Positions 1 to 62,166 of a stretch of DNA of 62,166 bases are shown here, one piece after another; positions within the stretch are counted from its first letter, which is position 1; the number at the start of each line of letters is the position of its first letter. The translations under genes and the position numbers were made by a program. The notes beneath the pieces were generated by a model that did not search any database, was not told the origin of the DNA, and saw nothing but the letters and a program-made list of their open reading frames with translations. The DNA is from Treponema primitia (GTDB lineage Bacteria > Spirochaetota > Spirochaetia > Treponematales > Breznakiellaceae): contig NZ_JAJQRB010000001.1 in assembly GCF_046533075.1 (NCBI RefSeq), positions 1-62,166 on the forward strand, read 5' to 3'.

Positions 1-79
1 TCGTAGTAGACCCGCGCAGCGGGGCTGCGGAGACAGGTTCTACACGCACATGAAGCCAGGTGTACCCCTCCCCACGCCC

Positions 80-110
80 GTTTTGCCGACAAAATACAAA
101 ACCGGGGTAT
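80..110 (-). terminator. Putative rho-independent terminator downstream of the minus-strand operon (AACCGG-loop-CCGGTT followed by a T-rich tract on the minus strand)
   Basis: Inverted repeat aaccgg...ccggtt at ~88-110 with an A-run on the plus strand (T-run on minus), immediately 3' of the CDS ending at 111. Confidence 0.35.
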
Positions 111-797
111 TCACCGGTTAAATTTCCGTTCCGACATAGCCAAAGCCAAATCAACCTCTGCTATGGTTACCCCCAAGCGGGCAGCTATGGTTTCGGCGGA
201 AAAGCCGTTCCGGGATAGTTCCAGGACCTGCTCCGTCAACGGCGCCTTAGGCTTAACTTGATTGGGTGAACGGATAAACCGGGGCCCGGCGGATTTTCCG
301 GTTTCCGCTTCGGGAACCGCCGGGTCGAAGAGGCCGCCGGATGGGTCGAGGGCGGGCATAGCGGCGGGCTCCTGCCCCGGAGTTTCCGGCTGGGTGTCCG
401 GCTCCGGAAGGATGACCTCCAGGGAGGACCTTAGTCCCCGGGCTCGGCCTAGGGCGGCGTAAGCCCCTTCGGCGGAGCGGGGCTTGGGCGATTCGCCGGT
501 CAGGGCGCTTAGGGCGCTTTCCTGGGTGTTCCGCCGGTCCAGTTCACGGGCATAGGCGGTGATACGGCGGTCCAGGGTATCGAGCAGGATCTTGAGGGAT
601 TTTGACTTGTCTTCCAGGAGGGTAAGGTTCCGTTCCGCCGCCAGATCTATTCCGGCAATGAGCCGGTCTACCTCTTCCTCAAAGTCCTTAAGGATACGCT
701 CGGCGCCGGTGCGGCGGCGGAGATATGAGAGGAGATAAATAAACGAAAAACCGCAGATTATCAGGGCGGCGGCGGAAAAGATAAGGGACAGGGTCAT
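111..797 (-). CDS. Hypothetical protein: N-terminal TM helix, coiled-coil, C-terminal HTH-like segment (LSRNGFSAETIAARLGVTIAEV)
   Basis: 228-aa ORF, last gene of the minus-strand flagellar cluster. N-term is hydrophobic (LIFSAAALIICGFSFIYLL). C-term resembles a sigma-70 region 4 / LuxR-type HTH. Confidence 0.5.
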   Translation of the reverse strand: MTLSLIFSAAALIICGFSFIYLLSYLRRRTGAERILKDFEEEVDRLIAGIDLAAERNLTLLEDKSKSLKILLDTLDRRITAYARELDRRNTQESALSALTGESPKPRSAEGAYAALGRARGLRSSLEVILPEPDTQPETPGQEPAAMPALDPSGGLFDPAVPEAETGKSAGPRFIRSPNQVKPKAPLTEQVLELSRNGFSAETIAARLGVTIAEVDLALAMSERKFNR

Positions 798-801
798 TGG
801 A

Positions 802-1143
802 CTACCCGCTTAAATCAATATTTTTTCCCAAGGCTGGGTCCCGAATTATAGAAGGATCATCCCCAGCCCTTGGGTCTATACCTAACAGTTCCGTATCATC
901 GCCCCCCTGCCCTTCCCCTTCGTCCCGGCGTTTCCGGGGGGAGCGGTCTTTAATCCGCTCCGGTCCCTGGCCGGCATCCTGGGATTCATTAACCGACTGG
1001 ATCCGCTCGTCGGTTCTGCGTTGAATCTGTGCGCCCTGAATTGACTGCTGGAGCTGGAGCCCCTGTTTTTGGTTCGCCTGCTCCTTGCCAACCTTATCAA
1101 CCTGGGTAAAGAGGGTCTGCAAATCAATCGGATTAATTGCCAT
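802..1143 (-). CDS. Hypothetical small acidic/Gln-rich protein (start probably at MAINPIDLQ)
   Basis: ORF 802..1179. The internal Met MAINPID gives a start at 1143, a short overlap with the upstream gene stop at 1133. No recognisable domain. Confidence 0.35.
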   Translation of the reverse strand: MAINPIDLQTLFTQVDKVGKEQANQKQGLQLQQSIQGAQIQRRTDERIQSVNESQDAGQGPERIKDRSPRKRRDEGEGQGGDDTELLGIDPRAGDDPSIIRDPALGKNIDLSG

Positions 1144-3085
1144 CGAGACCCCGCATTCCCTCCATGTCCGGTTCTTCATACTTCGTTATTTTAACTAAGC
1201 CGTCTTCCAGGATAAAAGTCACCGCACGGTATTCGGTACGGACATCTTCCTTGGCGTCTTTTATCATCACCCGAACTCCGGGATACACCTTTGCGGAGGC
1301 GGAAACCCGTCCCCGGGCCTGAAGGTTGTTTAATAAATCCTGGGCTTTTTCAATATCATCGGTGTTTTTCTTTATATCCGTAATGGTCTCCACCCGTTTT
1401 TCATCCAGTTCCTGGAGATAGGCTTCCTTATCCTCCGGCAGGGACTTACGTTGTTGTTTAATATTGATCAGGGTCTGTATATTCAGCTTGATATCATCAA
1501 ACTGTTTTTCCAGGGTCGCCTTTTTTTCCGCAAGCTGGGAAAGAAGCTCCTTCGTTTTTGGATCCACCCCCACTTCACAGATCGTTTCCGTACCCGCCGT
1601 GGGGCTGCCCAGTATCTTTGCGTTGATCTCTTCGCCCGCCCGCAGCCGGCCTCCCACGATGGTGGCCCGCTTACCCTGGCAGATGATCCGCTTACCGGCG
1701 TCCACCCGGGAATTGATAATGCCATCGGAGGCTATTACCGAATCCCCCGCTTCGATCATCGTATTTTCAATAAACCGGGCCATCAGGGTCTTCCCCGCCC
1801 GGATAATTTCCTTACCCCTTCCGGTAACACCCTGGTGGACAATGATATCACCTTCGGCATCCAGATCCGCCTTTTCCACGGTACCGTTCACTTCGATATT
1901 ACCCGCAGCTTTAACGGAGAAACCATCCACCACGTTACCGGTGATCATCACCGTACCAAGGAAGATGATGTTTCCGGTTTTAAGGTCCACATCACCGTCA
2001 ACGGTGTACACGGGTTCCACATTGATCTTACCGTTGACCTCCACCACCTGTCCGTTCATATCGGCAATGATGGTAACCTTGTCCTCCCCCATATGGACGT
2101 TCTTTCCCAGGGGCAGAACCATGTCCTTACCATCCCTGGCCGGCAGGGGATTCCCCGTAACGGTCCTGCCGGGGGTTCCCTGTTCCGGGGGTATCTTCTT
2201 TGCCAAAGGCTGGGCTTCAAACACGTTCTGGATAAGCTTAAGGTCCTTAAAATCGACCCGTCCGTTGGCCCCTTCCCTGATGTGCACCTTGGACTGGTTC
2301 GTTTCAAAGTTGTACTGTAAATAAGCATCCCGTCCGTTAGTCGGGGGGAGTCCTTCGGCGATCACCACTTTTTGTTTATAAACAGGCTGGTCCGCAAAAT
2401 CCCGCAGATAATCCAAATCAATTCCGAAATAAACCTTGTTGTTCTTCAAAAAAGTCTGATAGGTTTCAATGGAAACATCGCAGCCCCCGGGCCCCGGAGG
2501 CGTTACATAGAGCAGGGCCTTCATGTCCTGCTCCGCGATTTCCACGGTCATGGTCGCGTCGTTGGAGGGTTTGTGCTCAAAGTCTCCAACCCGGATATAT
2601 TCATCACTGGGGTTTTTTATGACCTCGTTTATCACCGTTTGGTCAAAATCCTTTATGCCCCGATCAGCCAGGGCAACCCGCGCCTGGGCAGGGGTAGCTT
2701 TCTTTCCGCGGCCCACGGGAGAAGAAACCTTGATATACACTCCATCATGGCGCAGGTGGACAAAAACATAGCCGTTTTTATCCTCCATCACCGGAACCTC
2801 AAAATCAACGCCGCTATCAAAGGAGTCGTCTTCAGAAGATTTCTCATCCCGGACATAATGCCGGTAGGCCTTGATCTTCCAGTCCTTTTTTCCGGCGCCC
2901 ATAATACCGGTGGAACCCCGTTCGCTTATTTCGTATTCAATCCGTCTGACGGGGAGATTGAGCAGGGTAGCCGCCTGGGCTACCGCTTCTTCCAGGGTCG
3001 GCCCCTGGGCTTCAATGATGCTGATATCTCTGTCCTGATCCAACTGCTCCTTCATAATATGCTGCAGCTGGACAAAATCAACCAT
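1133..3085 (-). CDS. FapA/DUF342-family protein (flagellar-assembly-protein-A-like), beta-helix plus coiled coil
   Basis: 650 aa. Repetitive G-x-V/I beta-helix segments (GNIEVNGTVEKADLDAEGDIIVHQGV...) and a C-terminal coiled coil. Positioned next to fliA as in other flagellar loci. Confidence 0.55.
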   Translation of the reverse strand: MVDFVQLQHIMKEQLDQDRDISIIEAQGPTLEEAVAQAATLLNLPVRRIEYEISERGSTGIMGAGKKDWKIKAYRHYVRDEKSSEDDSFDSGVDFEVPVMEDKNGYVFVHLRHDGVYIKVSSPVGRGKKATPAQARVALADRGIKDFDQTVINEVIKNPSDEYIRVGDFEHKPSNDATMTVEIAEQDMKALLYVTPPGPGGCDVSIETYQTFLKNNKVYFGIDLDYLRDFADQPVYKQKVVIAEGLPPTNGRDAYLQYNFETNQSKVHIREGANGRVDFKDLKLIQNVFEAQPLAKKIPPEQGTPGRTVTGNPLPARDGKDMVLPLGKNVHMGEDKVTIIADMNGQVVEVNGKINVEPVYTVDGDVDLKTGNIIFLGTVMITGNVVDGFSVKAAGNIEVNGTVEKADLDAEGDIIVHQGVTGRGKEIIRAGKTLMARFIENTMIEAGDSVIASDGIINSRVDAGKRIICQGKRATIVGGRLRAGEEINAKILGSPTAGTETICEVGVDPKTKELLSQLAEKKATLEKQFDDIKLNIQTLINIKQQRKSLPEDKEAYLQELDEKRVETITDIKKNTDDIEKAQDLLNNLQARGRVSASAKVYPGVRVMIKDAKEDVRTEYRAVTFILEDGLVKITKYEEPDMEGMRGLDGN

Positions 3086-3105
3086 TAATATACTCCATTA
3101 CCGAA

Positions 3106-3918
3106 TCAGACAATACCTTTACGGATGTTCGTCAGTTTTGCCCTGAGCCGCAGGATCGCCTTGGTATGCAGTTGGGATACCCGCGATTCGGTTACTTCCA
3201 AAACCTGACCGATTTCTTTTAAAGTCAGATCCTCGTAATAGTAGAGGACCAATATCTTCTTTTCCTTATCCGGAAGTTCTTCAAGGGCCTCCACAATTAC
3301 CCGGCGTATCTCATCCTTTTCCACAATAACATCCGGGTTGAGACTCGAGGGAGATTCGATGCTGTCCCCGATGGAAACCTTGTCATTCTCATCGCCGGAG
3401 AACCATACATCGTTCAGGGAAAGCATGGTGGTACCGGAAATTTTCATCATGGTTTTGATGAATTCATTTTCGTCCAATCCCATGGAATTGGCTATTTCCT
3501 GATCCGTGGCGGTTCTTCCCAGTTGGGCTTCCAGGGAACCGATTGCTTCCTCTACTTCCCGTGTTTTCTGGCGGACAGACCGGGGAACCCAATCTATTGA
3601 ACGGAGCTCATCAAATATGGCGCCCCGGATACGGGTTACCGCATAGGTCTTAAACTTTACATTTTTTTCGGGATCAAACTTGTCGATGGCATCCAGAAGG
3701 CCGAAGACGCCGAACCCTACGAGATCATCAAACTCAACATTATGGGGCATACCGACAGCAACTTTACCGGCAACATACTTTACCAGCGGGGCGTATTGCT
3801 TAATAAACATTTCGCGGATCTTCGGATCCCTATTCTGGCGGTATTCCTGCCAAAATTCCTCTTCCGCCTTTTCTTCCAAGGCATAATCGGTAAGATTATT
3901 CCCAAGAACCTTCCCCAT
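3106..3918 (-). CDS. fliA: RNA polymerase sigma-28 factor FliA/WhiG
   Basis: 270 aa. Region 2 ([19 protein letters not shown]...[19 protein letters not shown]) and region 4 HTH ([29 protein letters not shown]). Confidence 0.9.
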
Positions 3919-3921
3919 GGC

Positions 3922-4617
3922 TTATCCCTTATCTTCCCGTTTTAAAATTGTCTGGATGGCGGAAGCCATCTCATGAACATTAAAATCATCACCAAGCCCC
4001 GCCTTTTCCGAAGCGGTCTTGCCCGAACTATCAAAGGACCCCCCGCCCGAAGAGCCGGATCCCCCGCTCCCACCGCCGTCCGCCGGACCGGAAGCGAACG
4101 CCCCGGACATGGCATCAAGATCCGGCAATACATCCACCGAATCAAGGTCCTCAGCGGTGAAATCCAAACCCGTAGGTAAGGCCGGCTGCAAAGGGCTTGG
4201 AGCTCTTTCTAAGCTCCCCTCCCCAGTATATCCGCCTTTGCTATTCTGGTCCAGGGTGTTTCCCGATAAAGAATCTATATTTTCATCCGAATCGCCGGGA
4301 TTTTCCAATATTTCGCCCACCTCGTCCCCGAATCCCCCCTCTCCCAGGGAGATATCCGATCCCTGGTCATCATCACCCCCGATAGAGATATCCACCTGTG
4401 AACCAAGACCGGGTTCCTCAGCAGGGTTATTCAGGAGTTCCGGCAGGTACATGGTTATCGCCCCATAGCCTATGGACGCCAAGACAAAAAAAACAGCGGC
4501 AAAAACAAAGGCCCGAGCCACAAGCAGGGACAAACCTGCCCCGGTGATAATACCCAGCAGCAAGGAGAAGATAAAACCGATACCAGCGGCTATACCGCTT
4601 ATCTTCGGATTAAACAT
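3922..4617 (-). CDS. Hypothetical membrane protein, acidic Gly/Asp/Ser-rich
   Basis: 231 aa with two N-terminal TM helices and a low-complexity acidic tail. Sits between flhG and fliA. Confidence 0.5.
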   Translation of the reverse strand: MFNPKISGIAAGIGFIFSLLLGIITGAGLSLLVARAFVFAAVFFVLASIGYGAITMYLPELLNNPAEEPGLGSQVDISIGGDDDQGSDISLGEGGFGDEVGEILENPGDSDENIDSLSGNTLDQNSKGGYTGEGSLERAPSPLQPALPTGLDFTAEDLDSVDVLPDLDAMSGAFASGPADGGGSGGSGSSGGGSFDSSGKTASEKAGLGDDFNVHEMASAIQTILKREDKG

Positions 4618-4631
4618 CCAGGATTCGCCCC

Positions 4632-5519
4632 CTATCCACGGTCAAAAAGCCGTTTCATCATCATAGAAAAGCCCGCGCTTTCCTTAATATCACTCTTCTC
4701 CATGCGTCCCACAATATGCTGGATACAAATAGAAGCCTTGCTCCGGGGTTCGGTTACCATAAAAGGCCGTTGCCGCAGCACCGCATGGGATACCGCAATA
4801 TCATCGTAGATAAAACCCAGGTAATCCACCTTGAGGTTGAGGAACTGCCCGGCGATATTGGTCATCCGGTCCGCTACCTTTTTTGCCTCCGCCACGGAAT
4901 GGACCCGGTTTACCACCAGTTTAAGCCCCATATTGAGACTGTCAATCTCTGTGGCGATGATCTTGATAATACCGTAGGCGTCGGTGATGGCCGTAGGTTC
5001 CGGGGTGGTGATGATCACCGCATCATCCGCGGCGGCGATGAAGTCTAACACATTGCTGGAAACACCGGCGCTGGTATCGATGATGATGATGTCCGCATTG
5101 GACAGGGTGTCCAGCTCATCGATAAAATTCATCCGCTCATCCTCGGTGAGGTTGGCGATCTTGGAAAAGCCCGAGGCGCCGGCGACAATGGAAATACCGT
5201 ATTCGGTATCTACCATGATTTCCTTCATAGTTTTCTGCTTGCGGATCACATGGTAGAGGTTCCATTTAGGGATCATATTGAGCATCACATTTACGTTGGC
5301 CAGGCCCAAGTCGGCGTCCATGACAACCACCTTTTTCCCCAGCCGGGCATAGGCCAGGGCCATGTTTACCGAAACATTGGTCTTCCCCACCCCGCCTTTG
5401 CCGCTGGTAATGGTGATGACCCGGGCGCGCTTCCGCTCCTTTGGGTCGGAGGAATTCTGTTCTCCGGAGCCCTTCTTTTGCCGCATTATTTCCCGCAATT
5501 TTTCAGCTTGATCTTCCAT
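4632..5519 (-). CDS. flhG: Flagellar number regulator FlhG (MinD/ParA-like ATPase, YlxH)
   Basis: Deviant Walker A (ITSGKGGVGKTNVSVNMALA, MDADLGLANV). The ORF extends to 5585, but the ATG at 5519 overlaps the flhF stop (5521-5523), so 5519 is the preferred start. Confidence 0.85.
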   Translation of the reverse strand: MEDQAEKLREIMRQKKGSGEQNSSDPKERKRARVITITSGKGGVGKTNVSVNMALAYARLGKKVVVMDADLGLANVNVMLNMIPKWNLYHVIRKQKTMKEIMVDTEYGISIVAGASGFSKIANLTEDERMNFIDELDTLSNADIIIIDTSAGVSSNVLDFIAAADDAVIITTPEPTAITDAYGIIKIIATEIDSLNMGLKLVVNRVHSVAEAKKVADRMTNIAGQFLNLKVDYLGFIYDDIAVSHAVLRQRPFMVTEPRSKASICIQHIVGRMEKSDIKESAGFSMMMKRLFDRG

Positions 5520-5520
5520 T

Positions 5521-6831
5521 TTATTTTTCTCCGAAGGGAGGGAATTTCTGCTCAATCTTATCCCGGTCGATCCGGAACCCCTCAAGGTTGATTAAAAACC
5601 GGACCACACTGGCCCGATGGATATGCTTGTCGACGGGCTGGCCATCGGTGATGTAGACCGCTTCTTTTCCATCCGAAAATAGGGCGCTGATCACATTTCC
5701 CACCCGGACGGTTTCGTCCAGCTTGGTAATCACCACCGACTGGTAATTGAAGGGGGCAAATTGCCGGAGTATCTCCCGCATGTCGCTGTATTTGGTGGTG
5801 GCGGCCAAGGCTAGGTGTACCTCCGCCGAGGTCCCGCAGACATCCAGGAACTGCTTCATTTCCGCGAGTTTTACCGTATCCCGGGGGCTCTTGCCGATGG
5901 TATCAACCAGTATCAGGTCGACGTCATTCTGATAAAAGGCGATGGTCTTCCGGAGCTCATCGTTGGTATTTACATAGGATACGGGAATCTCCATGATCTG
6001 ACCGTACTTTTCAAGCTGCTCCTTGGCGGCGATGCGGTATCCGTCGATGGTGATCATCACTACCCGGAGGGGCGCCCCTCCCCAGCCGTCCACCCCATAG
6101 GCGGCGGCCAGTTTGGCGATGGTGGTGGTCTTTCCAACCCCGGTGGGGCCCACCAGTACCATGATCCGGGGTCCCCGGCGCGGGAGGGATGGCCTGCTAT
6201 TGAAACTTTCGGTATGTATCCTGACGGTTTCCCCTATCCATTCAACTACCCTATCCTGGACCGCATCATAGTCTTCCAGCGCATCCAGGGAAAATTCCTT
6301 CCGTACCCGGTCTAACATGGCCTTGGTATAGGCGGGGGAAAAATCATTCTGGTAGAAAACTTCCTCCAACCTGCCCAGGGTTGGGTGTTCCTCCTGGGGT
6401 CCCCTAAAAGGGTGGGCGTCGATCTTTTCCGTAAGGGTCTTAATCTCATTGAGCAATTTCTGCATGGTAGGATCGGGTTGTTTTGTAGAGGCCGCCGCAG
6501 TGGCGAGAAGCTTTTTCTTCTCCTCCTCAAAATCCAGAGGTTGGTTGGGTACATCAATCTGGCTAGTCTGACTAGTCACATTCGGTTGCGCCGCCATCTG
6601 AGAAGATTGCCGGGCTGAGCTTATGCCGTAAGCGCCGGCGGCATAGCGGAGATCCGAGGAAATATAGCCCGTAACTTCTACCCCGTCCCGGGAAAAGAGG
6701 CCGCCAAAGATCCCCCCTATACGGACGGTCCGGTAGTTCATCACCTTAGCCCTTTCCCCGTATTTCAAGCGTATTTTTTGTAAACAGTCGGCGTAGGTTG
6801 AGCCCTGTTCTATAAATTGTTCCACAGACAC
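5521..6831 (-). CDS. flhF: Flagellar biosynthesis GTPase FlhF (SRP-type)
   Basis: 436 aa with G1 motif MVLVGPTGVGKTTTIAKLAA, DTIG, and an SRP54-type GTPase domain. Confidence 0.9.
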   Translation of the reverse strand: MSVEQFIEQGSTYADCLQKIRLKYGERAKVMNYRTVRIGGIFGGLFSRDGVEVTGYISSDLRYAAGAYGISSARQSSQMAAQPNVTSQTSQIDVPNQPLDFEEEKKKLLATAAASTKQPDPTMQKLLNEIKTLTEKIDAHPFRGPQEEHPTLGRLEEVFYQNDFSPAYTKAMLDRVRKEFSLDALEDYDAVQDRVVEWIGETVRIHTESFNSRPSLPRRGPRIMVLVGPTGVGKTTTIAKLAAAYGVDGWGGAPLRVVMITIDGYRIAAKEQLEKYGQIMEIPVSYVNTNDELRKTIAFYQNDVDLILVDTIGKSPRDTVKLAEMKQFLDVCGTSAEVHLALAATTKYSDMREILRQFAPFNYQSVVITKLDETVRVGNVISALFSDGKEAVYITDGQPVDKHIHRASVVRFLINLEGFRIDRDKIEQKFPPFGEK

Positions 6832-6845
6832 TTATGCTTTCCTCC

Positions 6846-8960
6846 TTAAACCTTCACCTTTTCTTCACTTTCCACGCTGATTTCTCCAACCGCTTCCACG
6901 GTAACATCGGCTACCAACTCGGGTACTGAAAGCACCACCAGATCCGGCAGTTCCCGTTCCGTGGAGGACTTAACCAGATACCGGGCCGCCTCGGAACAGA
7001 GGACGATGGGGTACCAACCCTGGTCCTGTACCGCAGCCACCGTCCGGGAAAGGGCCTTTATCCAACTAATCCTGGTGGAGGGGTCCATGGCGGACATGAT
7101 ACCCGCGGCGGTTTCCACGGCGCTGTCCAGGATCTTCTGTTCCAGGCTCTGGCTTATGGTGAGTACCCGAAGCACCCGGTCATCGGTGGCGTACTGCAGG
7201 CATATCTGCCGGCTTAAGGCCTGCCGGGCCTTTTCGTTGAGGAACTGCATATTTTTGGCTGCCTTAGCTGCCTGGCCGTAATCCGCCAGGGCTTCCAGAA
7301 TAGCCACCATATTGCGGATAGAGACCTGCTCCCGGAGCAATGCCTGAAGCACCTTTTGAATTTCCCCAAGGCTGAGTGCCTTCTGGGCTTCCTCCACCAC
7401 TGCGGGGTAGCTTTTCTTAAGGGCGTCCAGAATCTCCTGGGTATCCTGACGACCCAGGATCTCCGCGGCATGGCGCTTGATAATATCCGTTAAATGGGTG
7501 GCGATAATCGAGGGAGGATCAACCACGGTATAACCCGCCCGTTCCGCCTCATCCCGTTTATCCTCGCTTACCCAGAGGGCAGGAAGACCGAAGGTGGGGT
7601 CCCGGGTTTTTTCCCCGGGCAGCTCATCCTTCACCCCCCCGGGATTGATACAGAGGTAGTAACCCATGCGTATCTTGCCCCGGCCCACGTCTACACCCTG
7701 GATCTTAAAGCAGTACTCCGAAGGTTCCAGCCGTATATTGTCGATGATCCGTATCCGGGGAATAACCAGCCCCAGGTCCAGCCCGGATTCCCGGCGAATC
7801 CGGTGGACCCGTTCCAGGAGCTCCGCCCCCTTCTCCCGGTCCACCAGGGGGATGAGTCCGTAACCAAGCTCCAGGGACAGGGGGTCCAGGGGCACTATGG
7901 GGGACATATCTTCGCTTTCGGGTTTGGCCTTCTTGGCATCCGCAGTTTTTGCCGCCGCAGTATCCCGCTTGGTCTTCCGCCGACCCAGGCGTACCGCTAA
8001 TACCACCAGGAGGGCGGCCATGGGAATGAGCACGTACCAGGGAAAGCCCGGCAGCAGGGCAAAGCCCCCAAGGACACCGGCGCCTATCCAGTAGATACGG
8101 GCGTCCCGGGAGAACTGTTCCGAAACATCCTCCCCAAAGGTTCCGTTGGAAACCGACCGGGTAACGATGATACCCGTGGCGGTGGAAATGAGCAGGGCAG
8201 GAAACTGGGATAACAGGCCGTCCCCGATGGAGAAGGATATATAGGTACCGATGGCCACCGTGATGGGTTCACCGTGGATCAGGGTTCCGATGACGATGCC
8301 CCCAATGACATTCACCACCGTGATGAGTATGCCCACCTTAACGTTCCCGGAGATAAACTTACTGGAACCGTCCATGGCGCCGTAGAAGTCAACCTCCCGC
8401 TGGAGATCGTTTTTCCGGGCAATGGCCTCTTCCTCGGTGATGGCCTGGGAGTTGTACTCCGCTTCAATGGCCATCTGTTTCCCCGGCAAAGCATCCAGGG
8501 CAAACCGGGCGGCCACTTCCGCGATACGGGTGGCGCCCTTGGTGATAACCACCGCCTGCACCGCGATGATGATGATAAAGATAACAAAGCCCACCACCAG
8601 ACCTTCGGTACCGCCGGAGCCGACCACGAAGGACGAGAAGGCCCGGACCATGCGGCCGTCGAAAGCGGTTCCCCGGGTCAGGATGAGCCGGGTGGAGGAG
8701 ACGTTCAGGGCCAGGCTGAACACGGTTGACACCAACAGTATGGTTGGGAAGATACTGAAGTCCGTAGCCTTCCGGGTATAGAGGACGATAAGGAGGATCA
8801 GCAGGGCCAGAACCAGGTTCATGGCCATCAGGGCGTCCAGGAGTACCGTGGGCAGGGGGATGATCAGCATCATCACCACCGCCACCACCGCCACCGCCAT
8901 GACGAGTTCCGTACTGTTCCCAAAAAAGGTTTTCCGCGCCGTGCCGCTTTGGTCAGACAT
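6846..8960 (-). CDS. flhA: Flagellar export apparatus protein FlhA
   Basis: 704 aa with multi-TM N-terminal domain and a FHIPEP-type cytoplasmic domain (…KRHAAEILGRQDTQEILD…). Confidence 0.92.
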   Translation of the reverse strand: MSDQSGTARKTFFGNSTELVMAVAVVAVVMMLIIPLPTVLLDALMAMNLVLALLILLIVLYTRKATDFSIFPTILLVSTVFSLALNVSSTRLILTRGTAFDGRMVRAFSSFVVGSGGTEGLVVGFVIFIIIIAVQAVVITKGATRIAEVAARFALDALPGKQMAIEAEYNSQAITEEEAIARKNDLQREVDFYGAMDGSSKFISGNVKVGILITVVNVIGGIVIGTLIHGEPITVAIGTYISFSIGDGLLSQFPALLISTATGIIVTRSVSNGTFGEDVSEQFSRDARIYWIGAGVLGGFALLPGFPWYVLIPMAALLVVLAVRLGRRKTKRDTAAAKTADAKKAKPESEDMSPIVPLDPLSLELGYGLIPLVDREKGAELLERVHRIRRESGLDLGLVIPRIRIIDNIRLEPSEYCFKIQGVDVGRGKIRMGYYLCINPGGVKDELPGEKTRDPTFGLPALWVSEDKRDEAERAGYTVVDPPSIIATHLTDIIKRHAAEILGRQDTQEILDALKKSYPAVVEEAQKALSLGEIQKVLQALLREQVSIRNMVAILEALADYGQAAKAAKNMQFLNEKARQALSRQICLQYATDDRVLRVLTISQSLEQKILDSAVETAAGIMSAMDPSTRISWIKALSRTVAAVQDQGWYPIVLCSEAARYLVKSSTERELPDLVVLSVPELVADVTVEAVGEISVESEEKVKV

Positions 8961-8987
8961 TAAAATCTACTCCTTACAGAAGAAGAA

Positions 8988-9120
8988 TATAACCACAGAG
9001 CACACAGAGCTTGCACAGAGGACACAGAGGAAAAGACAGAAAGAAGAATTTTAAAAACCTCTTCCCCTTTCCCCCTCCGTGTCCTCTGTGTTCTTCCCTC
9101 TGCGCCCTCTGTGGTTACTC
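8988..9120. repeat. Palindromic intergenic repeat element R1 (arms AACCACAGAG...CACAGAGGACACAGAGG / CCTCCGTGTCCTCTGTG...CTCTGTGGTTA; purine run - AATTTTAAAAA - pyrimidine run at apex)
   Basis: Imperfect ~45-bp inverted repeat in the flhB-flhA intergenic gap. Same family as the copies at 10325-10437 and 20780-20830. Confidence 0.7.
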
Positions 9121-9138
9121 TTCTCTCCATCGTTTCTC

Positions 9139-10539
9139 CTATGCCCCAAGGCCGGCGTTGCGGCGCCGGTCTTCGTTCAGCCGGTATACGTGGGCTAATA
9201 CATCAGCCACGGCCCGGTAATAGGTTTCCGGTATGACTTCCCCCACCTCGGTCTCAGCATAGAGCGCACGGGCCAGGGGTTTGTTTTCCACCACCGGTAC
9301 ATCGTTGTCCTCGGCTATGCGGCGAATCCGCAGGGCCAGTTCGTCCTCGCCCTTGGCGCTTACCATGGGGCCGTCCATCCCCGGCTTGTATTCCAGGGCC
9401 ACCGCAAAGTGGGTCGGGTTGGCGATAACCACATCCGCCTGGGGAACCGTAATAGCAATATTCCGGGTCATCAGTTCACGCATTCTTTGCCGCAGCCGGG
9501 ACTTGATCATCGGGTCCCCTTCGTACATCTTCCGTTCTTCCTTCACTTCCTGCTTGGACATCTTTAAGGATTCCCGGTACTGCCAGCGCTGGAAAAGCAT
9601 ATCCGGTATGGAAAGGAGGAGCAGCAGTAACGCTGAGATGATAAGCATCCTGATGGCCAGGGACGCTACGGTGGTCACCCCTAACCAGAGCCTGGCGGTT
9701 TGGAGATTCGCCAGTTGTTTGATCTCCGAACGGATTAGGAAGAAGGCCACGGCGCCGATGATAGCCATCTTAACGATGGACTTAGCGATATTGAAAAGCC
9801 CTTCCATAGAGAAGAGGGTTTTCTGAAAGTAACGGCCCAGCCGGGGCACTACCTTGGAAAAGTCCGGGGTCAGGGGCTTGGTGGTAAAGAGGAAACCGGT
9901 CTGCACCACATTGGAAAAAATCCCCGCCGCCATGGCCACCAGCACGATGGGCAGGGCCAGCCGGGTCAGGTAGTTAAAGAAGGCCACCGCCACCACCCGA
10001 TCCTTTATGGGGTCCAGCTCGGAGGCCCGGAGAAAGTAGAAACGCAGCATTTCTACGCAAGTCCTGAGCATAGAGGGGGCCAGGAAAAAAATAGTAAGCG
10101 CCGGCAGGAGCAGGACCAATGCGCCGATAAGCTCCTGGCTCTTGGCAACCCGCCCCTCCTCCCGGGCCTTCTGTATCTTATACTCGGTGGGTTCTTCAGT
10201 ACGCCCCTCATCCTCCGCGGCGAACCACTGCAGGTCTATTTTGGAAGGAATATCGTTGTTTGCGGACTTTTTTCGTTCGCCATTTCCTTGAAAAAAATCA
10301 AAAATATAATCAGAGAAATCAAAAGAATAACCACAGAGGACACGGAGGGAAGAACACAGAGGAAGAGGAGGAAGAGAAGAAGAAGAAAAATTTATATCTT
10401 CCCTCTGTGTCCTCTGTGAAAGCGAACCGAAGGTTCGATCTCTGTGTTCTCTGCGGTTATTCTTCATTTCTCTGCGGTTATTCTTCATTTCTCTGTGGTT
10501 ATTCTTCATTCCTCTGCGGTTATTCTTCATTCCTATCAT
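9139..10539 (-). CDS. flhB: Flagellar export apparatus protein FlhB (annotated start overlaps fliR stop, ATGA; N-terminal ~95 aa encoded by repeat DNA)
   Basis: Conserved IDLQWFAAEDEGRTEEPTEYKIQKAREEGRVAKS... and NPTH autocleavage motif (VIANPTHFAVAL). The 5' 240 nt consist of a dispersed palindromic repeat plus four 21-bp tandem units. Confidence 0.85.
   Translation of the reverse strand: MIGMKNNRRGMKNNHREMKNNRREMKNNRREHRDRTFGSLSQRTQREDINFSSSSLPPLPLCSSLRVLCGYSFDFSDYIFDFFQGNGERKKSANNDIPSKIDLQWFAAEDEGRTEEPTEYKIQKAREEGRVAKSQELIGALVLLLPALTIFFLAPSMLRTCVEMLRFYFLRASELDPIKDRVVAVAFFNYLTRLALPIVLVAMAAGIFSNVVQTGFLFTTKPLTPDFSKVVPRLGRYFQKTLFSMEGLFNIAKSIVKMAIIGAVAFFLIRSEIKQLANLQTARLWLGVTTVASLAIRMLIISALLLLLLSIPDMLFQRWQYRESLKMSKQEVKEERKMYEGDPMIKSRLRQRMRELMTRNIAITVPQADVVIANPTHFAVALEYKPGMDGPMVSAKGEDELALRIRRIAEDNDVPVVENKPLARALYAETEVGEVIPETYYRAVADVLAHVYRLNEDRRRNAGLGA
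10325..10437. repeat. Palindromic repeat element R2 (AACCACAGAGGACACGGAGGGAAGAACACAGAGG ... GAAGAAAAATTTATATCTTCCCTCTGTGTCCTCTGTG) plus CGAACCGAAGGTTCG mini-palindrome
   Basis: Same family as R1 and R3. Lies inside the 5' end of the flhB ORF, in frame and without stop codons. Confidence 0.7.
10449..10532. repeat. 4 x 21-bp tandem repeat (CTCTGCGGTTATTCTTCATTT), translated on the minus strand as (MKNNRRE)x4 at the annotated FlhB N-terminus
   Basis: Four near-identical 21-bp units read directly. The unit resembles the terminus of the R1 repeat (CTCTGTGGTTACTCTTC). Confidence 0.8.
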
Positions 10540-11354
10540 GACCCGCCCCCGATCTGTGTCCCAATCTGCATGTACAGGGACTCGATGTTTTGGAAACCCA
10601 TGTCCACTACCCGGGCGAAGGCTTCGGTCATGAAGGGCATGGTGGCCATGATGAGGACGAAGGCTACGGTGATTGATATGGGGAAACCTTCGGTAAGGAT
10701 ATTGATCTGCGGGGCCGCCTTGGAGATGAGCCCCGTGGACAGTGAGGTAAGGAAGAGGGTCCCCAGTATGGGCATACTGATCACGATGGCGTCCATAAAC
10801 ACCCCGGTAAGCCCGTTCAGGAGGGTTTCTATCACCGCTTCATGGCCCATAACCAGAGAATAGGCGCTGATCGACTGGATGGAACGCCAGAACCCGCCCA
10901 GGAACAGTTCGGAAAAGCCGCCTATGGAAAGGAATACCAGCATGGCCACCAGGTTCAGGTATTGACCCATTAGGGGGTTTTCTATTTGAGCAAGGGGGTC
11001 GAAGGTTTCAGAGGCGCCGAAGCCCATCTGGAGGGAGAAGAACTGACCCGCCGTGGAGAAGGCGGAGAAGATCAGGGTAAGGTAGAACCCGATGATGATC
11101 CCCACGATGGCCTCCCCAATGAGGAGAAACACAAAGTACAGACCGAAGGGCGCAAGATTCCAGCCCGCAGCAAGGGCGGTGGGAAAGGCGGTAAAGGCGG
11201 CAAACCCCGCCAGGGCAATCTTGGCAATCTGGGGTATGCCGTCCGAAGACAGTAACGGTGCAGTTTCGATCATCGCCAGAGCCCGGACGGCAATCAGGAG
11301 AAACGCCGGTGCACCGGCTAAAATTTCGTTAAGGAACTGCGCCTCAATCACCAA
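10536..11354 (-). CDS. fliR: Flagellar export apparatus protein FliR
   Basis: 272-aa polytopic membrane protein. Position and sequence are typical of FliR. Confidence 0.85.
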   Translation of the reverse strand: MVIEAQFLNEILAGAPAFLLIAVRALAMIETAPLLSSDGIPQIAKIALAGFAAFTAFPTALAAGWNLAPFGLYFVFLLIGEAIVGIIIGFYLTLIFSAFSTAGQFFSLQMGFGASETFDPLAQIENPLMGQYLNLVAMLVFLSIGGFSELFLGGFWRSIQSISAYSLVMGHEAVIETLLNGLTGVFMDAIVISMPILGTLFLTSLSTGLISKAAPQINILTEGFPISITVAFVLIMATMPFMTEAFARVVDMGFQNIESLYMQIGTQIGGGS

Positions 11355-11385
11355 CCAACCCCTTGTCTAAAAGTTTATGCACGCG

Positions 11386-11655
11386 TTAACGCGCCATAGC
11401 AGGAATCATCCTGAATAACTGCACCGTATAATCCCCCAGGGAAGTAAACATCCAGCCCCCCAAAAGGCCCAGTACCAGAAGTATGGTCAGCACCTTTGGT
11501 ACAAAGGTCAGGGTCTGCTCCTGGATAGAGGTGGTGGCCTGCAGTATAGCTACTATCAGGCCCACGGTAAGGGCGGAAAACAAAAGCGGCGCCGCCAAAA
11601 GCAGGGTCTCAAATATGCCCCCCCGGAGAAGGGCCGTAATGTCGCCGATACTCAT
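11386..11655 (-). CDS. fliQ: Flagellar export apparatus protein FliQ
   Basis: 89 aa with two TM helices (…LLAAPLLFSALTVGLIVAILQATTSIQEQTLTFVPK…). Confidence 0.85.
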   Translation of the reverse strand: MSIGDITALLRGGIFETLLLAAPLLFSALTVGLIVAILQATTSIQEQTLTFVPKVLTILLVLGLLGGWMFTSLGDYTVQLFRMIPAMAR

Positions 11656-11664
11656 CTATCACCC

Positions 11665-12492
11665 CTATCCGAAAGAACGGACTATCTGGTCCGTCAAAAG
11701 CCCCCAGCCGTCCACCAGAATAAAGAGGATCAGCTTAAAGGGCATGGAAATCATTACCGGGGGCAGCATGATCATACCCATGGACATGAGCGCGCTGGCC
11801 ACCACCATATCGATCACGATAAATGGAATAAACAACAATATGCCTATCTTAAAGGCTATGGTTAATTCATTGAGAATGAATGCGGGAATCAGCACATAGG
11901 TGGGGACATCCGCCAGGGTATTCGGGCGGTCCAGCCCCCGCATGGACATGAAGAGCCGGATATTGCCGGGGTTGCTCTGCATCTGGCGGTACATGAAGAT
12001 ACGCAGCGGAGCCTCGGCGCCCCGGTACGCTTCCTGCACCGATATGTTCCCCTGTTGGAGGGGCTGGAAACTATTCTGATATATCTCTTCAAAGGTGGGC
12101 CACATGATAAATGCGGTGAGGAAAAGGGAAATCCCCAGAATCACCTGGTTTGGGGGTACCTGCTGCAGGGAAAGGGCCCGTTTAATAAAGTCCAGGACTA
12201 TGGATATCCGCAGAAAACTTGTGGTAAGTATGATGATACTCGGCGCCAGGGAGAGGGCGGTAAGGAGCAGCAGCAGTTGGAGAGAAAAGGCTACTTCCTG
12301 CCCCGATTCGGGGTTCCGTACGGTAAGATCGATAAAGGGGATCACCGGGTCTGCGGGCGCTGCAGGGACGGCCACGGTTCCCGGTGTGGAAAGGTTCGGA
12401 AAGGGAAAGGGCGTGGTCTGGGCCGCTGCCGGGAGGGGGACAAAAACAGCCAGCAGAAACAGGGTTCCCGCCAGAACAATCGGGCGGCTCAT
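11665..12492 (-). CDS. fliP: Flagellar export apparatus protein FliP
   Basis: 275 aa with signal peptide and conserved FliP core (…PSIIILTTSFLRISIVLDFIKRALSLQQVPPNQVILGISLFLTAFIM…). Confidence 0.9.
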   Translation of the reverse strand: MSRPIVLAGTLFLLAVFVPLPAAAQTTPFPFPNLSTPGTVAVPAAPADPVIPFIDLTVRNPESGQEVAFSLQLLLLLTALSLAPSIIILTTSFLRISIVLDFIKRALSLQQVPPNQVILGISLFLTAFIMWPTFEEIYQNSFQPLQQGNISVQEAYRGAEAPLRIFMYRQMQSNPGNIRLFMSMRGLDRPNTLADVPTYVLIPAFILNELTIAFKIGILLFIPFIVIDMVVASALMSMGMIMLPPVMISMPFKLILFILVDGWGLLTDQIVRSFG

Positions 12493-13139
12493 AGGTCCTT
12501 CAGCCTTTCCCGCCGTTTACGCAGGTCGTCCGCCCGGAACCGTGTATTTGCGCCGCCACCGCCCAGACGGCGCAGGAGGGCCGAAAAGTTCAGGAACTTC
12601 GGGGCGCCGTCACTTCCTTTACGGGAATCGTCCAGAAGCATGGCGTCCACCATCTCCTGATCCGTTATTTCAGAGATAAGGGATACGCCATTGTCTCCGG
12701 CGCCCACCAGCCATGCCTTGTTCCCCACGGAAACTACCGCCACCGAACTGCCCGCCCCCATGGGGGTCCTGGCCAATATCTTGAGATAGGGATTTTTCTG
12801 CTCCGGTGAACGGGAGAGGCGCTTGAAAAAGAATACCAAACCATAGATAGCAGCCGCGGCCAGGGCGAGAACTAAAACCATCCGGAGAACAAAAAAAACA
12901 GTAGGGGTTCCCGGAGTGGGAAGAGCTTCTCCCGGGGGCGCATCCCCAAGAATAATCAGGTTTTCTGCAATGGGCTCGCCGGGAAGCGGCGCTGTTTCAA
13001 CGGCCAGGACAGAGGATTCCCCCAGGGTGTCCGGCGTTTGAGCGGATACTTTGTTGAGATTAAAAGTAAAGAGGCCAATGCTTATAAAAAGCACGGCTAT
13101 AGACATCGGATAAAATCGATACAGTTTTTCCCCTCCCAA
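12489..13139 (-). CDS. fliO: Flagellar biosynthesis protein FliO/FliZ
   Basis: 216 aa with a single TM helix. Located immediately upstream of fliP and overlaps the fliP start. Confidence 0.6.
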   Translation of the reverse strand: MGGEKLYRFYPMSIAVLFISIGLFTFNLNKVSAQTPDTLGESSVLAVETAPLPGEPIAENLIILGDAPPGEALPTPGTPTVFFVLRMVLVLALAAAAIYGLVFFFKRLSRSPEQKNPYLKILARTPMGAGSSVAVVSVGNKAWLVGAGDNGVSLISEITDQEMVDAMLLDDSRKGSDGAPKFLNFSALLRRLGGGGANTRFRADDLRKRRERLKDL

Positions 13140-13199
13140 GTAGAAACTGATCCTTAGTAACTATTTTAATCTATATTAGTAGTGTTGCGCTACCCCTAT

Positions 13200-14252
13200 T
13201 TAGCTTAATTCGGTCATTCTTTCCATGGGAGAGACAATTTCTGTGACACGGACACCAAAATTTTCGTCAATAACCACCACTTCACCCTTTGCAATAAGCT
13301 TATGATTCACCAGAATGTCTACCGGCTCACCGGCAAGCTTGTCCAATTCAATGATGGTACCCTCACCCATACCCAAAATTTCCTTGATCAGCTTTCTGGT
13401 ACGGCCCAATTCTACGGTCATCTCCATGTATACATCCATGATGAGACCGATATTGCCCGCTTCCTGAGCCGTGGGCTGGGGCATTAGATTTGGAAACTGT
13501 ACCGACTGAACGTTAGAGGGCGACCCCATAATACCTCCCATACCACCTCCTCCCATCATACCGCCCATAGGAGCTGCCGGAGCCGGCTTAGCCGCCGCCG
13601 GAGCGGGACCGGCGGTCAGGGCCTTGGTAATATCCGCCGCCACCTGCGGCCCGTAGACTTCCCAAATCCGGTGATCCTTTCCATCGCCCAGATCGAGCTG
13701 GTAATCCGCAACCTGGAACTCTCCTGCGGGGAGCGCCGCGGCAGCTTTGGGAACATTGGCGGCCTCGGGGGCAACATTGGCGATAGACTTATTGCCGGTC
13801 TTTCCGGTCAGGGTGGTGATCTGGGTACCCACAATGGTACCCACCATTTCCCCAATCACCGACATGGCCATCTCATCCAATTCGATGTTTTCTTCCTTGT
13901 TCATCAGAGCGGCAATAGCTCTAGCCGTATCCTCGGGAAAAAGAAATATATGTTCACCGGGGAACCCGGCGCTAAAATCCGCTTTAACCGCAGTAACCAT
14001 ATCCGGAAGCTTTTCTATCAGGGCGTCCCGGTCAGAACTGCTCAGCTCGGGCCCCTTAAGGCTAACCGATGCGCCGGTCATGGTGGAAAGGTTGGAGGAC
14101 TGGGCATCCACGGTGCCGGAGAGATAACCCTGCAGGGCCTTGGACTCGGCGCCGCCGTTTCCTCCGCCGCCATTACCGCCGCTAAAGCTCGAAGAATCTA
14201 CCCCGGCTAACAGTGCATCTATTTCCGCCTGCGAAAGAGCGCTATCGCTCAT
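13200..14252 (-). CDS. fliY: Flagellar motor switch protein FliY/FliN (CheC-like N-domain, Gly/Met linker, C-terminal FliN/SpoA domain)
   Basis: N-terminal LSQAEIDALLAG CheY-binding motif. C-terminal FliN domain (TVELGRTRKLIKEILGMGEGTIIELDKLAGEPVDILVNHKLIAKGEVVVIDENFGVRV). Confidence 0.8.
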   Translation of the reverse strand: MSDSALSQAEIDALLAGVDSSSFSGGNGGGGNGGAESKALQGYLSGTVDAQSSNLSTMTGASVSLKGPELSSSDRDALIEKLPDMVTAVKADFSAGFPGEHIFLFPEDTARAIAALMNKEENIELDEMAMSVIGEMVGTIVGTQITTLTGKTGNKSIANVAPEAANVPKAAAALPAGEFQVADYQLDLGDGKDHRIWEVYGPQVAADITKALTAGPAPAAAKPAPAAPMGGMMGGGGMGGIMGSPSNVQSVQFPNLMPQPTAQEAGNIGLIMDVYMEMTVELGRTRKLIKEILGMGEGTIIELDKLAGEPVDILVNHKLIAKGEVVVIDENFGVRVTEIVSPMERMTELS

Positions 14253-14276
14253 ACTTTGCCCCCCCCTTCCTGCAAA

Positions 14277-14837
14277 TCATAACTCAACCACATCAAGCTG
14301 TTTAAATACAATATTCTTTGCCTTTGAAGAATTCAGGACCTTGGTATTCAGGGCCTCAATGATCTCCTGTTTCAGCCTGGCTTCGTTTTCGGTTGCCAGA
14401 TCCCGGGCATACTTGGAACTAAAAAAATTCCGCACAAAATCCTGCAACTCGTAAAGCCGGGTGGTCAGTTCGGTGGCAGCGTTCTTATCATTCATATCAT
14501 AACCGATGGCCAAATCAACCACCACCGAATGGGAGGTAGGATCCTTGGTTCTGCACCGTACCGTGCCTATGGAATTAAAATAGAGATACTCCGGCCGTTT
14601 CCCGTTATAGGGGGAAGAGGAATCGGCCACAACGGTTTGGGATGGCCCACCTTTATTCATAAAATTAAAGGTAATCACCGTTACGGTAATAATAAAAATC
14701 AGTGCGCCCAAACCTATGGCTACAAATTTAAGCAGATTCGGCAATAAGGCTCCCAAACCGCCCGGTTTTTTAGAACCGCCGCCGCCTGAGTCCTGAGCTT
14801 CGCCTCCCTCATCCAGTATATCGTCGCCATCGCCCAT
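14277..14837 (-). CDS. fliL: Flagellar basal-body-associated protein FliL
   Basis: 186 aa with a single TM helix (KFVAIGLGALIFIITVTVITF) followed by a FliL-type periplasmic domain. Confidence 0.8.
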   Translation of the reverse strand: MGDGDDILDEGGEAQDSGGGGSKKPGGLGALLPNLLKFVAIGLGALIFIITVTVITFNFMNKGGPSQTVVADSSSPYNGKRPEYLYFNSIGTVRCRTKDPTSHSVVVDLAIGYDMNDKNAATELTTRLYELQDFVRNFFSSKYARDLATENEARLKQEIIEALNTKVLNSSKAKNIVFKQLDVVEL

Positions 14838-14941
14838 GACCTAACCCTCCGACTCTCTATTTTATAGTATACAAAAATACCATTTTATGCAAACCCTTTT
14901 CTTACAAAAGGCCTGGCCATTTTACAAAAGACCTGACCATT

Positions 14942-15673
14942 CTATAAATGGCCATCATCCAGGATGATAACATCCACCCGGCGGTTATATGCCCTGCCTT
15001 CTGCGGTATCATCCGAGGCTACCGGGACCGTGGCGGCAAATCCCGCCACCTGAAAATGCCGTTCCTCTACTCCAATATCGGTAAGATAGTGAAGAACACT
15101 AATAGATCGGGCGGTAGAAAGTTCCCAATTCGATTCCCATGGACCTTCGGGGTCCACCGGAGTATCATCGGTATGACCTTCAATGCGGAATTTTCGTCCC
15201 CGTACCTCATCCGAACTCAGCAGGGTTCCTAAGCGCAGCAGAATATCCCGGGTCTGTTCCACGTTGATCCTGGCGCTGGCGGGGTTAAAAAAGGCGTCCG
15301 AAGCAAGGCTTATAACCAGGCCCCGCTCGTCACGGGTGACCTTTACTTTGTTGGATTTAACTTCCGGGTTAAAAAGGCTTATGGCCTTTTTCAAAGCCGT
15401 GCCCAGGGACTCGCCCTTTTCCATTGCAGGCAGGGAGGCTATGGTATTGCCCAGATCCGCGCTTTTCCCGGCCCCCAGGGTGTTTCCCCCGGAATTGGCC
15501 CCGATACCCTGGTTGTTAAATGCGGAAATCAGGGCTTCCACGGTGGAAGGGGTTACTTCATCGGGGTTGAAGAGGGCGACAAAGAAACAAAGCATCAGGG
15601 TAACCATGTCTGAATAGGTTACAATCCACTCACCGCCTGCACCGCCCGCTTCGGGCTTTTTCTTTTTCGCCAC
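14942..15673 (-). CDS. motB: Flagellar motor stator protein MotB (OmpA-like peptidoglycan-binding)
   Basis: MotB plug/TM region (WIVTYSDMVTLMLCFFVALF) and a C-terminal OmpA-like domain. Confidence 0.88.
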   Translation of the reverse strand: MAKKKKPEAGGAGGEWIVTYSDMVTLMLCFFVALFNPDEVTPSTVEALISAFNNQGIGANSGGNTLGAGKSADLGNTIASLPAMEKGESLGTALKKAISLFNPEVKSNKVKVTRDERGLVISLASDAFFNPASARINVEQTRDILLRLGTLLSSDEVRGRKFRIEGHTDDTPVDPEGPWESNWELSTARSISVLHYLTDIGVEERHFQVAGFAATVPVASDDTAEGRAYNRRVDVIILDDGHL

Positions 15674-15684
15674 GTCATACTTCC

Positions 15685-16467
15685 TTAATCTTTTAGCACT
15701 TCCGCTTCTACTGTTTTACGATCCAGGGGATTCAAATAGGTCAGGAGCTTCATCCCCAATATACGGGGGTTATCGCCGGCCTGGATGGAGAGGACTCCCT
15801 CGATGGCCATTTCCTTAACCTTGGCTTCCGTGGCGTCCATGGTCTGTAATTTACCCGACCAGGGGATCATCAGAAGGTTAGCAACCATGGAACCGTACAG
15901 GGTGGTGATAAGCGCAACGGCCATGTTCGGTCCCAGGGCGGATTTATCTTCCAGGTTTTTCAACATACCAATGAGCCCGATAACCGTGCCCAACATACCA
16001 AGTCCGGGAGCCAGGGTACCCCACATATTGACAACCTTGATTTTTGCAACGTGCCGTTCCTGCATCTGGCCCAGCTCGGTTTCCATAAGGTTCCGCACAA
16101 TCTCTGCGTCGGTACCGTCCACCACAAGCCGCAGCCCCTTTTTGATAAATTCATCGTCCAGATCGTCCAGCATTTCTTCCAGCGCCAGGAGTCCTTCCCG
16201 GCGGGCCTTTTCCGACATATTCATCAATTGCCGGATAAGCGCCGTTTCGTTAAAGTTAGCGGTCTTAAAGGTCAAACTGATAGTATTGAAGATACCAATA
16301 GTGTTGGGAATGCTGCCGAAGGTGAAGAGACCGAAGTAGGAACCCAGCACGACGATCAAGATTGAAGGAAGATCGTAGAAGGTCATCAGGCCTGATCCCC
16401 CGGTGATAATTCCCAGGCCAACCATGCCGAAACAACCGGCAACACCAATTAAGGTTGATATATTCAT
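15685..16467 (-). CDS. motA: Flagellar motor stator protein MotA
   Basis: 260 aa with four TM helices. A conserved MotA/TolQ/ExbB proton channel. Confidence 0.88.
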   Translation of the reverse strand: MNISTLIGVAGCFGMVGLGIITGGSGLMTFYDLPSILIVVLGSYFGLFTFGSIPNTIGIFNTISLTFKTANFNETALIRQLMNMSEKARREGLLALEEMLDDLDDEFIKKGLRLVVDGTDAEIVRNLMETELGQMQERHVAKIKVVNMWGTLAPGLGMLGTVIGLIGMLKNLEDKSALGPNMAVALITTLYGSMVANLLMIPWSGKLQTMDATEAKVKEMAIEGVLSIQAGDNPRILGMKLLTYLNPLDRKTVEAEVLKD

Positions 16468-16479
16468 ACCGCTTTACCT

Positions 16480-16677
16480 CTATTCCTCATTCTTAAAGCC
16501 GCCGATTCTCCGGCGATATTCCACGATCCGGTCGATAACTTCGGTCACCGTTTCTTTCACCACAATAATTTTACCGGACAGCATCTGGAGGGTGGTATCC
16601 GGCCGAACTTCGAGGGACTCAATTTGATGCGGATTTAAATAGTATTCCATTCCGTTCAGCCGGGTTACCTTAATCAC
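16480..16677 (-). CDS. flbD: Flagellar protein FlbD
   Basis: 65 aa, MIKVTRLNGMEYYLNPHQIE... A typical FlbD located between flgE and motA. Confidence 0.85.
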   Translation of the reverse strand: MIKVTRLNGMEYYLNPHQIESLEVRPDTTLQMLSGKIIVVKETVTEVIDRIVEYRRRIGGFKNEE

Positions 16678-16682
16678 TTAGT

Positions 16683-18107
16683 TTACCTTTTGAGGGTCAA
16701 AATTTCCTGCAAGAGCTGGTCCGCAGTCTGGATGGTCCGGGAGTTGGCCTGGAACCCGCGCTGGGTAACGATCATATCCACGAACTGTTCCGAAAGATCC
16801 ACGTTGGACATTTCCAGGGTACCGGCGATGATCTTGCCCTTCCCCGCTATGCCCGAGGGCCCAATGTTGGCGTAACCCGAGTTGTTACTCACCAGGAAGA
16901 CATTGTCTCCGCCCTTTTCAAGACCGCCCTGGTTAGAAAAGCTGGCCATTGCCACCTGCCCCAGGGTGCGGTTCGTTCCGTTGGAATACACCCCGGTGAT
17001 AACCCCGCTCTGGTCAATCTTAAAGTTTTCCAGGTAGCCCATGGTATAACCATCCTGAATGATAGCTTTGGTAGAACTGGACTCCGCATACTGGGTAATG
17101 CTATTTACCAGCCCCCCCGCGGTGCCCAGGTTCAGGGCGAATTCCTGACGGATCATTCCACCGTCAATTTCCGGGGCCGCGCTCAGCACATCAAAGGCCA
17201 CGTTCATCACCACCGGGCCCTCTCCGTTGGTCACGGCGCCGTTGATGTCCTCAATGCTCTGGAGGGTACCATTGTTGTTGAAGATCACCGTAAAGGTGTT
17301 TGTCGCCGCCGGGACCTGTCCCACCATACCTACTTCAGTATTGGTGGGCTGGGCGCTTTCCGGGTCCACCGTTACGGTGGCGGTCCAGCGGTTGTTGAGG
17401 TTCGCCAGAGGCTCGCCATCGGCGTTGAAGCCCCAGTTACGCAGGAATTCTACCCGGAGTATGTGCTCCAGACCAAAGGTGTCGTAGATTTTCATTTCCG
17501 TACCCCAGGTACCGTGGGAGATTTCCGCCGGGGAGGGAGCGTTGGGAACGATGGGGGTCCGCTTGTCTAAGTTACAGGCAAAGTCGACCGATGTGGTGGC
17601 GCGGGCAGCATCTTTGCTCCCCACGGGGATAACGAGGTTCTCGGTATCCCGGGAAACATCCAGCACCTGCTCACCCCCAATGGTCCGGGCCTGCCAGCCC
17701 TGAACCCGCATACCGTTGGCGGGGTTTACCAGCAAACCTTCCTGGTCTAGGCCGAACGCGCCCGCCCGGGTGTAGAAGGATTTTTCGCCCTGCTTAAGGA
17801 CGAAGAAGCCCGTACCCTGGATCGCCAAATCGGTACCCACGCCGGTAGTCTGGAGGGAGCCCTGAGTATGGATGGTGTCGATGGAAGCCACCGACATCCC
17901 GAGACCAACTTCCTTGGGGTTCACGCCGCCAAGGTCTTCCGTGGGCTTTGCCGCCCCCTGAAGCTGCTGGTATATCATATCCTGAAAATTAACTCTGTTC
18001 CGTTTAAATCCGGTGGTGTTGACGTTGGCAATGTTATTACCTACCACGTCCATCCTGGTCTGGTGATTTTGTAATCCCGACACACCGGAAAATAATGATC
18101 GCATCAT
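16683..18107 (-). CDS. flgE: Flagellar hook protein FlgE
   Basis: N-terminal [35 protein letters not shown] and the C-terminal flagellar rod/hook conserved domain. Confidence 0.92.
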
Positions 18108-18119
18108 AGTAGTTTTCTC

Positions 18120-18560
18120 CTATTCTTCAAATACTCTGGTAACCTGATCCCACTGATAGTAGGCGCCGTTTACCAATACCTCGGGTACGGCTCCCCGGGC
18201 AACCGCCCGTACCGTCCCCTGGACGACCCGGTCTCCCTCGACAATTTCCACCGAACGCCCCAGGGCGGAAGTGGCTTCACCGCCGGTAAGAAGACTCGCC
18301 AGCCGGGAAAAATCGCTGGCCATGCCGGTCATCTGTTCCAGGGTGGAAAACTGGGCCATCTGCCCGATGAATTCCTTGTCCTCCATAGGGGCGGTGGGAT
18401 CTTGATGGCTCAACTGGGTGATGAGAATTTTTAAGAAATCATCCTTACCCAGGCTCTGGTTGGGCATCCTGCCCTTCTGTATCGATTTGTTGAAGGTGTC
18501 CACTTCCATGCTAAGGACTGCCTTTTCCTGAGAGCTAAGAACCGCTTCAAGCGCTGCCAT
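18120..18560 (-). CDS. flgD: Flagellar hook assembly/capping protein FlgD
   Basis: FlgD N-terminal motif KDDFLKILITQLSHQDPTAPM. Confidence 0.85.
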   Translation of the reverse strand: MAALEAVLSSQEKAVLSMEVDTFNKSIQKGRMPNQSLGKDDFLKILITQLSHQDPTAPMEDKEFIGQMAQFSTLEQMTGMASDFSRLASLLTGGEATSALGRSVEIVEGDRVVQGTVRAVARGAVPEVLVNGAYYQWDQVTRVFEE

Positions 18561-18591
18561 TTTTTCTATCTCCTAACACTAACACGAGTGT

Positions 18592-20022
18592 TTACACCAA
18601 CACATTGACCCGGGACATGCCCGGGCCTTCAAAACCATTGAATCCGGCCTCCATGCTAAGGGGGTCCATGGTTTCCGCCATGGCGTCATAACTGGAAGAG
18701 ACAACATGGGAAGAGAAAAACGGGGTTGCCGCCTCTCTGTTCCATTGCCCCTGACCGCTATTTTGGCCGCCGTCTCCCGCAAGAGCCATATCAAGACTAG
18801 CCCCGGCAAAGCCGGAATCCCGAAAAGCCTGCTCCAGGGAGTGGATCTCCTTCTCAAAAGCCCGGAGGGCCTCATTGCTTTCAACAATGATATGCCCTGT
18901 GATCTTGTTTTCGGCCATTTCAAGGCGTATCTTTACCATTCCCAGGGACTCGGGTTTGAGGGAAAGTTTGATGGTCCCTTCCCCGCCGTCCTTGACCATG
19001 ATGGACGCCTGCCGGACTATGTCGCCGTTGAGGTTCTGGTGGAGTTCCCTGGCCAGAATATCCTCGAAGGCCCGGCCCGGGCTTTTCTCCTGGCCCAGTT
19101 CCATGTACTCCCGGCTTCTGCCGTTGTTTTTAAGCTCCACCGCGATATCAACAACCCGTTCCGCTCCGGCATTTGACCCGGGCTTTATTTCCTGCCCGGG
19201 GTTAAGCACGGCGCCGTTTCCCTCGGTCCTGAGATCCTGGACCTCCAGGGTAAACCGTTCCCGGTTTTTTTTGTTGTTCTTGGTTTCCGCTACGGTGGCT
19301 GGACCTTTTTCTTTTTTCTCAACCCCGCCGGGATTGCGCCCCTTCCCCTGGACCAGCTGCGAAAGTTCGGCGTTGGCCGCAGTTTCCGCTGCATTTTCAG
19401 GAAGTTCCCGGGCAATATTCCGGAGATCCTTCAGATCCCGGAACCGGTCATTCGCCCCGGCAAACTCAAGAGCGCTGTCCTGATCCGCCAAATCCGCCCC
19501 TTCCCCGGAATGTATTCCCGTAAGAAGCTGATCGTTTAATAAGCCCTGGCTTAGTTCTATCGCCGCCGGGAGGGAATCCTTGTCACCCTCCCCTTCGCCG
19601 CTTTCCTTGGCCAGTTTAGTTTTTTTAGCCGCCGCCTCTTTTAGCAGCTCCGCCGGAGAAGAGGCTTCACCCTCCCTCTGCATAGCAAATAAAAGACGCC
19701 GGTCCCTGTTTTGGATTTTTTCATTACCGGCGGAAAGGACATTTTTATCCTCAACAGAAAATTTCGCGCCCTTCCCGGCAGCATCCTTGGCTGCCTTGGC
19801 GATTTTTTCCGTTGAGACAAGTCTTTCCGTCTCAATTTTGCCGGCCTCTTCGCCGCCGGCTTTGGTTTTCCGTGTAAGTCCCGCAAGCAGTTTGGCAAAT
19901 ACACCCAGGGCGCCTTTTTTTGCCCCCTTAGAGTGCTTAACCTCTCCGGAATTCAGACTTTCTACGGAATGTGATTGGGGGGATACTGCTGCCAACACCG
20001 CCCGACCTCCTGTAGTTTTCAC
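18592..20022 (-). CDS. fliK: Flagellar hook-length control protein FliK-like
   Basis: 476-aa low-complexity, charged protein with a C-terminal FliK-like domain (…GTIKLSLKPESLGMVKIRLEMAENKITGHIIVESNEALRAFEKEI…). Located upstream of flgD. Confidence 0.7.
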   Translation of the reverse strand: MKTTGGRAVLAAVSPQSHSVESLNSGEVKHSKGAKKGALGVFAKLLAGLTRKTKAGGEEAGKIETERLVSTEKIAKAAKDAAGKGAKFSVEDKNVLSAGNEKIQNRDRRLLFAMQREGEASSPAELLKEAAAKKTKLAKESGEGEGDKDSLPAAIELSQGLLNDQLLTGIHSGEGADLADQDSALEFAGANDRFRDLKDLRNIARELPENAAETAANAELSQLVQGKGRNPGGVEKKEKGPATVAETKNNKKNRERFTLEVQDLRTEGNGAVLNPGQEIKPGSNAGAERVVDIAVELKNNGRSREYMELGQEKSPGRAFEDILARELHQNLNGDIVRQASIMVKDGGEGTIKLSLKPESLGMVKIRLEMAENKITGHIIVESNEALRAFEKEIHSLEQAFRDSGFAGASLDMALAGDGGQNSGQGQWNREAATPFFSSHVVSSSYDAMAETMDPLSMEAGFNGFEGPGMSRVNVLV

Positions 20023-20055
20023 ATCAAGGTGTGATTACTCCGGAAGCCGGTCTGT

Positions 20056-20673
20056 CTAGTCTCTGAGGGAGGGTCTCCCCGCCATCTTACGCTGCAGCTC
20101 CGCCGCCCGTTCTGGGGGCATGAGTGACAGCCAGTAGGATACGATAGAAGCGCTTCCTTCAGCCTGGGCAATCTCTTCGGTCTTCCGGAGTACGTCGATG
20201 GCATCCTGATCGTTCATGTTGGTTATTATGCCCACCGCTCGCTCCGGAGGCATACCATTCAAATAACGCGCATTCTGCTCAACGTTCCTGGATCTAATGT
20301 CGGCGTCTTCCACCATGGCATTGAAGGAATTCTCCCGTTCATCCAAAGCTTTTTGCCGTTCCTCCAGGTCCTGGGCCATTTGTTCTATTTGATCCTGCCG
20401 GGAAACCAGTTCCTCTTCCTTCTGTTCTATCTCCATATTACGCAATTCCAGGGCTTCCAGCCGTATGGCCAGCCGTTCCGCATCCAGGGAAAGGAACTCC
20501 TCCTCCCCGGTTTCCGTCTGGGAGCGGGGCTGCAGGCCGATAAGGCGGTACACCGGGGCCAAAATCGTCTTGGCGTCGATAACATTGAGGTAATCAAACC
20601 ATACCAAGCCGCCGCCTGCTAAAATGGCGATGAGCAGCAATAAAAGAAAAACCCTGCCTAAAACTCTCCCCAC
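20056..20673 (-). CDS. FlbB-like flagellar protein (TM anchor, coiled coil, MgtE_N-like C-terminus); GTG start
   Basis: 205 aa. First gene of the operon. Start is GTG at 20673, with an AGAGGAGTGAGG RBS-like tract upstream. Confidence 0.5.
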   Translation of the reverse strand: MGRVLGRVFLLLLLIAILAGGGLVWFDYLNVIDAKTILAPVYRLIGLQPRSQTETGEEEFLSLDAERLAIRLEALELRNMEIEQKEEELVSRQDQIEQMAQDLEERQKALDERENSFNAMVEDADIRSRNVEQNARYLNGMPPERAVGIITNMNDQDAIDVLRKTEEIAQAEGSASIVSYWLSLMPPERAAELQRKMAGRPSLRD

Positions 20674-20779
20674 TCCGGCCTCACTCCTCTCTATAGTATA
20701 CCCGTATTATAATAATCCTTTCAACACTTTCTCAGGATAAACCGGCAATTCTCAGTTACACCTCGAGAATTTTAAGAAA

Positions 20780-20830
20780 AACTCTGTGTTCTCTGTGTTC
20801 TTCCCTCCGTGTCCTCCGTGGTTAATTTTC
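20780..20830. repeat. Half-copy of the palindromic repeat family, R3 (CTCTGTGTTCTCTGTGTTCTTCCCTCCGTGTCCTCCGTGGTTAAT)
   Basis: Matches the right arm of R1 (9070-9117). Lies in the divergent promoter region between the flagellar operon and the epimerase gene. Confidence 0.65.
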
Positions 20831-20923
20831 TATGCGTTTATCCTGACACTTCCCGGGATTACATGGACTTTTTTCACTATTATCCCTATACTTCCTATCG
20901 GTAATTAACGAAAGGAGAACAGT

Positions 20924-21958
20924 ATGAAAGTATTATTTATCGGTGGGACCGGGACCATCAGTACCGCCATTTCGCGGCAGCTTTGCGACATGATGTCGCA
21001 CGAACAGGGGCATGAACTGTATCTGCTTAACCGGGGAACCCGCAACGATGTGCTCCCCAAGGCGGTGCAGGAGATACGCGGGGATATCAACAACGAGGCG
21101 GATATCGCTGAAAAAATTAAGGGGCATCAATTTGACGTGGTGGCGGATTTTATCGCCTTTACCGCCGCCCATGCGGAGCGGGATTACCGGCTCTTTAAAG
21201 ATAAAACCAGACAATACTTGTGTTTCAGTTCCGCATCGGCTTACCAGAAGCCGCTGCAAAACTACCTGATCACCGAAAGTACCCCCCTGGCAAATCCCTA
21301 CTGGCAGTATTCCCGGGATAAAATTGCGCTGGAAGATTTTCTTATCAAAAAAAACCGGGAAGAAGCCTACCCTATCACCATAGTTCGCCCCAGCCACACC
21401 TACGATGAACGGAAGATACCCCTGGGGGTCCACGGCAAAAAAGGCAGCTGGCAGGTAGCCAAACGCATCCTGGAGGGTAAGCCGGTTATCATCCACGGTG
21501 ATGGGACCAGTCTCTGGACCATGACCCACAACAGCGACTTTGCCCGGGGCTTCATCGGGCTTATGGGTAACGCCCACGCCATTGGGGAGGCCGTGGGGAT
21601 TACCTCCGACGAGACGGTGACCTGGAACCAGGTGTACGCTGCCATCGCCGCGGCCCTGGACCGGCCGCTCAAGGCGGTTCACGTGTCCAGCGAATTCCTC
21701 GCCGCAGTGAGCGATTATGATTTTACCGGGGGGCTCATCGGGGATAAGGCAAACTCCGTGGTCTTCGACAATACCAAGCTTAAACGGCTGGTTCCCGGCT
21801 TTAGCGCCACGGTCCGTTTCGATCAGGGTATACGGAAGACCGTCGAATATGTGCTGGCCCATAAGGAATTGCAGGAAGAGGACCCGGAATTCGATGCATG
21901 GTGCGATAGGGTTATTGCGGCCCAGGATAAGGCAGCAGCGGAAGTGTTGAAAAAATAA
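20924..21958 (+). CDS. NAD-dependent epimerase/dehydratase family protein
   Basis: N-terminal Rossmann GxxGxxG (MKVLFIGGTGTISTAI). AAGGAG RBS 8 nt upstream. Confidence 0.8.
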   Translation: MKVLFIGGTGTISTAISRQLCDMMSHEQGHELYLLNRGTRNDVLPKAVQEIRGDINNEADIAEKIKGHQFDVVADFIAFTAAHAERDYRLFKDKTRQYLCFSSASAYQKPLQNYLITESTPLANPYWQYSRDKIALEDFLIKKNREEAYPITIVRPSHTYDERKIPLGVHGKKGSWQVAKRILEGKPVIIHGDGTSLWTMTHNSDFARGFIGLMGNAHAIGEAVGITSDETVTWNQVYAAIAAALDRPLKAVHVSSEFLAAVSDYDFTGGLIGDKANSVVFDNTKLKRLVPGFSATVRFDQGIRKTVEYVLAHKELQEEDPEFDAWCDRVIAAQDKAAAEVLKK

Positions 21959-21973
21959 TCGTAAAATATTTCT

Positions 21974-23086
21974 TTAAAACCGCAGCCGTACCAGGGCTGT
22001 AACCAGCAGCCGCGTTCCTGTTCTTTCCGGTCCCAGCTCACCGGGGCTGCTATCGGCAAGTACGGCCTTGTCTAAAGGAACCTGGGCGGAGATGGAGAGG
22101 CTCATGCCCTGGAAGATTTCGTAGTCCATGCTCAGGGTGGGCGAGAAGGAAAGGTCGTCCAGGGCGGCGGCGCAGGCGAGGCTGGCTGAGGTATAGTCGT
22201 TGAAGCGGTAACGAAAGAGGGCGTAGAGATAGTTTTGCTGTTGGAGGGCGAAGATACCCGAGGCGGTGGAAGAATCGCTGCCGTTGTAAAGGTATTCCGT
22301 AAGAACATAGCAGTCTCCGTCAAGGAACGAGTAGTCGAAGCCCGCGCCGGCGGACAGGCCGTCGATACCGGCAGCGGCATTGGGGTTCCAGGCGTAGAGG
22401 GCGTCCGCCACAAGACCTACGATTAAATCCGCCTTAACCGAAAGGCCCCAGCGGTGGATACCGGAGGAGCTCAGTACGGGCGTTTCGTAGGCGTAGAGGG
22501 CCTGGAGACTGGCGCGGCCCCAGTGATTTTCGGCGGAAAGGCCGGCAATAAGGCCGCCGCCATCCTGCTCAAAGGGGTTTCTTGGGGAGGCGGTGAAGAC
22601 CAGAAGCTTGGCTGAATCTGCAGGGTAGAGAGAACAGGCGGCGCCCAGGATGGCCCGCGGACGAGCGGTAGTTGAAAGGGGGCTGCGGGGGTTGAGGAAA
22701 TCCGAGGAGCCCCAGGCCTGGCCGTAGCCAAAGGGGAGCCGCATAAGACCGGCGTCAAGGCCCACGGATTCACCGTTCAGGCGGAAGTAGAGCCGTTCCA
22801 GTTCAATATAGGCGGCGTAGTTTTCTCCGGCGTCCATGCTGCCCTGGGAGGAGGCGCCTGAAGCGGCAATGAGGTTAAGGGCGCCGTAAAAGGCTCCCCT
22901 GTCCTTTACCTTTGCCTGCATTCTGATATTGGCGTATTCCTCAAAGCCGTATAGAAAGTCCGATGCGTTCCCCGCCCCCGCTCCAAGGGTAAGCTTGGAA
23001 TCCAGGATGCCGGAAAAGGTCTGCGCCCCGGCGGACAGAGGAAAAATTAACAGTAATACTGCGATAAAACGGATTGGTTTCATCAT
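21974..23086 (-). CDS. Putative outer-membrane beta-barrel protein (signal peptide, C-terminal Phe)
   Basis: 370 aa with a signal peptide (MMKPIRFIAVLLLIFPLSAGAQ). Alternating amphipathic strands and a terminal ...LVRLRF. Confidence 0.5.
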   Translation of the reverse strand: MMKPIRFIAVLLLIFPLSAGAQTFSGILDSKLTLGAGAGNASDFLYGFEEYANIRMQAKVKDRGAFYGALNLIAASGASSQGSMDAGENYAAYIELERLYFRLNGESVGLDAGLMRLPFGYGQAWGSSDFLNPRSPLSTTARPRAILGAACSLYPADSAKLLVFTASPRNPFEQDGGGLIAGLSAENHWGRASLQALYAYETPVLSSSGIHRWGLSVKADLIVGLVADALYAWNPNAAAGIDGLSAGAGFDYSFLDGDCYVLTEYLYNGSDSSTASGIFALQQQNYLYALFRYRFNDYTSASLACAAALDDLSFSPTLSMDYEIFQGMSLSISAQVPLDKAVLADSSPGELGPERTGTRLLVTALVRLRF

Positions 23087-23093
23087 TCATTCC

Positions 23094-23834
23094 TTACCGT
23101 TCCAGGTTCCGGGTGCTGAATACCGAATCCGGGATGGGACGATCCAGCACGACACTGCGGAGTATAAAGGTAGTTTTGCTTCCCCGGCGGAGCAGATCCC
23201 GCATCTCCGACTCCACGGGGAAACGGCGGCCGCCAAAATTTTCCGCACGGAGCAGGGTATACTCCTTGAGTTTTGAACCGGAAAGGGCGAAAAGCTCATA
23301 ATGGAGCAGATCGTTGTTTTCCTTGTCTATCCAAAGTTTTTGTTTGGGGTAACTTTCGGTGCGGCGTTTAGCGCTCAGCTCCAGGACCCAGGCGCCCCGG
23401 TTGTTCCACGTTTCAGAACCCGCGAGTACCGGATTGTAGCGGGAGGAGAGGCTTTCATTATCAATGGTATCCTCGTAGGAAAGATCCGAACCCATCATTG
23501 ATTCCTTGAGCATGTGTCCGGAAATAAGCATCACCTCCTCGTTGTCCGGGGAATAGACATAGAGCCTTAACCCCTTCTTGAGGTACTTAGTCCCCCTGTC
23601 CTCCGGGTTCTGAAATTCCACAAAGCTGTCCGAATTGCCCCGGGCATAGGCCTTCATGGTCTTAACATACTGCCTATTCTGATAGTCAATGATCATCTCA
23701 CCTTCATATTCAATGGTACTATAGACTTCGTTATCGTCCACCCGGCGCAGCAGTTCCGCCGCACTCGGCGCCGCCTGGGCAAATACCGAAAGGGAGCCGA
23801 AAAATAAAATAACCTGAAATAGTACTTTTCTCAT
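23094..23834 (-). CDS. LolA-like outer-membrane lipoprotein-sorting/carrier family protein
   Basis: 246-aa secreted protein. Genomic context with FtsX-type permeases and an ABC ATPase. Confidence 0.5.
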   Translation of the reverse strand: MRKVLFQVILFFGSLSVFAQAAPSAAELLRRVDDNEVYSTIEYEGEMIIDYQNRQYVKTMKAYARGNSDSFVEFQNPEDRGTKYLKKGLRLYVYSPDNEEVMLISGHMLKESMMGSDLSYEDTIDNESLSSRYNPVLAGSETWNNRGAWVLELSAKRRTESYPKQKLWIDKENNDLLHYELFALSGSKLKEYTLLRAENFGGRRFPVESEMRDLLRRGSKTTFILRSVVLDRPIPDSVFSTRNLER

Positions 23835-23875
23835 AACAAACCTCCAATTTGCATCCGCAATTTTATAACCCCATC

Positions 23876-25150
23876 CTAGCTCCGCAGGGCTTCCACGGGT
23901 TCCACAAAGGCGCTCCGTAAGGATGGTATCAGCGTACAGATGGAAGTAATTACCACGCCGAACAGGAACCCTTGCAGCAAAATTAATGGGGAGAATTCCA
24001 GGAATATGGTACCCGACATGGGGAAGTCCTTCATGCTTCCGCCGGTCATGGTACTGAAATCAAAGGGGAAGAATGAGCCGATCAGGGTGGTGATCCCTCC
24101 GATCAATACCCCCGCCAGGGAACCGGCTATGCTGAGGAATATGGCCTCGAAGAAAAACACCGTAACTATTTCAGCGCGGGTCATCCCAAGGGAACCCATC
24201 ATACCTATTTCCTTGATCCGTTCGTGGATGATCATCACCACCGTATTAACGATAAGAAAGCTCGCCACAATAAGGAATACCAGGTAGATGATTATGTAGA
24301 TCCCCATGCTCTGCTGCATCATTGCCACAAAGTAATTATCACGCCAGTCCCGTACCACATTCCGATCCCCAATTAAATTCTTAAGCGCCGCAGCAATTGT
24401 ATCGCTCTGGTTTTCCCGTTCTCCATAGATGAAAAGCTGCTGTGTGCCATCCCCCAGGACCAGGAGCTGCTGGAGCCGCTCAAAGGAAACGATGATCACC
24501 CCCTCGTCATACTTTCGGTAATCAAATTCAAATATGCCGGTAATCTCGGGACTCCATATCTTGTCGGAAAATTGGGCGGAGACCGTTTTGAGGGGAATAC
24601 GGTCCCCAATCCTGAGCCCCGCCTTTCGGGCCAGAGCGGTTCCTATGGCACAGCCTTTGCTTCCCGGTTCGGGATACCGGCCTTCCACAAGGCCGTTGGT
24701 CCGGTCTGAAAGGTTAAAATAGTTTATCTGCGCTTCCTTTTCCATTTCAATTCCCCAGAGCAGGGCGTGTTTCACCGTACTGTTCTGCAGGGTCGCATAG
24801 GCGCTGATCCGGGGAAATGCGGCTTTTACACCGGGGATGGCCTTTGCAGCCTCCGCCAATTCTGCGGCGCTTTTACCGTCCTCCACCGGGTACTGTACCG
24901 GGTAGTATTCCTGTTCCGCCTCATACTGGGCCGACACCACGCTGACATGGCCGGTTTCAAAAACCTGAACCACTTCGTTGATGCTCCGTATCATGCCGTC
25001 CCCCATGGCCTGCATGACGATGGTAAAAAACACCGCCAGACCCACTGCGGTAATGCAGAGCGCGGTCCGCCTGATATTCCGCCATATGTTCCGGTATGCA
25101 ATGATCAGGAGGGTTCCGGTCCCTCCTCTTCCGTATTCTGTCGTATTCAT
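23876..25150 (-). CDS. ABC transporter permease, FtsX/MacB family
   Basis: 424 aa with an N-terminal TM helix, a large periplasmic domain and a C-terminal 3-TM FtsX domain. Confidence 0.8.
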   Translation of the reverse strand: MNTTEYGRGGTGTLLIIAYRNIWRNIRRTALCITAVGLAVFFTIVMQAMGDGMIRSINEVVQVFETGHVSVVSAQYEAEQEYYPVQYPVEDGKSAAELAEAAKAIPGVKAAFPRISAYATLQNSTVKHALLWGIEMEKEAQINYFNLSDRTNGLVEGRYPEPGSKGCAIGTALARKAGLRIGDRIPLKTVSAQFSDKIWSPEITGIFEFDYRKYDEGVIIVSFERLQQLLVLGDGTQQLFIYGERENQSDTIAAALKNLIGDRNVVRDWRDNYFVAMMQQSMGIYIIIYLVFLIVASFLIVNTVVMIIHERIKEIGMMGSLGMTRAEIVTVFFFEAIFLSIAGSLAGVLIGGITTLIGSFFPFDFSTMTGGSMKDFPMSGTIFLEFSPLILLQGFLFGVVITSICTLIPSLRSAFVEPVEALRS

Positions 25151-25159
25151 GTTTTTCTC

Positions 25160-26890
25160 CTATTCAAACCGCAGACTTTCTGTTACCGGCATTTTCAGAG
25201 CCCGTTTGACCGGCAGAAAAGCCATAAGAGAAGAAAGGATTGTGGCGACAACACCGGACAGAAAAATTACCGGTACATTCCAGGCGGATTTAAAACTCGC
25301 GGCGATACGGTATCCAAAATCCCCTCCCATTTGATCGCTCACGGCGGAATAATCGATCCCGTATTTTATCATGGGTATATTGATAAGGCAGCCCAGGATT
25401 ATCCCGAAAACGGAACCTAAAAGCCCTACCATACCCGCTTCCATCATGTAGGTTCCAATGAGTTGTCCATCGGTCATGCCCATGGCCCGCATCATCCCTA
25501 TTTCCCGGGTCCGTTCCAGGATCGCCAAAAGCATGGTATTGGCTATCCCCAGGAAGGAAAGGATGAAAAGGAGAATTACTATTATCCGGGATGAAATATC
25601 ATCTCCCTTGGAAACGGCGATATAATCGGCGGCGTAATCCAGCCAGCCGAATACTCCAAGTTCCGGGGAAAGTCCGGAGGGAATAGCCGCGGACAGAAAG
25701 GCGGTAATTGTTTCGGATGATTCACTCTTAAGCGGCAGCCGGGAATCGTCGGCGTTTTTTTCCCGGATAAGAAGTTCCGTAACCCGGCCTTCCAGCATAA
25801 GACCCGATTCATCCTGTAACACATCCATGGGCAGGTATCCCACATTATTATTGTTTTTCGGGTTCGGAGAATTTATCATCCCCACAAGCACCGCGTCGAC
25901 AAGCTGGTTCACATGACGTACGGCTCCGGTATAGTCGATCCTGATCAGGGAGACGAGAATTGGGTCCAACAGGGCCGGATCATCCGAGCTTAGGTAATAG
26001 ACGCCGGTAAGGGGATCAAGCTCGTAGGCCGAAAGCAGGACGCGCCGTTCTCCATCGTTCAGAAGGGGGGCAATATCATTGTCGTACCTATCCTGACGTA
26101 TCGAATCCGGCGCAGCTTTTATGTCCAGCACGGTGGATATACGCAGATCCATCCTTCCCGTTGCGGCCAGTATGTTCCAGCATCTTTCAAGATCCTCCGG
26201 GGGAAGGTCCTTTTTTATAACCAGTCTGACATCCCCGGCGGCAATTTTATCCCCAAGGTCGTACATCCCATGTTTTTTTTGAACCAACTCCTCATACAAG
26301 CCGGTGATAAAGGCACGGTCCGCCTCATCGGACACCGGGGCAAGGTATTCGTTCTCCAGTTCCGACCGGGTAGGCCGCTGGGGAACACCAGCCTTTATTT
26401 TCTGGGCCGTCATGGACCCCAGGGCAATCTCAAAGGCGCCGGGTTTTATATACCTGCCCGCATCCGTATATGTTGTATACCGCAGCAAGTTTGCTTCCGC
26501 AGCGGGATCGCAGGCGATAAACTGCATGGGGGCGGAACCGAACTCCGAATAGAGGGTGCCGGTAAAAACAAACCGGGGGGCGCTGTCATAACCCGCCTTG
26601 TCCAATGCCGCAGCGTACTGTTCCCAATTACTAAAACTTTCGTACATGGGCAGCTCATCCTTCTTATCAAAATAGGCTTTTGTCTGGAGTTTAGCGGCGC
26701 CGCTCTCGTAGTTAACGATATTACGCCGGGAATCCAGGTTCATCCCGAGGATCCAGCCGTCTATGAAGATATAGAGACCCACGCTTACGGTTACCGCCAG
26801 AACCGTGATGATGGTCTTAACCTTATGCCGGAAGAGATTCCTCCATGCTATACGTTTTATTTCTACTGCGGTAGAAAAAATACCACTCAT
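25160..26890 (-). CDS. ABC transporter permease, FtsX/MacB family (large periplasmic domain)
   Basis: 576 aa with the same architecture as the neighbouring permease. Overlaps the ATPase gene. Confidence 0.75.
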   Translation of the reverse strand: MSGIFSTAVEIKRIAWRNLFRHKVKTIITVLAVTVSVGLYIFIDGWILGMNLDSRRNIVNYESGAAKLQTKAYFDKKDELPMYESFSNWEQYAAALDKAGYDSAPRFVFTGTLYSEFGSAPMQFIACDPAAEANLLRYTTYTDAGRYIKPGAFEIALGSMTAQKIKAGVPQRPTRSELENEYLAPVSDEADRAFITGLYEELVQKKHGMYDLGDKIAAGDVRLVIKKDLPPEDLERCWNILAATGRMDLRISTVLDIKAAPDSIRQDRYDNDIAPLLNDGERRVLLSAYELDPLTGVYYLSSDDPALLDPILVSLIRIDYTGAVRHVNQLVDAVLVGMINSPNPKNNNNVGYLPMDVLQDESGLMLEGRVTELLIREKNADDSRLPLKSESSETITAFLSAAIPSGLSPELGVFGWLDYAADYIAVSKGDDISSRIIVILLFILSFLGIANTMLLAILERTREIGMMRAMGMTDGQLIGTYMMEAGMVGLLGSVFGIILGCLINIPMIKYGIDYSAVSDQMGGDFGYRIAASFKSAWNVPVIFLSGVVATILSSLMAFLPVKRALKMPVTESLRFE

Positions 26891-27573
26891 GATTTTACCT
26901 GCTCTTTTTCTATCTGCCCGTCCCGTATCAAAATTACCCGGCGCGCAAAATCCATAACCATATTGTCATGGGTTGAAAAGATAAAGGTGGTTCCTTCAAT
27001 TTGATTAAGGCGGAGCATAATTTCCAGAATCTCCCGCCCGGTCTTTGAGTCCAGGTTCGCCGTGGGCTCATCCGCTAGGATGATGCTGGGACGCTTCACC
27101 AGGGCTCGGGCTATTGCCACCCGCTGCTGCTGCCCCCCGGACATCTCCTTGGGTTTACGGTTCCCCATGCCCTCAAGACCGACCTCCAGAAGCACCTTTT
27201 CTGTTCTTTCTTTGATTTCCTTTTTATCAATCCCCAGCAGGGTGAGGGGGAAGGAAATATTCTCCGTCACCGAAAGAACCGGTATAAGGTTATAGGCCTG
27301 AAAGATAAAACCAATACTGCTGCGCCTGAGCAGGGCGAGCTGTTTTCTTGAGAGAGCCGCCATGTCCTGCCCTCCTATATACATGGCGCCCCCCGTAAGG
27401 GTGTCCAGACATCCGGCCAGGTGGAGGAAGGTTGATTTTCCGCTCCCCGACGGACCTGCGACGGCGGCAAATTCCCCGCCCTGAAATTCCAGGCTTACCC
27501 CCCGCAGGGCGTGTACTTCAATCCCGTTCAGGGAATAATCCTTCACCACGTTTTCCGCTTTTATTACCGTCAT
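26887..27573 (-). CDS. ABC transporter ATP-binding protein (LolD/MacB-type)
   Basis: Walker [10 protein letters not shown], signature [15 protein letters not shown] and Walker B ILADEPT. Confidence 0.92.
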
Positions 27574-27648
27574 TAGGTATCTCCTTTAAAATAAATGTTA
27601 TATTTATATAACATTATAGGCCATCCTTTCACTGAAGTCCAGTGAAAT

Positions 27649-28731
27649 CTATTTTTTTAGATCCCGCTGCAGCTCCGATAGGGCCTGTAATCCAAATACA
27701 TCCTTGGTTTTAAGTTCCTCGGCAATTGAGTTGGGAACCAGCATCATGGAGTTCCCCGCCTTAAGACCTTCGTTCAATATGGAAAGAATTTTAAGCTTCA
27801 TCGCCGGTTCATTTTTAGCGTAGACTTGAACCGCTTCCTCCAGCTTTTTGGCAATCTCAATTTCCGCCTCCGCCAGGAGAACCCGGCTTTTCTTCTCCCG
27901 TTCCGCCTGAGCCACCCGGGAGAGAGAGTCCTGGAGGGCGGCGGGGATCTGCACATCCGTAATTTCAATATGCTGAACCGTGATACCCCAATCGGTGGTC
28001 TTCTTGTCCACCTCACCCTGAATCTGCCGGGCGATAATCTCCCCGTGCTGTAAAAAGGTACTAAGGTCATGGCCGGAAATAGCGTTTCTGAGCGCGGTTT
28101 TGGAGGACAGAATTACTGCGTCAAGGTAATTTTCCAGTTCCAGGACAGCCTTTTCCGGGTCCCAGACCAGCCAGAAACAAAGGGCGTCCACCGTAACGGT
28201 CACCGAATCCATGGTGAGGGTCGCCTGGGCGGAAAAATCCGTAACCCGTATCCGCAGATCCACTACCTGGGCCACCCGGTCCGCCAGGGGAACCAGCACA
28301 AAGAGCCCCGGCCCCCGGACCCGGTGAAACCTTCCGAAGCGCAGCACGATGGCCCGTTCCCACTCTTCAAGCTTCTGAACCGCCGGGACGATAAGAACCG
28401 CCAGGGCGGCAAATATAACAGGCATCGCAAGCCCAGGCCGGCCTGCGATGGCGGCGGAACAGGAAAGCAGCAGGGCGATCTTTATCCCGGCGCTCCACCG
28501 GGGCCAGAGTATCATCAGGAAGATTGCGGTCAGGGGAACACCGGCCAAAATGCCCAGTTCAAAAGGCGCGGGCAGTTCACTCCGAAGGACGAGAACGGCG
28601 ATCACAAAAACAATCAGGATCACTAAAAGGCTTATCCCCACGCCATTGAAGAAAAAATCCCGCCGCTTTTCCGGCCGGGGCATGTTTTTTATCAGGAGTT
28701 TCTTTTCCTTTTTTTCAGCCTTCATCAACAT
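27649..28731 (-). CDS. SPFH/band-7 (stomatin/prohibitin-like) domain membrane protein
   Basis: Multi-TM N-terminal region followed by an SPFH domain and a coiled-coil tail. Confidence 0.75.
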   Translation of the reverse strand: MLMKAEKKEKKLLIKNMPRPEKRRDFFFNGVGISLLVILIVFVIAVLVLRSELPAPFELGILAGVPLTAIFLMILWPRWSAGIKIALLLSCSAAIAGRPGLAMPVIFAALAVLIVPAVQKLEEWERAIVLRFGRFHRVRGPGLFVLVPLADRVAQVVDLRIRVTDFSAQATLTMDSVTVTVDALCFWLVWDPEKAVLELENYLDAVILSSKTALRNAISGHDLSTFLQHGEIIARQIQGEVDKKTTDWGITVQHIEITDVQIPAALQDSLSRVAQAEREKKSRVLLAEAEIEIAKKLEEAVQVYAKNEPAMKLKILSILNEGLKAGNSMMLVPNSIAEELKTKDVFGLQALSELQRDLKK

Positions 28732-29132
28732 CCTCCTAAATCAGAATAATCCCGCAGCATTTCTAAAAGGGAGGTTTTCGAGACTCCCAGGTTTTCAAAT
28801 TCCTGAATAAACCGGGTAAGAACCTCCCGGATTTTCCGGTCCCGGGCATCCTCCTCCGGGACCGGCTTCCTGTCGGAGATGAAGGTACCGCTCCCCACCT
28901 GGGTGGAAAGTATCCCCCGGATTTCAAGTTCGTTATAAGCCTTGGCTATGGTATTCGGATTGATTCGAAGCTCCACCGCCAGGGCGCGGATGGTAGGGAG
29001 CCTATCCCCGCTCTTCAGTCTCCCTGATAAGATGGCGTACTCAATCTGCTGGATGATCTGCCGGTAAATCGGCGCCCCATTGGCGTTATCCAGGGAGAAA
29101 CTAATACCCGAAGGGATAATTGTACTATTCAT
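28725..29132 (-). CDS. GntR-family transcriptional regulator (HTH only, short)
   Basis: GntR winged-HTH PIYRQIIQQIEYAILSGRLKSGDRLPTIRALAVELRINPNTIAKAYNELE. Confidence 0.8.
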   Translation of the reverse strand: MNSTIIPSGISFSLDNANGAPIYRQIIQQIEYAILSGRLKSGDRLPTIRALAVELRINPNTIAKAYNELEIRGILSTQVGSGTFISDRKPVPEEDARDRKIREVLTRFIQEFENLGVSKTSLLEMLRDYSDLGGC

Positions 29133-29190
29133 CTAATACAATTGTAAATGAACTAGTACAATATGTCAAGTGAATTATTGTTTTTTTGAA

Positions 29191-30492
29191 TTATTGTTTT
29201 GACTTCCACACGTCAAGGGCATTCTGAACCGTGAAGCTTAGATCTCCGGGGTTTTTGGTTCCCATGGCTATTTCCTGCAATCCATCGTTGATGGCGCTGT
29301 ACACCGCTTCCGGGAAAACCCTGTCGATCACCGCGGTACCTGTTTTATACTCCCGGGCGAACTTAGCCACCTCTTTCTGTATAGGTTCCAGGTCCAGGGC
29401 GTTTTCGTCGATATCAATGCGGCTCGGTATGCCTATTTTCCCGGAACTCAGAAGCCAGGTCTGGGTTTCCCTGCCGGAAAGCCACTGTATAAGGCGCCAG
29501 GCAGCCCGTTCCTCCGGGGACTTATCCCGTATATTCGCACTGATACCCCAGCCTGCTCCAAGTACCACGGAAGTAGAATCGTTAAACTTAACCCCGTTAA
29601 TCTCCGGGAACAGGGTAACCAGAATATCCTGCCGCTCGAGGGGGATAAAGGCCTGGGCGCGCCAGTCGCCGTCGATAAGGTAGGCGGCCTTATTTTCGGC
29701 AAATTGGGTAACAACATCCCCGTAATCGATGAGCAGGGTAGTTCTGGCTATAACCCTGTCAATATAGAGGGATTGGATAAATTCAAGGGCCGCCGTAAAA
29801 TCGCTGTCCGTAAATTTCGCCTTGCCGGAAAGTATCGCCTGTTCCCAAGCCTCACCACAGAAACGCCCGGCAATGAGGGAGAATAGGCATTCCTGCATTA
29901 CCCAACCGTCCTGGTTGCCCAGGATGATGGTCTCATAGCCCTTTGACCTGAGTATGGGAACCTGAGCTTTAAGCTCATCATAGGTCTTCGCCGCCGTAAG
30001 CCCCGCATCGGCAAGTACCGCGGTATTCACATAGAAGGCATGGGTTGAAGTAAGAGACCTGGGCAGTATACCCAAGTATCCTGCAGCCTGGGCCCCTCCG
30101 TCCAGGGCTGCAGGGGAAAAGGCCGTCCCGAGCTTATCCCCGGCTGCCAGGGGAGAAAGATCCTTCAGAAATTTCCCGGCATGGAGCCCCGTGGACCCCC
30201 CCGAAGGCCAGGCAAAGATAATATCCGGAAACTTCCGCGCCTCAATACAGGCTGCTATTTTGGCATGGTAGGATTCACCATACAGATCCTCCCGGACTAT
30301 GGTAATATGGGGATTCGCCTCCTCAAAGGCATCCCAAACCCGGGCTTCTTCCTCGGCGCTGCCGGGCAGGGTCGTATCAAAATAGTTCAATACCCGGAGA
30401 CTTACCGGCGCATTTGGGCCACCCCCGAAACAGCCGGAAAGGGCTAAAGCCGTCACAAGGATCAGCCCCATAGAATAGTACGATTTTATCAT
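29191..30492 (-). CDS. ABC transporter substrate-binding lipoprotein (extracellular solute-binding family 1, sugar-type)
   Basis: Lipoprotein signal (…LVTALALSGCFGG) followed by an SBP-type fold. Confidence 0.75.
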   Translation of the reverse strand: MIKSYYSMGLILVTALALSGCFGGGPNAPVSLRVLNYFDTTLPGSAEEEARVWDAFEEANPHITIVREDLYGESYHAKIAACIEARKFPDIIFAWPSGGSTGLHAGKFLKDLSPLAAGDKLGTAFSPAALDGGAQAAGYLGILPRSLTSTHAFYVNTAVLADAGLTAAKTYDELKAQVPILRSKGYETIILGNQDGWVMQECLFSLIAGRFCGEAWEQAILSGKAKFTDSDFTAALEFIQSLYIDRVIARTTLLIDYGDVVTQFAENKAAYLIDGDWRAQAFIPLERQDILVTLFPEINGVKFNDSTSVVLGAGWGISANIRDKSPEERAAWRLIQWLSGRETQTWLLSSGKIGIPSRIDIDENALDLEPIQKEVAKFAREYKTGTAVIDRVFPEAVYSAINDGLQEIAMGTKNPGDLSFTVQNALDVWKSKQ

Positions 30493-30586
30493 AATTTTAT
30501 TATTATTCCCATTTACCCCGCTGTCAATTCATGGCTTGACACTAAAACGGGGAATTCGGTAGTATATTTCCGTTACCCTAGTTCAC

Positions 30587-30668
30587 GCGGCCATGGTGGA
30601 ACTGGTAGACACGCCAGCTTGAGGTGCTGGTGCCGAGAGGTATGGAAGTTCGAGTCTTCTTGGCCGCA
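30587..30668 (+). tRNA. tRNA-Leu (anticodon GAG), long variable arm; CCA not encoded
   Basis: Acceptor stem GCGGCCA/TGGCCGC. Anticodon stem CCAGC/GCTGG with loop TTGAGGT, a long variable arm, and T-arm GGAAGTTCGAGTCTTCT. Confidence 0.85.
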
Positions 30669-30675
30669 ACGAATG

Positions 30676-30702
30676 CCCCGCTGAAAAGCGGGGTTTTTGT
30701 TT
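30676..30702 (+). terminator. Rho-independent terminator after tRNA-Leu (CCCCGC-tgaaaa-GCGGGG-TTTTT)
   Basis: Perfect 6-bp GC stem followed by a T-tract. Confidence 0.75.
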
Positions 30703-30710
30703 GAACCGTT

Positions 30711-30730
30711 CCAAGAAGACTCGAACTTCC
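30711..30730. repeat. Inverted copy of the tRNA-Leu T-arm (CCAAGAAGACTCGAACTTCC)
   Basis: Exact reverse complement of 30645-30664. Confidence 0.8.
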
Positions 30731-30824
30731 GGAGGGCGCGCCGAGTGAATACGAGGAAAAGCGCGCATGGATGCGCGCGTCAGCGCCCGGAGCTGGCCCG
30801 GAAGCCGAGAACAGGATGTTCGAT

Positions 30825-30888
30825 GCTGGAGGGTTCGAGTCTTCTTGGCCGCAACGAATGCCCCGCCTATTTGGCGGGGTTTTTTTAT
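30825..30888 (+). repeat. Direct duplicate of the tRNA-Leu 3' half plus a variant terminator (attL/attR-like remnant)
   Basis: GCTGGAGGGTTCGAGTCTTCTTGGCCGCAACGAATGCCCCGCC-tattt-GGCGGGG-TTTTTTT. The variable arm is deleted relative to the intact tRNA. Confidence 0.8.
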
Positions 30889-30953
30889 AGCCTCACGGAA
30901 GCCTTTTTCGAGGGCCTTGAAGAAGTTGGAAAAGGGGTTTATAGTTTGTATTT

Positions 30954-31463
30954 ATGGCATCATTTATTGGTTACCATGGGACTGATGAATATGGGGCTAG
31001 AAAAATAGAGGAGCGCGGGTTTGAAGATTCGCCTTCTGAAAGTTGGTTAGGGCCGGGTATCTATTTTTTTGAGACCCAAGGGGTTTTTGATGGAATAGAA
31101 GCGGCAGAATGGTGGGTTAAAACCTACAAAAAGTATCCCCGATGGGTTATACTAAAAGCGGAGATTAATTCTGTTGCTGTTATGGATTTGTTTGGTTCAA
31201 AAATCGACAGAGCAAAATTTGGTAGCATAAAACAAAAATTGCTTGAAAAACATCTTGCTTCCGGAGGTAAGGAAATTGACTTTGAACTTAAAACCGTATT
31301 TATGGCCATCAACAGAAAAGTCGATATAATCCGATGTCTAGTCGATGCCGCACGGTTGGACAAATTTGTCAATTTTGTTGTGGGTTTTCCGCAAATACAA
31401 ATTTGTGTCACAAAGTCGGGTTGCATAAGCAACTTTCAAAAGTTTAATGAAGGGATTCTATAA
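30954..31463 (+). CDS. DUF3990-like protein (GYHGT ... LGPGIYF motifs)
   Basis: 169 aa. MASFIGYHGTDEYGARKIEERGFEDSPSESWLGPGIYFFET matches the YHGS/…FGxGFYxT N-terminal signature of DUF3990 as recalled from memory. AT-rich region. Confidence 0.55.
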   Translation: MASFIGYHGTDEYGARKIEERGFEDSPSESWLGPGIYFFETQGVFDGIEAAEWWVKTYKKYPRWVILKAEINSVAVMDLFGSKIDRAKFGSIKQKLLEKHLASGGKEIDFELKTVFMAINRKVDIIRCLVDAARLDKFVNFVVGFPQIQICVTKSGCISNFQKFNEGIL

Positions 31464-31612
31464 TGGACGATACGCTGTTTGAAGAAATTCTCAATGAAAT
31501 TGATTTGATGTCCTCTGAAGAATATTGGGCTTTTTATCGGGAAGCTAAGAAGTTACCTGATTTTAACCTGCTTATTCCGGCTGATTTGAACACAAATTCC
31601 GGCAACACTTGA
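31463..31612 (+). CDS. Small ORF (49 aa) translationally coupled to the DUF3990-like gene (TAATG overlap); 3' end runs into the IS21 terminus
   Basis: MDDTLFEEILNEIDLMSSEEYWAFYREAKKLPDFNLLIPADLNTNSGNT*. The stop codon lies inside the IS21 terminal repeat. Confidence 0.4.
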   Translation: MDDTLFEEILNEIDLMSSEEYWAFYREAKKLPDFNLLIPADLNTNSGNT

Positions 31613-31736
31613 ACATGAAACCGGAACATTTGAACATCGTACCTACTCCAGGACAAGGTATACCACAGGCCGGTAAAATTGTGCAAGCATGTTTTAGCGG
31701 ACTCTTATGCGCCGTAGGCGCCGGTCAAAGGAGGGG

Positions 31737-32480
31737 CTAATCAGGGTCCCTGTCGGCGAGAGTTTTTCTCATGGAATCCCCCGAAATGTTGAACTTATGG
31801 GCGTTGTGGACTACCCGGTCCAGGATGGCGTCGGCTAGAGTGGGGTCCGGAAATAGGCCGTGCCAAGCGGAACAGGGAAGCTGTCCTGAGATAATCGTCG
31901 AGGCGGCATCGTAGCGCCGTTCAAAGAGCTCCATGATTTCATGACTCTCCTCCAGGGTGAACTTCCGCAGCCCCCAGTCGTCCAGAATGAGCAGCGGAAC
32001 TGTCGCGAGGCGGTTACGAAGCAGGGTGAACCGGCCCTCCATCTGGGCATCGGAAAGCTGTACGAAGAAGTCGGGAACCCTGATATAGGTCACCGGGGTA
32101 CCTTGGTAACAGGCGGCGCGGCCGATGGCGCTGACAAGGTAGGTCTTGCCGACCCCGGTAGGACCCGTGATAAGGATATTCTGTTTGTTCCTGAGGTATG
32201 ATCCTTCGCACAAACGCTGTACATCGGGTTTTGAAATGCCGTGTTTTCCCTGGTAGTCAATGTCCTCAATGACCGCCGGGAACCGGAAGCCCGCCTGGGT
32301 CACCAGTCGGTTAATCCGCTTGGAGCGTTTGGCAAGCCATTCGGCCTCGACCAGAAGTGCCAGCCGTTCGTCGAAGGGGAGCGTGTCCGGACCCGGCTGT
32401 TCCTGCTGTTCGATGAAGGCGGCGGCCATGGCCGACAGGTGGAGGTCGTGCAGTTGATTTATCGTTGTTTTGTTAAGCAT
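31737..32480 (-). CDS. istB: IS21 helper ATPase IstB
   Basis: Walker A ILITGPTGVGKTYLVSAIG and Walker B LLILDDWG. The probable start is MLNKTTINQ at 32480. The longer annotated ORF upstream is an out-of-frame read-through of the istA 3' end. Confidence 0.85.
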   Translation of the reverse strand: MLNKTTINQLHDLHLSAMAAAFIEQQEQPGPDTLPFDERLALLVEAEWLAKRSKRINRLVTQAGFRFPAVIEDIDYQGKHGISKPDVQRLCEGSYLRNKQNILITGPTGVGKTYLVSAIGRAACYQGTPVTYIRVPDFFVQLSDAQMEGRFTLLRNRLATVPLLILDDWGLRKFTLEESHEIMELFERRYDAASTIISGQLPCSAWHGLFPDPTLADAILDRVVHNAHKFNISGDSMRKTLADRDPD

Positions 32481-34117
32481 TGAACGCCTCCTCAGCCAGG
32501 GATGGACCGTAGTATTCCTGTCCCCGGATGTTTTGATGGGTAATAGGGGGTGCAGCCTGCTCCTCCTGTTTCTTAAACAGCCGTTCAAAATACTTATGGG
32601 TATAGATGTTGGCGGCCAGGGCTTGCTCACAGACTTGTTCCATGTATTGCCGGGGTGCGTTCTGCCCCATGCGGAGGATACCGGCGCAGGTTTTAAATGA
32701 CTGTTCCGGATGTTCCCGCTGTTCCATAAGCCAGGTGATATAGGCCTCCGTTTTCGGCCCCGTCTTGGCCGCCCAGGAGCGGAACCGTTCAGGCGACCAG
32801 TCGGCGACCGCCTTGTGTTTCTCGGGCATATGCTCAAATCGGTGGGTTCTTTCCAGTCTTGGTTGAAAACATCACTTAAGATCATTTTTCAAGAAAGTTG
32901 TATTATTTTTCATTCAGCTTTTCTCGGTAATCAACTAACTTTGGGAAGAACCAATCGGTGGTATACCGGCTGCGCTTCTCGTAATTACGGATATGGCAGG
33001 AAATGCGTTCCCCCTCCGAAAACACCTCAATAGTGCGTATTGTAGCCCGTATTTCGACCTGTTTCCCCGCAAACGTGTAGGGCACGCTGTAGTAATACGA
33101 ATCGAACTGGACATGATAGTCGAAGCCGACCTTAGCCAGCTTATGTTCGGCGTACTCGTACCGGGACGGGGGAAGCGCCCGTAACTGCCCTTTCTCAAAT
33201 TCCAAGAAAGCCTCCTGCCGATTCCCCGGGATTTTTGCGAACGGCTGAGTGTTGAGGACTTCGAGCTCCGCCCTCACCGCCTTCCACAGTTCCGGGAAGG
33301 AAAGAAACTGCCGGTCCCGCAATTTCGCAATGATTCTGCGTTCCACGATTTGTACACCGGTTTCTACCGGCGCCTTGTCCCGGGGAGCTCTGGACCGGGC
33401 CGGGATGATGACCGCCCCATAGTACCGGGCCAGCTCGTGATAGGTCTTGTTAAGATCCGGGTCGTAGTATTTTGGTTTGATGACTGCCGTCTTGGTATTA
33501 TCTGGCACAAGAATCGCTGCGGCCCCGCCGTAGTACTCAAAGGCGTTTACATGGGCCGCGCTCCACGATTCCTGTCCCATGTTCAGGAACGGTTCCACAT
33601 ACAGGTAAGAACTGGCCGGGAGGTCTGCTACAAACAGGTATACTTTTACTGCTTCCCCCCGAGAATTGGTATACTGCATGGTCAGCCCTGCCCAGTCAAC
33701 CAGCATTCGTTCCCCGGCTTTGTAGGATTTATGCATATACACCTCATTCTGTTTACGGAACTTCCGATACCGCTCGCAGAATGGAGAAAGCATATATCCG
33801 TTGGGGTGGGCGGTTTTGTACTCCTCCCACAGGAGGGTTAGGGTGACCCCCTTCTTCTGCATTTCCCGGTGGACCCATTCCAGGTCCGGTTCGTCCCGCT
33901 GCGCCCCCGCCTCTTTGACCGCCGGGTACAGGACCTTGCTCAGCTCCTTGTTCCGTATGGCCTTAAGGTCGATGATGCCCGCCTCCCGGGCCCGCGCCAG
34001 AATGGCGTTCACATTCCCCAGGGAGCGGCCGGTGGCCCCGGCTATTTCCCGCTGTGTCATTCCTGCGTCCTTGAGCCGAAGGATTTCCCGTGCTTTTTCC
34101 ATCTCTACTCTCCTCAT
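32473..34117 (-). pseudogene. istA: IS21 transposase IstA, disrupted: N-terminal part (32903..34117) and C-terminal part (32473..32829) lie in different frames and are separated by a ~106-bp insertion
   Basis: N-part has the HTH (MTQREIAGATGRSLGNVNAI) and a DDE core. C-part has MPEKHKAVADWSPERF...HPEQSFKTCAGIL, the conserved IstA C-terminus, in another frame. Confidence 0.8.
32847..32952. mobile_element. MITE-like ~106-bp insertion inside istA with imperfect TIR (GGTTCTTYCC...) and flanking 9-bp direct repeat AATCGGTGG
   Basis: Direct repeats aatcggtgg at 32838-32846 and 32953-32961. The AT-rich insert starts GGTTCTTTCCAG and ends ...TTTGGGAAGAACC. Confidence 0.55.
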
Positions 34118-34671
34118 GATGTCGCTCCTTGGTTTGTTCCCGGAAGCGTACGATATTTTGGAGGGTTTGATGTTCAAATGTTCCGCAAGCCTGTTCAAGT
34201 GTTCCGCAAGCCTGTTCAAGTGTTCCGCATGGATGTTCAAATGTCGCCGCAAGCGTGTTCAAGTGTTGCCGTTTTTCTGTTCAAGTATTTCCGCAAGCCT
34301 GTTCAAATGCGCCGGAATTCATGTTCAAATGTCGCCGCAGAATGCAGTCATTATTAATGAAGCGTACCGGCGCGGGGACATTGAGACGAATATCATCCAT
34401 AACATCAAACCCTTGGCAGAGCATAGCAAAGAGCGCGGCGTCCTCACTGTAAAGGAAGCCACCCAGGTCCTTAATGAGCAAACATGGAAATTGGTATGGT
34501 CCGATCAGTGGATGCATTACATCTATAATTTGACGGCGGCTCAGACGAGGATGCGCTTCAGACTCCTTGTTAACACCGAATGGGATACTTAAACGACACT
34601 ACAGCATAATGTAAGGGTTTACATTAAAGCATAGAATATCGCCCCAAAGGGGTAGTGCTGATAGGTTTGCT

Positions 34672-34965
34672 TTACTTTTGCGCTTCAATGATAACTGTAT
34701 CAATTCCAGAGGCCACTTTTTCAAGAATATCCAACTTAATTGCCTCTAAATGCTCTATTTGGGAAGGTTTTAAGCCCTGTGCCGCCGTCTCATCGTAAAA
34801 AAGCTGATAAGCTTCGATGTCCAAAGCCTCAGCAAGCTTCATGATAAAGGCGAAAGAGGGTGTTCTTCTCCCACTCTCGATCTGCCGGATATAGGTATGG
34901 GCCGCCTCACATCGTTCTGCCAGTGTTTTTTGGGAAATTCCTCGCTTTTTACGCCATTTTTTCAT
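34672..34965 (-). CDS. XRE-family (Cro/C1-type HTH) transcriptional regulator
   Basis: HTH ISQKTLAERCEAAHTYIRQIESGRRTPSFAFIMKLAEAL. The start is probably MKKWRKKRG. Confidence 0.7.
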   Translation of the reverse strand: MKKWRKKRGISQKTLAERCEAAHTYIRQIESGRRTPSFAFIMKLAEALDIEAYQLFYDETAAQGLKPSQIEHLEAIKLDILEKVASGIDTVIIEAQK

Positions 34966-35151
34966 ATTGTGAATAAATACACCGTTCAAATCCATATTTT
35001 GTATTCTATGAGCTTCTACTTTTTATCCATAGAGTAGCTTGACGTTTACATTATAGATATAATATGATTACATCGTGCTTACAATTTTATGGAAAATTAA
35101 AGGATTTTTTGAAAATTTGTGTAGTCTGCTGGACTACAAAAGGAGTTTTTT

Positions 35152-35790
35152 ATGAAAAAAAGAGAACTTTTATTGTCAATTCTCGGCATAGTACTGACAT
35201 TGGGGTTAATGCTTACTGGGTGTGATAATCCAGCTGGAGATAATGGTAACGGCGGTAACATTAAATATACGGTAACTTTTAATGCAGATGGTGGAACTGT
35301 TAATCCAACAAGTAAAGAAATTATTGCCGGTGATACTGTTGGCACTTTACCAACACCAACAAAACCCGGATATACTTTTGGAGGTTGGTTTACAGCTCGA
35401 AATGGAAGTGGAGTCGCTTTTACAACAACAAGCACTGTTACCGCTGCTATAACACTATATGCAGAATGGATAGTGATTATACAAAATACATATTATGGAG
35501 AATTTGATGGTATAAGTTCAACTGCGTATAATTTAATAATGGCCCATCAATATGAATGGGATGCAGTAAAATGGCATAATGCGATTATGAATAATCCTTG
35601 TTATCCAAGTAGTAAACAGTATCAAGCTGGTATGTCAATTAGCGAATTAAGATCTTTTTTAAATGGAAAAGACATAATCGGATCAACTCAAGAAACGATA
35701 ATAACTAATTTAACTAGAAACGGTGCTGCGATTCTTATTTATCTTGCGGTTAATGATTATTACTATTATGTATATGCAATACGGGAATAA
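35152..35790 (+). CDS. Lipoprotein with Listeria-Bacteroides (InlB B-repeat, Flg_new) repeat
   Basis: Lipobox LMLTGC followed by YTVTFNADGGTVNPTSKEIIAGDTVGTLPTPTKPGYTFGGWFTARNGSGVAFTTTSTVTAAITLYAEW. AT-rich. Confidence 0.7.
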   Translation: MKKRELLLSILGIVLTLGLMLTGCDNPAGDNGNGGNIKYTVTFNADGGTVNPTSKEIIAGDTVGTLPTPTKPGYTFGGWFTARNGSGVAFTTTSTVTAAITLYAEWIVIIQNTYYGEFDGISSTAYNLIMAHQYEWDAVKWHNAIMNNPCYPSSKQYQAGMSISELRSFLNGKDIIGSTQETIITNLTRNGAAILIYLAVNDYYYYVYAIRE

Positions 35791-35940
35791 TGTAGTTACA
35801 TAAGAATATGTCAAGGGAACCTCTAAAAACTCAAAATAAAAGTCAAATACCTTATCTTTTATAGAGGTTTTGCGGACGTGTCAGAAATAGGACCTGTTGA
35901 CAAAGGGAATCTATTAATAGATATGGTATAATTCCTATCG

Positions 35941-36171
35941 GTGGATACAGCCATGATGGGTAGGAAAAGCAAACAGCTATGCATGATAATGATAGACATG
36001 GAGGAACTCATACCGAAAAATCATCTGGTAAGAAAGATAATAGAAGCAATAGATTTTGATTTTATATATACCGAAGCGGCAGAGTATTATTCAAATATTG
36101 GCCGTCCATCAATAGACCCTCTAGACTTCCCCCGGTTTGGTAGACGGTCCAATCCGATAATCATCCGGTAA
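35941..36171 (+). pseudogene. N-terminal fragment of an IS5/IS1182-family transposase (InsH_N/DUF772-like)
   Basis: …LIPKNHLVRKIIEAIDFDFIY…YYSNIGRPSIDP… then truncated. Confidence 0.6.
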
Positions 36172-36179
36172 GAGAAAAG

Positions 36180-37139
36180 ATTATGCGCCTGGTGGTGGTG
36201 GATGAACAGCACCGCTTCGGGGTAACCCAGCGCCAGGCCATCATGTCCAAGGGGGATCACCCGGGCCTCCTGATGATGAGCGCCACCCCTGGACCCTGGC
36301 GTTGACGGTTTTTGGGGACCTGGACGTTTCGGTAATCCCCGACATGCCCCCGGGCCGGAAACCCGTCAAAACCCACCTGGCAAAGGAGTCCAGCGAGGCC
36401 CGGGTCTACGACTTTGTCCGCAAGGAACTGGCCGCAGGGCATCAGGCCTATTTTGTCTATCCCCTCATAGAGGCGGACGGTAACAAGGCCCTCAAGGACG
36501 CTGAGTCCATGGCGGAGCGGCTGGCAAAAAAGGTTTTCCCCCAATACCCCACAGCCCTGGTCCATTCAAAGCTGGATGAAGAAGAAAAGCGGCGGGCCAT
36601 GGAACGGTTCCGCCTGGGGGAAATCCGCATCCTGGCGGCCACCAGCGTGGTGGAAGTGGGGGTGGATGTACCCAACGCCACCTGCATGGTCGTGGAACAC
36701 GCCGAGCGTTTCGGCCTTTCCGCCCTGCACCAACTCCGGGGCCGGGTCGGCCAGGGGGAAGCTCAGTCTTACTGCTTCCTGGTCTACTCCGATGCGCCCG
36801 ATGAGGCGGCGGGGGGGGCGGAGCCGAAGCTGCCGGGACGGTCCTGACCGATGACGGCAAGACCCGGCTCAAGGTGATGCTGGAAAACAACGATGGCTTT
36901 GTCATCGCCGAGGAGGACCTGAAGCTCCGGGGCCCCGGCCAGATTGCGGGCATCGAACAGCCGGGCTACCTATCCTTAGGGATCGCCGACCCCATACGGG
37001 ACGCCGAGGAACTTGCCCGGGCCCGGATCGACGCCTTCGCCATGCTGGAGGAGGACCCGGGGCTGCTCCTGCCAGAACACCGCCGCATAGCCCAGGTACT
37101 GGAACGGGCGCCGCCCTTTGCGAACGTGGTGCTGTGAGC
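36180..37139 (+). pseudogene. recG: recG 3' fragment (C-terminal ~320 codons of ATP-dependent DNA helicase RecG) with at least two frameshifts
   Basis: Three successive frames carry [17 protein letters not shown], then DLDVSVIPDMPPGRKPVKTH…HSKL…QLRGRVGQG, then NDGFVIAEEDLKLRGPG…. Frameshifts occur near 36295 and in the G8 run near 36815. Confidence 0.8.
37087..37129 (+). repeat. recG 3'-terminus, copy 1 (ATAGCCCAGG-tactggaacggg-CGCCGCCCTTTGCGAACGTGG)
   Basis: Directly repeated, minus the 12-nt insert, at 40741-40771. Encodes IAQVLERAPPFANVVL*. Confidence 0.85.
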
Positions 37140-37187
37140 TATGCTTATCGGTAAGTGGATAAATTGGATCTAAAAGGAATACGCAGA

Positions 37188-40100
37188 ATGAAACAATTGT
37201 ATATTTTCCTTATTATTTTGGCTTTTTTGGAATTCTTTGGCTGTGTGAGCCAGAGTCGGGATACATCGGGGGACCTCACCTCTGGTGAACGGGGGCTGGA
37301 GGTGATTGTTGAAGGGGAAGCTGAACCTGATGTGGAAGTGTTTCTACAGTTAGGGCACGCAGGCGGGGCACTGGATGCAGCGTTTAGTCCTGATGAAAGC
37401 CACATTATTTCAGCCTCACAAGATACCACGCTGAAGCTATGGGATATCGCAACTGGACGTGAAATTCGGACGTTTTCCGGACATTCAGGCGGAGTACGGT
37501 CAGTTGCATATAGCCCTGACGGAAAGCTTATCGCTTCGGGGGCTTCTGATAAAACCACGAAGCTGTGGGATGCCGTAACCGGGCGTGAAATCCGAACTAT
37601 AACAGAAGATTCCTCCATAAGTTATGTGGCTTTTAGTCCTGACGGTAAATGGCTGGTTACAAAAAGTTCTAATAATACCACGAAACTATGGGATATCGCC
37701 AATGGACAGGAAATCAATGCTTTCAACGGTGTAGTGGAATTTAATCCCGGCTGGGACCAAATTGCCCAATGGGATAGGGATGGAAATATTACAATCCGGG
37801 ACATCACAAGCGACCGTGAAATTCGTATTTTTCCGGGATATTCAAAGGGCATTACCGCCCTCGCGTTCAGTACCGATGGGAAACAGATTGTCTCAAGTTA
37901 TGAGGATAGGACCGTAAAAGTATGGAATATCGAAAACGGGCAGGAAACTCAAAGCTTCGTAATAAAAAAGAAGCAGGGAGAAGGAACCGGCATGACGCCA
38001 ACCATAAGATGTGTGGCTTTTGCGCCTGATGGGAAACGAATTGTCACAGGAGATGATGATCGTAAAATGAAGCTATGGGATAATAGTCAGGAAACCCAGA
38101 CCTATGAAGGTCACTGGGTTACGATCGTGGATGCAAATGGAGGGGAGACATCAAGTGACACCGGGCATTTTAAACGGCTTCAATCAATTTCATTCAGTTC
38201 CGATGGACGGCAAATTCTTTCAAGAAGTGATGATAGGGTAATATGCTGGGATACAGACAGCGGCCGTGAAATAGCCAATTTTAAAATAGCCGACCAGATA
38301 GCTTCCATAAAATTCAGTGCTGATGAAAAAAAGATCATTACAGGAGATTTATTTGGGAATCTTGAGTTGTGGGATTTTATTGACGGACAAAAATTACAGT
38401 CATTCAAAAAAAGCATGGTAGGAATGTCAAGCGTCGCATTTAGCCCTGACGGTTCTCAGATTGTTTTTAGTTCATCGGATGATAACACGGTAAAATTTTG
38501 GGATATTACAGTCGGAAAGTTAATTCGATTTTTTTCAGGTATTAATAAATATGACAAGATTAAAGGGATACGGTCGGTAATATTCAGCCCCAGCGGCAAA
38601 CAAATTGCTACAGGATCTTTAGGAAATGTAAAGTTGTACGATGCCGCAACAGGAGAGGAAATTCGTGTTTTTTCCGGGCAAAATTGGCCAGAGTCCATTG
38701 CCTTCAGTCCGGACGGAACAAAACTCGTTTCAGCATCCGATGACGGTACAATAAAACTGTATGATGTTGTAACCGGCGGTGAAATTGGCAATGTGGTAAA
38801 AAGGAGCTTTACAGGGGAATATCGTATTTTTGCGGAACACCCGGATGAATCCGTTGTTACGGCGGCCTTTAGTATTGATGGCAAACAAATCCTTTCCTGC
38901 GGTTCCTCGGGCACAGTGAAAATATGGAATTCAGCCGATGGACGCGAAATTCGTTCATTTCAAGCAAGCGAGACAAATAGTTCCGGATTAAAGGATCTGC
39001 TGTTTTCTGCAGCCTTTAGCCCTGATGGAAGCCGGCTTGTTACGGGATCTCGTTATGGTACTGTTAATCTTTGGAATACCTCAAGTGGACAGAAAATACG
39101 AACTTTAGGGGATTTGAGTAATAGTATTTTCGCTGTGGAGTTCAGTCCCGATGGAAAAAAAATTATTGCAGGGGATTACAATGTCTTGAAATTATGGGAT
39201 GCGGAAACCGGCCAGATAATTCGGAATTTCTCCGGTCATTCCGGTTTTATTCATTCCATAGCGTTTAATCCCGGCGGGCAGCAAGTAGTTTCAATTTCAA
39301 GTGATGGTACCGCCCGCATTTGGAATATTGAATCCGGTAACGAAATTGTCAAATTAGTTAATTATGCAGGCAAGGATACCCAAATAACATCCGGCGGCCG
39401 CGGGCTTACGGTGGAATTAGAAGATCAGGTAGGCTCGGTGGACAGCGAATGGATTTCCGTTACCCCCGATGGCTATTATAATGCTTCGCCCCGCGGCGAC
39501 CATTACTTCAATGTCCGTATCGGTAATACTGTATCCGGCATAGATGCCTACCGATCGATCTTCTACAACCCCGATGTAGTCCGGGCTCGTCTGCAAGGAA
39601 GGCCTGATCCTGCCTCCAAGGGTAAGGTTACTATTCAGCAGGCCGGTTTATTCAGCCCCCCAATTATTACCATACAGGAACCAGGTGTAAATAATATTGT
39701 TACCACCGCTACGACAAATTTATCGGTCGTCATCGAATCCAGTCGGCAGCCTATCAGTACTATCAAACTCCTCGTGAACGGCAGACTTGTCGGGCGTGAT
39801 GAATTGATCGCCGTCACCGGAGGTAACCTTACCCCTGAGAGAGCCAGCCTGACCGTCACCGGCGGCCAAAGGGTCATAAATTTCCAGCTCCCGGTGGGCC
39901 TTGATCCCGGCCTTAACCGCATTGAGGTGGTGGCCTTTAACGGTTACTCGGACAGCCGGAAGTGGGTGGATATTACCCGGCAGACCCGGACCGGGGAGCA
40001 AGCTGCTCCTCCTAATCTGTGGATTCTTGCGGTGGGTGTGAATCAATATAGCAGTTCCCAAATCAACAGCCTGGATTACTGTGTTGCCGATGCACGGGAA

Positions 40101-40736
40101 CTAATTGATTCCTTCTCTGCCCAGGAAGGTCGGCGTTATGGGAAGGTACACAGCCTCCTCATCGCCGATGGCGCCTCCATCGTCCCAACGGCGGCCAATA
40201 TCAGGGATAACCTTAAATTTCTCTCCGGGGCGGGACCCAAGGATGTGGTCCTGCTTTTCCTCGCGGGCCACGGGGTAAGCGATAATTCGGGAACCTTTCT
40301 CTTTCTTCCCAGAGATGCGGCCCTGACGGCGAACGGTGGGGTAAACCCTGCAAAGGCAATCTCCAACAATGATATCATTTCTGTACTGGATGCGCCCGGC
40401 AATCGGCTAGTGTTCATTGATGCCTGTCAATCCGGTGGGGTGGATAATGACCGCCTGGTCAGATCCCTCATGGACACCAACGCCTTCGTCTTTACTTCCA
40501 GCAGGGGGAACGAGAAGTCCCAGGAGCGGTCCGAATTAGGGCATGGGGTATTTACTTACAGCGTTATTCAGGGTTTAAAGGGGCTCGTTTCGGCCCAATC
40601 CGCCAATAACAGCATCAGCGTACTTGAATTGAGCGGTTTCGTGTCAACCAATGTCCTCAGGATTACTTCGGACCAACAGCACCCCAGCGCCTACTCCCTG
40701 GGGTTCTACGACTTTCCGATGGTGGAAATGCCATAA
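37188..40736 (+). CDS. Secreted/lipoprotein WD40-repeat protein with C-terminal caspase-like (peptidase C14) domain
   Basis: Signal peptide MKQLYIFLIILAFLEFFGC. About 14 WD40 repeats (…GHSGGVRSVAYSPDGKLIASGASDKTTKLWD…). C-terminal caspase fold with the His/Cys dyad (VLLFLAGHGV … LVFIDACQSGG). Confidence 0.85.
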   Translation: MKQLYIFLIILAFLEFFGCVSQSRDTSGDLTSGERGLEVIVEGEAEPDVEVFLQLGHAGGALDAAFSPDESHIISASQDTTLKLWDIATGREIRTFSGHSGGVRSVAYSPDGKLIASGASDKTTKLWDAVTGREIRTITEDSSISYVAFSPDGKWLVTKSSNNTTKLWDIANGQEINAFNGVVEFNPGWDQIAQWDRDGNITIRDITSDREIRIFPGYSKGITALAFSTDGKQIVSSYEDRTVKVWNIENGQETQSFVIKKKQGEGTGMTPTIRCVAFAPDGKRIVTGDDDRKMKLWDNSQETQTYEGHWVTIVDANGGETSSDTGHFKRLQSISFSSDGRQILSRSDDRVICWDTDSGREIANFKIADQIASIKFSADEKKIITGDLFGNLELWDFIDGQKLQSFKKSMVGMSSVAFSPDGSQIVFSSSDDNTVKFWDITVGKLIRFFSGINKYDKIKGIRSVIFSPSGKQIATGSLGNVKLYDAATGEEIRVFSGQNWPESIAFSPDGTKLVSASDDGTIKLYDVVTGGEIGNVVKRSFTGEYRIFAEHPDESVVTAAFSIDGKQILSCGSSGTVKIWNSADGREIRSFQASETNSSGLKDLLFSAAFSPDGSRLVTGSRYGTVNLWNTSSGQKIRTLGDLSNSIFAVEFSPDGKKIIAGDYNVLKLWDAETGQIIRNFSGHSGFIHSIAFNPGGQQVVSISSDGTARIWNIESGNEIVKLVNYAGKDTQITSGGRGLTVELEDQVGSVDSEWISVTPDGYYNASPRGDHYFNVRIGNTVSGIDAYRSIFYNPDVVRARLQGRPDPASKGKVTIQQAGLFSPPIITIQEPGVNNIVTTATTNLSVVIESSRQPISTIKLLVNGRLVGRDELIAVTGGNLTPERASLTVTGGQRVINFQLPVGLDPGLNRIEVVAFNGYSDSRKWVDITRQTRTGEQAAPPNLWILAVGVNQYSSSQINSLDYCVADARELIDSFSAQEGRRYGKVHSLLIADGASIVPTAANIRDNLKFLSGAGPKDVVLLFLAGHGVSDNSGTFLFLPRDAALTANGGVNPAKAISNNDIISVLDAPGNRLVFIDACQSGGVDNDRLVRSLMDTNAFVFTSSRGNEKSQERSELGHGVFTYSVIQGLKGLVSAQSANNSISVLELSGFVSTNVLRITSDQQHPSAYSLGFYDFPMVEMP

Positions 40737-40740
40737 AGCC

Positions 40741-40771
40741 CATAGCCCAGGCGCCGCCCTTTGCGAACGTG
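40741..40771 (+). repeat. recG 3'-terminus, copy 2 (ATAGCCCAGGCGCCGCCCTTTGCGAACGTGG), right boundary of the WD40-caspase cassette
   Basis: Encodes IAQAPPFANVAL* in the recG frame. Confidence 0.85.
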
Positions 40772-41139
40772 GCGCTCTAGCAGCCTGTTGCACTTGTAGG
40801 TTTTTTGCGCTTGAAGCCGCAAAAAACTTCGATTTATGGGCTGCTTACGGAGTTTGTAGGGTTGAAAAATTGCCAGATAGGCAATTTTTCTCGATTAATT
40901 GCGCGAAGCGCAACAAACTCCTAGGGGCTTACTTTTCTATCCTTAATCCCTCATTTTTGTATTCATCTATTGAACCATCAATGGTTAGCAAAATAAAATT
41001 ATTTCGTAGTGCTTCCCATACTAAAAAGCGGTCAAAGGGATCTCTGTGGTATAATGGTAAATGATAACTTGTAATTATATCAATGTTGTTTATTTCTTTA
41101 CATACATGCTCTTCTTGGCCGAAGAAAATGCCCCTTCAC

Positions 41140-41823
41140 TTAGTCCCAATCAAAACCTCCCAACCCTACATCGCCCGTCGGAACAGTACCCATATCAATA
41201 ATCGGGGCAGTATCCCCTGAGGGAAGGCCCGAAGTGTTTCCAAAAGGAAGGGCAGGAGTAAGGGACGCCGCCGCAGCTTCAAAGGGAGATACCACCCGGC
41301 GGTCTGTTTCATCAACATAGCTTGTTTCCCGTTTCGACACATTGACCAGGCTTCCGTTTGCATGAACATATTGAACCCGCCCCTCATCTACCCGGAGGTT
41401 CACCGTATCAAATTCAAAGGAGGTCCCCCGTACCGATGCGGTTACCGTAGGGCTCCTGACCGTAAAGTTGGTTTTTCCTCCGGAGGGGGGGCTTACATCT
41501 GCCCGAATCCTCCCGGCATGAAGGTATATGTTTACCTGTTCGTCCCCATCATTCCGCAGTATTTCTTCCAGACTTAAACGGGTTAAGGGCCGTACCGTAA
41601 TAACCGAATCTCCCAGTGCAATAAGGGCGGTACTTTTAAACCCCGTGGATATGCGGGTTCCCTTTTCTATCCGGTCCCCTTGAGCAGCTTTTACCCAAAC
41701 GGATGAACCGGATACCTGCATTTCTACGGTCCCGCTTAGTTCCCGAAAAAACCCGCTTTCCTGAGAAAATAATAATCCTGCGCTTATAATAAACAATACA
41801 AAAAACGATATTCTTCCCATCAT
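41140..41823 (-). CDS. FecR-like domain protein (signal/TM anchor plus beta-sandwich)
   Basis: 228 aa from MMGRISFFVLFIISAGLLFS. Motifs resemble FecR/DUF4974 (…GTVEMQVSGSSVWVKAAQGDRIEKGTRISTG…). Confidence 0.5.
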   Translation of the reverse strand: MMGRISFFVLFIISAGLLFSQESGFFRELSGTVEMQVSGSSVWVKAAQGDRIEKGTRISTGFKSTALIALGDSVITVRPLTRLSLEEILRNDGDEQVNIYLHAGRIRADVSPPSGGKTNFTVRSPTVTASVRGTSFEFDTVNLRVDEGRVQYVHANGSLVNVSKRETSYVDETDRRVVSPFEAAAASLTPALPFGNTSGLPSGDTAPIIDMGTVPTGDVGLGGFDWD

Positions 41824-41837
41824 GTCCTCCGCAATTT

Positions 41838-43058
41838 CTAGAACGATAACAAAGTCTCCAAAGAGACCCGCCACTTCACGGCGGCTCCCGAAGCAAAAGC
41901 CTTCCCGGTCTGGGGCAGGAAAGCTCCGCCGCCAAGGGTAAAGGCAATATCCGAAACCGGCGCCCAGATAAGGTTCGCGGCAAGCTCGCCCCCCAGCAGG
42001 GGAGAACGGGAATCCGTGTCCAGTTCAGTATCACGGTAAGTAGTAGTATCGGTGCGGAAAAAATAAGCCGCCGACCCTTCCGCCGAAATGGCCTTGTGGA
42101 GACGCCGGGTATAGCTCCCCTGTATCAGGGCAATACCTGAAAGTTTTGGCCGGAGTATCCTTCCCTGGGCTATGGTGCTTATGGGAAGGAAAGCCTGCGC
42201 CTGATCATTCCATGCCCCGGAGCTAAAGGAAGCTCCCAGAAAAAACCGGTCATTGGCGGGGCCGGGGGGAAGCCAAACCAGATCGGCCCTAAGGGCAAAA
42301 CAAAATTCTAATGGATTATCCCCGGGCTCTTTCTCAAGTAAACCCAGCACGGCCCCCAGATCGGCGTTAAAATCGTCCAGAAAGGGCAGACTCAAAGTTG
42401 CTTCCCCGTATTGGGAATTGACCGTATTGGATGAATCGTTCAAATCGAACTGCCCTATCATACCCAGCTTAAGAAACTTATCGGTATTGAACAGAGCGGG
42501 AATTCCCCAGTTCAGGGAAAAAAGTACACGCCGGGAAGAAAAATAGACATCCCGATCATGATAATCCGCATAATCGCTGTCGCTCATGGTGATATAGGCG
42601 TCCTTTTTATAGAGCAGCCCGGTATAAAAGGCCCTTGCGGAAAGCTTGGTTTTCCCCAGGCTGTACTCTGCGGAAAGACCATCAAAGAGGCCGCTTAAAA
42701 TAGTGTTTGAAGCTTCCTGGTAGAAACTCCGTCCGGCAGCCATGCGTAAACCTGACTTGAACCGATACCTCATTTCAAAGCGGTAAATCTCCGGGATCCG
42801 CTGCCATTCATCATCCGCCCGTTCCATAGAAAATCCACCGGAAAAGTAGAGATCCCCCTGTTCCCCAAGGGGCGCCGCAAACCAGGGAATTACCGTTCCC
42901 GTGTATTCAAAACTACTGCCGCCGGTATCACCATTGCGGAATAGCGGGAGTTGGCGCAGGGTCAGGCCGAAATCCTGGGCAAAGGCGGCGGGTGTACTCA
43001 GTATAAGTAACAGGATGAAAATGAAAAGATGGGGAGACTTGTTACAATTCATTTTCAT
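41838..43058 (-). CDS. Hypothetical outer-membrane-like protein (signal peptide, C-terminal Phe)
   Basis: 406 aa with a signal peptide (…ILSTPAAFAQ) and C-terminal …LETLLSF. Confidence 0.45.
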   Translation of the reverse strand: MKMNCNKSPHLFIFILLLILSTPAAFAQDFGLTLRQLPLFRNGDTGGSSFEYTGTVIPWFAAPLGEQGDLYFSGGFSMERADDEWQRIPEIYRFEMRYRFKSGLRMAAGRSFYQEASNTILSGLFDGLSAEYSLGKTKLSARAFYTGLLYKKDAYITMSDSDYADYHDRDVYFSSRRVLFSLNWGIPALFNTDKFLKLGMIGQFDLNDSSNTVNSQYGEATLSLPFLDDFNADLGAVLGLLEKEPGDNPLEFCFALRADLVWLPPGPANDRFFLGASFSSGAWNDQAQAFLPISTIAQGRILRPKLSGIALIQGSYTRRLHKAISAEGSAAYFFRTDTTTYRDTELDTDSRSPLLGGELAANLIWAPVSDIAFTLGGGAFLPQTGKAFASGAAVKWRVSLETLLSF

Positions 43059-43512
43059 AGTCCAGTGCCCGGCTAAGAATCCGCAGTAAAGTTTCTCCGG
43101 AAATTTGCGCGGTCGAATAGGACCGGCCCTGCAGTATTTGGAGGCGGCTCAGTTCCCGGTAACTGTAACGGGGACCGGGAAACAGGGTATACATAAGCCC
43201 CCCTTTCAGACTGAGGGACTTCATGATAAGAAGGGAAACCCCGCCAAAGGTGATCGCCCCTTCGGCCCGGGTTTTTTTAGGGAGCCATTTGTTTTCCCGG
43301 GCAAAGTTGTACGCCTCGGCAGGAGAACTGTCCGGGGGAAGGGCCGCTGTGGCGGAAAGGATAAACCAGGCGGCATCCTCGCAGCTGACGGTCTTTAGGC
43401 CGAGGACCCGTTCCAGTTCCGCCGCGGTTTGGGTGTGGGACAAGACGGCGGCGCCGAGAAACAGCAAAGTAACGATGCAGAACTTCTGCGGTGATAGTGA
43501 TGGTGTTTTCAT
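43042..43512 (-). CDS. Hypothetical secreted protein
   Basis: 156-aa ORF with a signal peptide, in the same operon as its neighbours. Confidence 0.4.
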   Translation of the reverse strand: MKTPSLSPQKFCIVTLLFLGAAVLSHTQTAAELERVLGLKTVSCEDAAWFILSATAALPPDSSPAEAYNFARENKWLPKKTRAEGAITFGGVSLLIMKSLSLKGGLMYTLFPGPRYSYRELSRLQILQGRSYSTAQISGETLLRILSRALDYENEL

Positions 43513-45392
43513 GGCAATACCGGCGGTCTGGTCTGCCAGGAAAGCACGGGGTAGTCGTAGCCGCTGATGAACTTCCAGCCGGTATCCCCAAAGGTCCAGC
43601 CGGCGGCGGTATAGGGCGTTTGTGTTATAAAAGCCGTAGGAGCTGTTGCCTGGCCAGCTTCATTGTTTGGTCCCGGAGCAGGGGTGGTGTTAGTATTATT
43701 TTGCAATACAATATCATCCCGGGAATAGTTACCGCTCAGTGTGACAGCAGAGGAAGCGCATATTGCATTCGCTATTTTTGTTGGTGCCGTTGAAGGACCG
43801 GCGTCAACCACGGAAACCAGGGCCATGCAATCGATGACGGTAACGCCGATACCGGCATTATCATAGCCCATTATCCCGCCGACATGGATAGCAACGTTTC
43901 CCGTTCCCATTGATTCTACCGTTCCCGCAGCGTAACACCTGGAGATAGTCCATAAATTGGTTCCAGCAATACCCCCCGCCATTATATTAGGACATGTGCC
44001 GGAACTTATTACATTGGCGTAAGCGTAGCAGTTTTCGATTACACCGGTAACACCGGCAGTATTAAGATAACCTGCTATACCGCCGGAATGCGAATCTGAA
44101 GAGGATCCTGTGGCAGTGCCTTTTATTATGCCCGAAGCATAACAGTTTTTTATCGTGACGCCGGTAATGGAATTGTTAGCCCTGCCAACTATACCTCCTA
44201 CATTGGAGTCATCGGCCTCCGTCTCTATACGGCCTTCGGCAAAACAGGCGGTAATTTCGCCATCCGCAAAAAAACCGGCAATTCCCCCGGTGGTGCCGTT
44301 CCCTGTAGGGGAAAGGCCGCTTATGCTGCCCTTAAAAGAGCTGCCGCTTATGGTCACATTCACAGAATTTCCCGCAATGCCGCCCACCATAAGAGCGTTT
44401 ACCGTTTCTCCGGCTATGTCCCCCTCGATATGGCAGTTTGTGATGGTGGTGGTTGTTCCGTAATTATTCGTACCCACAATTCCCCCCAGGTTGAGGGAAC
44501 TGACGCCGTTACCCTTGACCGAAAAAGAGCCGGAGACCTGAATATCCGTAAAGCTGGTATCAATTGCAAACCCGGCAACCCCGCCAGCGTGTTGGTCAGA
44601 ATAGGTGAGTCCATCCAGGTAGGTAAAATCCACCGGGGCGCCAAGGGTATAGTTAATCGTTACATTGCTGATTGCCGCATTGTCGACCAGACCCAAAAAT
44701 CCCACATACGCGAAATGTTCGCCCGCCGTTACATTTGCCCCGGTAAAGGAACCGATAGTGATACTGTGGCCCCCTCCGTCAAATACCGCCTCAAAGGGTG
44801 TTGTATAATCGCCTATGGGCGTCCAGGGCGCGGTCAGGACTATATCCCTTTCCAGATGAAAAATCTTCGTACCGTCGATGGCAAAATCCGTTCCTATGCG
44901 CCGCAGTTCCGCCTCGTTGTGGATGTAGATATCCGGAAGCTCCTCATAGTATGCCTTATAGATTGGATCTATCATCATGGGGATGTTGATAGGATTATTC
45001 GGTCCCGCCGTAACGTTGATCGTAATGTTGCCGGTCCCTACCAGCCTTGAAGCAGTGTCATAGGCATTAGCTTCAACGGCCCATGTCCCGATTTTCAGTG
45101 TAACCACCGGAGGCAGAGGCGGTTCCAGTTTTAAAGTTTCGCCCGGTCCGGTAAAGGTAAGTTTGTAGCTAATGCTGTGGCTGATAAAATCATCCGATAA
45201 AGACCGGGAAAAGCTGTTCCCACCCGGCAGTACCAGACGAATGGTTCCTTTTTCAGCGTTATAAGCGCTTCCCGAAGGCAAGTCACAGGAGGCCGCGCAT
45301 AGGGCTGCAAAAGCTAACCCAATCAGCGGCATTACCCAATGGAATCCGAAACGTTTTATTAAAAACCCCGCCATTTCCGATAATTTCCGCAT
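43509..45392 (-). CDS. Surface protein with GLUG-motif-like repeats (GGIAG/GGIVG every ~30 aa)
   Basis: At least eight repeats (HAGGVAGFAID, LGGIVGTNNYG, VGGIAGNSVN, TGGIAGFFADG, VGGIVGRANNS, SGGIAGYLNTAG, AGGIAGTNLWT, VGGIMGYDNAG). N-terminal lipoprotein-like signal. Confidence 0.6.
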   Translation of the reverse strand: MRKLSEMAGFLIKRFGFHWVMPLIGLAFAALCAASCDLPSGSAYNAEKGTIRLVLPGGNSFSRSLSDDFISHSISYKLTFTGPGETLKLEPPLPPVVTLKIGTWAVEANAYDTASRLVGTGNITINVTAGPNNPINIPMMIDPIYKAYYEELPDIYIHNEAELRRIGTDFAIDGTKIFHLERDIVLTAPWTPIGDYTTPFEAVFDGGGHSITIGSFTGANVTAGEHFAYVGFLGLVDNAAISNVTINYTLGAPVDFTYLDGLTYSDQHAGGVAGFAIDTSFTDIQVSGSFSVKGNGVSSLNLGGIVGTNNYGTTTTITNCHIEGDIAGETVNALMVGGIAGNSVNVTISGSSFKGSISGLSPTGNGTTGGIAGFFADGEITACFAEGRIETEADDSNVGGIVGRANNSITGVTIKNCYASGIIKGTATGSSSDSHSGGIAGYLNTAGVTGVIENCYAYANVISSGTCPNIMAGGIAGTNLWTISRCYAAGTVESMGTGNVAIHVGGIMGYDNAGIGVTVIDCMALVSVVDAGPSTAPTKIANAICASSAVTLSGNYSRDDIVLQNNTNTTPAPGPNNEAGQATAPTAFITQTPYTAAGWTFGDTGWKFISGYDYPVLSWQTRPPVLP

Positions 45393-45562
45393 ACCCTTTA
45401 AATATTACATCTAAAGGTGTAGATAGTCAATCCAAAACATTTGCGCGTAACAGCGGTTTATTAGATCCCGCGGTATAGGCCGGGACCGGACACCCCGTAC
45501 TTGCCGGTAGGGGAGCCTCCGCCCTTAGGCTAAGACTCCCCTATATTTTTCGATAATTTTTT

Positions 45563-46846
45563 CTAGAATGCGGGGATCACAAAATATACATAAAGTATGT
45601 AACAGGGCATTAAGATCAGTGAGAGTAACCAACTCATCCTAAAGAGGGATTTAAAATCATAACCACCCGCTGCCATGGCCAAGGGGACTGCCGGCGTTGC
45701 ACTGGGAGTCATAAACGCAGTAAGACTGCCTGCGGTTATAAGAACTAAAAGTCCGACAGGATTGGCTCCCAAGGCAGATGAAGCTATCAGACATATAGGA
45801 GCGAAGATGTTCATTACACCCTGGTTTAACATGAATTGGGTCAGAATGAATGGGACAATAAAGAATACCGCGTTAAGTAAGAGGCCGCTCTGTACTCCGC
45901 CAAGGGTACTTGATATCACTCCGCCTACCGCAGTCGCTGCCCCGGTATCAATCAGGGCTTGAGCCATGCCGGTCGCACCGATAAGGATAAATCCTATATC
46001 GATAGCCATCGAAGAAATAGCCTCTTTTCCGGAAAGGACACCGAAGGCCACATCAAGGAAACAAGCGCCCATAACGATCATCCAAGGCGCTATTTTTATC
46101 TGTGTATTAAAAACTAACCCTAATACGGTGAGGAAGAAAATAATACACCCCATAATATTGGCGAGTGGTTTGAGTTTCTCTTGCCCGGAACCGGTATTCG
46201 TTGCCGTCTGAATCGGAATTATGGGCTTTTCGGGGGTGAGCTTAGGAGCCAAGAAGATTGCCCAGAAAAACAGAACCAATATCATTGGAAGGCGGCCCCT
46301 GGTAAAATCAAGGGGTGACATGGTGATATTAAAACCATACGCCTCCAGTAATCCGTTATATAATGCTGATTGGTTTATGGCAAATCCAAAGGGCAGAATT
46401 CCACAGCAGGCAATACAAATTACCGCCAGCGGGAATTGCCCCTTGGAAGGGCTGACCTTGTATTCGTTACAAACCGCATCCATTATGGGGAAGCAGATTG
46501 CATAGGCAACCATGGGACTGGTGATTAGGCTGGAAGCAATCAGCCCTATCACCAAAACGCCGATATAAGCTTTCCGATAACTACCGCTGGTGATGGTACG
46601 AATCCCGCGGGTAATAGTCTCAAGCAGGGTTGTTCGTTTTAACCCCGCTGAAACTACAAACATACCGACAACAATAATAACATTACCGCTTCCTAAGCCC
46701 GCCAATGCCTTAGCGGGTTCAAGACATTTTGTGAAAACCAGAACCAGCAAGGCAAGCATGGCGGTCACACCCAATGGCCAAATGTTGGATGCATAAAGCA
46801 CGATAGATAGCACAAATACCAAAATACTAATAACAACCGGATTCAT
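45563..46846 (-). CDS. Anion permease, ArsB/NhaD-superfamily (SLC13/CitMHS-like) transporter
   Basis: 427-aa polytopic membrane protein with transporter-like internal symmetry. Confidence 0.5.
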   Translation of the reverse strand: MNPVVISILVFVLSIVLYASNIWPLGVTAMLALLVLVFTKCLEPAKALAGLGSGNVIIVVGMFVVSAGLKRTTLLETITRGIRTITSGSYRKAYIGVLVIGLIASSLITSPMVAYAICFPIMDAVCNEYKVSPSKGQFPLAVICIACCGILPFGFAINQSALYNGLLEAYGFNITMSPLDFTRGRLPMILVLFFWAIFLAPKLTPEKPIIPIQTATNTGSGQEKLKPLANIMGCIIFFLTVLGLVFNTQIKIAPWMIVMGACFLDVAFGVLSGKEAISSMAIDIGFILIGATGMAQALIDTGAATAVGGVISSTLGGVQSGLLLNAVFFIVPFILTQFMLNQGVMNIFAPICLIASSALGANPVGLLVLITAGSLTAFMTPSATPAVPLAMAAGGYDFKSLFRMSWLLSLILMPCYILYVYFVIPAF

Positions 46847-46893
46847 ATCAAATCCCTCCTAAAAATATAAAATACCCCAAACTGTACTAACCG

Positions 46894-47730
46894 CTATTCT
46901 TCGTCAAAATAAATACCCAGGTTGTACCACTTCCATGGTGTTGGATAAATAAACACCGCTCCCGGATCTAAACCAGCCACCTCACGAGAAACATCCGCAA
47001 AATACTCGGACAGTTTTTCTGCACCCCAGCGTTTATACATCACATCCTGATGAAAAGGAAAAATCATCTGGGCGCCATACTTTGTCAGCAATTCCGCTAA
47101 AATATGCGGTGAAACCTGCTCGCCGGTTAATAGATCTCCTCCTTTGCGCACACCGGCCTGACGCAATAAAATATTCGGATGAATATCGAAAACATTTTTC
47201 CATATTGCCTGTCCGGATGCCATGAGAATACGGAAACCGTTATTAGTTGAGATCAGGAAGTCATAGGAGTCTAAATAACCATTCTCATCACATTCCTTGT
47301 GTCCGCTTATCCCCAGCTGCTTAAGGGTAATGTCATTTTCAAGACTGTATTTAAGACCGCCCGTGGGGTTATGCTTAGCTTGAAATATATCCAGGGTAAA
47401 ATCGTCCAGGTGATAATTTTGTCCGGGATACATGGGGAACACATTATCGTAGGGTAACTTGTGGTATCGTAAAGCCGCTGTTGCAGAATACGCTCCAATA
47501 AAAACCTTGGAGTTGAATTTTTCAACAAAATACCCCAAATCTATGTCATGATCATAATGGGTATGACTAACTAAAATATAGTCTGCCCCTTTAACATCCT
47601 CCCTGGTGGGTCCCCCAAAATCAAGCCCGGTAAAATATGGATCAATTAATATGGTTTTTCCGTTTGGCAGAACCAACTCATGACCAGCGCCTACATTAAA
47701 AAATCGAATTTTTAAACCGGTGGACTTCAT
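46894..47730 (-). CDS. MBL-fold metallo-hydrolase
   Basis: HxHxDH motif (VSHTHYDHDIDLG). Confidence 0.75.
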   Translation of the reverse strand: MKSTGLKIRFFNVGAGHELVLPNGKTILIDPYFTGLDFGGPTREDVKGADYILVSHTHYDHDIDLGYFVEKFNSKVFIGAYSATAALRYHKLPYDNVFPMYPGQNYHLDDFTLDIFQAKHNPTGGLKYSLENDITLKQLGISGHKECDENGYLDSYDFLISTNNGFRILMASGQAIWKNVFDIHPNILLRQAGVRKGGDLLTGEQVSPHILAELLTKYGAQMIFPFHQDVMYKRWGAEKLSEYFADVSREVAGLDPGAVFIYPTPWKWYNLGIYFDEE

Positions 47731-47757
47731 ATAATACCTCCTTACAAATACACTAAC

Positions 47758-48900
47758 TTACCAATCAAGCACCGATCCGTCAAAAGAAATTTTTGCCCCC
47801 TTGGTTGCCCTATCCTTTGCCGGGAAAAGATCCGCCGCCTTATCCGAAAGCTCAATGCCTATCCCGGGGCCGTTGGGAACAATAATACAGCCATTTTTTA
47901 TTTCAAGCGGTTTTTTCACCATGGCGTCTTCCCGTCCGTCAAGACAGAAATCGGGCAGTTCCATTATTCCAAGGTTAGGAATACAAGCCGAAAGCTGCAC
48001 ACAGGCAGCGGTGGAAACAGGCCCCAGGGGATTATGGGGGATTATTTGTACACCATGGGCTTCTGCTACGGCGGCTACTTTTTTAGCTTGGGAAATTCCT
48101 CCCACCGCACACACGTCAGGCCGGACATAGAAGGCCCCGCCCCTGGCGAGAAGCGTTTGAAATTCATGCATACAAATAAAACGCTCACCGGTAGCTATGG
48201 GGATATTGATTTTATGCGCCAAGGCGCCCATGGCATCGGGATTATCCGGAATAATCGGATCCTCAATATTAAATGGGCGGTATTGCTCAGCTTCTCTACA
48301 CAGGGCTACTGCTTCCGGGCTAGTGAGTGAACGATGCATCTCCATGATCAAATCAAAATCGTTACCCACTGCCTCGCGGCAGCGCCTCACTTTTTCGATG
48401 AGAAGTTCAATCTTATTTGAAAAAAACTCCCTCTCTCCCCCGGGGGTAGTTTGCTGCTCAGTTAAAAATAGTTTAGCTGCGGTAAACCCTTTTTCTTTGA
48501 GTGTTTTACAGCCCTTTACCATTTCATCCGCCGTTTGACTGCCAAAGCCCGATGCATAGACCCGTATTTTATTTCTGGTTTTACCGCCTAAAAGTTCATA
48601 TACAGGAACTCCAAGGAGCTTTCCCTTAATATCCCAAAGCGCAATATCAATGGCGCTGAGGGCACTCATAATAACCGAACCTCTAAAATACATAGCCCGG
48701 TACATATTTTGATAATGATATTCGATGGTTGAAGGGTCCTTCCCAATAATAAATTCTTTGAGCTTTTCTAAAGCCGCAGCGGTGGCTCCCAAGAATCCCC
48801 AATTTCCGGCCTCCCCAAGGCCCGTTATACCCTCATCTGTATCAATTTGTATAAACAAATAATGTTTCGCGGGAATAACCCGCAGGTCTGTAATTTTCAA
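47758..48900 (-). CDS. Enolase-superfamily enzyme, mandelate racemase/muconate lactonizing (D-mannonate/galactonate dehydratase-like)
   Basis: N-terminal capping domain and a barrel with metal ligands. …DIALWDIKGKLLGVPVYELLGG… is a classic MR/MLE motif. Confidence 0.75.
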   Translation of the reverse strand: MKITDLRVIPAKHYLFIQIDTDEGITGLGEAGNWGFLGATAAALEKLKEFIIGKDPSTIEYHYQNMYRAMYFRGSVIMSALSAIDIALWDIKGKLLGVPVYELLGGKTRNKIRVYASGFGSQTADEMVKGCKTLKEKGFTAAKLFLTEQQTTPGGEREFFSNKIELLIEKVRRCREAVGNDFDLIMEMHRSLTSPEAVALCREAEQYRPFNIEDPIIPDNPDAMGALAHKINIPIATGERFICMHEFQTLLARGGAFYVRPDVCAVGGISQAKKVAAVAEAHGVQIIPHNPLGPVSTAACVQLSACIPNLGIMELPDFCLDGREDAMVKKPLEIKNGCIIVPNGPGIGIELSDKAADLFPAKDRATKGAKISFDGSVLDW

Positions 48901-49200
48901 CTTTATACCTCCAATTTAGAAAATCTCTGAATACACTAATCGATATTGCAAAAACCATGCCAAATTGGAATATTTCTTTATGAAACAATATTTGCCCGCC
49001 GGAGAACGGTCTTTTATTGCGCCCATTGCATAGAGATTCATAAAATTGTAATGAAATGCGAAAAAACGTTAGCCGAGGGGACTACCCTATGGTGTGATAA
49101 TCTTAACGGGATAAACGGCGCCTATTCTTTGGATAGCCCATTATTGAAATAATTTGAAATCAATGGTTTCATTTTTGAAACGCCATTTAAAACAACCACG

Positions 49201-51141
49201 TTAGTCAAGAATTCCAAAATGCTTCATTTTACGCCAGAGCGTGCTTTTACTGATGCCCAGTTCCCGGGCGATCTTTATTCTGGACCCCCTATGCTTTTTG
49301 AGAAGATCCTGGATATATTGTTTTTCAAACTGATCCGCAGAATCTTTAAAATCGTGGATTTGAGGCGGTTCATAATCCCCATACGCCGATAGCAGCTGTT
49401 GGGTAATAAACGCCCCATTGATTTCGTTCGTGCGGGTAATGATTACCAGTCTTTCACAAAAATTCCTGAGCTGACGGATATTGCCCTGCCAAGGATACTG
49501 CTCCATGACCTCATAGGCGTCTTCGGAGAGCGCAAAGTATTTCCCGAACTTTTTCCCATAATTTGAAAGGAAATGATCCGTTAAAAACTGTATATCCCCC
49601 GTCCGTTCGCGCAGGGGCGGCAGATCCACGGTAAGCACATTAAGGCGGTAGTAAAGGTCCTCCCTAAATTGTCCTTCCTGCACCAGCTTAGACAATTGCT
49701 TATTGGTGGCGGTGATAACCCGAACATTAATAGGAATAATGCAGTCATCCCCCACTCTGCGGATACATTTTTCCGCCAAAGTCCTGAGCAGCCTGACCTG
49801 CCCAGAAAGATCCAACTCAGAAATCTCGTCCAGAAATATGGTACCCCCCTCGGCAATTTCAAAAAGCCCCTTTTTACCCCGGCGTATCGCACCGGTAAAG
49901 GCGCCCTCGGCGTAGCCAAACAATTCGCTTTCCAGAAGAGTTAAGGGAAGGGCTGCGCAGTTTACCGCAACAAAGGGCTTGTCCTTTCGCACACCGTTAT
50001 TATGGATACCCTGGGCAAAAAGTTCCTTGCCGGTTCCGGATTCACCTAATATCAAGGTGGTTGCATCATATTTAGAAAATTCATTGGCAATATACTTTGC
50101 GTCAAGAATTTTTTCCGATCGGCCTATGATATCACTAAAATGATACGGAGCCGTATGCCCCTTTTGATGCAATTCGCTTTTTGCCTGGGCTTCCATACGC
50201 TGTATCCGTTCAAGTTCATTAAAATGAATAACCGCCCCTCTGAATCCACCTTCGTTATGAACCGCAGTAATATTGACAATATATATCGATTGGTTTATTT
50301 CCAGTATTTTCCCAAATACATCCGGGCCTCCCCGGAGTACCGATTTGGTGAGTTCCGGATCAAGCTGAGGGATCATGTCCCAAATAAATTTGCCATCGTA
50401 TGTTCCCGGGACAAGGTTAAAATCGCTTTCGGTTACCTTGTTAAGGATAAGCGTCCTGCCCTCATGATCTATGTGAACAACTGCGTTAAAGGAATTGTGA
50501 ATAATGGACATGAGATCCCTGCTGCGTTGACGCTCGGACTCTATAGCCGCAGCAACTAATTTAGCAACCCTAAAGGCGTTGGCAAGAGACTCATCAGCAA
50601 GATTACCATCCAGACAGCAGGTCCTAATAGGGCATGGCCCAAACTGTGCATAGACGGTCGCGCTGGAAATTAAAATATCAACCCTTTGGTCTACAGCCTG
50701 ACAGACCGCATCGTAAATAGATAAACGGTCTGTCGAGTCAACATGACACAGTGAAATGGGTACCTTGAGCAGATCCTCACAAGATTTTATAGAATAGCTG
50801 ATCCCGGAAGCCTGTGCTTCGACGGTCAGAAATCGTATGTGGGGAGACCTAATTCCGCTTATCCGTATTGCCTCAGAAAAATTCTTCATTAATTCACCAA
50901 TCGTGATGTAACATTGGACGATAGGTATAGTAATGTCGGCAGAGCAAAGGGTCTTGTTCAGGGCACTTCTTATTACAATAGCCTCAAAGCCCGCAGCTTC
51001 CACATCCCGGGCCATTTGCGCTGCATTGTGTATATCTGCTTGAAAAATCTGAAAAGTATCGGTATATTGCCCCCTAAGGACAACTCTTTTTGCTGTATTA
51101 TATATCGCCTCTGTGGTGGCAAAAAAAGCAATATTTGCCAT
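49201..51141 (-). CDS. Sigma-54-dependent transcriptional activator (PrpR-type N-terminal sensory domain, AAA+ sigma54-interaction domain, Fis-type HTH)
   Basis: [22 protein letters not shown] (Walker A), GAFTGA loop ([12 protein letters not shown]), ESELFGY, and C-terminal [22 protein letters not shown]. Confidence 0.88.
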
Positions 51142-51217
51142 AAAAATCTCCCTATTAAGGTATCATATACCCCACAAAACGCATCAAGACAGGTAAAAAT
51201 CTATAGTACCTGAACCG

Positions 51218-52240
51218 CTACACCGGAAATTCCGCCGAAAATTTCCGGTAATCCGCCAGATTCTTCTCCAGCAGCGTAGGGGTATCAAGACCATAGGGAC
51301 AGTTATCCTTGCAATGGTTACAATGGATGCAGTCTTCGATCTTGTCCATTTCTTTTTTAAACTTTTCCGTAAGGAACTGAGCGGGTGGCGAGCGGCGGAG
51401 CAGCAGGAACATCCGGGCGCAGGTGGAAATTTTAATCCCCGCGGGACAGGGCTGACAGTAATCGCAAGCCCTGCAAAAGTTGCCCGCCAGTTCCGCCCGA
51501 TCCGCCTCAATACGGCGGCGTTGTTCGGCGCTTAGAACCGCATTTTCCCTCTGGGCGGCGAACAGGGCGTCTAACTCGCTTTCCCGCTGTATGCCCCAGA
51601 TGGGGACGGCGCCTTTAAAGTCCGCAAGCCAAGCCCGGGAGGCGGCCACATCGGTGATGAGCCCTCCGCTCAGGGCTTTCATGCAGATGAAGCCCATGTT
51701 TTTTTCTTCGCAGTACCGTACCATGGCCTGCTCTTTTTCATCGGATAAGTAGTTAAAGGGAAACTGCAGGGTATCGTAAAGGCCGCTGTCTATGGCTTCC
51801 CGGGCTACAGCCAGCCGGTGATTAGTAATACCGATAAAGCGGATCTTACCCTGTTCCCTGACCTTAAGGGCCGCCTCGTAGAGACCGGTCCCGTCACCGG
51901 GTTTTGGGCAAAAAGGCGGATTGTGGAACTGGTAGATATCGATATGACTTGTCTTGAGATTTTTCAGACTTGTTTCCAGGTCCTTCAAAAAATCCTCCCC
52001 CTTTATAGCTTTGGTTTTGGAGGCCAGGAAAAAATCGTTCCGCCGCCCGCCAATGGCGTCTCCCAATTTTTCTTCACTATCCGTATAAGCCCGGGCGGTA
52101 TCAAAAAAATTAATTCCGCCATCCAGAGCTCTTCGCAGTAATACTACCGCATCTGCCTTACTGGTCCGTTGTACCGGCAGGGCGCCGAATCCATCTTTGT
52201 TTACCCTTAGGCCTGTACGGCCTAATAACACTTCCTTCAT
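51218..52240 (-). CDS. Aldo/keto reductase with C-terminal 4Fe-4S cluster-binding Cys motifs
   Basis: AKR N-terminus (LGRTGLRVNKDGFGALPV…FFDTARAY) and C-terminal CRACDYCQPCP … CIHCNHCKDNCP. Confidence 0.75.
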   Translation of the reverse strand: MKEVLLGRTGLRVNKDGFGALPVQRTSKADAVVLLRRALDGGINFFDTARAYTDSEEKLGDAIGGRRNDFFLASKTKAIKGEDFLKDLETSLKNLKTSHIDIYQFHNPPFCPKPGDGTGLYEAALKVREQGKIRFIGITNHRLAVAREAIDSGLYDTLQFPFNYLSDEKEQAMVRYCEEKNMGFICMKALSGGLITDVAASRAWLADFKGAVPIWGIQRESELDALFAAQRENAVLSAEQRRRIEADRAELAGNFCRACDYCQPCPAGIKISTCARMFLLLRRSPPAQFLTEKFKKEMDKIEDCIHCNHCKDNCPYGLDTPTLLEKNLADYRKFSAEFPV

Positions 52241-52251
52241 AGCAAAACTCC

Positions 52252-53889
52252 TTATTGTATATTGATATAGTACCGTTCCAGATATGCAATTTGCCGGCGG
52301 GAATCATTGTACCGGCTGCTCTGGGGGTACTCATTTACCAGACGGCGATAGTAGTCCAGGGCTAAACGGATATTCCGGGAAGGCCCCTGTTTTTCGTAAA
52401 GTTGTGCGTAGAGCCAGAGCGCTTCGTCGCTGCCCCGGGGAAACTGCGCCATAAACTGATTCAGTACGGCAATGGCCTGGGGAACATGATCCGCCCCAAA
52501 TTCTTCCCGAGCCCTGCGCAGGTACTCTTCGGCGCCGGCGCCCGGGGGAAGGATCAGCGGTGGCTCAAGCTCCGCAGTTTCGTTTACAGCCGCAGACGGC
52601 ACGGCGGGAACAGACCCCGGCGAAACCACTGCAGGAGCGGCACTACCGGGAACAACGGCAGCCGGCACGACAGGAACAGCCCCCGGCGAAACCACTGCGG
52701 GAGCGGCCCTGCCGGGAACAACGGCAGACGGCACGACAGGAACAACCCCGGGTGAAACCACTGCGGGAGCGGCCCTGCCGGGAACAACGGCAGACGGCGC
52801 GGCGGGAACAGACCCGGGCGAAACCACTGCGGGAGCGGCCTTACCCGGCACGACGGCTGGCGGTACGGCTTCTGATGCAGGGAGCGGCTCTCCGGGAATG
52901 GTGGGCCAGCGGGGTTCGGCAATCACCCTACCCCGGTCTGCCGGAGCGCCGAAGCTGAGCGAGGCCAGGGGCGCCTCTTCGACAATAACGCTTACCAAAT
53001 CGTTGATGATATAATCCCGGATAAAATCCTGGCGGTAGAATTTGAGTTCATAGGTCCCGGCTTCGGCGGCCAGGAAAACAAAGGTCTGACCTTCGGAATC
53101 CAGGCGCCGGGAATTGTAGTTTATACCCCGCTTGGAGGCGGATTCCCCCAGATAGACCCAGCCGGTTCCCCGGAACGGAACCTCCAGGGTTTGCCCGGTC
53201 ACGGCCCGGACGATCCGGGAAGAAACGCCTTGAGGAATCGCCGGAATAGGCGCCGGCGTGAAGGTCGGAGGATTCCGGGCGGGGGGATCAGGGATGGGGT
53301 TTACCGGAAGCGGTATGGGTTCCCTGACACGGGGAGGCGGCGGTATGGGTTCCGTGGGCCTGACGATACGCGGCGGCGGAGGCGGAATAACCGGTTCCGG
53401 CGGCGGCGGTTCGGGCGGGACGGCAAGCTCAGACTGGGCAGTCTCCTCCGGCAAGGTCCCTTCCAGTGAAGACTCTTCCGGCGGGGACTCTTCCGCCAGG
53501 ACCAGCGCCGGCGCAAGGGACGGCAGATCCGGGGCAAGCGGCTCGGGAAGGGGTTCCGCCAGAACTATGGCGCTTTCCCCGGGGGGCGGATCAGGAAGGA
53601 AGACCTCGCCGAATTCTAAAAACGGCTCATCCAACTCAGCCGGCCAGCCTTCGGAGGGGGCGCCGGGGGGGGGTAAGGCCAGGGACGGATCATCATCCTC
53701 TACCTGGGACCAGTCATAATCCACATCCCCGTTGTCGTCATAATCCCCGTAATCTTCATAGTCTTCATCGTCCTCATAGGGTTCCTCTTCCGGAGGGGTC
53801 ATATTCACCTTGGGGAGGCCCTTACAGGACCAGGACAGGAGGCAACAGATTATCAGTCCCAGGGGAAAAAGGTGTTTTACGGGGTTCAC
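52252..53889 (-). CDS. Proline-rich secreted protein with internal 22-aa tandem repeats and a C-terminal TPR-like helical domain
   Basis: Signal peptide and acidic DYEDY run. Four copies of AVVPG(R/K)AAPAVVSPG(S/V)VP(A/V)VPS. Helical C-terminus. Confidence 0.55.
   Translation of the reverse strand: MNPVKHLFPLGLIICCLLSWSCKGLPKVNMTPPEEEPYEDDEDYEDYGDYDDNGDVDYDWSQVEDDDPSLALPPPGAPSEGWPAELDEPFLEFGEVFLPDPPPGESAIVLAEPLPEPLAPDLPSLAPALVLAEESPPEESSLEGTLPEETAQSELAVPPEPPPPEPVIPPPPPRIVRPTEPIPPPPRVREPIPLPVNPIPDPPARNPPTFTPAPIPAIPQGVSSRIVRAVTGQTLEVPFRGTGWVYLGESASKRGINYNSRRLDSEGQTFVFLAAEAGTYELKFYRQDFIRDYIINDLVSVIVEEAPLASLSFGAPADRGRVIAEPRWPTIPGEPLPASEAVPPAVVPGKAAPAVVSPGSVPAAPSAVVPGRAAPAVVSPGVVPVVPSAVVPGRAAPAVVSPGAVPVVPAAVVPGSAAPAVVSPGSVPAVPSAAVNETAELEPPLILPPGAGAEEYLRRAREEFGADHVPQAIAVLNQFMAQFPRGSDEALWLYAQLYEKQGPSRNIRLALDYYRRLVNEYPQSSRYNDSRRQIAYLERYYINIQ
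52590..52860. repeat. 4 x ~66-bp tandem repeat inside the Pro-rich protein gene
   Basis: Near-identical units GGAACAG(A/C)CCCCGGCGAAACCACTGC(A/G)GGAGCGGC(A/C)CT(A/G)CCGGGAACAACGGCAG(C/A)CGGCACGACA. Confidence 0.75.
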
Positions 53890-54314
53890 GGAACACCCTC
53901 CATCAGCGTATCAATCTCCGCTTTAAAACGATCCCGCCATAACCGGGTATTTCCCTCCAGAGGATCGGTCCAGTAAGGGCGGGCGTCATCAACAGTCCAG
54001 GTATCCCGGGGGAGACGTTCGGGGATAAACTCGGGGAGCGCATCCGGTTCTTCGGGCAAAAAGAAATCCTCCGGCGATATGGCCAGGGGTTTAAAAGAAT
54101 CCGCCAGTTCCTTGGCGGCGGCCCGGGATTTGACCGTGCGAATATGACCCTGTACCATTAATACTGCAACAAAAGCGAGGATTAAAACCAAGACCGCCCC
54201 CCCAATACCCAATAACACGATCCTTCGCCGGGTTTGAAAGAACTCAGGCGCCGTTTCCCGGATAAATTTCCGCACCGTCGTTGTAAAATGCCAAATCAGA
54301 TCCCCTATCTGCAT
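53886..54314 (-). CDS. Hypothetical single-pass membrane protein
   Basis: 142 aa with a TM helix (IVLLGIGGAVLVLILAFVAVLMV). Overlaps the upstream gene stop. Confidence 0.45.
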   Translation of the reverse strand: MQIGDLIWHFTTTVRKFIRETAPEFFQTRRRIVLLGIGGAVLVLILAFVAVLMVQGHIRTVKSRAAAKELADSFKPLAISPEDFFLPEEPDALPEFIPERLPRDTWTVDDARPYWTDPLEGNTRLWRDRFKAEIDTLMEGVP

Positions 54315-54560
54315 AGTATCATTCTAATAGAAAGCTGCTTTTCCGGCTACTGTACGGATAATCTTCTTTCTGTTATATTATACATATAATGGATATAGTG
54401 ATTAACCCCCGGGGTAATGGCGCCTGTCCACTTTGCGACCAGAACAGCATTTGCCGTATTCAGGGTACCCTCTTCAAAGCCATGGAAGAATTTTCCGCCA
54501 AGGACGATCCCATGGAAGTGGTGGTTTATTCCTGTCCCCAATTCCAGGAGAAACTCTAAG

Positions 54561-55646
54561 GTGAACGAACGTCTTGAATCACTGCTGCGGCGGTATGATG
54601 AACTATCGGGCCTAATCCAGGACCCTGAACTGGTGAAGGATCAGAAAAAATACCGCGATACCATGAGGGAATATTCCCAACTGGATACCATTGCCGGGAC
54701 TCAGAAGGAAATCGAAGAAATTTCCGCCCAGCTTGCGGACGCCAAAACCCTGATCCAGGATGAAAAGGATCCGGATATGCGGGAAATGGCCAAGGAAGAA
54801 AGCCGGGAACTGGAAACCCATCTCAAGGATGCGGAGGATCGCCTCAAATTTCTGCTGATCCCCAAAGACCCCCTGGACGAAAAGAATATCATCATGGAAA
54901 TCCGGGCGGGTACCGGCGGCGACGAGGCGGCCCTCTTTGCGTCGGACCTCTACCGCATGTATTCCCGGTTTGCGGAAACCAAGAGCTGGAAGTTTGAAAT
55001 CATGAGCTCCAACGAAACCGAGCTTGGGGGCTTTAAGGAAATCGTTTTTTCCATCAGCGGTAATAATGTGTACGAAAATCTCCGCTACGAGTCGGGGGTA
55101 CACCGTGTTCAGCGGGTCCCCGCCACCGAAGCTTCGGGCCGTATCCACACCTCCGCAGTAACCGTGGCGGTGCTCCCCGAAGCGGACGAGACCGAAATCG
55201 ACATACGTACCGAAGACCTCCGTATCGACGTGATGCGTGCCGGCGGTCCCGGGGGCCAGTGCGTCAACACCACCGATTCTGCGGTACGGATCACCCATAT
55301 CCCCTCCGGGGTGGTGGTCCAATGTCAGGATGAAAAGAGCCAGATTAAAAACAAGGCCAAAGCCATGCGTGTACTCCGGGCACGGATCTACGAAATGGAG
55401 GAAGCCAAAGCCGCCGCCTCCCGTTCGGAGGCCCGGAAAAACCAAGTCGGCTCAGGGGACCGCTCCGAGCGGATCCGTACCTACAACTTCCCCCAGAACC
55501 GACTTACGGATCATCGTATCAACCTTACCCTCTATAAACTGGACCTTATCATGCAGGGCGATGTGGAAGAACTCTTCGACGCCCTCAAACTTTCCGCCCG
55601 GGAAGAATTACTCCAAACCACAGCATCGGTAACCGCCGCTTCTTAA
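54561..55646 (+). CDS. prfA: Peptide chain release factor 1 (GTG start)
   Basis: GGQ motif ([21 protein letters not shown]) and PxT-type recognition region. GTG at 54561, 10 nt downstream of AGGAG. The longer 409-aa ORF is probably an upstream overextension. Confidence 0.9.
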
Positions 55647-55671
55647 TATGTATAAGATCCGGGGGGAAAGT

Positions 55672-55792
55672 AAAAGACCGCAAAGGCGCAGAAGGCGAAT
55701 AAGGATGATGAAAAAAAGAAGAAATAGAGAGAAGAAAAATTTCCTCTCCCTCCCCTCCCCTTCTTCGACTTCTGTGCCTTTGCGGTTACCCA
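55672..55792. repeat. Palindromic intergenic element R4 (arms ACCGCAAAGGCGCAGAAGGCGAATAAGG / CTTCTTCGACTTCTGTGCCTTTGCGGTTACC; purine run - AAAAATTT - pyrimidine run apex)
   Basis: Same architecture as R1/R2 with related arms. Inserted between prfA and prmC. Confidence 0.65.
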
Positions 55793-55805
55793 ATTCCTTT
55801 GTCTT

Positions 55806-56660
55806 ATGACTATACGGGAAGTCCTTACCCAGGGAACGGCGCGGCTCAGAAAAGCAGGAATCGACAATCCCGGTTTAGACGCCGCACTATTCCTGGCTTT
55901 CATCCTTAAAACGAACAGGGAAAAACTTATACTCCGGGATGCCGAAGCGTTACACGAAGACGGCGCTGAGGATTTTGCCGGCCTCCTGGACCGCCGCATT
56001 GCCGGGGAATGTACCGCCTATATCCTGGGCCGTAAGGAATTCCGCGGCCTGGACCTTATCGTCACCCCCGATGTCCTCGTTCCCCGGCCGGACACAGAAA
56101 CCCTGGTGGAAGCGGCCCTGACCATCGGTACGGATCAGGAACTGACCGCACTGGATCTCTGTACCGGTTCCGGGGCGGTAGCCATAGCCTTGAAACACGA
56201 ACTACCCTCCTTGGAAGTCTACGCTTCGGATATCTCAGCAAAGGCCCTGGCCGTGGCCCGGGAAAACGCCCGGCGGCTTTTGGGGAGCGATGGGGCGGTA
56301 CATTTTCTCCAAGGGGACCTCTTCTCGCCGGTTCCGGAGATCCGTTTCTCCCTCATCACCGCCAACCCTCCCTATGTGGCTTCCGGGGAAATCGCCGCCC
56401 TTGCCCGGGAAGTCCGGGGGGAACCGCTTTTGGCGCTGGACGGGGGGAAAGACGGGCTGGACCTGGTGCGGAGGATCATAGACGGGGCGCGCTCGTACCT
56501 GCTGCCCGGGGGGAGGCTCCTTATGGAAGCGGACCCTAGACAAATGGCGGGAATTAGCCTAATACTGGAAAAAAAGGGATACCGGGATATCAGAACCTAT
56601 CAGGATCTGTCCGGGCAGGATCGGGTTATAGATGGAATCGCTGGTTGCGACGTTCAGTAA
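55806..56660 (+). CDS. prmC: Release factor glutamine N5-methyltransferase PrmC (HemK)
   Basis: SAM-binding motif (LDLCTGSGAVAIAL) and catalytic NPPY (ITANPPYV). Confidence 0.88.
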   Translation: MTIREVLTQGTARLRKAGIDNPGLDAALFLAFILKTNREKLILRDAEALHEDGAEDFAGLLDRRIAGECTAYILGRKEFRGLDLIVTPDVLVPRPDTETLVEAALTIGTDQELTALDLCTGSGAVAIALKHELPSLEVYASDISAKALAVARENARRLLGSDGAVHFLQGDLFSPVPEIRFSLITANPPYVASGEIAALAREVRGEPLLALDGGKDGLDLVRRIIDGARSYLLPGGRLLMEADPRQMAGISLILEKKGYRDIRTYQDLSGQDRVIDGIAGCDVQ

Positions 56661-58704
56661 AAAAATCAGCCCCTACTCCGGGACAGACCAGGAACGGATC
56701 AATACCGGACTGAGCTGGGCGGAGAAATACTGCGTTCCCCAACAGGACCGCCGGGGGGATAGTATCCTGGGGGTAGCGTCCATCCTGGTGGACCTTAATC
56801 TGGACGCCGATACCATTATTGCTGCGGTACTTCAGAATTCCCTGGAAAATACATTCCCTAAGGAAGGCAGCGTTCCCCTTACCCGTGAGGCCATAGCCGA
56901 AAAATTCGGCGCGTCCGTGGCCCTTATGGTTGAAGGTGTTACCAGGATCGCCGATATTTCTGCGAAGAATAAAACTAACCATGAAGCTGAAAATATCCGG
57001 AAAATGCTCTTTGCCATGGTCAGCGACATCCGGGTCATCCTGATAAAACTGGCGGATAAACTTTACAATATGAGGACCCTGGATCTTGCCGAAATTGCGG
57101 ATCGTAAGGCCGTTGCCCAGGAATGTCTGGATATTTATGCGCCCCTGGCGGACCGGCTGGGAATTTCCTGGATGAAGGACGAGCTGGAGGATCTGTCCCT
57201 GAAGTACCTTAACCGGGAAGTTTTTCTCCAGATAAAGGAGATCGTGGCCCTGAAAAGGGGTGAACGCCGGGATTTTCTGGAGAAGGTTTTAGGAACCATC
57301 ACCGCCGAAGCAAAAACTGCGGGGATCGATATCGCGGTGGAAAGCCGGGCAAAACACTTTTACTCAATATACCAGAAGATGCGGAAACGCAACAAAGCTG
57401 TGGGAGATCTTTACGATTTGATGGGGGTCCGTATCCTCTGTAACAGTATTGAGGACTGCTATAACCTCTTAGGTCTTGTTCACCGTCTGTGGAAGCCATT
57501 GGACGGCCGCTTCAAGGACTATATCGCCATGCACAAGGCCAATGGGTACCAGAGCCTTCATACTACGGTGATGTGCGCCTGGGACCCTTTGCCCCAAGCC
57601 TCTCCCGGCGATACCGTTGAGGGCCGCCTGCTGGAAATCCAGATCCGCACCTGGGAGATGCACCAGGTGGCGGAATACGGCATCGCCAGCCACTGGCTCT
57701 ACAAGAAGGGCAGCTCCGCCGAACTAGTCCGCCCGGGGGATCTTTCCATTGTGAACCGCCTTAAGGACTGGAAACAGGCCGAAGGGGAAGAGGGGTCCTC
57801 TGAATCTTTCCTGGAGGATATCAAGGGGGAACTCCTCAAGGATTCTATTTATGTTTTTACCCCCCAGGGCAAGGTAATAGAACTGCCCCTGGGTTCCACC
57901 GCCGTTGACTTTGCCTATCACATCCACTCCGCCGTGGGGGATCACTGCGCCGGGGCCAAGGCGGACGGTATCATCATCCCCCTCAGTGCGGAATTGCAGA
58001 ACACCCAGGTGGTAGAAATACTAACCGCCACCAACGCGCGGCCCCACGTTAATTGGCTCCGTTTCGTAAAAACATCCAAGGCCCGGAACAGAATCCGTTC
58101 CTGGCTGCAGGAAAACGACGATTCGGTGATCATCGAAAAAAACGTTATCGCCAAAAAGAAAACACCCCCGGTCGAACCGGCCAAAGCCGCCCCGCCGCCG
58201 GAAAAAGAAAAACTAATCGAATGTCCGGTTCAGCGTTTTGTCCAGGAGCAGCTTGGGACGGCAAGTATCTTCCAGGTACGGGTAGAAGATGAGAAGAACA
58301 TGATGATCCGCTTTGCCAAATGCTGCAACCCCGTGGCCGGCGACCCCATACTGGGTTATGTATCCCGGGGCCGGGGCATCATCATCCACCGGAAAAACTG
58401 CAGCAACCTGGCAAACATCCCCGACTTCGCCGAACGGCGTATCGACACCGAATGGGAAAACAGCGGTCCCCAGCTTAAACGTTTCAAAGTTGAAGCCCGG
58501 CTATCCGCGGATCTTTTCTCGGAGATTGAAGGCGCCGTACGCAAGCATCAAGGACATCTTATCGAAGGCCGTTTGGAAGAAACATCCACTAACCACCTCA
58601 CCGGGTTCTTCACCATGCAGTTGGAACAGGCGGAGGATCTTAAGAAAATCATGAAAAACATACGGGGCATACCGGCGGTTTACAGCATCCTGTCGCTTAA
58701 TTAG
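56632..58704 (+). CDS. relA: RelA/SpoT-homologue (p)ppGpp synthetase with degenerate (inactive-type) HD hydrolase domain, TGS and ACT domains
   Basis: Synthetase motifs (DLMGVRILCNSIEDCYNLLG, NGYQSLHTTV). In the HD-region alignment the catalytic residues appear replaced (…AEKYCVPQQDRRGDSILGVASIL…AAVLQNSLENT). Confidence 0.8.
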   Translation: MESLVATFSKKISPYSGTDQERINTGLSWAEKYCVPQQDRRGDSILGVASILVDLNLDADTIIAAVLQNSLENTFPKEGSVPLTREAIAEKFGASVALMVEGVTRIADISAKNKTNHEAENIRKMLFAMVSDIRVILIKLADKLYNMRTLDLAEIADRKAVAQECLDIYAPLADRLGISWMKDELEDLSLKYLNREVFLQIKEIVALKRGERRDFLEKVLGTITAEAKTAGIDIAVESRAKHFYSIYQKMRKRNKAVGDLYDLMGVRILCNSIEDCYNLLGLVHRLWKPLDGRFKDYIAMHKANGYQSLHTTVMCAWDPLPQASPGDTVEGRLLEIQIRTWEMHQVAEYGIASHWLYKKGSSAELVRPGDLSIVNRLKDWKQAEGEEGSSESFLEDIKGELLKDSIYVFTPQGKVIELPLGSTAVDFAYHIHSAVGDHCAGAKADGIIIPLSAELQNTQVVEILTATNARPHVNWLRFVKTSKARNRIRSWLQENDDSVIIEKNVIAKKKTPPVEPAKAAPPPEKEKLIECPVQRFVQEQLGTASIFQVRVEDEKNMMIRFAKCCNPVAGDPILGYVSRGRGIIIHRKNCSNLANIPDFAERRIDTEWENSGPQLKRFKVEARLSADLFSEIEGAVRKHQGHLIEGRLEETSTNHLTGFFTMQLEQAEDLKKIMKNIRGIPAVYSILSLN

Positions 58705-58775
58705 TGTTACGGGGACTTACTCCCCAATAGAACCCGGGCTTTTGTCCCTCATTACTTTTTTTACCTTTCTGGAAA

Positions 58776-58824
58776 AGCTATTGAACAAATTTTCCGTATT
58801 GACTATGCTATCCCCATGCTTCCG
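58776..58824 (+). repeat. 49-bp direct repeat, left copy (GCTATTGAACAAATTTTCCGTATTGACTATGCTATCCCCATGCTTCCGG)
   Basis: Perfect 49/49 identity with 61982-62030. Begins 72 nt after the relA stop. Confidence 0.9.
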
Positions 58825-58968
58825 GCCAGCGCTGATACCGTCGGCATCCGTGGCGGCGCAAAGAGTAAGAAATTCTGCAAAAATTGTAGAATTTCCATTT
58901 GGTCTATCATTCTATGACAAATCATTTGTTGTAGAATAATGGAAATATATCTTTTAGGAGGCTTTATT

Positions 58969-59211
58969 ATGGCTTTAGTTTGTAAGTATTGTGGAAAGGA
59001 AACTCGCACATCTGGTACTGCCTTGGCTACAAATGCTAATGGAACACTTTGCCCGGCCTCGCTAACAAAGAAACATGTACTTGTTCCCAATCCGCCAATT
59101 TGTGTGTATTGTGGGAGGGAAACAAGATCGTCTGGTAATGTTTTGGCAACTAATGCCAGTGGAACAGGTTGTCCCGCTTCGCCTACAAAAAAACATCAGT
59201 TGGCTGATTAA
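58969..59211 (+). CDS. Small Cys-rich protein with two tandem CxxC…C…KKH modules (zinc-ribbon-like)
   Basis: MALVCKYCGKETRTSGTALATNANGTLCPASLTKKH / VLVPNPPICVYCGRETRSSGNVLATNASGTGCPASPTKKH. AGGAGG RBS 7 nt upstream. Confidence 0.6.
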   Translation: MALVCKYCGKETRTSGTALATNANGTLCPASLTKKHVLVPNPPICVYCGRETRSSGNVLATNASGTGCPASPTKKHQLAD

Positions 59212-59226
59212 TCTGGAGGTAAATTT

Positions 59227-60390
59227 ATGAAAATTACGAAAGTATCTACCATAGTAATATTTGTGGTTGTTTTACTTGGATTAGCGGTTTTTTGTTTAAC
59301 AGCAACAAATTTTAAAATAATTGCATTCGATGAATTGCCTTTGAATTTTATGGGTACGTTCTTAGGTGCAATAGTAACGGCACTTATTACCGTAATCTTG
59401 TTGAATGGTCAAAGTGCCGCTGAAGAAGAAAAAGAACGAAATGTAAAAGTATTTGAACAAAAATCAAAAGTGTTTCAGGAATACATAAATACTGTCTGGA
59501 CAATTTGGGAAGACCATAAAATCACAGCGGATGAATTCCAAAATCTTACAACCGGCTATTACAGGGACTTGATGATTTATCTTGACGACAAAAAGGAATT
59601 TGATGTCAAAAATGAATTTGATGTCAAAAAGATAATTGATAAGGAAGAAAAGAAAAATAAGAAAAAGCCATCAAAAATAATTGCCGATTGTATCACTGCA
59701 ATTGGAGGATGTCTTGATAAATCAGGCGAAGAGACTTATAAAATATTGCGTAAAAATGTCATACTCATTATAAATGTTTTAAGTGACCAAATAGGTCTAG
59801 GGGGTAAAATTGACGATAAAATTATTGAAGAACATGACGAACAAATGTTTCCGGTGTTATTCAGGAAAGCATTATTAAAGTCACTGAACGATGCCTTGGT
59901 AGAAGGTTCTGATATGTTTCGAAAAGGTGTTTATCAGGAAGTACGGGGCGGTTCCGGGACATTTGAATATGCCGTATTTGAGTTTTTGAAATTTCCTGAT
60001 TGTAAAATTATTGTAGGACCATTTACTATAGCAAAAGATTACCAGCGTATAGAATTAGACCTTATAGTCGGCTGGCAATATTGGCAAGTTCATGATTTTC
60101 GAGTATCAAAAAGTAACGATTGGAGAATCTTTGTTGATAAGAACAAATTAAATGCTAATTGTACTCTGGAAAAGCCGCTGCCGGGTGCACGGGACGAGAT
60201 GGAGTTACAGAATTTTTCAGGAATTCATTTTGATGATATAGAAAGCCTTAAAAAAAATTATCAAAGTAATTATCGCGAGGCCGCTGACGAAATTGCTCGT
60301 CGTGCTATTTATCACTTTAACAACCACAAGATTGAGGATAAGTCTATTCCTGAATTTTTGCAAACCTATATAATAGGCAACACTAAGTGA
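59227..60390 (+). CDS. Hypothetical 2-TM membrane protein with large, uncharacterised cytoplasmic C-terminal domain
   Basis: 387 aa. TM helices at 8-26 and 42-60. 18-bp internal duplication (EFDVKNEFDVKK). GGAGG RBS. Very AT-rich. Confidence 0.65.
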   Translation: MKITKVSTIVIFVVVLLGLAVFCLTATNFKIIAFDELPLNFMGTFLGAIVTALITVILLNGQSAAEEEKERNVKVFEQKSKVFQEYINTVWTIWEDHKITADEFQNLTTGYYRDLMIYLDDKKEFDVKNEFDVKKIIDKEEKKNKKKPSKIIADCITAIGGCLDKSGEETYKILRKNVILIINVLSDQIGLGGKIDDKIIEEHDEQMFPVLFRKALLKSLNDALVEGSDMFRKGVYQEVRGGSGTFEYAVFEFLKFPDCKIIVGPFTIAKDYQRIELDLIVGWQYWQVHDFRVSKSNDWRIFVDKNKLNANCTLEKPLPGARDEMELQNFSGIHFDDIESLKKNYQSNYREAADEIARRAIYHFNNHKIEDKSIPEFLQTYIIGNTK

Positions 60391-61145
60391 GTAAAGAAAA
60401 TGACGCTTTATGGAGATTATATACCGATGCCGAAGAAGATGGGGCTTTTGAGGATGTTCGAGCTATAAATGACGATATACCCAATTTAGTGGAAAAAGCG
60501 ACATACCCACTATTCCTGCACGTTTCTGATGAGTATTTACAGGCTGACATAAAGCTGATGGTTTTTGGACAGGAAACAAATGCTTGGAACTATAAAAAAC
60601 AATGGGGTGAGGACAAAATTATTTATGGTAGCTCAAAAGAAATATACGTTGAAGACATTACCAATTTTTATAATGATTTTTTAACAAGTCCTCCAAAAAC
60701 ACCATTTTGGCAAGGGACAAAGAAAATTATTGATATGCTACAAACGGCAATTAACCCAAAAACAGTTGATTATATTTGGAACAACATCGTTAAAATGGGA
60801 AAACATGGCATGCATTTCCCGGACAAATGGTATGAACCGGTAATCAAACCATATTTTAATTCATTGATACTCAAAGAAATTGAAATCTTAAAACCGGATT
60901 TTGCCATATTCTTTACAGGGCCAACATCGCAATATGAAAGCGTTATTGGCGATGTTTTTGGAATTCCTGAACGCAAAGGAGTTACAGGGTTTGACAGAAA
61001 AGATTTATGCGAAGTGGTTATTCCGGGTGTAACAAAAGCATACCGCACTTATCATCCGGGTTATCTACAACGTAACCCGAATATGACACCAAACAAACAG
61101 CAGATTTTTGAAGCAATTGTTAAAGGGTTTGCAGAAAAAACTTAA
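60387..61145 (+). CDS. Hypothetical cytoplasmic protein with UDG-superfamily-like motifs (…MVFGQETNAW… and …TYHPGYLQRNP…); GTG start overlapping the upstream stop (GTGA)
   Basis: 252 aa. A motif-A-like GQ(E/D) ~55 aa from the N-terminus and a motif-B-like HPxYLxRNP ~25 aa from the C-terminus. This spacing is typical of the uracil-DNA glycosylase fold. Confidence 0.55.
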   Translation: MSKENDALWRLYTDAEEDGAFEDVRAINDDIPNLVEKATYPLFLHVSDEYLQADIKLMVFGQETNAWNYKKQWGEDKIIYGSSKEIYVEDITNFYNDFLTSPPKTPFWQGTKKIIDMLQTAINPKTVDYIWNNIVKMGKHGMHFPDKWYEPVIKPYFNSLILKEIEILKPDFAIFFTGPTSQYESVIGDVFGIPERKGVTGFDRKDLCEVVIPGVTKAYRTYHPGYLQRNPNMTPNKQQIFEAIVKGFAEKT

Positions 61146-61236
61146 ACATATCCCTTGAGAGATTTCAAAGGTTTAGCGCCACGGCTTGGAAATCTGGAAA
61201 TATTCGTCCAAAGTCTTGTAGAACTCTACGAGGGTA

Positions 61237-61266
61237 ACGCAAAGGCGTTTGTCACCAAATCTGCTC
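61237..61266 (+). repeat. ~30-bp direct repeat, copy 1 (GTAACGCAAAGGCGTTTGTCACCAAATCTG); copy 2 at 61908-61937
   Basis: TAACGCAAAGGCG(YY)TGTCACCAAAT(Y)TG is shared. The two copies flank the hairpin and the toxin-antitoxin remnant. Confidence 0.7.
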
Positions 61267-61330
61267 CCGCCCCGTTTAGCGCAAGTAAGCGCGGGCGAGG
61301 GAAGCAGGGTTAAATAGATCCTTACGAACA

Positions 61331-61464
61331 GGCGCCGGTGGGGGAGGGGGAGCCGCGCTGCGGGATATTCTGGAATTCCCTGCTGGAGGAGACCTACTGG
61401 GCTCCGCAAGCAGACTCTACAGGCATCCCGCAGCGTGGCTCCCCCTCCCCCACCGGCGTTTTTT
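61331..61464 (+). terminator. Very long inverted repeat (35-bp arms, 58-nt spacer) followed by T6; candidate terminator or structured element
   Basis: GGCGCCGGTGGGGGAGGGGGAGCCGCGCTGCGGGA…TCCCGCAGCGTGGCTCCCCCTCCCCCACCGGCG TTTTTT, with a single G/A mismatch. Confidence 0.55.
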
Positions 61465-61533
61465 CGAATGACCTGTATACCCCACCCTACTAACTCCACC
61501 ATCAGGCGCCGGATTTGCCATCTATTTATCGAA

Positions 61534-61615
61534 TTATGTATACTGGCCTTTACAGGCAATAATATGCAGGTTTTTGTTTTCATCGGCATCTACATGAAAG
61601 GTTACCTCATTCATT
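61534..61615 (-). pseudogene. yoeB: Remnant of a YoeB/Txe-family toxin (only the C-terminal ~26 codons remain: MNEVTFHVDADENKNLHIIACKGQYT)
   Basis: Resembles the YoeB C-terminus (…EHRLVYAVEDDCLVIASCRYHY). Its ATG overlaps the antitoxin's last codons (GCGAATGAATGA), the classic toxin-antitoxin arrangement. Confidence 0.5.
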
Positions 61616-61846
61616 CGCCATAGCCTCAAGTTCCGCCATGGTTTTAACAATGCCTTTGCCTTCGTCAAGTTCTTTGATGCGGTTCTGCAATTCCCCGGTA
61701 AACGCCGCATTGTGCCGTGCCTTTTCCCATGCATCATATTCGTCTTTGGACAAAATAACGATTTCACGCTGGTGAAAAGTGTTTTTTAAGCTTTGGATAA
61801 CATTGACATTGAGTTCGTCTGCTTTAAGGTGGTAGCTTGCATACAT
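61608..61846 (-). CDS. yefM: YefM/Phd-family type II antitoxin
   Basis: 79 aa. …REIVILSKDEYDAWEKARHNAAFTGELQNRIKELDEGKGIVKTMAELE resembles YefM (…[40 protein letters not shown]…). Confidence 0.65.
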
Positions 61847-61981
61847 ACTTATTCCCTCTCGTTCAAATATACGCCGTCTTGCGATCTATGGCAAGACAAG
61901 TACCGTGATAACGCAAAGGCGCCTGTCACCAAATTTGATAAGACAGGCATTACGCCGGTTTGTAAACCCCGTACCATTTAG

Positions 61982-62030
61982 GCTATTGAACAAATTTTCC
62001 GTATTGACTATGCTATCCCCATGCTTCCGG
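61982..62030 (+). repeat. 49-bp direct repeat, right copy (identical to 58776-58824)
   Basis: Perfect copy. Bounds a ~3.2-kb AT-rich segment. Confidence 0.9.
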
Positions 62031-62111
62031 CAGCGGCAGACCTAACCACGACAGCCACCCTCATGGGGAGTTTTGCGAAGCAAAACTCCAAGGCAAAGGC
62101 GCAGCCTTTGC

Positions 62112-62166
62112 CGGCTCACGGCTCACGGCTCACGGCTCACGGCTCACGGCTCACGGCTCACGGCTC
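62112..62166. repeat. Heptamer tandem repeat (GGCTCAC)n running to the window edge
   Basis: At least 7 perfect units of ggctcac, preceded by the hairpin GGCAAAGGC-gca-GCCTTTGCC. Confidence 0.85.

Follow-up and report, generated by a model that had tools for sequence, protein, structure and literature searches.

A 108-bp miniature element with ISL3-type ends interrupts istA of an IS21-family insertion sequence in Treponema primitia

The istA gene of an IS21-family insertion sequence in Treponema primitia carries 108 bp of non-coding DNA that is absent from intact copies of the gene, is flanked by an 8-bp direct duplication, and ends in inverted repeats matching those of a subgroup of the ISL3 family. 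The gene has in addition lost one nucleotide beside the insertion, and the accompanying istB gene is intact. Very probably, the IS21 element was hit by an unrelated non-coding element bearing terminal inverted repeats of this ISL3 subgroup.

The window, by which we mean the whole stretch of DNA analyzed, is an entire contig of 62,166 bp. The IS21 element and its parts lie in it as follows.

31569..34346, minus strand: IS21-family insertion sequence, with both termini set by homology to related copies
34140..34346, minus strand: left end of the IS21 element, in which the motif TGTTCAA(A/G)TGT recurs about nine times in direct repeats of 21-22 bp
32953..34117, minus strand: 5' portion of istA, from the ATG at 34117 through ...RYTTD
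32473..32836, minus strand: 3' portion of istA, in another frame, encoding (F)EHMPEKHK...AFNA
31737..32480, minus strand: istB, encoding the 247-aa helper ATPase (Pfam PF01695, 209 bits)
31569..31736, minus strand: right end of the IS21 element, where the TGTTCAA(A/G)TG repeat occurs three to four times

The element now measures 2778 bp and would have been about 2663 bp long before a gain of 116 bp and the loss of 1 nt. Position 31569 is the exact end of BLASTN homology with a 93%-identical copy (L127), and at the left end the homology with three further copies (L121, L122, and L123) starts at TGCATTCTGCGG, window position 34346, so that the termini read 5'-TGC...GCA-3'. The left-end region is kept in these three copies. 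Its repeats fall into two families (D1 and D2) and form eleven inverted pairs (I1-I11) with the right end, and the TGTTCAA(A/G)TGT repeats are presumed to be IstA binding sites. Both ends of the IS21 element are untouched by the insert. IstA scores 226 bits against the NCBIfam IS21 transposase model NF033546 (cut-off 160) and matches Pfam Mu-transpos_C_2, while IstB scores 231 bits against NF038214 (cut-off 200). Members of the IS21 family are flanked by target duplications of 4-8 bp. The window copy differs from the family in that no target duplication was found at its homology-defined boundaries (flanks ...ttttaacc / IS / gtcattat...), which may be due to a later rearrangement and does not exclude membership of the IS21 family.

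The two halves of istA lie in different frames, as the first-pass annotation of this DNA had described. The N-terminal frame continues past ...EKRSRYTTD into the insert, where it reads 16 foreign codons and then stops at 32903-32905, so that the product is cut short at 404 aa. In the NCBI annotation the truncated IstA starts from the second ATG, at 34102, and comprises 399 aa; protein P0003, named 'IS21 family transposase [Treponema primitia]', is 100% identical to it. The 3' part of istA, read from the ATG at 32829, corresponds to P0306, a protein of 118 aa named 'hypothetical protein LQZ19_00180 [Treponema primitia]'. Conceptually repaired, IstA shows 95% identity to the intact homologue P0308 over 474 aa with zero gaps. 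The claim of an intact istB also held: the gene is full length, with the same length as in L127, and its product is 95% identical to the one encoded there and scores above the NCBIfam cut-off. The start of istB (ATG at 32480-32478) overlaps the end of istA (stop at 32473-32475). Exact look-ups of IstB and P0003 returned no record for either.

Intact relatives display the insertion site in its empty state. In an alignment with 13 intact IstA homologues (59-79% identity), all run through the site, with RYTTxxxHMPEKHK continuous and without a gap, and none carries the insert sequence. The 90% cluster of P0003 includes proteins from a JGI metagenome, and P0308 and P0307 read ...RYTTDFEHMPEKHK... 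across the site. At the DNA level, the metagenome copy L127, 93% identical over the whole element, has an uninterrupted ACCACCGATTTCGAGCAT; its empty site reads TATACCACCGATTTCGAGCATATGCCC, and that of L128 reads TATACCACCGATTTTGAGCATATGCCC. These two near-identical intact copies can be written together as ACCACCGATTT[C/T]GAGCATATG, or as ...TATACCACCGATTT[C/T]GAGCATATGCCC, where the window, in istA sense, has TATACCACCGATT-[108 bp]-CACCGATT-T-GAGCATATGCCC. BLASTN splits the window exactly at this site, with a 9-nt overlap of the query segments and a 107-nt gap, and the more distant copies L121 and L123 both show the same 115-column gap. Since intact L127 reads straight through, the change in the window amounts to a gain of 116 bp and the loss of 1 nt, the latter no more than 2 nt away from the duplication. 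A small non-autonomous element nested in istA, with terminal inverted repeats and a duplication, had been proposed from the window sequence by itself, and the empty sites in L127, L128, and the distant homologues bear this out.

The insert and its flanking duplication are composed as follows.

32845..32952, no strand assigned: 108-bp ISL3-type miniature element, absent from intact istA copies, its ends matching ISL3-family ends
32845..32866, plus strand: terminal inverted repeat at one end, GGTTCTTTCCAGTCTTGGTTGA; the same pattern bounds ISL3 transposase genes
32931..32952, minus strand: terminal inverted repeat at the other end, GGTTCTTCCCAAAGTTAGTTGA in minus-strand reading; it matches the ISL3 end L070 at 21/22 positions
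32953..32960, no strand assigned: target-site duplication, copy 1, AATCGGTG on the plus strand and CACCGATT in istA sense; single copy in L127 and L128
32837..32844, no strand assigned: target-site duplication, copy 2, AATCGGTG, in direct repeat

These boundaries depart somewhat from those first drawn. The first-pass annotation had described a segment of about 106 bp with a 10-nt terminal inverted repeat, GGTTCTTYCC, between 9-bp direct repeats. An AT-rich insert is indeed present, and the direct repeat AATCGGTGG occurs at both sites (32837-32845 and 32953-32961), but 107 bp lie between the two copies (32846-32952, 33% GC). A 108-bp element with an 8-bp duplication is the better parse because full-length relatives start at the GG that adjoins their 8-bp duplication; the ninth repeated base is then the first G of the element itself. 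The ends are inverted as proposed, but the repeat extends over 22 bp and is imperfect (17/22 identical). The GC content of the insert is 33% versus 54% for the IS21 element and 51% for the contig. No transposase coding capacity was found: the longest internal frame has 23 codons, with no significant similarity to the C-termini of ISL3 transposases. Neither promoter-like nor terminator-like sites were detected in or beside the insert. We also considered the right half of the insert as a coding remnant, namely the final ~20 codons from an ISL3 transposase (KHHLRSFFKKVVLFFIQLFSVIN followed by a stop; ..KKVVLFFIQLFSVIN followed by a stop) with the stop inside the repeat. This reading was rejected, as a profile of 34 C-termini of the family gives no score and, against 184 ISL3 proteins and fragments, its best match does not exceed those of shuffled peptides. 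A search for a parent with a padded 41-aa version of the remnant peptide returned just short fragments matching the padding.

For the family assignment of the ends, one genome per GTDB species was scanned with the pattern GGTTCTTYCCANNNTTRGTTGA, which specifies only the positions where both insert ends agree. At least 120 stretches match, compared to ~17 expected in random sequence by our own calculation, and the matches listed are nearly all from Clostridia, Lachnospiraceae, and Bacilli. At eight loci two matches occur in inverted orientation, 1849-1881 bp apart. Two of the eight elements, L027 and L031, were scanned for coding content; both contain ORFs with matches to Pfam DDE_Tnp_ISL3 and Zn_ribbon_ISL3 and with scores above the cut-off of NCBIfam NF033550, 'ISL3 family transposase'. 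A perfect 8-bp duplication directly adjoins GG...CC in five of these eight full-length relatives, and one more has a duplication matching at 7/8 bases; an 8-bp duplication abutting GG...CC is a hallmark of ISL3. Because the same repeats bound ISL3 elements of ~1.85 kb, mostly with perfect 8-bp duplications, the insert is, as judged from its ends, an ISL3-type miniature element and MITE-like. Ends beginning GGTTCT together with an 8-bp duplication are otherwise IS6/IS26-like. An IS6/IS26 origin of the insert was ruled out, as the repeat-bounded elements encode ISL3 transposases.

The L070 end that resembles the right repeat of the insert is the left end of an ISL3 element in a Treponema MAG (isolate Emb289P3bin141), and the sample code Emb289 occurs in a termite-gut MAG study (PMC7024585). 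Among the loci fetched are also two mini-elements, each 111 bp long, whose ends follow the same pattern, one with a perfect 8-bp duplication (L120) and one without (L085). The similarity of the insert to the full-length ISL3 elements ends at 22-26 nt, there is no close parent among the elements fetched, and its internal 64 bp show no detectable similarity to any of them or to the other mini-elements. The three mini-elements (108 bp in the window, L085, and L120) have no internal sequence in common. The low GC content of the insert, together with the distribution of its relatives in Firmicutes, suggests that it is of foreign origin.

Neither a second copy nor a transposase source was encountered in the collections searched. 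A second copy of the 108-bp element was absent from the 62-kb window, from PLSDB plasmids, and from IMG/VR viral contigs, and JGI metagenomes gave zero matches with either the central 24-mer or a degenerate right-end pattern. By tblastn, no ISL3 transposase gene is present within the 62-kb window, and the 120 best matches to the relative closest to the L070 end include no Treponema-named ISL3 transposase.

In the mechanism that we propose, a DDE transposase of ISL3 type would act in trans: it would recognize both 22-bp ends, cut the istA target with an 8-bp stagger, and join the element to it, and repair of the gaps would yield the 8-bp duplication CACCGATT. The insertion would thereby split istA after the ...RYTTD codon and bring in a premature stop, one base of the following TTY codon being lost separately. 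We infer that all 108 bp were transposed together, which would make the element a MITE and not the product of trimming in place, and that an ISL3 element of this subgroup, either resident or transient, provided the transposase in trans.

The main alternative is that an ISL3 element of ~1.85 kb inserted into istA and that an internal deletion of ~1.75 kb later left only its two ends, in which case the 108 bp never transposed and no family of such elements exists. This is in line with the finding of just one copy among the window, plasmids, viral contigs, and JGI metagenomes, and with the lack of a common internal sequence in the mini-elements of the window, L085, and L120, which independent deletions would give. 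Against it, random deletions would hardly be expected to leave lengths as alike as 108, 111, and 111 bp, and it is this nearly equal length of three unrelated mini-elements that favors a MITE over deletion in situ. The internal 64 bp are also unlike the subterminal sequence of the full-length elements fetched, a weak point given that no close parent is among them. On balance we regard a remnant formed in place as unlikely. Far less probable still, to the point of being negligible, is a chance or non-mobile origin, in which an AT-rich random insertion or duplication would carry fortuitous repeats. The predicted DNA fold of the insert, which is not significantly more stable than those of shuffled sequences (z = -1.6), agrees with such an origin, but flanks identical over 8 bp and an inverted repeat of 22 bp, which retrieves at least 120 stretches with ISL3 ends elsewhere, do not. 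The pattern scan, the ISL3 pairs, and the empty site effectively refute it.

Transposition of a MITE-like element would account for the gain of 116 bp; the lost nucleotide is a separate lesion, located as follows.

32835..32838, minus strand: 1-nt deletion site, GAT TT- GAG in the window versus GAT TTC GAG in L127 and GAT TTT GAG in L128

When the 116 bp are removed conceptually, the halves of istA are still one base out of frame, as had been noticed on first reading, and the additional 1-nt indel then placed at ...RYTTD/FEHMPEKHK is found there, with GAT TTY GAG in relatives and GAT TT- GAG in the window after excision. BLASTN against L127 likewise opens just one gap, of 1 nt, in the segment downstream. 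Precise excision of the insert could therefore not restore istA, since one base of the next TTY codon is also missing. The base could have been lost before the insertion, after it, or by slippage in the T run during gap repair, or its absence could be a sequencing error. A base-calling or assembly error in the short T run, which would leave the insertion as the sole real lesion, seems quite improbable to us. The assembly is a draft contig and the missing base lies in or beside a T3/T4 run, GATTT(T/C)GAG, but homopolymer errors would usually involve a longer run than three or four bases, and the closest relative, L127, has TTTC, so that the lost base may be a C and not a T. Moreover, NCBI annotated the halves as separate genes from this sequence.

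The truncated IstA lacks the last ~121 residues, which are out of frame. Since these include many invariant positions (H386, M387, P388, H391, W397, R424, H426-Q429, C434, and others), the truncated protein is probably inactive. The retained part (query residues 38-376) spans the region that aligns to the solved 406-residue chain of IS5376 IstA, which is why we only infer that the IS21 element is dead, as the first-pass annotation had called it. The inactivation looks recent, because the repaired IstA and IstB are 95% identical to an intact relative and no further lesions are seen.

For annotation, the value of this finding is that 'IS21 family transposase' (399 aa) and 'hypothetical protein LQZ19_00180' (118 aa) are recognized as the halves of one broken istA. 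It further shows that ISL3-type elements with Clostridia-typical ends have been active in a termite-gut Treponema, and it adds a small piece of evidence that mobile elements pass between phyla within gut communities. A bolder extension, which we put forward as speculative and unlikely to hold in full, is that the 108-bp element belongs to an undescribed class of ISL3-type MITEs of ~110 bp, that these are mobilized in trans by an ISL3 subgroup of Firmicutes type, with a transposase expressed only after slippage at an A8/A9 run, that subgroup and MITEs together crossed from Clostridia to termite-gut spirochaetes, and that the 1-nt loss arose as a side effect of gap repair at the insertion. Both nested insertions and ISL3-derived MITEs have been described before, and the disabling of one mobile element by another seen here is ordinary; the understanding of ISL3 or IS21 transposition is unchanged.

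Compared with the IS21 family as represented by IS21 and IS5376, the window element has the overlapping istA and istB genes, the IstB AAA+ helper, the multiple short end repeats, and the TG...CA termini in common, as well as the HTH, DDE, and Mu-transposase C-terminal barrel domains of IstA. Structures of IS5376 IstA are available (PDB 8b4h and 8q4d), and the window IstA aligns with 8b4h. In the subgroup to which the window element belongs, IstA is ~504 aa long, with ~120 aa forming a conserved extension at the C-terminus, against 406 aa for the chain of IS5376 IstA; the insertion removes exactly the extension that sets the IstA of this subgroup apart from that of IS5376.

The insert has its 22-bp repeats and the 8-bp duplication abutting GG...CC in common with the ~1.85-kb ISL3 elements L027 (Clostridium manihotivorum) and L031 (Lachnospiraceae). 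It differs from them in being non-coding, whereas the ~1.85-kb elements encode a transposase of ~570-590 aa that is split in two frames at an A8/A9 run, and in having no internal sequence in common with them. Their hosts belong to another phylum than Treponema, save for the end L070 in the Treponema MAG. The closest described counterpart in kind is the ISL3-family MITE of Microcystis aeruginosa, 187 nt long with GGCTCTTCG terminal repeats and 8-nt direct repeats, in a genus where ISL3-mobilized MITEs with 8-nt duplications are documented (PMC11448079). That MITE is multi-copy and has full-length ISL3 partners in the same genome, whereas the window element is shorter (108 bp), has repeats of the form GGTTCTTYCCA..., resides in a spirochaete, and is known from one copy. 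Both are short and non-coding, carry ISL3-matching repeats starting GG(C/T)TCTT, are flanked by an 8-bp duplication, and inactivate genes through insertion.

The insertion sequence IS21 element of Treponema primitia (window 31569-34346, minus strand) is bordered on each side by a partial ORF:

Window 31463-31568: partial ORF beside the IS21 element, one side
Window 34347-34592, + strand: partial ORF beside the IS21 element, other side

No target duplication flanks the element (window 31556-31568 and 34347-34360), and the two partial ORFs would be out of frame with each other if joined. Together, the missing duplication and the unjoinable ORFs may reflect the subsequent deletion or rearrangement of one end. 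Two further features lie on the 34347-34592 side of the element:

Window 35941-36171: 76-aa ORF containing ...LIPKNHLVRKI...GRPSIDP
Window 36183-36847: helicase gene fragment in two frames, a DEAD/ResIII tail followed by Helicase_C

The 76-aa ORF, which we take to resemble the N-terminus of IS5/IS1182-type transposases, gave zero matches in a Pfam search at E <= 0.01. It lies directly upstream of the frame-split helicase fragment, and the pair has the look of a further insertion scar with a pseudogene. Against a contig average of 51% GC, islands of 34-36% GC were observed at window 35001-36000 and 59001-61000, the former including a gene for a Listeria-Bacteroides repeat (Flg_new) lipoprotein, which neighbours an XRE-type HTH gene. 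Both islands may be foreign DNA.

Among the fetched loci, we identified two AT-rich mini-elements with ISL3-type ends as in the T. primitia insert:

L120:4828-4938: 111-bp mini-element, Marinisporobacter balticus
L085:5956-6066: 111-bp mini-element, Caloramator MAG

The former is flanked by a perfect 8-bp duplication (AAAATTGT), while the latter has no clean duplication; the interiors of both are unrelated to that of the T. primitia insert. In a Hungatella MAG (L053:1043-1372), the N-terminal ORF of one ISL3 copy is truncated after ~300 bp by another, identically oriented ISL3 end, and this locus is a further nested or rearranged ISL3.

In all eight full-length elements bearing these ends, the ISL3 transposase is broken into two frames:

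Each ~1.85-kb ISL3 element (L009, L011, L027, L029, L031, L054, L095, L115), nt ~495-505: frame break

The break falls at a conserved poly-A run within ..CNLLKKK..., being A8 in six of the eight elements, where a +1 shift is needed to join the frames, and A9 in L029 and L054, where a -1 shift is needed. A run of A7 or A10 would give a single in-frame transposase, and the database holds fused ISL3 proteins of 555-595 aa (P0185, P0186, P0211, and P0223). Transposase expression looks to be under the control of transcriptional slippage or programmed frameshifting; a literature search combining ISL3 with 'transcriptional slippage' returned nothing relevant.

Transposases of this ISL3 subgroup (L027:4470-5744 in Clostridium manihotivorum and L031:184-1518 in a Lachnospiraceae member) also contain an internal helix-turn-helix region. 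This region partially matches both HTH_7 and the NCBIfam IS21 transposase model, the latter in its N-terminal part (E = 6.5e-18 for L027). A related protein in the database bears the name 'HTH IS21-type domain-containing protein'.

Follow-up and report, generated by a model that had tools for sequence, protein, structure and literature searches.

How did an intact gene for a predicted exported caspase-like protease come to lie between two copies of the 3′ end of recG in Treponema primitia, and is it a mobile unit? The window, the whole stretch of DNA analysed here, is a complete 62-kb contig (62,166 nt; locus tags LQZ19_). The locus lies in a mosaic of about 10 kb (30.7–41.1 kb) beside tRNA-Leu that also holds IS21, an IS1182 fragment and PIN-toxin debris (Table 1). 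An earlier note had described it as a mobile single-gene cassette, inserted at the end of recG and supplying that gene with a replacement terminus.

Table 1. Features of the recG–caspase locus, in window coordinates
Feature	Position	Strand	Basis or remark
IS1182-family transposase, N-terminal fragment	35941..36120	+	~55 aa, truncated, fused to recG fragment
recG 3′ fragment, pseudogene (motif II to stop codon, ~318 codons)	36183..37137	+	NCBIfam RecG and three-frame translation
recG terminus copy 1, attL-like, IAQVLERAPPFANVVL then stop	37086/37087..37137	+	Sequence CATAGCCCAGGTACTGGAACGGGCGCCGCCCTTTGCGAACGTGGTGCTGTGA
Caspase gene leader, 50 nt, Shine-Dalgarno-like AAAAGGAA	37138..37187	+	Sequence; GC falls sharply here
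Exported WD40–Ig–caspase gene (predicted export), intact, 1182 codons	37188..40736	+	ATG start 37188; MFP3040221.1 / WP_411045611.1
Putative signal peptide, lipobox-like FFGC (Cys19)	37188..37244	+	Sequence inspection
WD40 repeat region, ~14 blades, two propellers	37340..39400	+	Pfam models; nucleotide repeats spaced ~126 nt
Small alpha/beta linker (TPDGYYxASPxGD motif), then Ig-like (Big_7-like) beta-sandwich	39441..39983	+	AlphaFold2, conserved columns
Peptidase C14 caspase/metacaspase-like domain	40011..40733	+	PF00656, dyad alignment, Foldseek
Catalytic His1028 codon	40269-40271	+	Codon checked
Catalytic Cys1080 codon	40425-40427	+	Codon checked
recG terminus copy 2, attR-like, IAQ----APPFANVAL then stop	40741/40742..40780	+	Sequence CATAGCCCAGGCGCCGCCCTTTGCGAACGTGGCGCTCTAG; begins 5 nt past caspase stop codon
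AT-rich structured spacer, three hairpins	40781..40928		Fold prediction
PIN/VapC-type toxin gene, C-terminal fragment (…HRDPFDRFLVWEAL…), 5′-truncated	40929..41075	-	Translation and tblastn

Two copies of the recG terminus

The proposed duplication of the recG terminus is borne out by alignment. The two copies align locally with a score of 54 (shuffled sequences, 17.4 ± 2.3, maximum 32), which statistically excludes a chance similarity, and their exact core of 23 nt, GGCGCCGCCCTTTGCGAACGTGG, has these two occurrences in the window and no others, against 0 expected from 100 shuffles. The repeats lie where they were originally placed (37087–37129 and 40741–40771) but extend further, each running to its stop codon, at 37137 and 40780. 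Similarly, the 12-nt deletion in copy 2 stands, whereas the substitutions relative to copy 1 number four (T/C, G/C, G/A and A/G) rather than three. Over 39 aligned positions, mismatches account for 0/31 of the upstream positions and 4/8 of those in the last 8 nt, a clustering that by our own calculation has P ~8.5e-4 if mismatches are uniform.

Both copies read as RecG C termini and end at a stop codon, where the similarity also stops. Spirochaete RecG proteins conserve the tail VLERAPPFxxVxL before the stop; the APPFANV common to both copies is absent both from 34 individual tails and from the 25 commonest tail endings among the 120 closest RecG homologues, so that the two tails derive from one lineage. 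Copy 1 ends in VVL and copy 2 in VAL, the latter as in the recG tails of two of the compared loci (L001 and L002). A leftward extension of copy 2 (TGCCATAA against TGCCAGAA) was too weak to count.

It is scarcely credible that the second tail is a chance similarity or that the arrangement is an assembly artefact. The contig does come from a draft assembly and the repeat is short, but the copies share exact matches of 23 nt and 11 nt, whose translation is a RecG tail peculiar to one lineage; moreover, the copies differ, and a repeat of 23 nt should in our judgement not lead a modern assembler astray.

The insert begins with GCTATGCTTATCGG… and ends with …ATGCCATAAAGCC / …GAAATGCCATAAAGCC; an empty site would read as a single recG tail followed by CAGCCTGTTGCAC. 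No such uninterrupted site was found in the genomes compared, and ZAS-2 offers none; its paralogous GLUG-OMP-FecR operon does not adjoin tRNA-Leu.

Origin of the recG fragment

Copy 1 completes a recG pseudogene. Its truncated 5′ end, its frameshifts and its position beside IS debris had been described before, and NCBIfam matches and translations agree with that description: the fragment starts near 36183, carries frameshifts near 36290 and at a G8 run near 36815 (three-frame translations), and matches RecG equivalogs (E=7.5e-77 and 2e-20, model positions 531–795 of 795). It abuts the N-terminal piece of an IS1182 transposase (NCBIfam transpos_IS1182, E=2.5e-10, profile positions 2–55 of 488).

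What changes is the reading of its origin. The closest homologues among the 120 best are from uncultured spirochaetes (69–83% identity), and no T. primitia RecG is found among these 120, which argues that the piece is probably foreign DNA acquired from another spirochaete lineage rather than a copy of the host genome's own recG. FlhA and RelA encoded in the window show at least 90% identity to, and cluster with, other T. primitia proteins. The window flanks share no synteny with 80 recG loci, and the downstream regions of the three closest recG genes (L083–L085) are mutually different and unlike either flank here. Because the recG piece looks foreign, any integration into it probably took place in the donor genome. 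High GC was dropped as a sign of foreign origin, since recG has 60–62% GC also in relatives whose loci are 51–55% GC.

A predicted exported caspase-like protease

The open reading frame between the repeats had been given as 1193 aa; it is indeed intact, but from the ATG at 37188 it encodes 1182 aa, as does the corresponding NCBI protein (MFP3040221.1 / WP_411045611.1), which is already annotated as a ‘caspase family protein’. Several lines of evidence bear on its architecture.

First, the N-terminal leader (MKQLYIFLIILAFLEFFGC) contains, by inspection, a lipobox-like MKQLYIFLIILAFLEFFG-C19. Second, the Pfam WD40 model PF00400 matches with E=2.9e-104 and 10 scored repeats, sufficient for propeller closure, and whole-propeller models (THOC3, WDR5 and WDR3) score above threshold across residues ~60–745; the blade count in Table 1 comes from these sequence models. 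Third, the linker and Ig-like region is modelled by AlphaFold2 with pLDDT >90, the match to Big_7 being weak. Finally, PF00656 matches the C-terminal region above the C14 threshold (E=2.5e-13; 50.7 bits, cutoff 21.4; profile positions 5–225 of 233). The catalytic His and Cys, in the motifs AGH1028G and DAC1080QSGG, do not vary among 52 homologues, and in an alignment with Arabidopsis metacaspase-4 they fall in its sGHG and DsCHSGG motifs.

In a confident AlphaFold2 model (pLDDT 89.2, pTM 0.87), the C-terminal domain is predicted to have the caspase-hemoglobinase α/β fold. The top Foldseek matches in the PDB are Yca1, Candida and Arabidopsis metacaspases (AtMC9) and Sf-caspase-1 (E ~1e-8 to 1e-6, probability 1.0), so that the structural modelling recommended in the earlier note places the domain with metacaspases and caspase-1. 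Pfam, the predicted fold and conservation within the family all agree with a WD40-caspase, predicted to be exported, that has an intact His/Cys dyad. A profile search of solved structures with the wider family alignment was swamped by WD40 matches.

Asp968 and Asp1078 occupy the positions of the metacaspase S1-pocket aspartates and would form an acidic S1 pocket. By analogy with metacaspases and orthocaspases, the His1028/Cys1080 dyad with this pocket may cleave after Arg or Lys. The leader predicts that the protein is exported and lipid-anchored, and the propellers would then serve as a binding platform.

A family of predicted exported double-propeller caspases

The gene belongs, as a typical representative, to a large and uncharacterised family of predicted exported proteases in uncultured Treponema and Spirochaetia, with more than 100 homologues and, in a scan with the closer family alignment, 79 metagenome loci. 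In the family architecture, a signal peptide or lipobox precedes two WD40 propellers, which are followed by a small linker, an Ig-like domain and, at the C terminus, a C14 domain of the metacaspase type. Most family ORFs with a start inside the contig are ~1050–1170 aa long. By a simple pattern test, a leader is present in 36 of 43 complete ORFs, with a lipobox-like Cys in 14 of those 36; the remaining 7 have a hydrophobic stretch with no Met placed. Family genes usually sit in ordinary-looking operons or tandem arrays, frequently with an LpoB/CsgG-like plus DUF4384 lipoprotein as partner. The earlier note had asked whether such genes habitually neighbour recG: none of the 81 family loci checked adjoins recG, contains a recG tail or is flanked by repeats. 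It had also called the fusion little studied, which holds, yet the protein was already annotated by NCBI and belongs to this large family.

Discussion of caspase homologues in bacteria usually centres on effectors of cell death or defence that act in the cytoplasm. A large caspase clade predicted to be extracytoplasmic departs from this picture and therefore suggests another role, for instance in proteolysis at the surface or in the periplasm or in cell–cell interactions, which is open to biochemical testing; we regard this family as a more useful by-product of the analysis than the cassette itself.

Prokaryotic orthocaspases and metacaspase-like C14 proteins fused to WD40 repeats have been described, for example Trichodesmium TeMC9 and in Gloeobacter, and are biochemically uncharacterised (PMC5756287). 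Like these, the protein described here combines a predicted p20-type caspase fold, a His/Cys dyad, a putative acidic S1 pocket and WD40 repeats in one polypeptide. Unlike TeMC9, in which the WD40 repeats are C-terminal (the sole cyanobacterial order given in PMC5756287), it has N-terminal WD40 repeats and a C-terminal caspase domain. It further differs from the WD40-fused orthocaspases in having two full propellers and an Ig-like domain, in its signal peptide or lipobox, which predicts action outside the cytoplasm, and in the frequent occurrence of its family with the lipoprotein partner or in tandem arrays.

How the gene may have come to lie between two recG termini

With middling confidence, we read the recG-tail repeats as attL/attR-type scars of an old insertion, a CIME-like remnant within acquired, decaying DNA. 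In another spirochaete, an element with the caspase gene as cargo and a recG-tail mimic of its own would have recombined with a functional recG at the 3′ end of that gene, by site-specific recombination or by a Campbell-type single crossover inside the common 23-nt core. That recG would have kept a complete tail (copy 1, VVL) while its original tail (copy 2, VAL) was pushed downstream. The element may then have shed all but its cargo gene, leaving a cis-mobilizable-element-like (CIME) remnant, and the segment of recG 3′ end, caspase gene and tail would have reached T. primitia within the mosaic beside tRNA-Leu. There, IS1182 and deletions would have truncated recG and frameshifts would have built up, the caspase gene alone staying intact.

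The insert is bounded by direct repeats from the 3′ end of its target gene, as in integrative elements. Two features, the confinement of all four mismatches to the last 8 nt and the stop codon that closes each copy, lead us to favour an att-type scar over a duplication in situ, and similarity that ends at the stop is what an insertion bound to leave recG functional should produce. The locus would then be a tidy example of how the placement of mismatches separates att-type repeats from in situ duplications. Decay from a larger element would, in turn, require a very tidy deletion, since the cargo nearly fills the interval (50 nt upstream, 5 nt downstream).

Prophages and islands that integrate in the 3′ ends of coding genes supply a diverged replacement end, as e14 and phage 21 do in Escherichia coli icd. 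The present locus resembles these in its duplicate gene termini, its in-frame gene-proximal copy and a divergence concentrated beyond the crossover core; whereas elements of the e14 and phage 21 type have an integrase beside the att site and span tens of kilobases, the insert here is 3.6 kb and has no recombinase. The absence of an integrase from the cassette, already remarked on in the earlier note, agrees with a six-frame scan: neither a recombinase or integrase nor a remnant of one was found in the cassette, in the uncharacterised stretches of 30.7–41.1 kb or in the ORFs called there. No recombinase was found among the larger window ORFs scanned with Pfam or NCBIfam either.

CIMEs are decayed ICE or IME remnants that keep attL and attR at the 3′ end of a target gene and lack an integrase (PMC5704250). 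Here too, cargo lies between direct repeats of a gene's 3′ end, the upstream repeat completes the target gene, and attL- and attR-like ends are kept with integration and transfer genes gone, in line with the published definition (PMC5704250). The present remnant differs from CIMEs in comprising just one gene, in the deletion within one of its repeats and in its target recG, a truncated and probably foreign pseudogene; the collections searched yielded no related integrase-bearing element, no ICE or IME at the same att site from which it could derive or by which it could be mobilised, and no second occupied site. Viral and metagenome contigs contained neither a core 22-mer nor a related element, and a plasmid megablast returned only a conserved recG motif. 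None of 79 other spirochaete recG loci has a second recG tail, so that the 3′ end of recG is not a recurrent target among them. The sequence pattern fits the proposed integration at a gene 3′ end with a replacement terminus.

We consider an accidental, non-site-specific rearrangement in non-functional DNA less likely. Microhomology-mediated template switching or illegitimate recombination could have placed a copy of the caspase gene within the recG tail, with re-entry ~40–50 nt upstream duplicating the tail, or a duplication could have been followed by a deletion; the differences between the copies would have arisen later or in error-prone repair synthesis. Such an origin would suit a locus pieced together from truncated genes whose joints are not IS ends (internal IS1182 sequence joined to internal recG, the PIN fragment, the frameshifts and the deletion in copy 2), the missing recombinase and an arrangement that recurs nowhere in the loci searched. 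It sits poorly with both junctions falling at gene boundaries (the recG stop on one side; the 50-nt leader, ORF and 5 nt on the other), which would be rare with random breakpoints, with an intact ORF of 1182 codons, and with a mismatch distribution that looks like two related alleles rather than neutral drift.

An insertion scar is also the reading that we prefer to a unit that still moves. The apparent cassette is best read as a fossil rather than a new mobile system, and the result is mostly a clarification. It seems very unlikely that the cassette still moves as a single-gene unit that lacks an integrase, with the recG 3′ end as attachment site and a recombinase elsewhere in the genome acting in trans. 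The unit is very compact, its direct repeats abut the gene and share an exact core of 23 nt, the ORF is intact amid decaying DNA, and CIME-type elements can be mobilised in cis by related elements (PMC5704250). Against this, copy 2 is shortened at its 5′ end and has lost 12 nt, the recG target is a dead fragment, family members elsewhere are ordinary chromosomal operon genes, and no further core or cassette was found in the window, the 79 recG loci, the 81 family loci, or viral or metagenome contigs. Present-day mobility of the caspase cassette, as the earlier note had proposed, is unsupported, given the missing recombinase and the lack of recurrence in the 79 recG or 81 family loci.

If anything a little less probable still is the broader proposal of a minimal integrase-less single-gene cassette that bears its own mimic of the recG C terminus as attachment site, is moved in trans by a recombinase encoded elsewhere and spreads exported caspase-like proteases among Treponema lineages; if true, this would be a system of gene cassettes separate from integrons. 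An integron gene cassette was itself rejected: there is no IntI, the hairpins 3′ of copy 2 show on inspection no R''/R' core motifs (RYYYAAC, GTTRRRY), and the repeat is a coding recG tail. A diversity-generating retroelement was likewise set aside, as the window contains no reverse transcriptase and the mismatches between the copies are not adenine-specific.

Sequences flanking the insert

Several minor features accompany the locus. An inverted repeat pairing 40731-40751 with 42164-42184 (18/21) was set aside because chance alone should, by our own calculation, give about one such pair. The spacer 3′ of copy 2 gave zero matches in Rfam, and the stretch that covers it (40737-40935) has a fold z-score of -4.9; one of its hairpin sequences is single-copy in a search of the window, and two looked for in viral contigs were absent. 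The 3′ end of tRNA-Leu matches 41110-41134 at 21/25 nt, its best match outside the tRNA region, with 10/200 shuffles scoring equally. By tblastn, the PIN fragment that follows the spacer matches intact PIN genes in two other loci (L122 and L131).

Two recG termini bracket the caspase gene

The RecG reading frame directly upstream of the caspase ORF ends at a TGA codon (37135–37137), and a second RecG tail begins 5 bases past the caspase TAA (40734–40736). The two tails, copy 1 and copy 2, share a 23-nt core with exactly two occurrences in 62 kb (both strands, ≤3 mismatches allowed) and zero matches in shuffles. Aligned locally with gaps, they score 54, whereas shuffles average 17.4 and never exceed 32; both translate as RecG C-termini, (V/A)L(E/D)RAPPFxxVxL* being the ending of RecG in the nearest spirochaete homologues. 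The duplicate termini proposed in an earlier note are therefore real, and chance similarity or mis-assembly is essentially excluded. The 12-nt deletion described there was also recovered, but the substitutions number four rather than three and the repeats extend to the stop codons. Because those nearest homologues all retain the four residues missing from copy 2, the deletion is a derived defect. Both copies encode APPFANV; for the 120 closest RecG proteins, neither the 34 tails listed nor the 25 most frequent endings contain it.

Features around the caspase gene, from left to right
Feature	Position	Strand	Description
tRNA-Leu(GAG)	30587–30668		
tRNA-Leu 3′ end, inverted copy	30711–30730		perfect, 20 nt; between tRNA and direct repeat
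tRNA-Leu 3′ end and hairpin, direct repeat	30833–30886		83% over 54 nt; 185 nt further on
Unknown ORF			169 aa; between tRNA-Leu repeats and IS21
IS21, complete (istA/istB)	31737–34252	−	NCBIfam
XRE regulator			between IS21 and IS1182 fragment
InlB-repeat lipoprotein			33% GC; between IS21 and IS1182 fragment
IS1182 fragment			
recG fragment			
recG tail, copy 1	37086–37137		CATAGCCCAGG-TACTGGAACGGG-CGCCGCCCTTTGCGAACGTGG-TGCTGTGA
Caspase gene	37188–40736	+	
recG tail, copy 2	40741–40780		CATAGCCCAGG-[12-nt gap]-CGCCGCCCTTTGCGAACGTGG-CGCTCTAG
AT-rich spacer	40781–40928		~150 nt; three strong hairpins
PIN/VapC toxin gene	40929–41075	−	last ~45 codons, 5′-truncated; converges on caspase gene
tRNA-Leu 3′ end, weak third copy	41110–41134		21/25 nt; just before FecR operon
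GLUG–FecR operon	41140–45392	−	

The caspase protein

A single long intact ORF occupies the region (37155–40736, from a GTG), within which the ATG at 37188, preceded by AAAAGGAA, is the biologically sensible start. By exact look-up, the 1182-aa product already has an NCBI annotation as 'caspase family protein' (MFP3040221.1/WP_411045611.1) and is a singleton at 90% identity clustering. Within the gene, GC content changes near 39300, from ~38–46% in the WD40 part to ~50–57% in the Ig/caspase part.

Pfam gives a WD40 match (E = 2.9e-104), with propeller-level models over approximately residues 60–745, and, in the C-terminal 455 residues, an above-threshold Peptidase_C14 match (E = 2.5e-13) and a weak Big_7 match. 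In an alignment of 52 homologues of this C-terminal segment, His301/Gly302 and Asp351/Cys353 are invariant; His301 and Cys353 are His1028 and Cys1080 of the protein (codons 40269–40271 and 40425–40427). In a sequence search against solved structures, the dyad residues align with the catalytic motifs sGHG and DsCHSGG of Arabidopsis metacaspase-4, and Asp968 aligns with the CvnD aspartate. The AlphaFold2 model built from the homologue alignment is confident (pLDDT 89.2, pTM 0.87) and comprises a small alpha/beta unit, a beta-sandwich and an alpha/beta domain; top-ranked Foldseek matches in the PDB are yeast, Candida and Arabidopsis metacaspases and insect caspase-1 (E 1e-8 to 1e-6, probability 1.0). 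A loss of His or Cys on structural alignment, which the earlier note would have taken as refutation, is not seen, and the caspase assignment stands. Conserved aspartates of this kind go with Arg/Lys specificity in metacaspases, a specificity that we would predict here.

A probable exported WD40-caspase family

The C-terminal segment has more than 100 homologues (best identity 68%) in JGI metagenomes, Spirochaetia single-cell or MAG genomes and Treponema MAGs, and a metagenome scan yielded 79 family loci. Family ORFs whose start lies inside the contig are mostly ~1050–1170 aa, making the two-propeller architecture the norm. A simple pattern test assigns a signal-peptide start to 36 of the 43 complete ORFs, with a lipobox-like Cys in 14 of these; the remaining seven also have a hydrophobic stretch but no Met placed. 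In most of the ORFs the leader is followed by a conserved 'VAVFPQLGH'-type motif.

Immediately downstream on the same strand, 12 family loci (L086, L094–L096, L098, L103, L104, L108, L119, L120, L141 and L149; for example, L103:4772–6217) carry a gene for a ~490-aa lipoprotein with LpoB/CsgG/FlgO-like and DUF4384 domains, a likely functional partner of the WD40-caspase; the window's 'solo' gene is without it. The family also forms tandem arrays: in 11 loci (L105, L110, L111, L114, L118, L129, L136, L140, L144, L152 and L158) the gene is directly followed by a second WD40 paralogue with a signal peptide.

WD40-orthocaspase fusions are already known in cyanobacteria (PMC5756287). In TeMC9, the sole example with a domain order given, WD40 is C-terminal and a signal peptide is unmentioned (PMC5756287), whereas the present family is WD40-first and predicted to be exported. 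We found no description of an exported WD40-first caspase clade in the literature searched; it is a variation on an established theme, and this double-propeller family is the part most deserving experimental follow-up.

A probably foreign recG fragment and a unique arrangement

RecG similarity begins near 36183, at helicase motif II, and is broken by frameshifts near 36290 (after SATP) and at a G8 run near 36815, leaving two ORF pieces that correspond to positions 531–695 and 707–783 of the 795-residue NCBIfam RecG model. The 5′ end is fused to an internal IS1182 transposase fragment (N-terminal 55 aa only; NCBIfam), which indicates that both were truncated by deletion rather than by a clean IS insertion. 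The reconstructed 270-aa RecG fragment has 6,744 homologues; uncultured spirochaetes or Treponema MAGs account for all of the best 120 (69–83% identity), and T. primitia for none. FlhA and RelA/SpoT of the window cluster at 90% with other T. primitia proteins. Judged by this absence from the ranked homologues, the fragment is probably not a decayed copy of the T. primitia recG and looks acquired from another spirochaete lineage. Its GC content of 64% (contig, 51%) is uninformative either way, recG being similarly GC-rich in relatives.

Habitual recG adjacency was not borne out. No family member is encoded at any of 80 recG loci, and none of 79 has a second copy of its own tail; across 81 family loci, the sole RecG-like match, with 32% identity, is to a helicase lying over 4 kb away, and flanking repeats are lacking in L081 and L082. 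The three closest recG genes fetched (L083–L085) have three different downstream neighbours, none window-like. Among the loci compared, only this contig has the arrangement.

Origin of the repeats

Copies 1 and 2 have 0/31 mismatches before the last 8 nt and 4/8 within them, a clustering with P ~8.5e-4 if mismatches were uniform (C(8,4)/C(39,4), our calculation). This and two further features favour recombination of two related but distinct recG tails, of att type or by a Campbell single crossover, over duplication in situ. First, neither copy shows similarity past its stop codon and the full-length tail is kept in copy 1, an outcome to be expected of an insertion into a recG that was still working. 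Second, copy 2 would be the original end pushed downstream, which fits its VAL* ending, the same as in the recG loci L001 and L002.

Cis-mobilizable elements (CIMEs) keep attL and attR and have lost their integration genes (PMC5704250), and the caspase locus matches this, with att-like repeats and no integration genes: no integrase or recombinase domain was detected in a six-frame translation of the uncharacterised mosaic parts or among the larger window ORFs run against Pfam or NCBIfam. Several points speak against this reading: no trace of a recombinase is left, the cargo fills the repeat interval almost exactly, and the collections searched yielded neither a related element nor another occupied site. 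A non-specific template switch or illegitimate event in junk DNA therefore stays a serious rival, though the less likely of the two. Present-day mobilisation in trans is very improbable. Of the earlier interpretation, the protein and the att-like repeats hold; nothing supports mobility, and the recG probably did not originate in this genome. The WD40-caspase gene and the putative decayed integrative remnant are both of kinds already known.

The surrounding mosaic

The surroundings of the caspase gene are a mosaic. The third tRNA-Leu copy is the best match outside the tRNA region, yet it is equalled in 10/200 shuffles and thus marginal; the tRNA-Leu repeats are only suggestive of repeated integrations there and of a ~10.5-kb decayed island bounded by that copy. 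The spacer region (40737–40935) folds far better than shuffles (z = −4.9). Rfam has no counterpart of the spacer. Of its hairpin sequences, one occurs just once in the window, and two are unmatched in viral contigs.

A caspase gene followed by a convergent PIN gene, with intact toxin and antitoxin, also occurs in L122 (7357–7461) and L131 (1345–1449), family loci of one lineage. The pairing may be ancestral linkage or coincidence; if ancestral, copy 2 lies inside an older syntenic block.

The IS21 end at 34181–34339 has multiple 21–22-nt direct repeats of TTCCGCAAGCCTGTTCAAGTG, with an inverted counterpart at 31604–31643; these resemble typical multi-repeat IS21 termini, and the element (within 31604–34340) looks intact. 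The operon beyond the PIN remnant, encoding a GLUG-repeat protein, a 156-aa protein, a 406-aa putative outer-membrane protein and a FecR-domain protein, recurs at L165:7562–11920. It is a multi-copy module: T. primitia ZAS-2 has two copies, this strain has a second one, and homologues in metagenomes and MAGs exceed 200.
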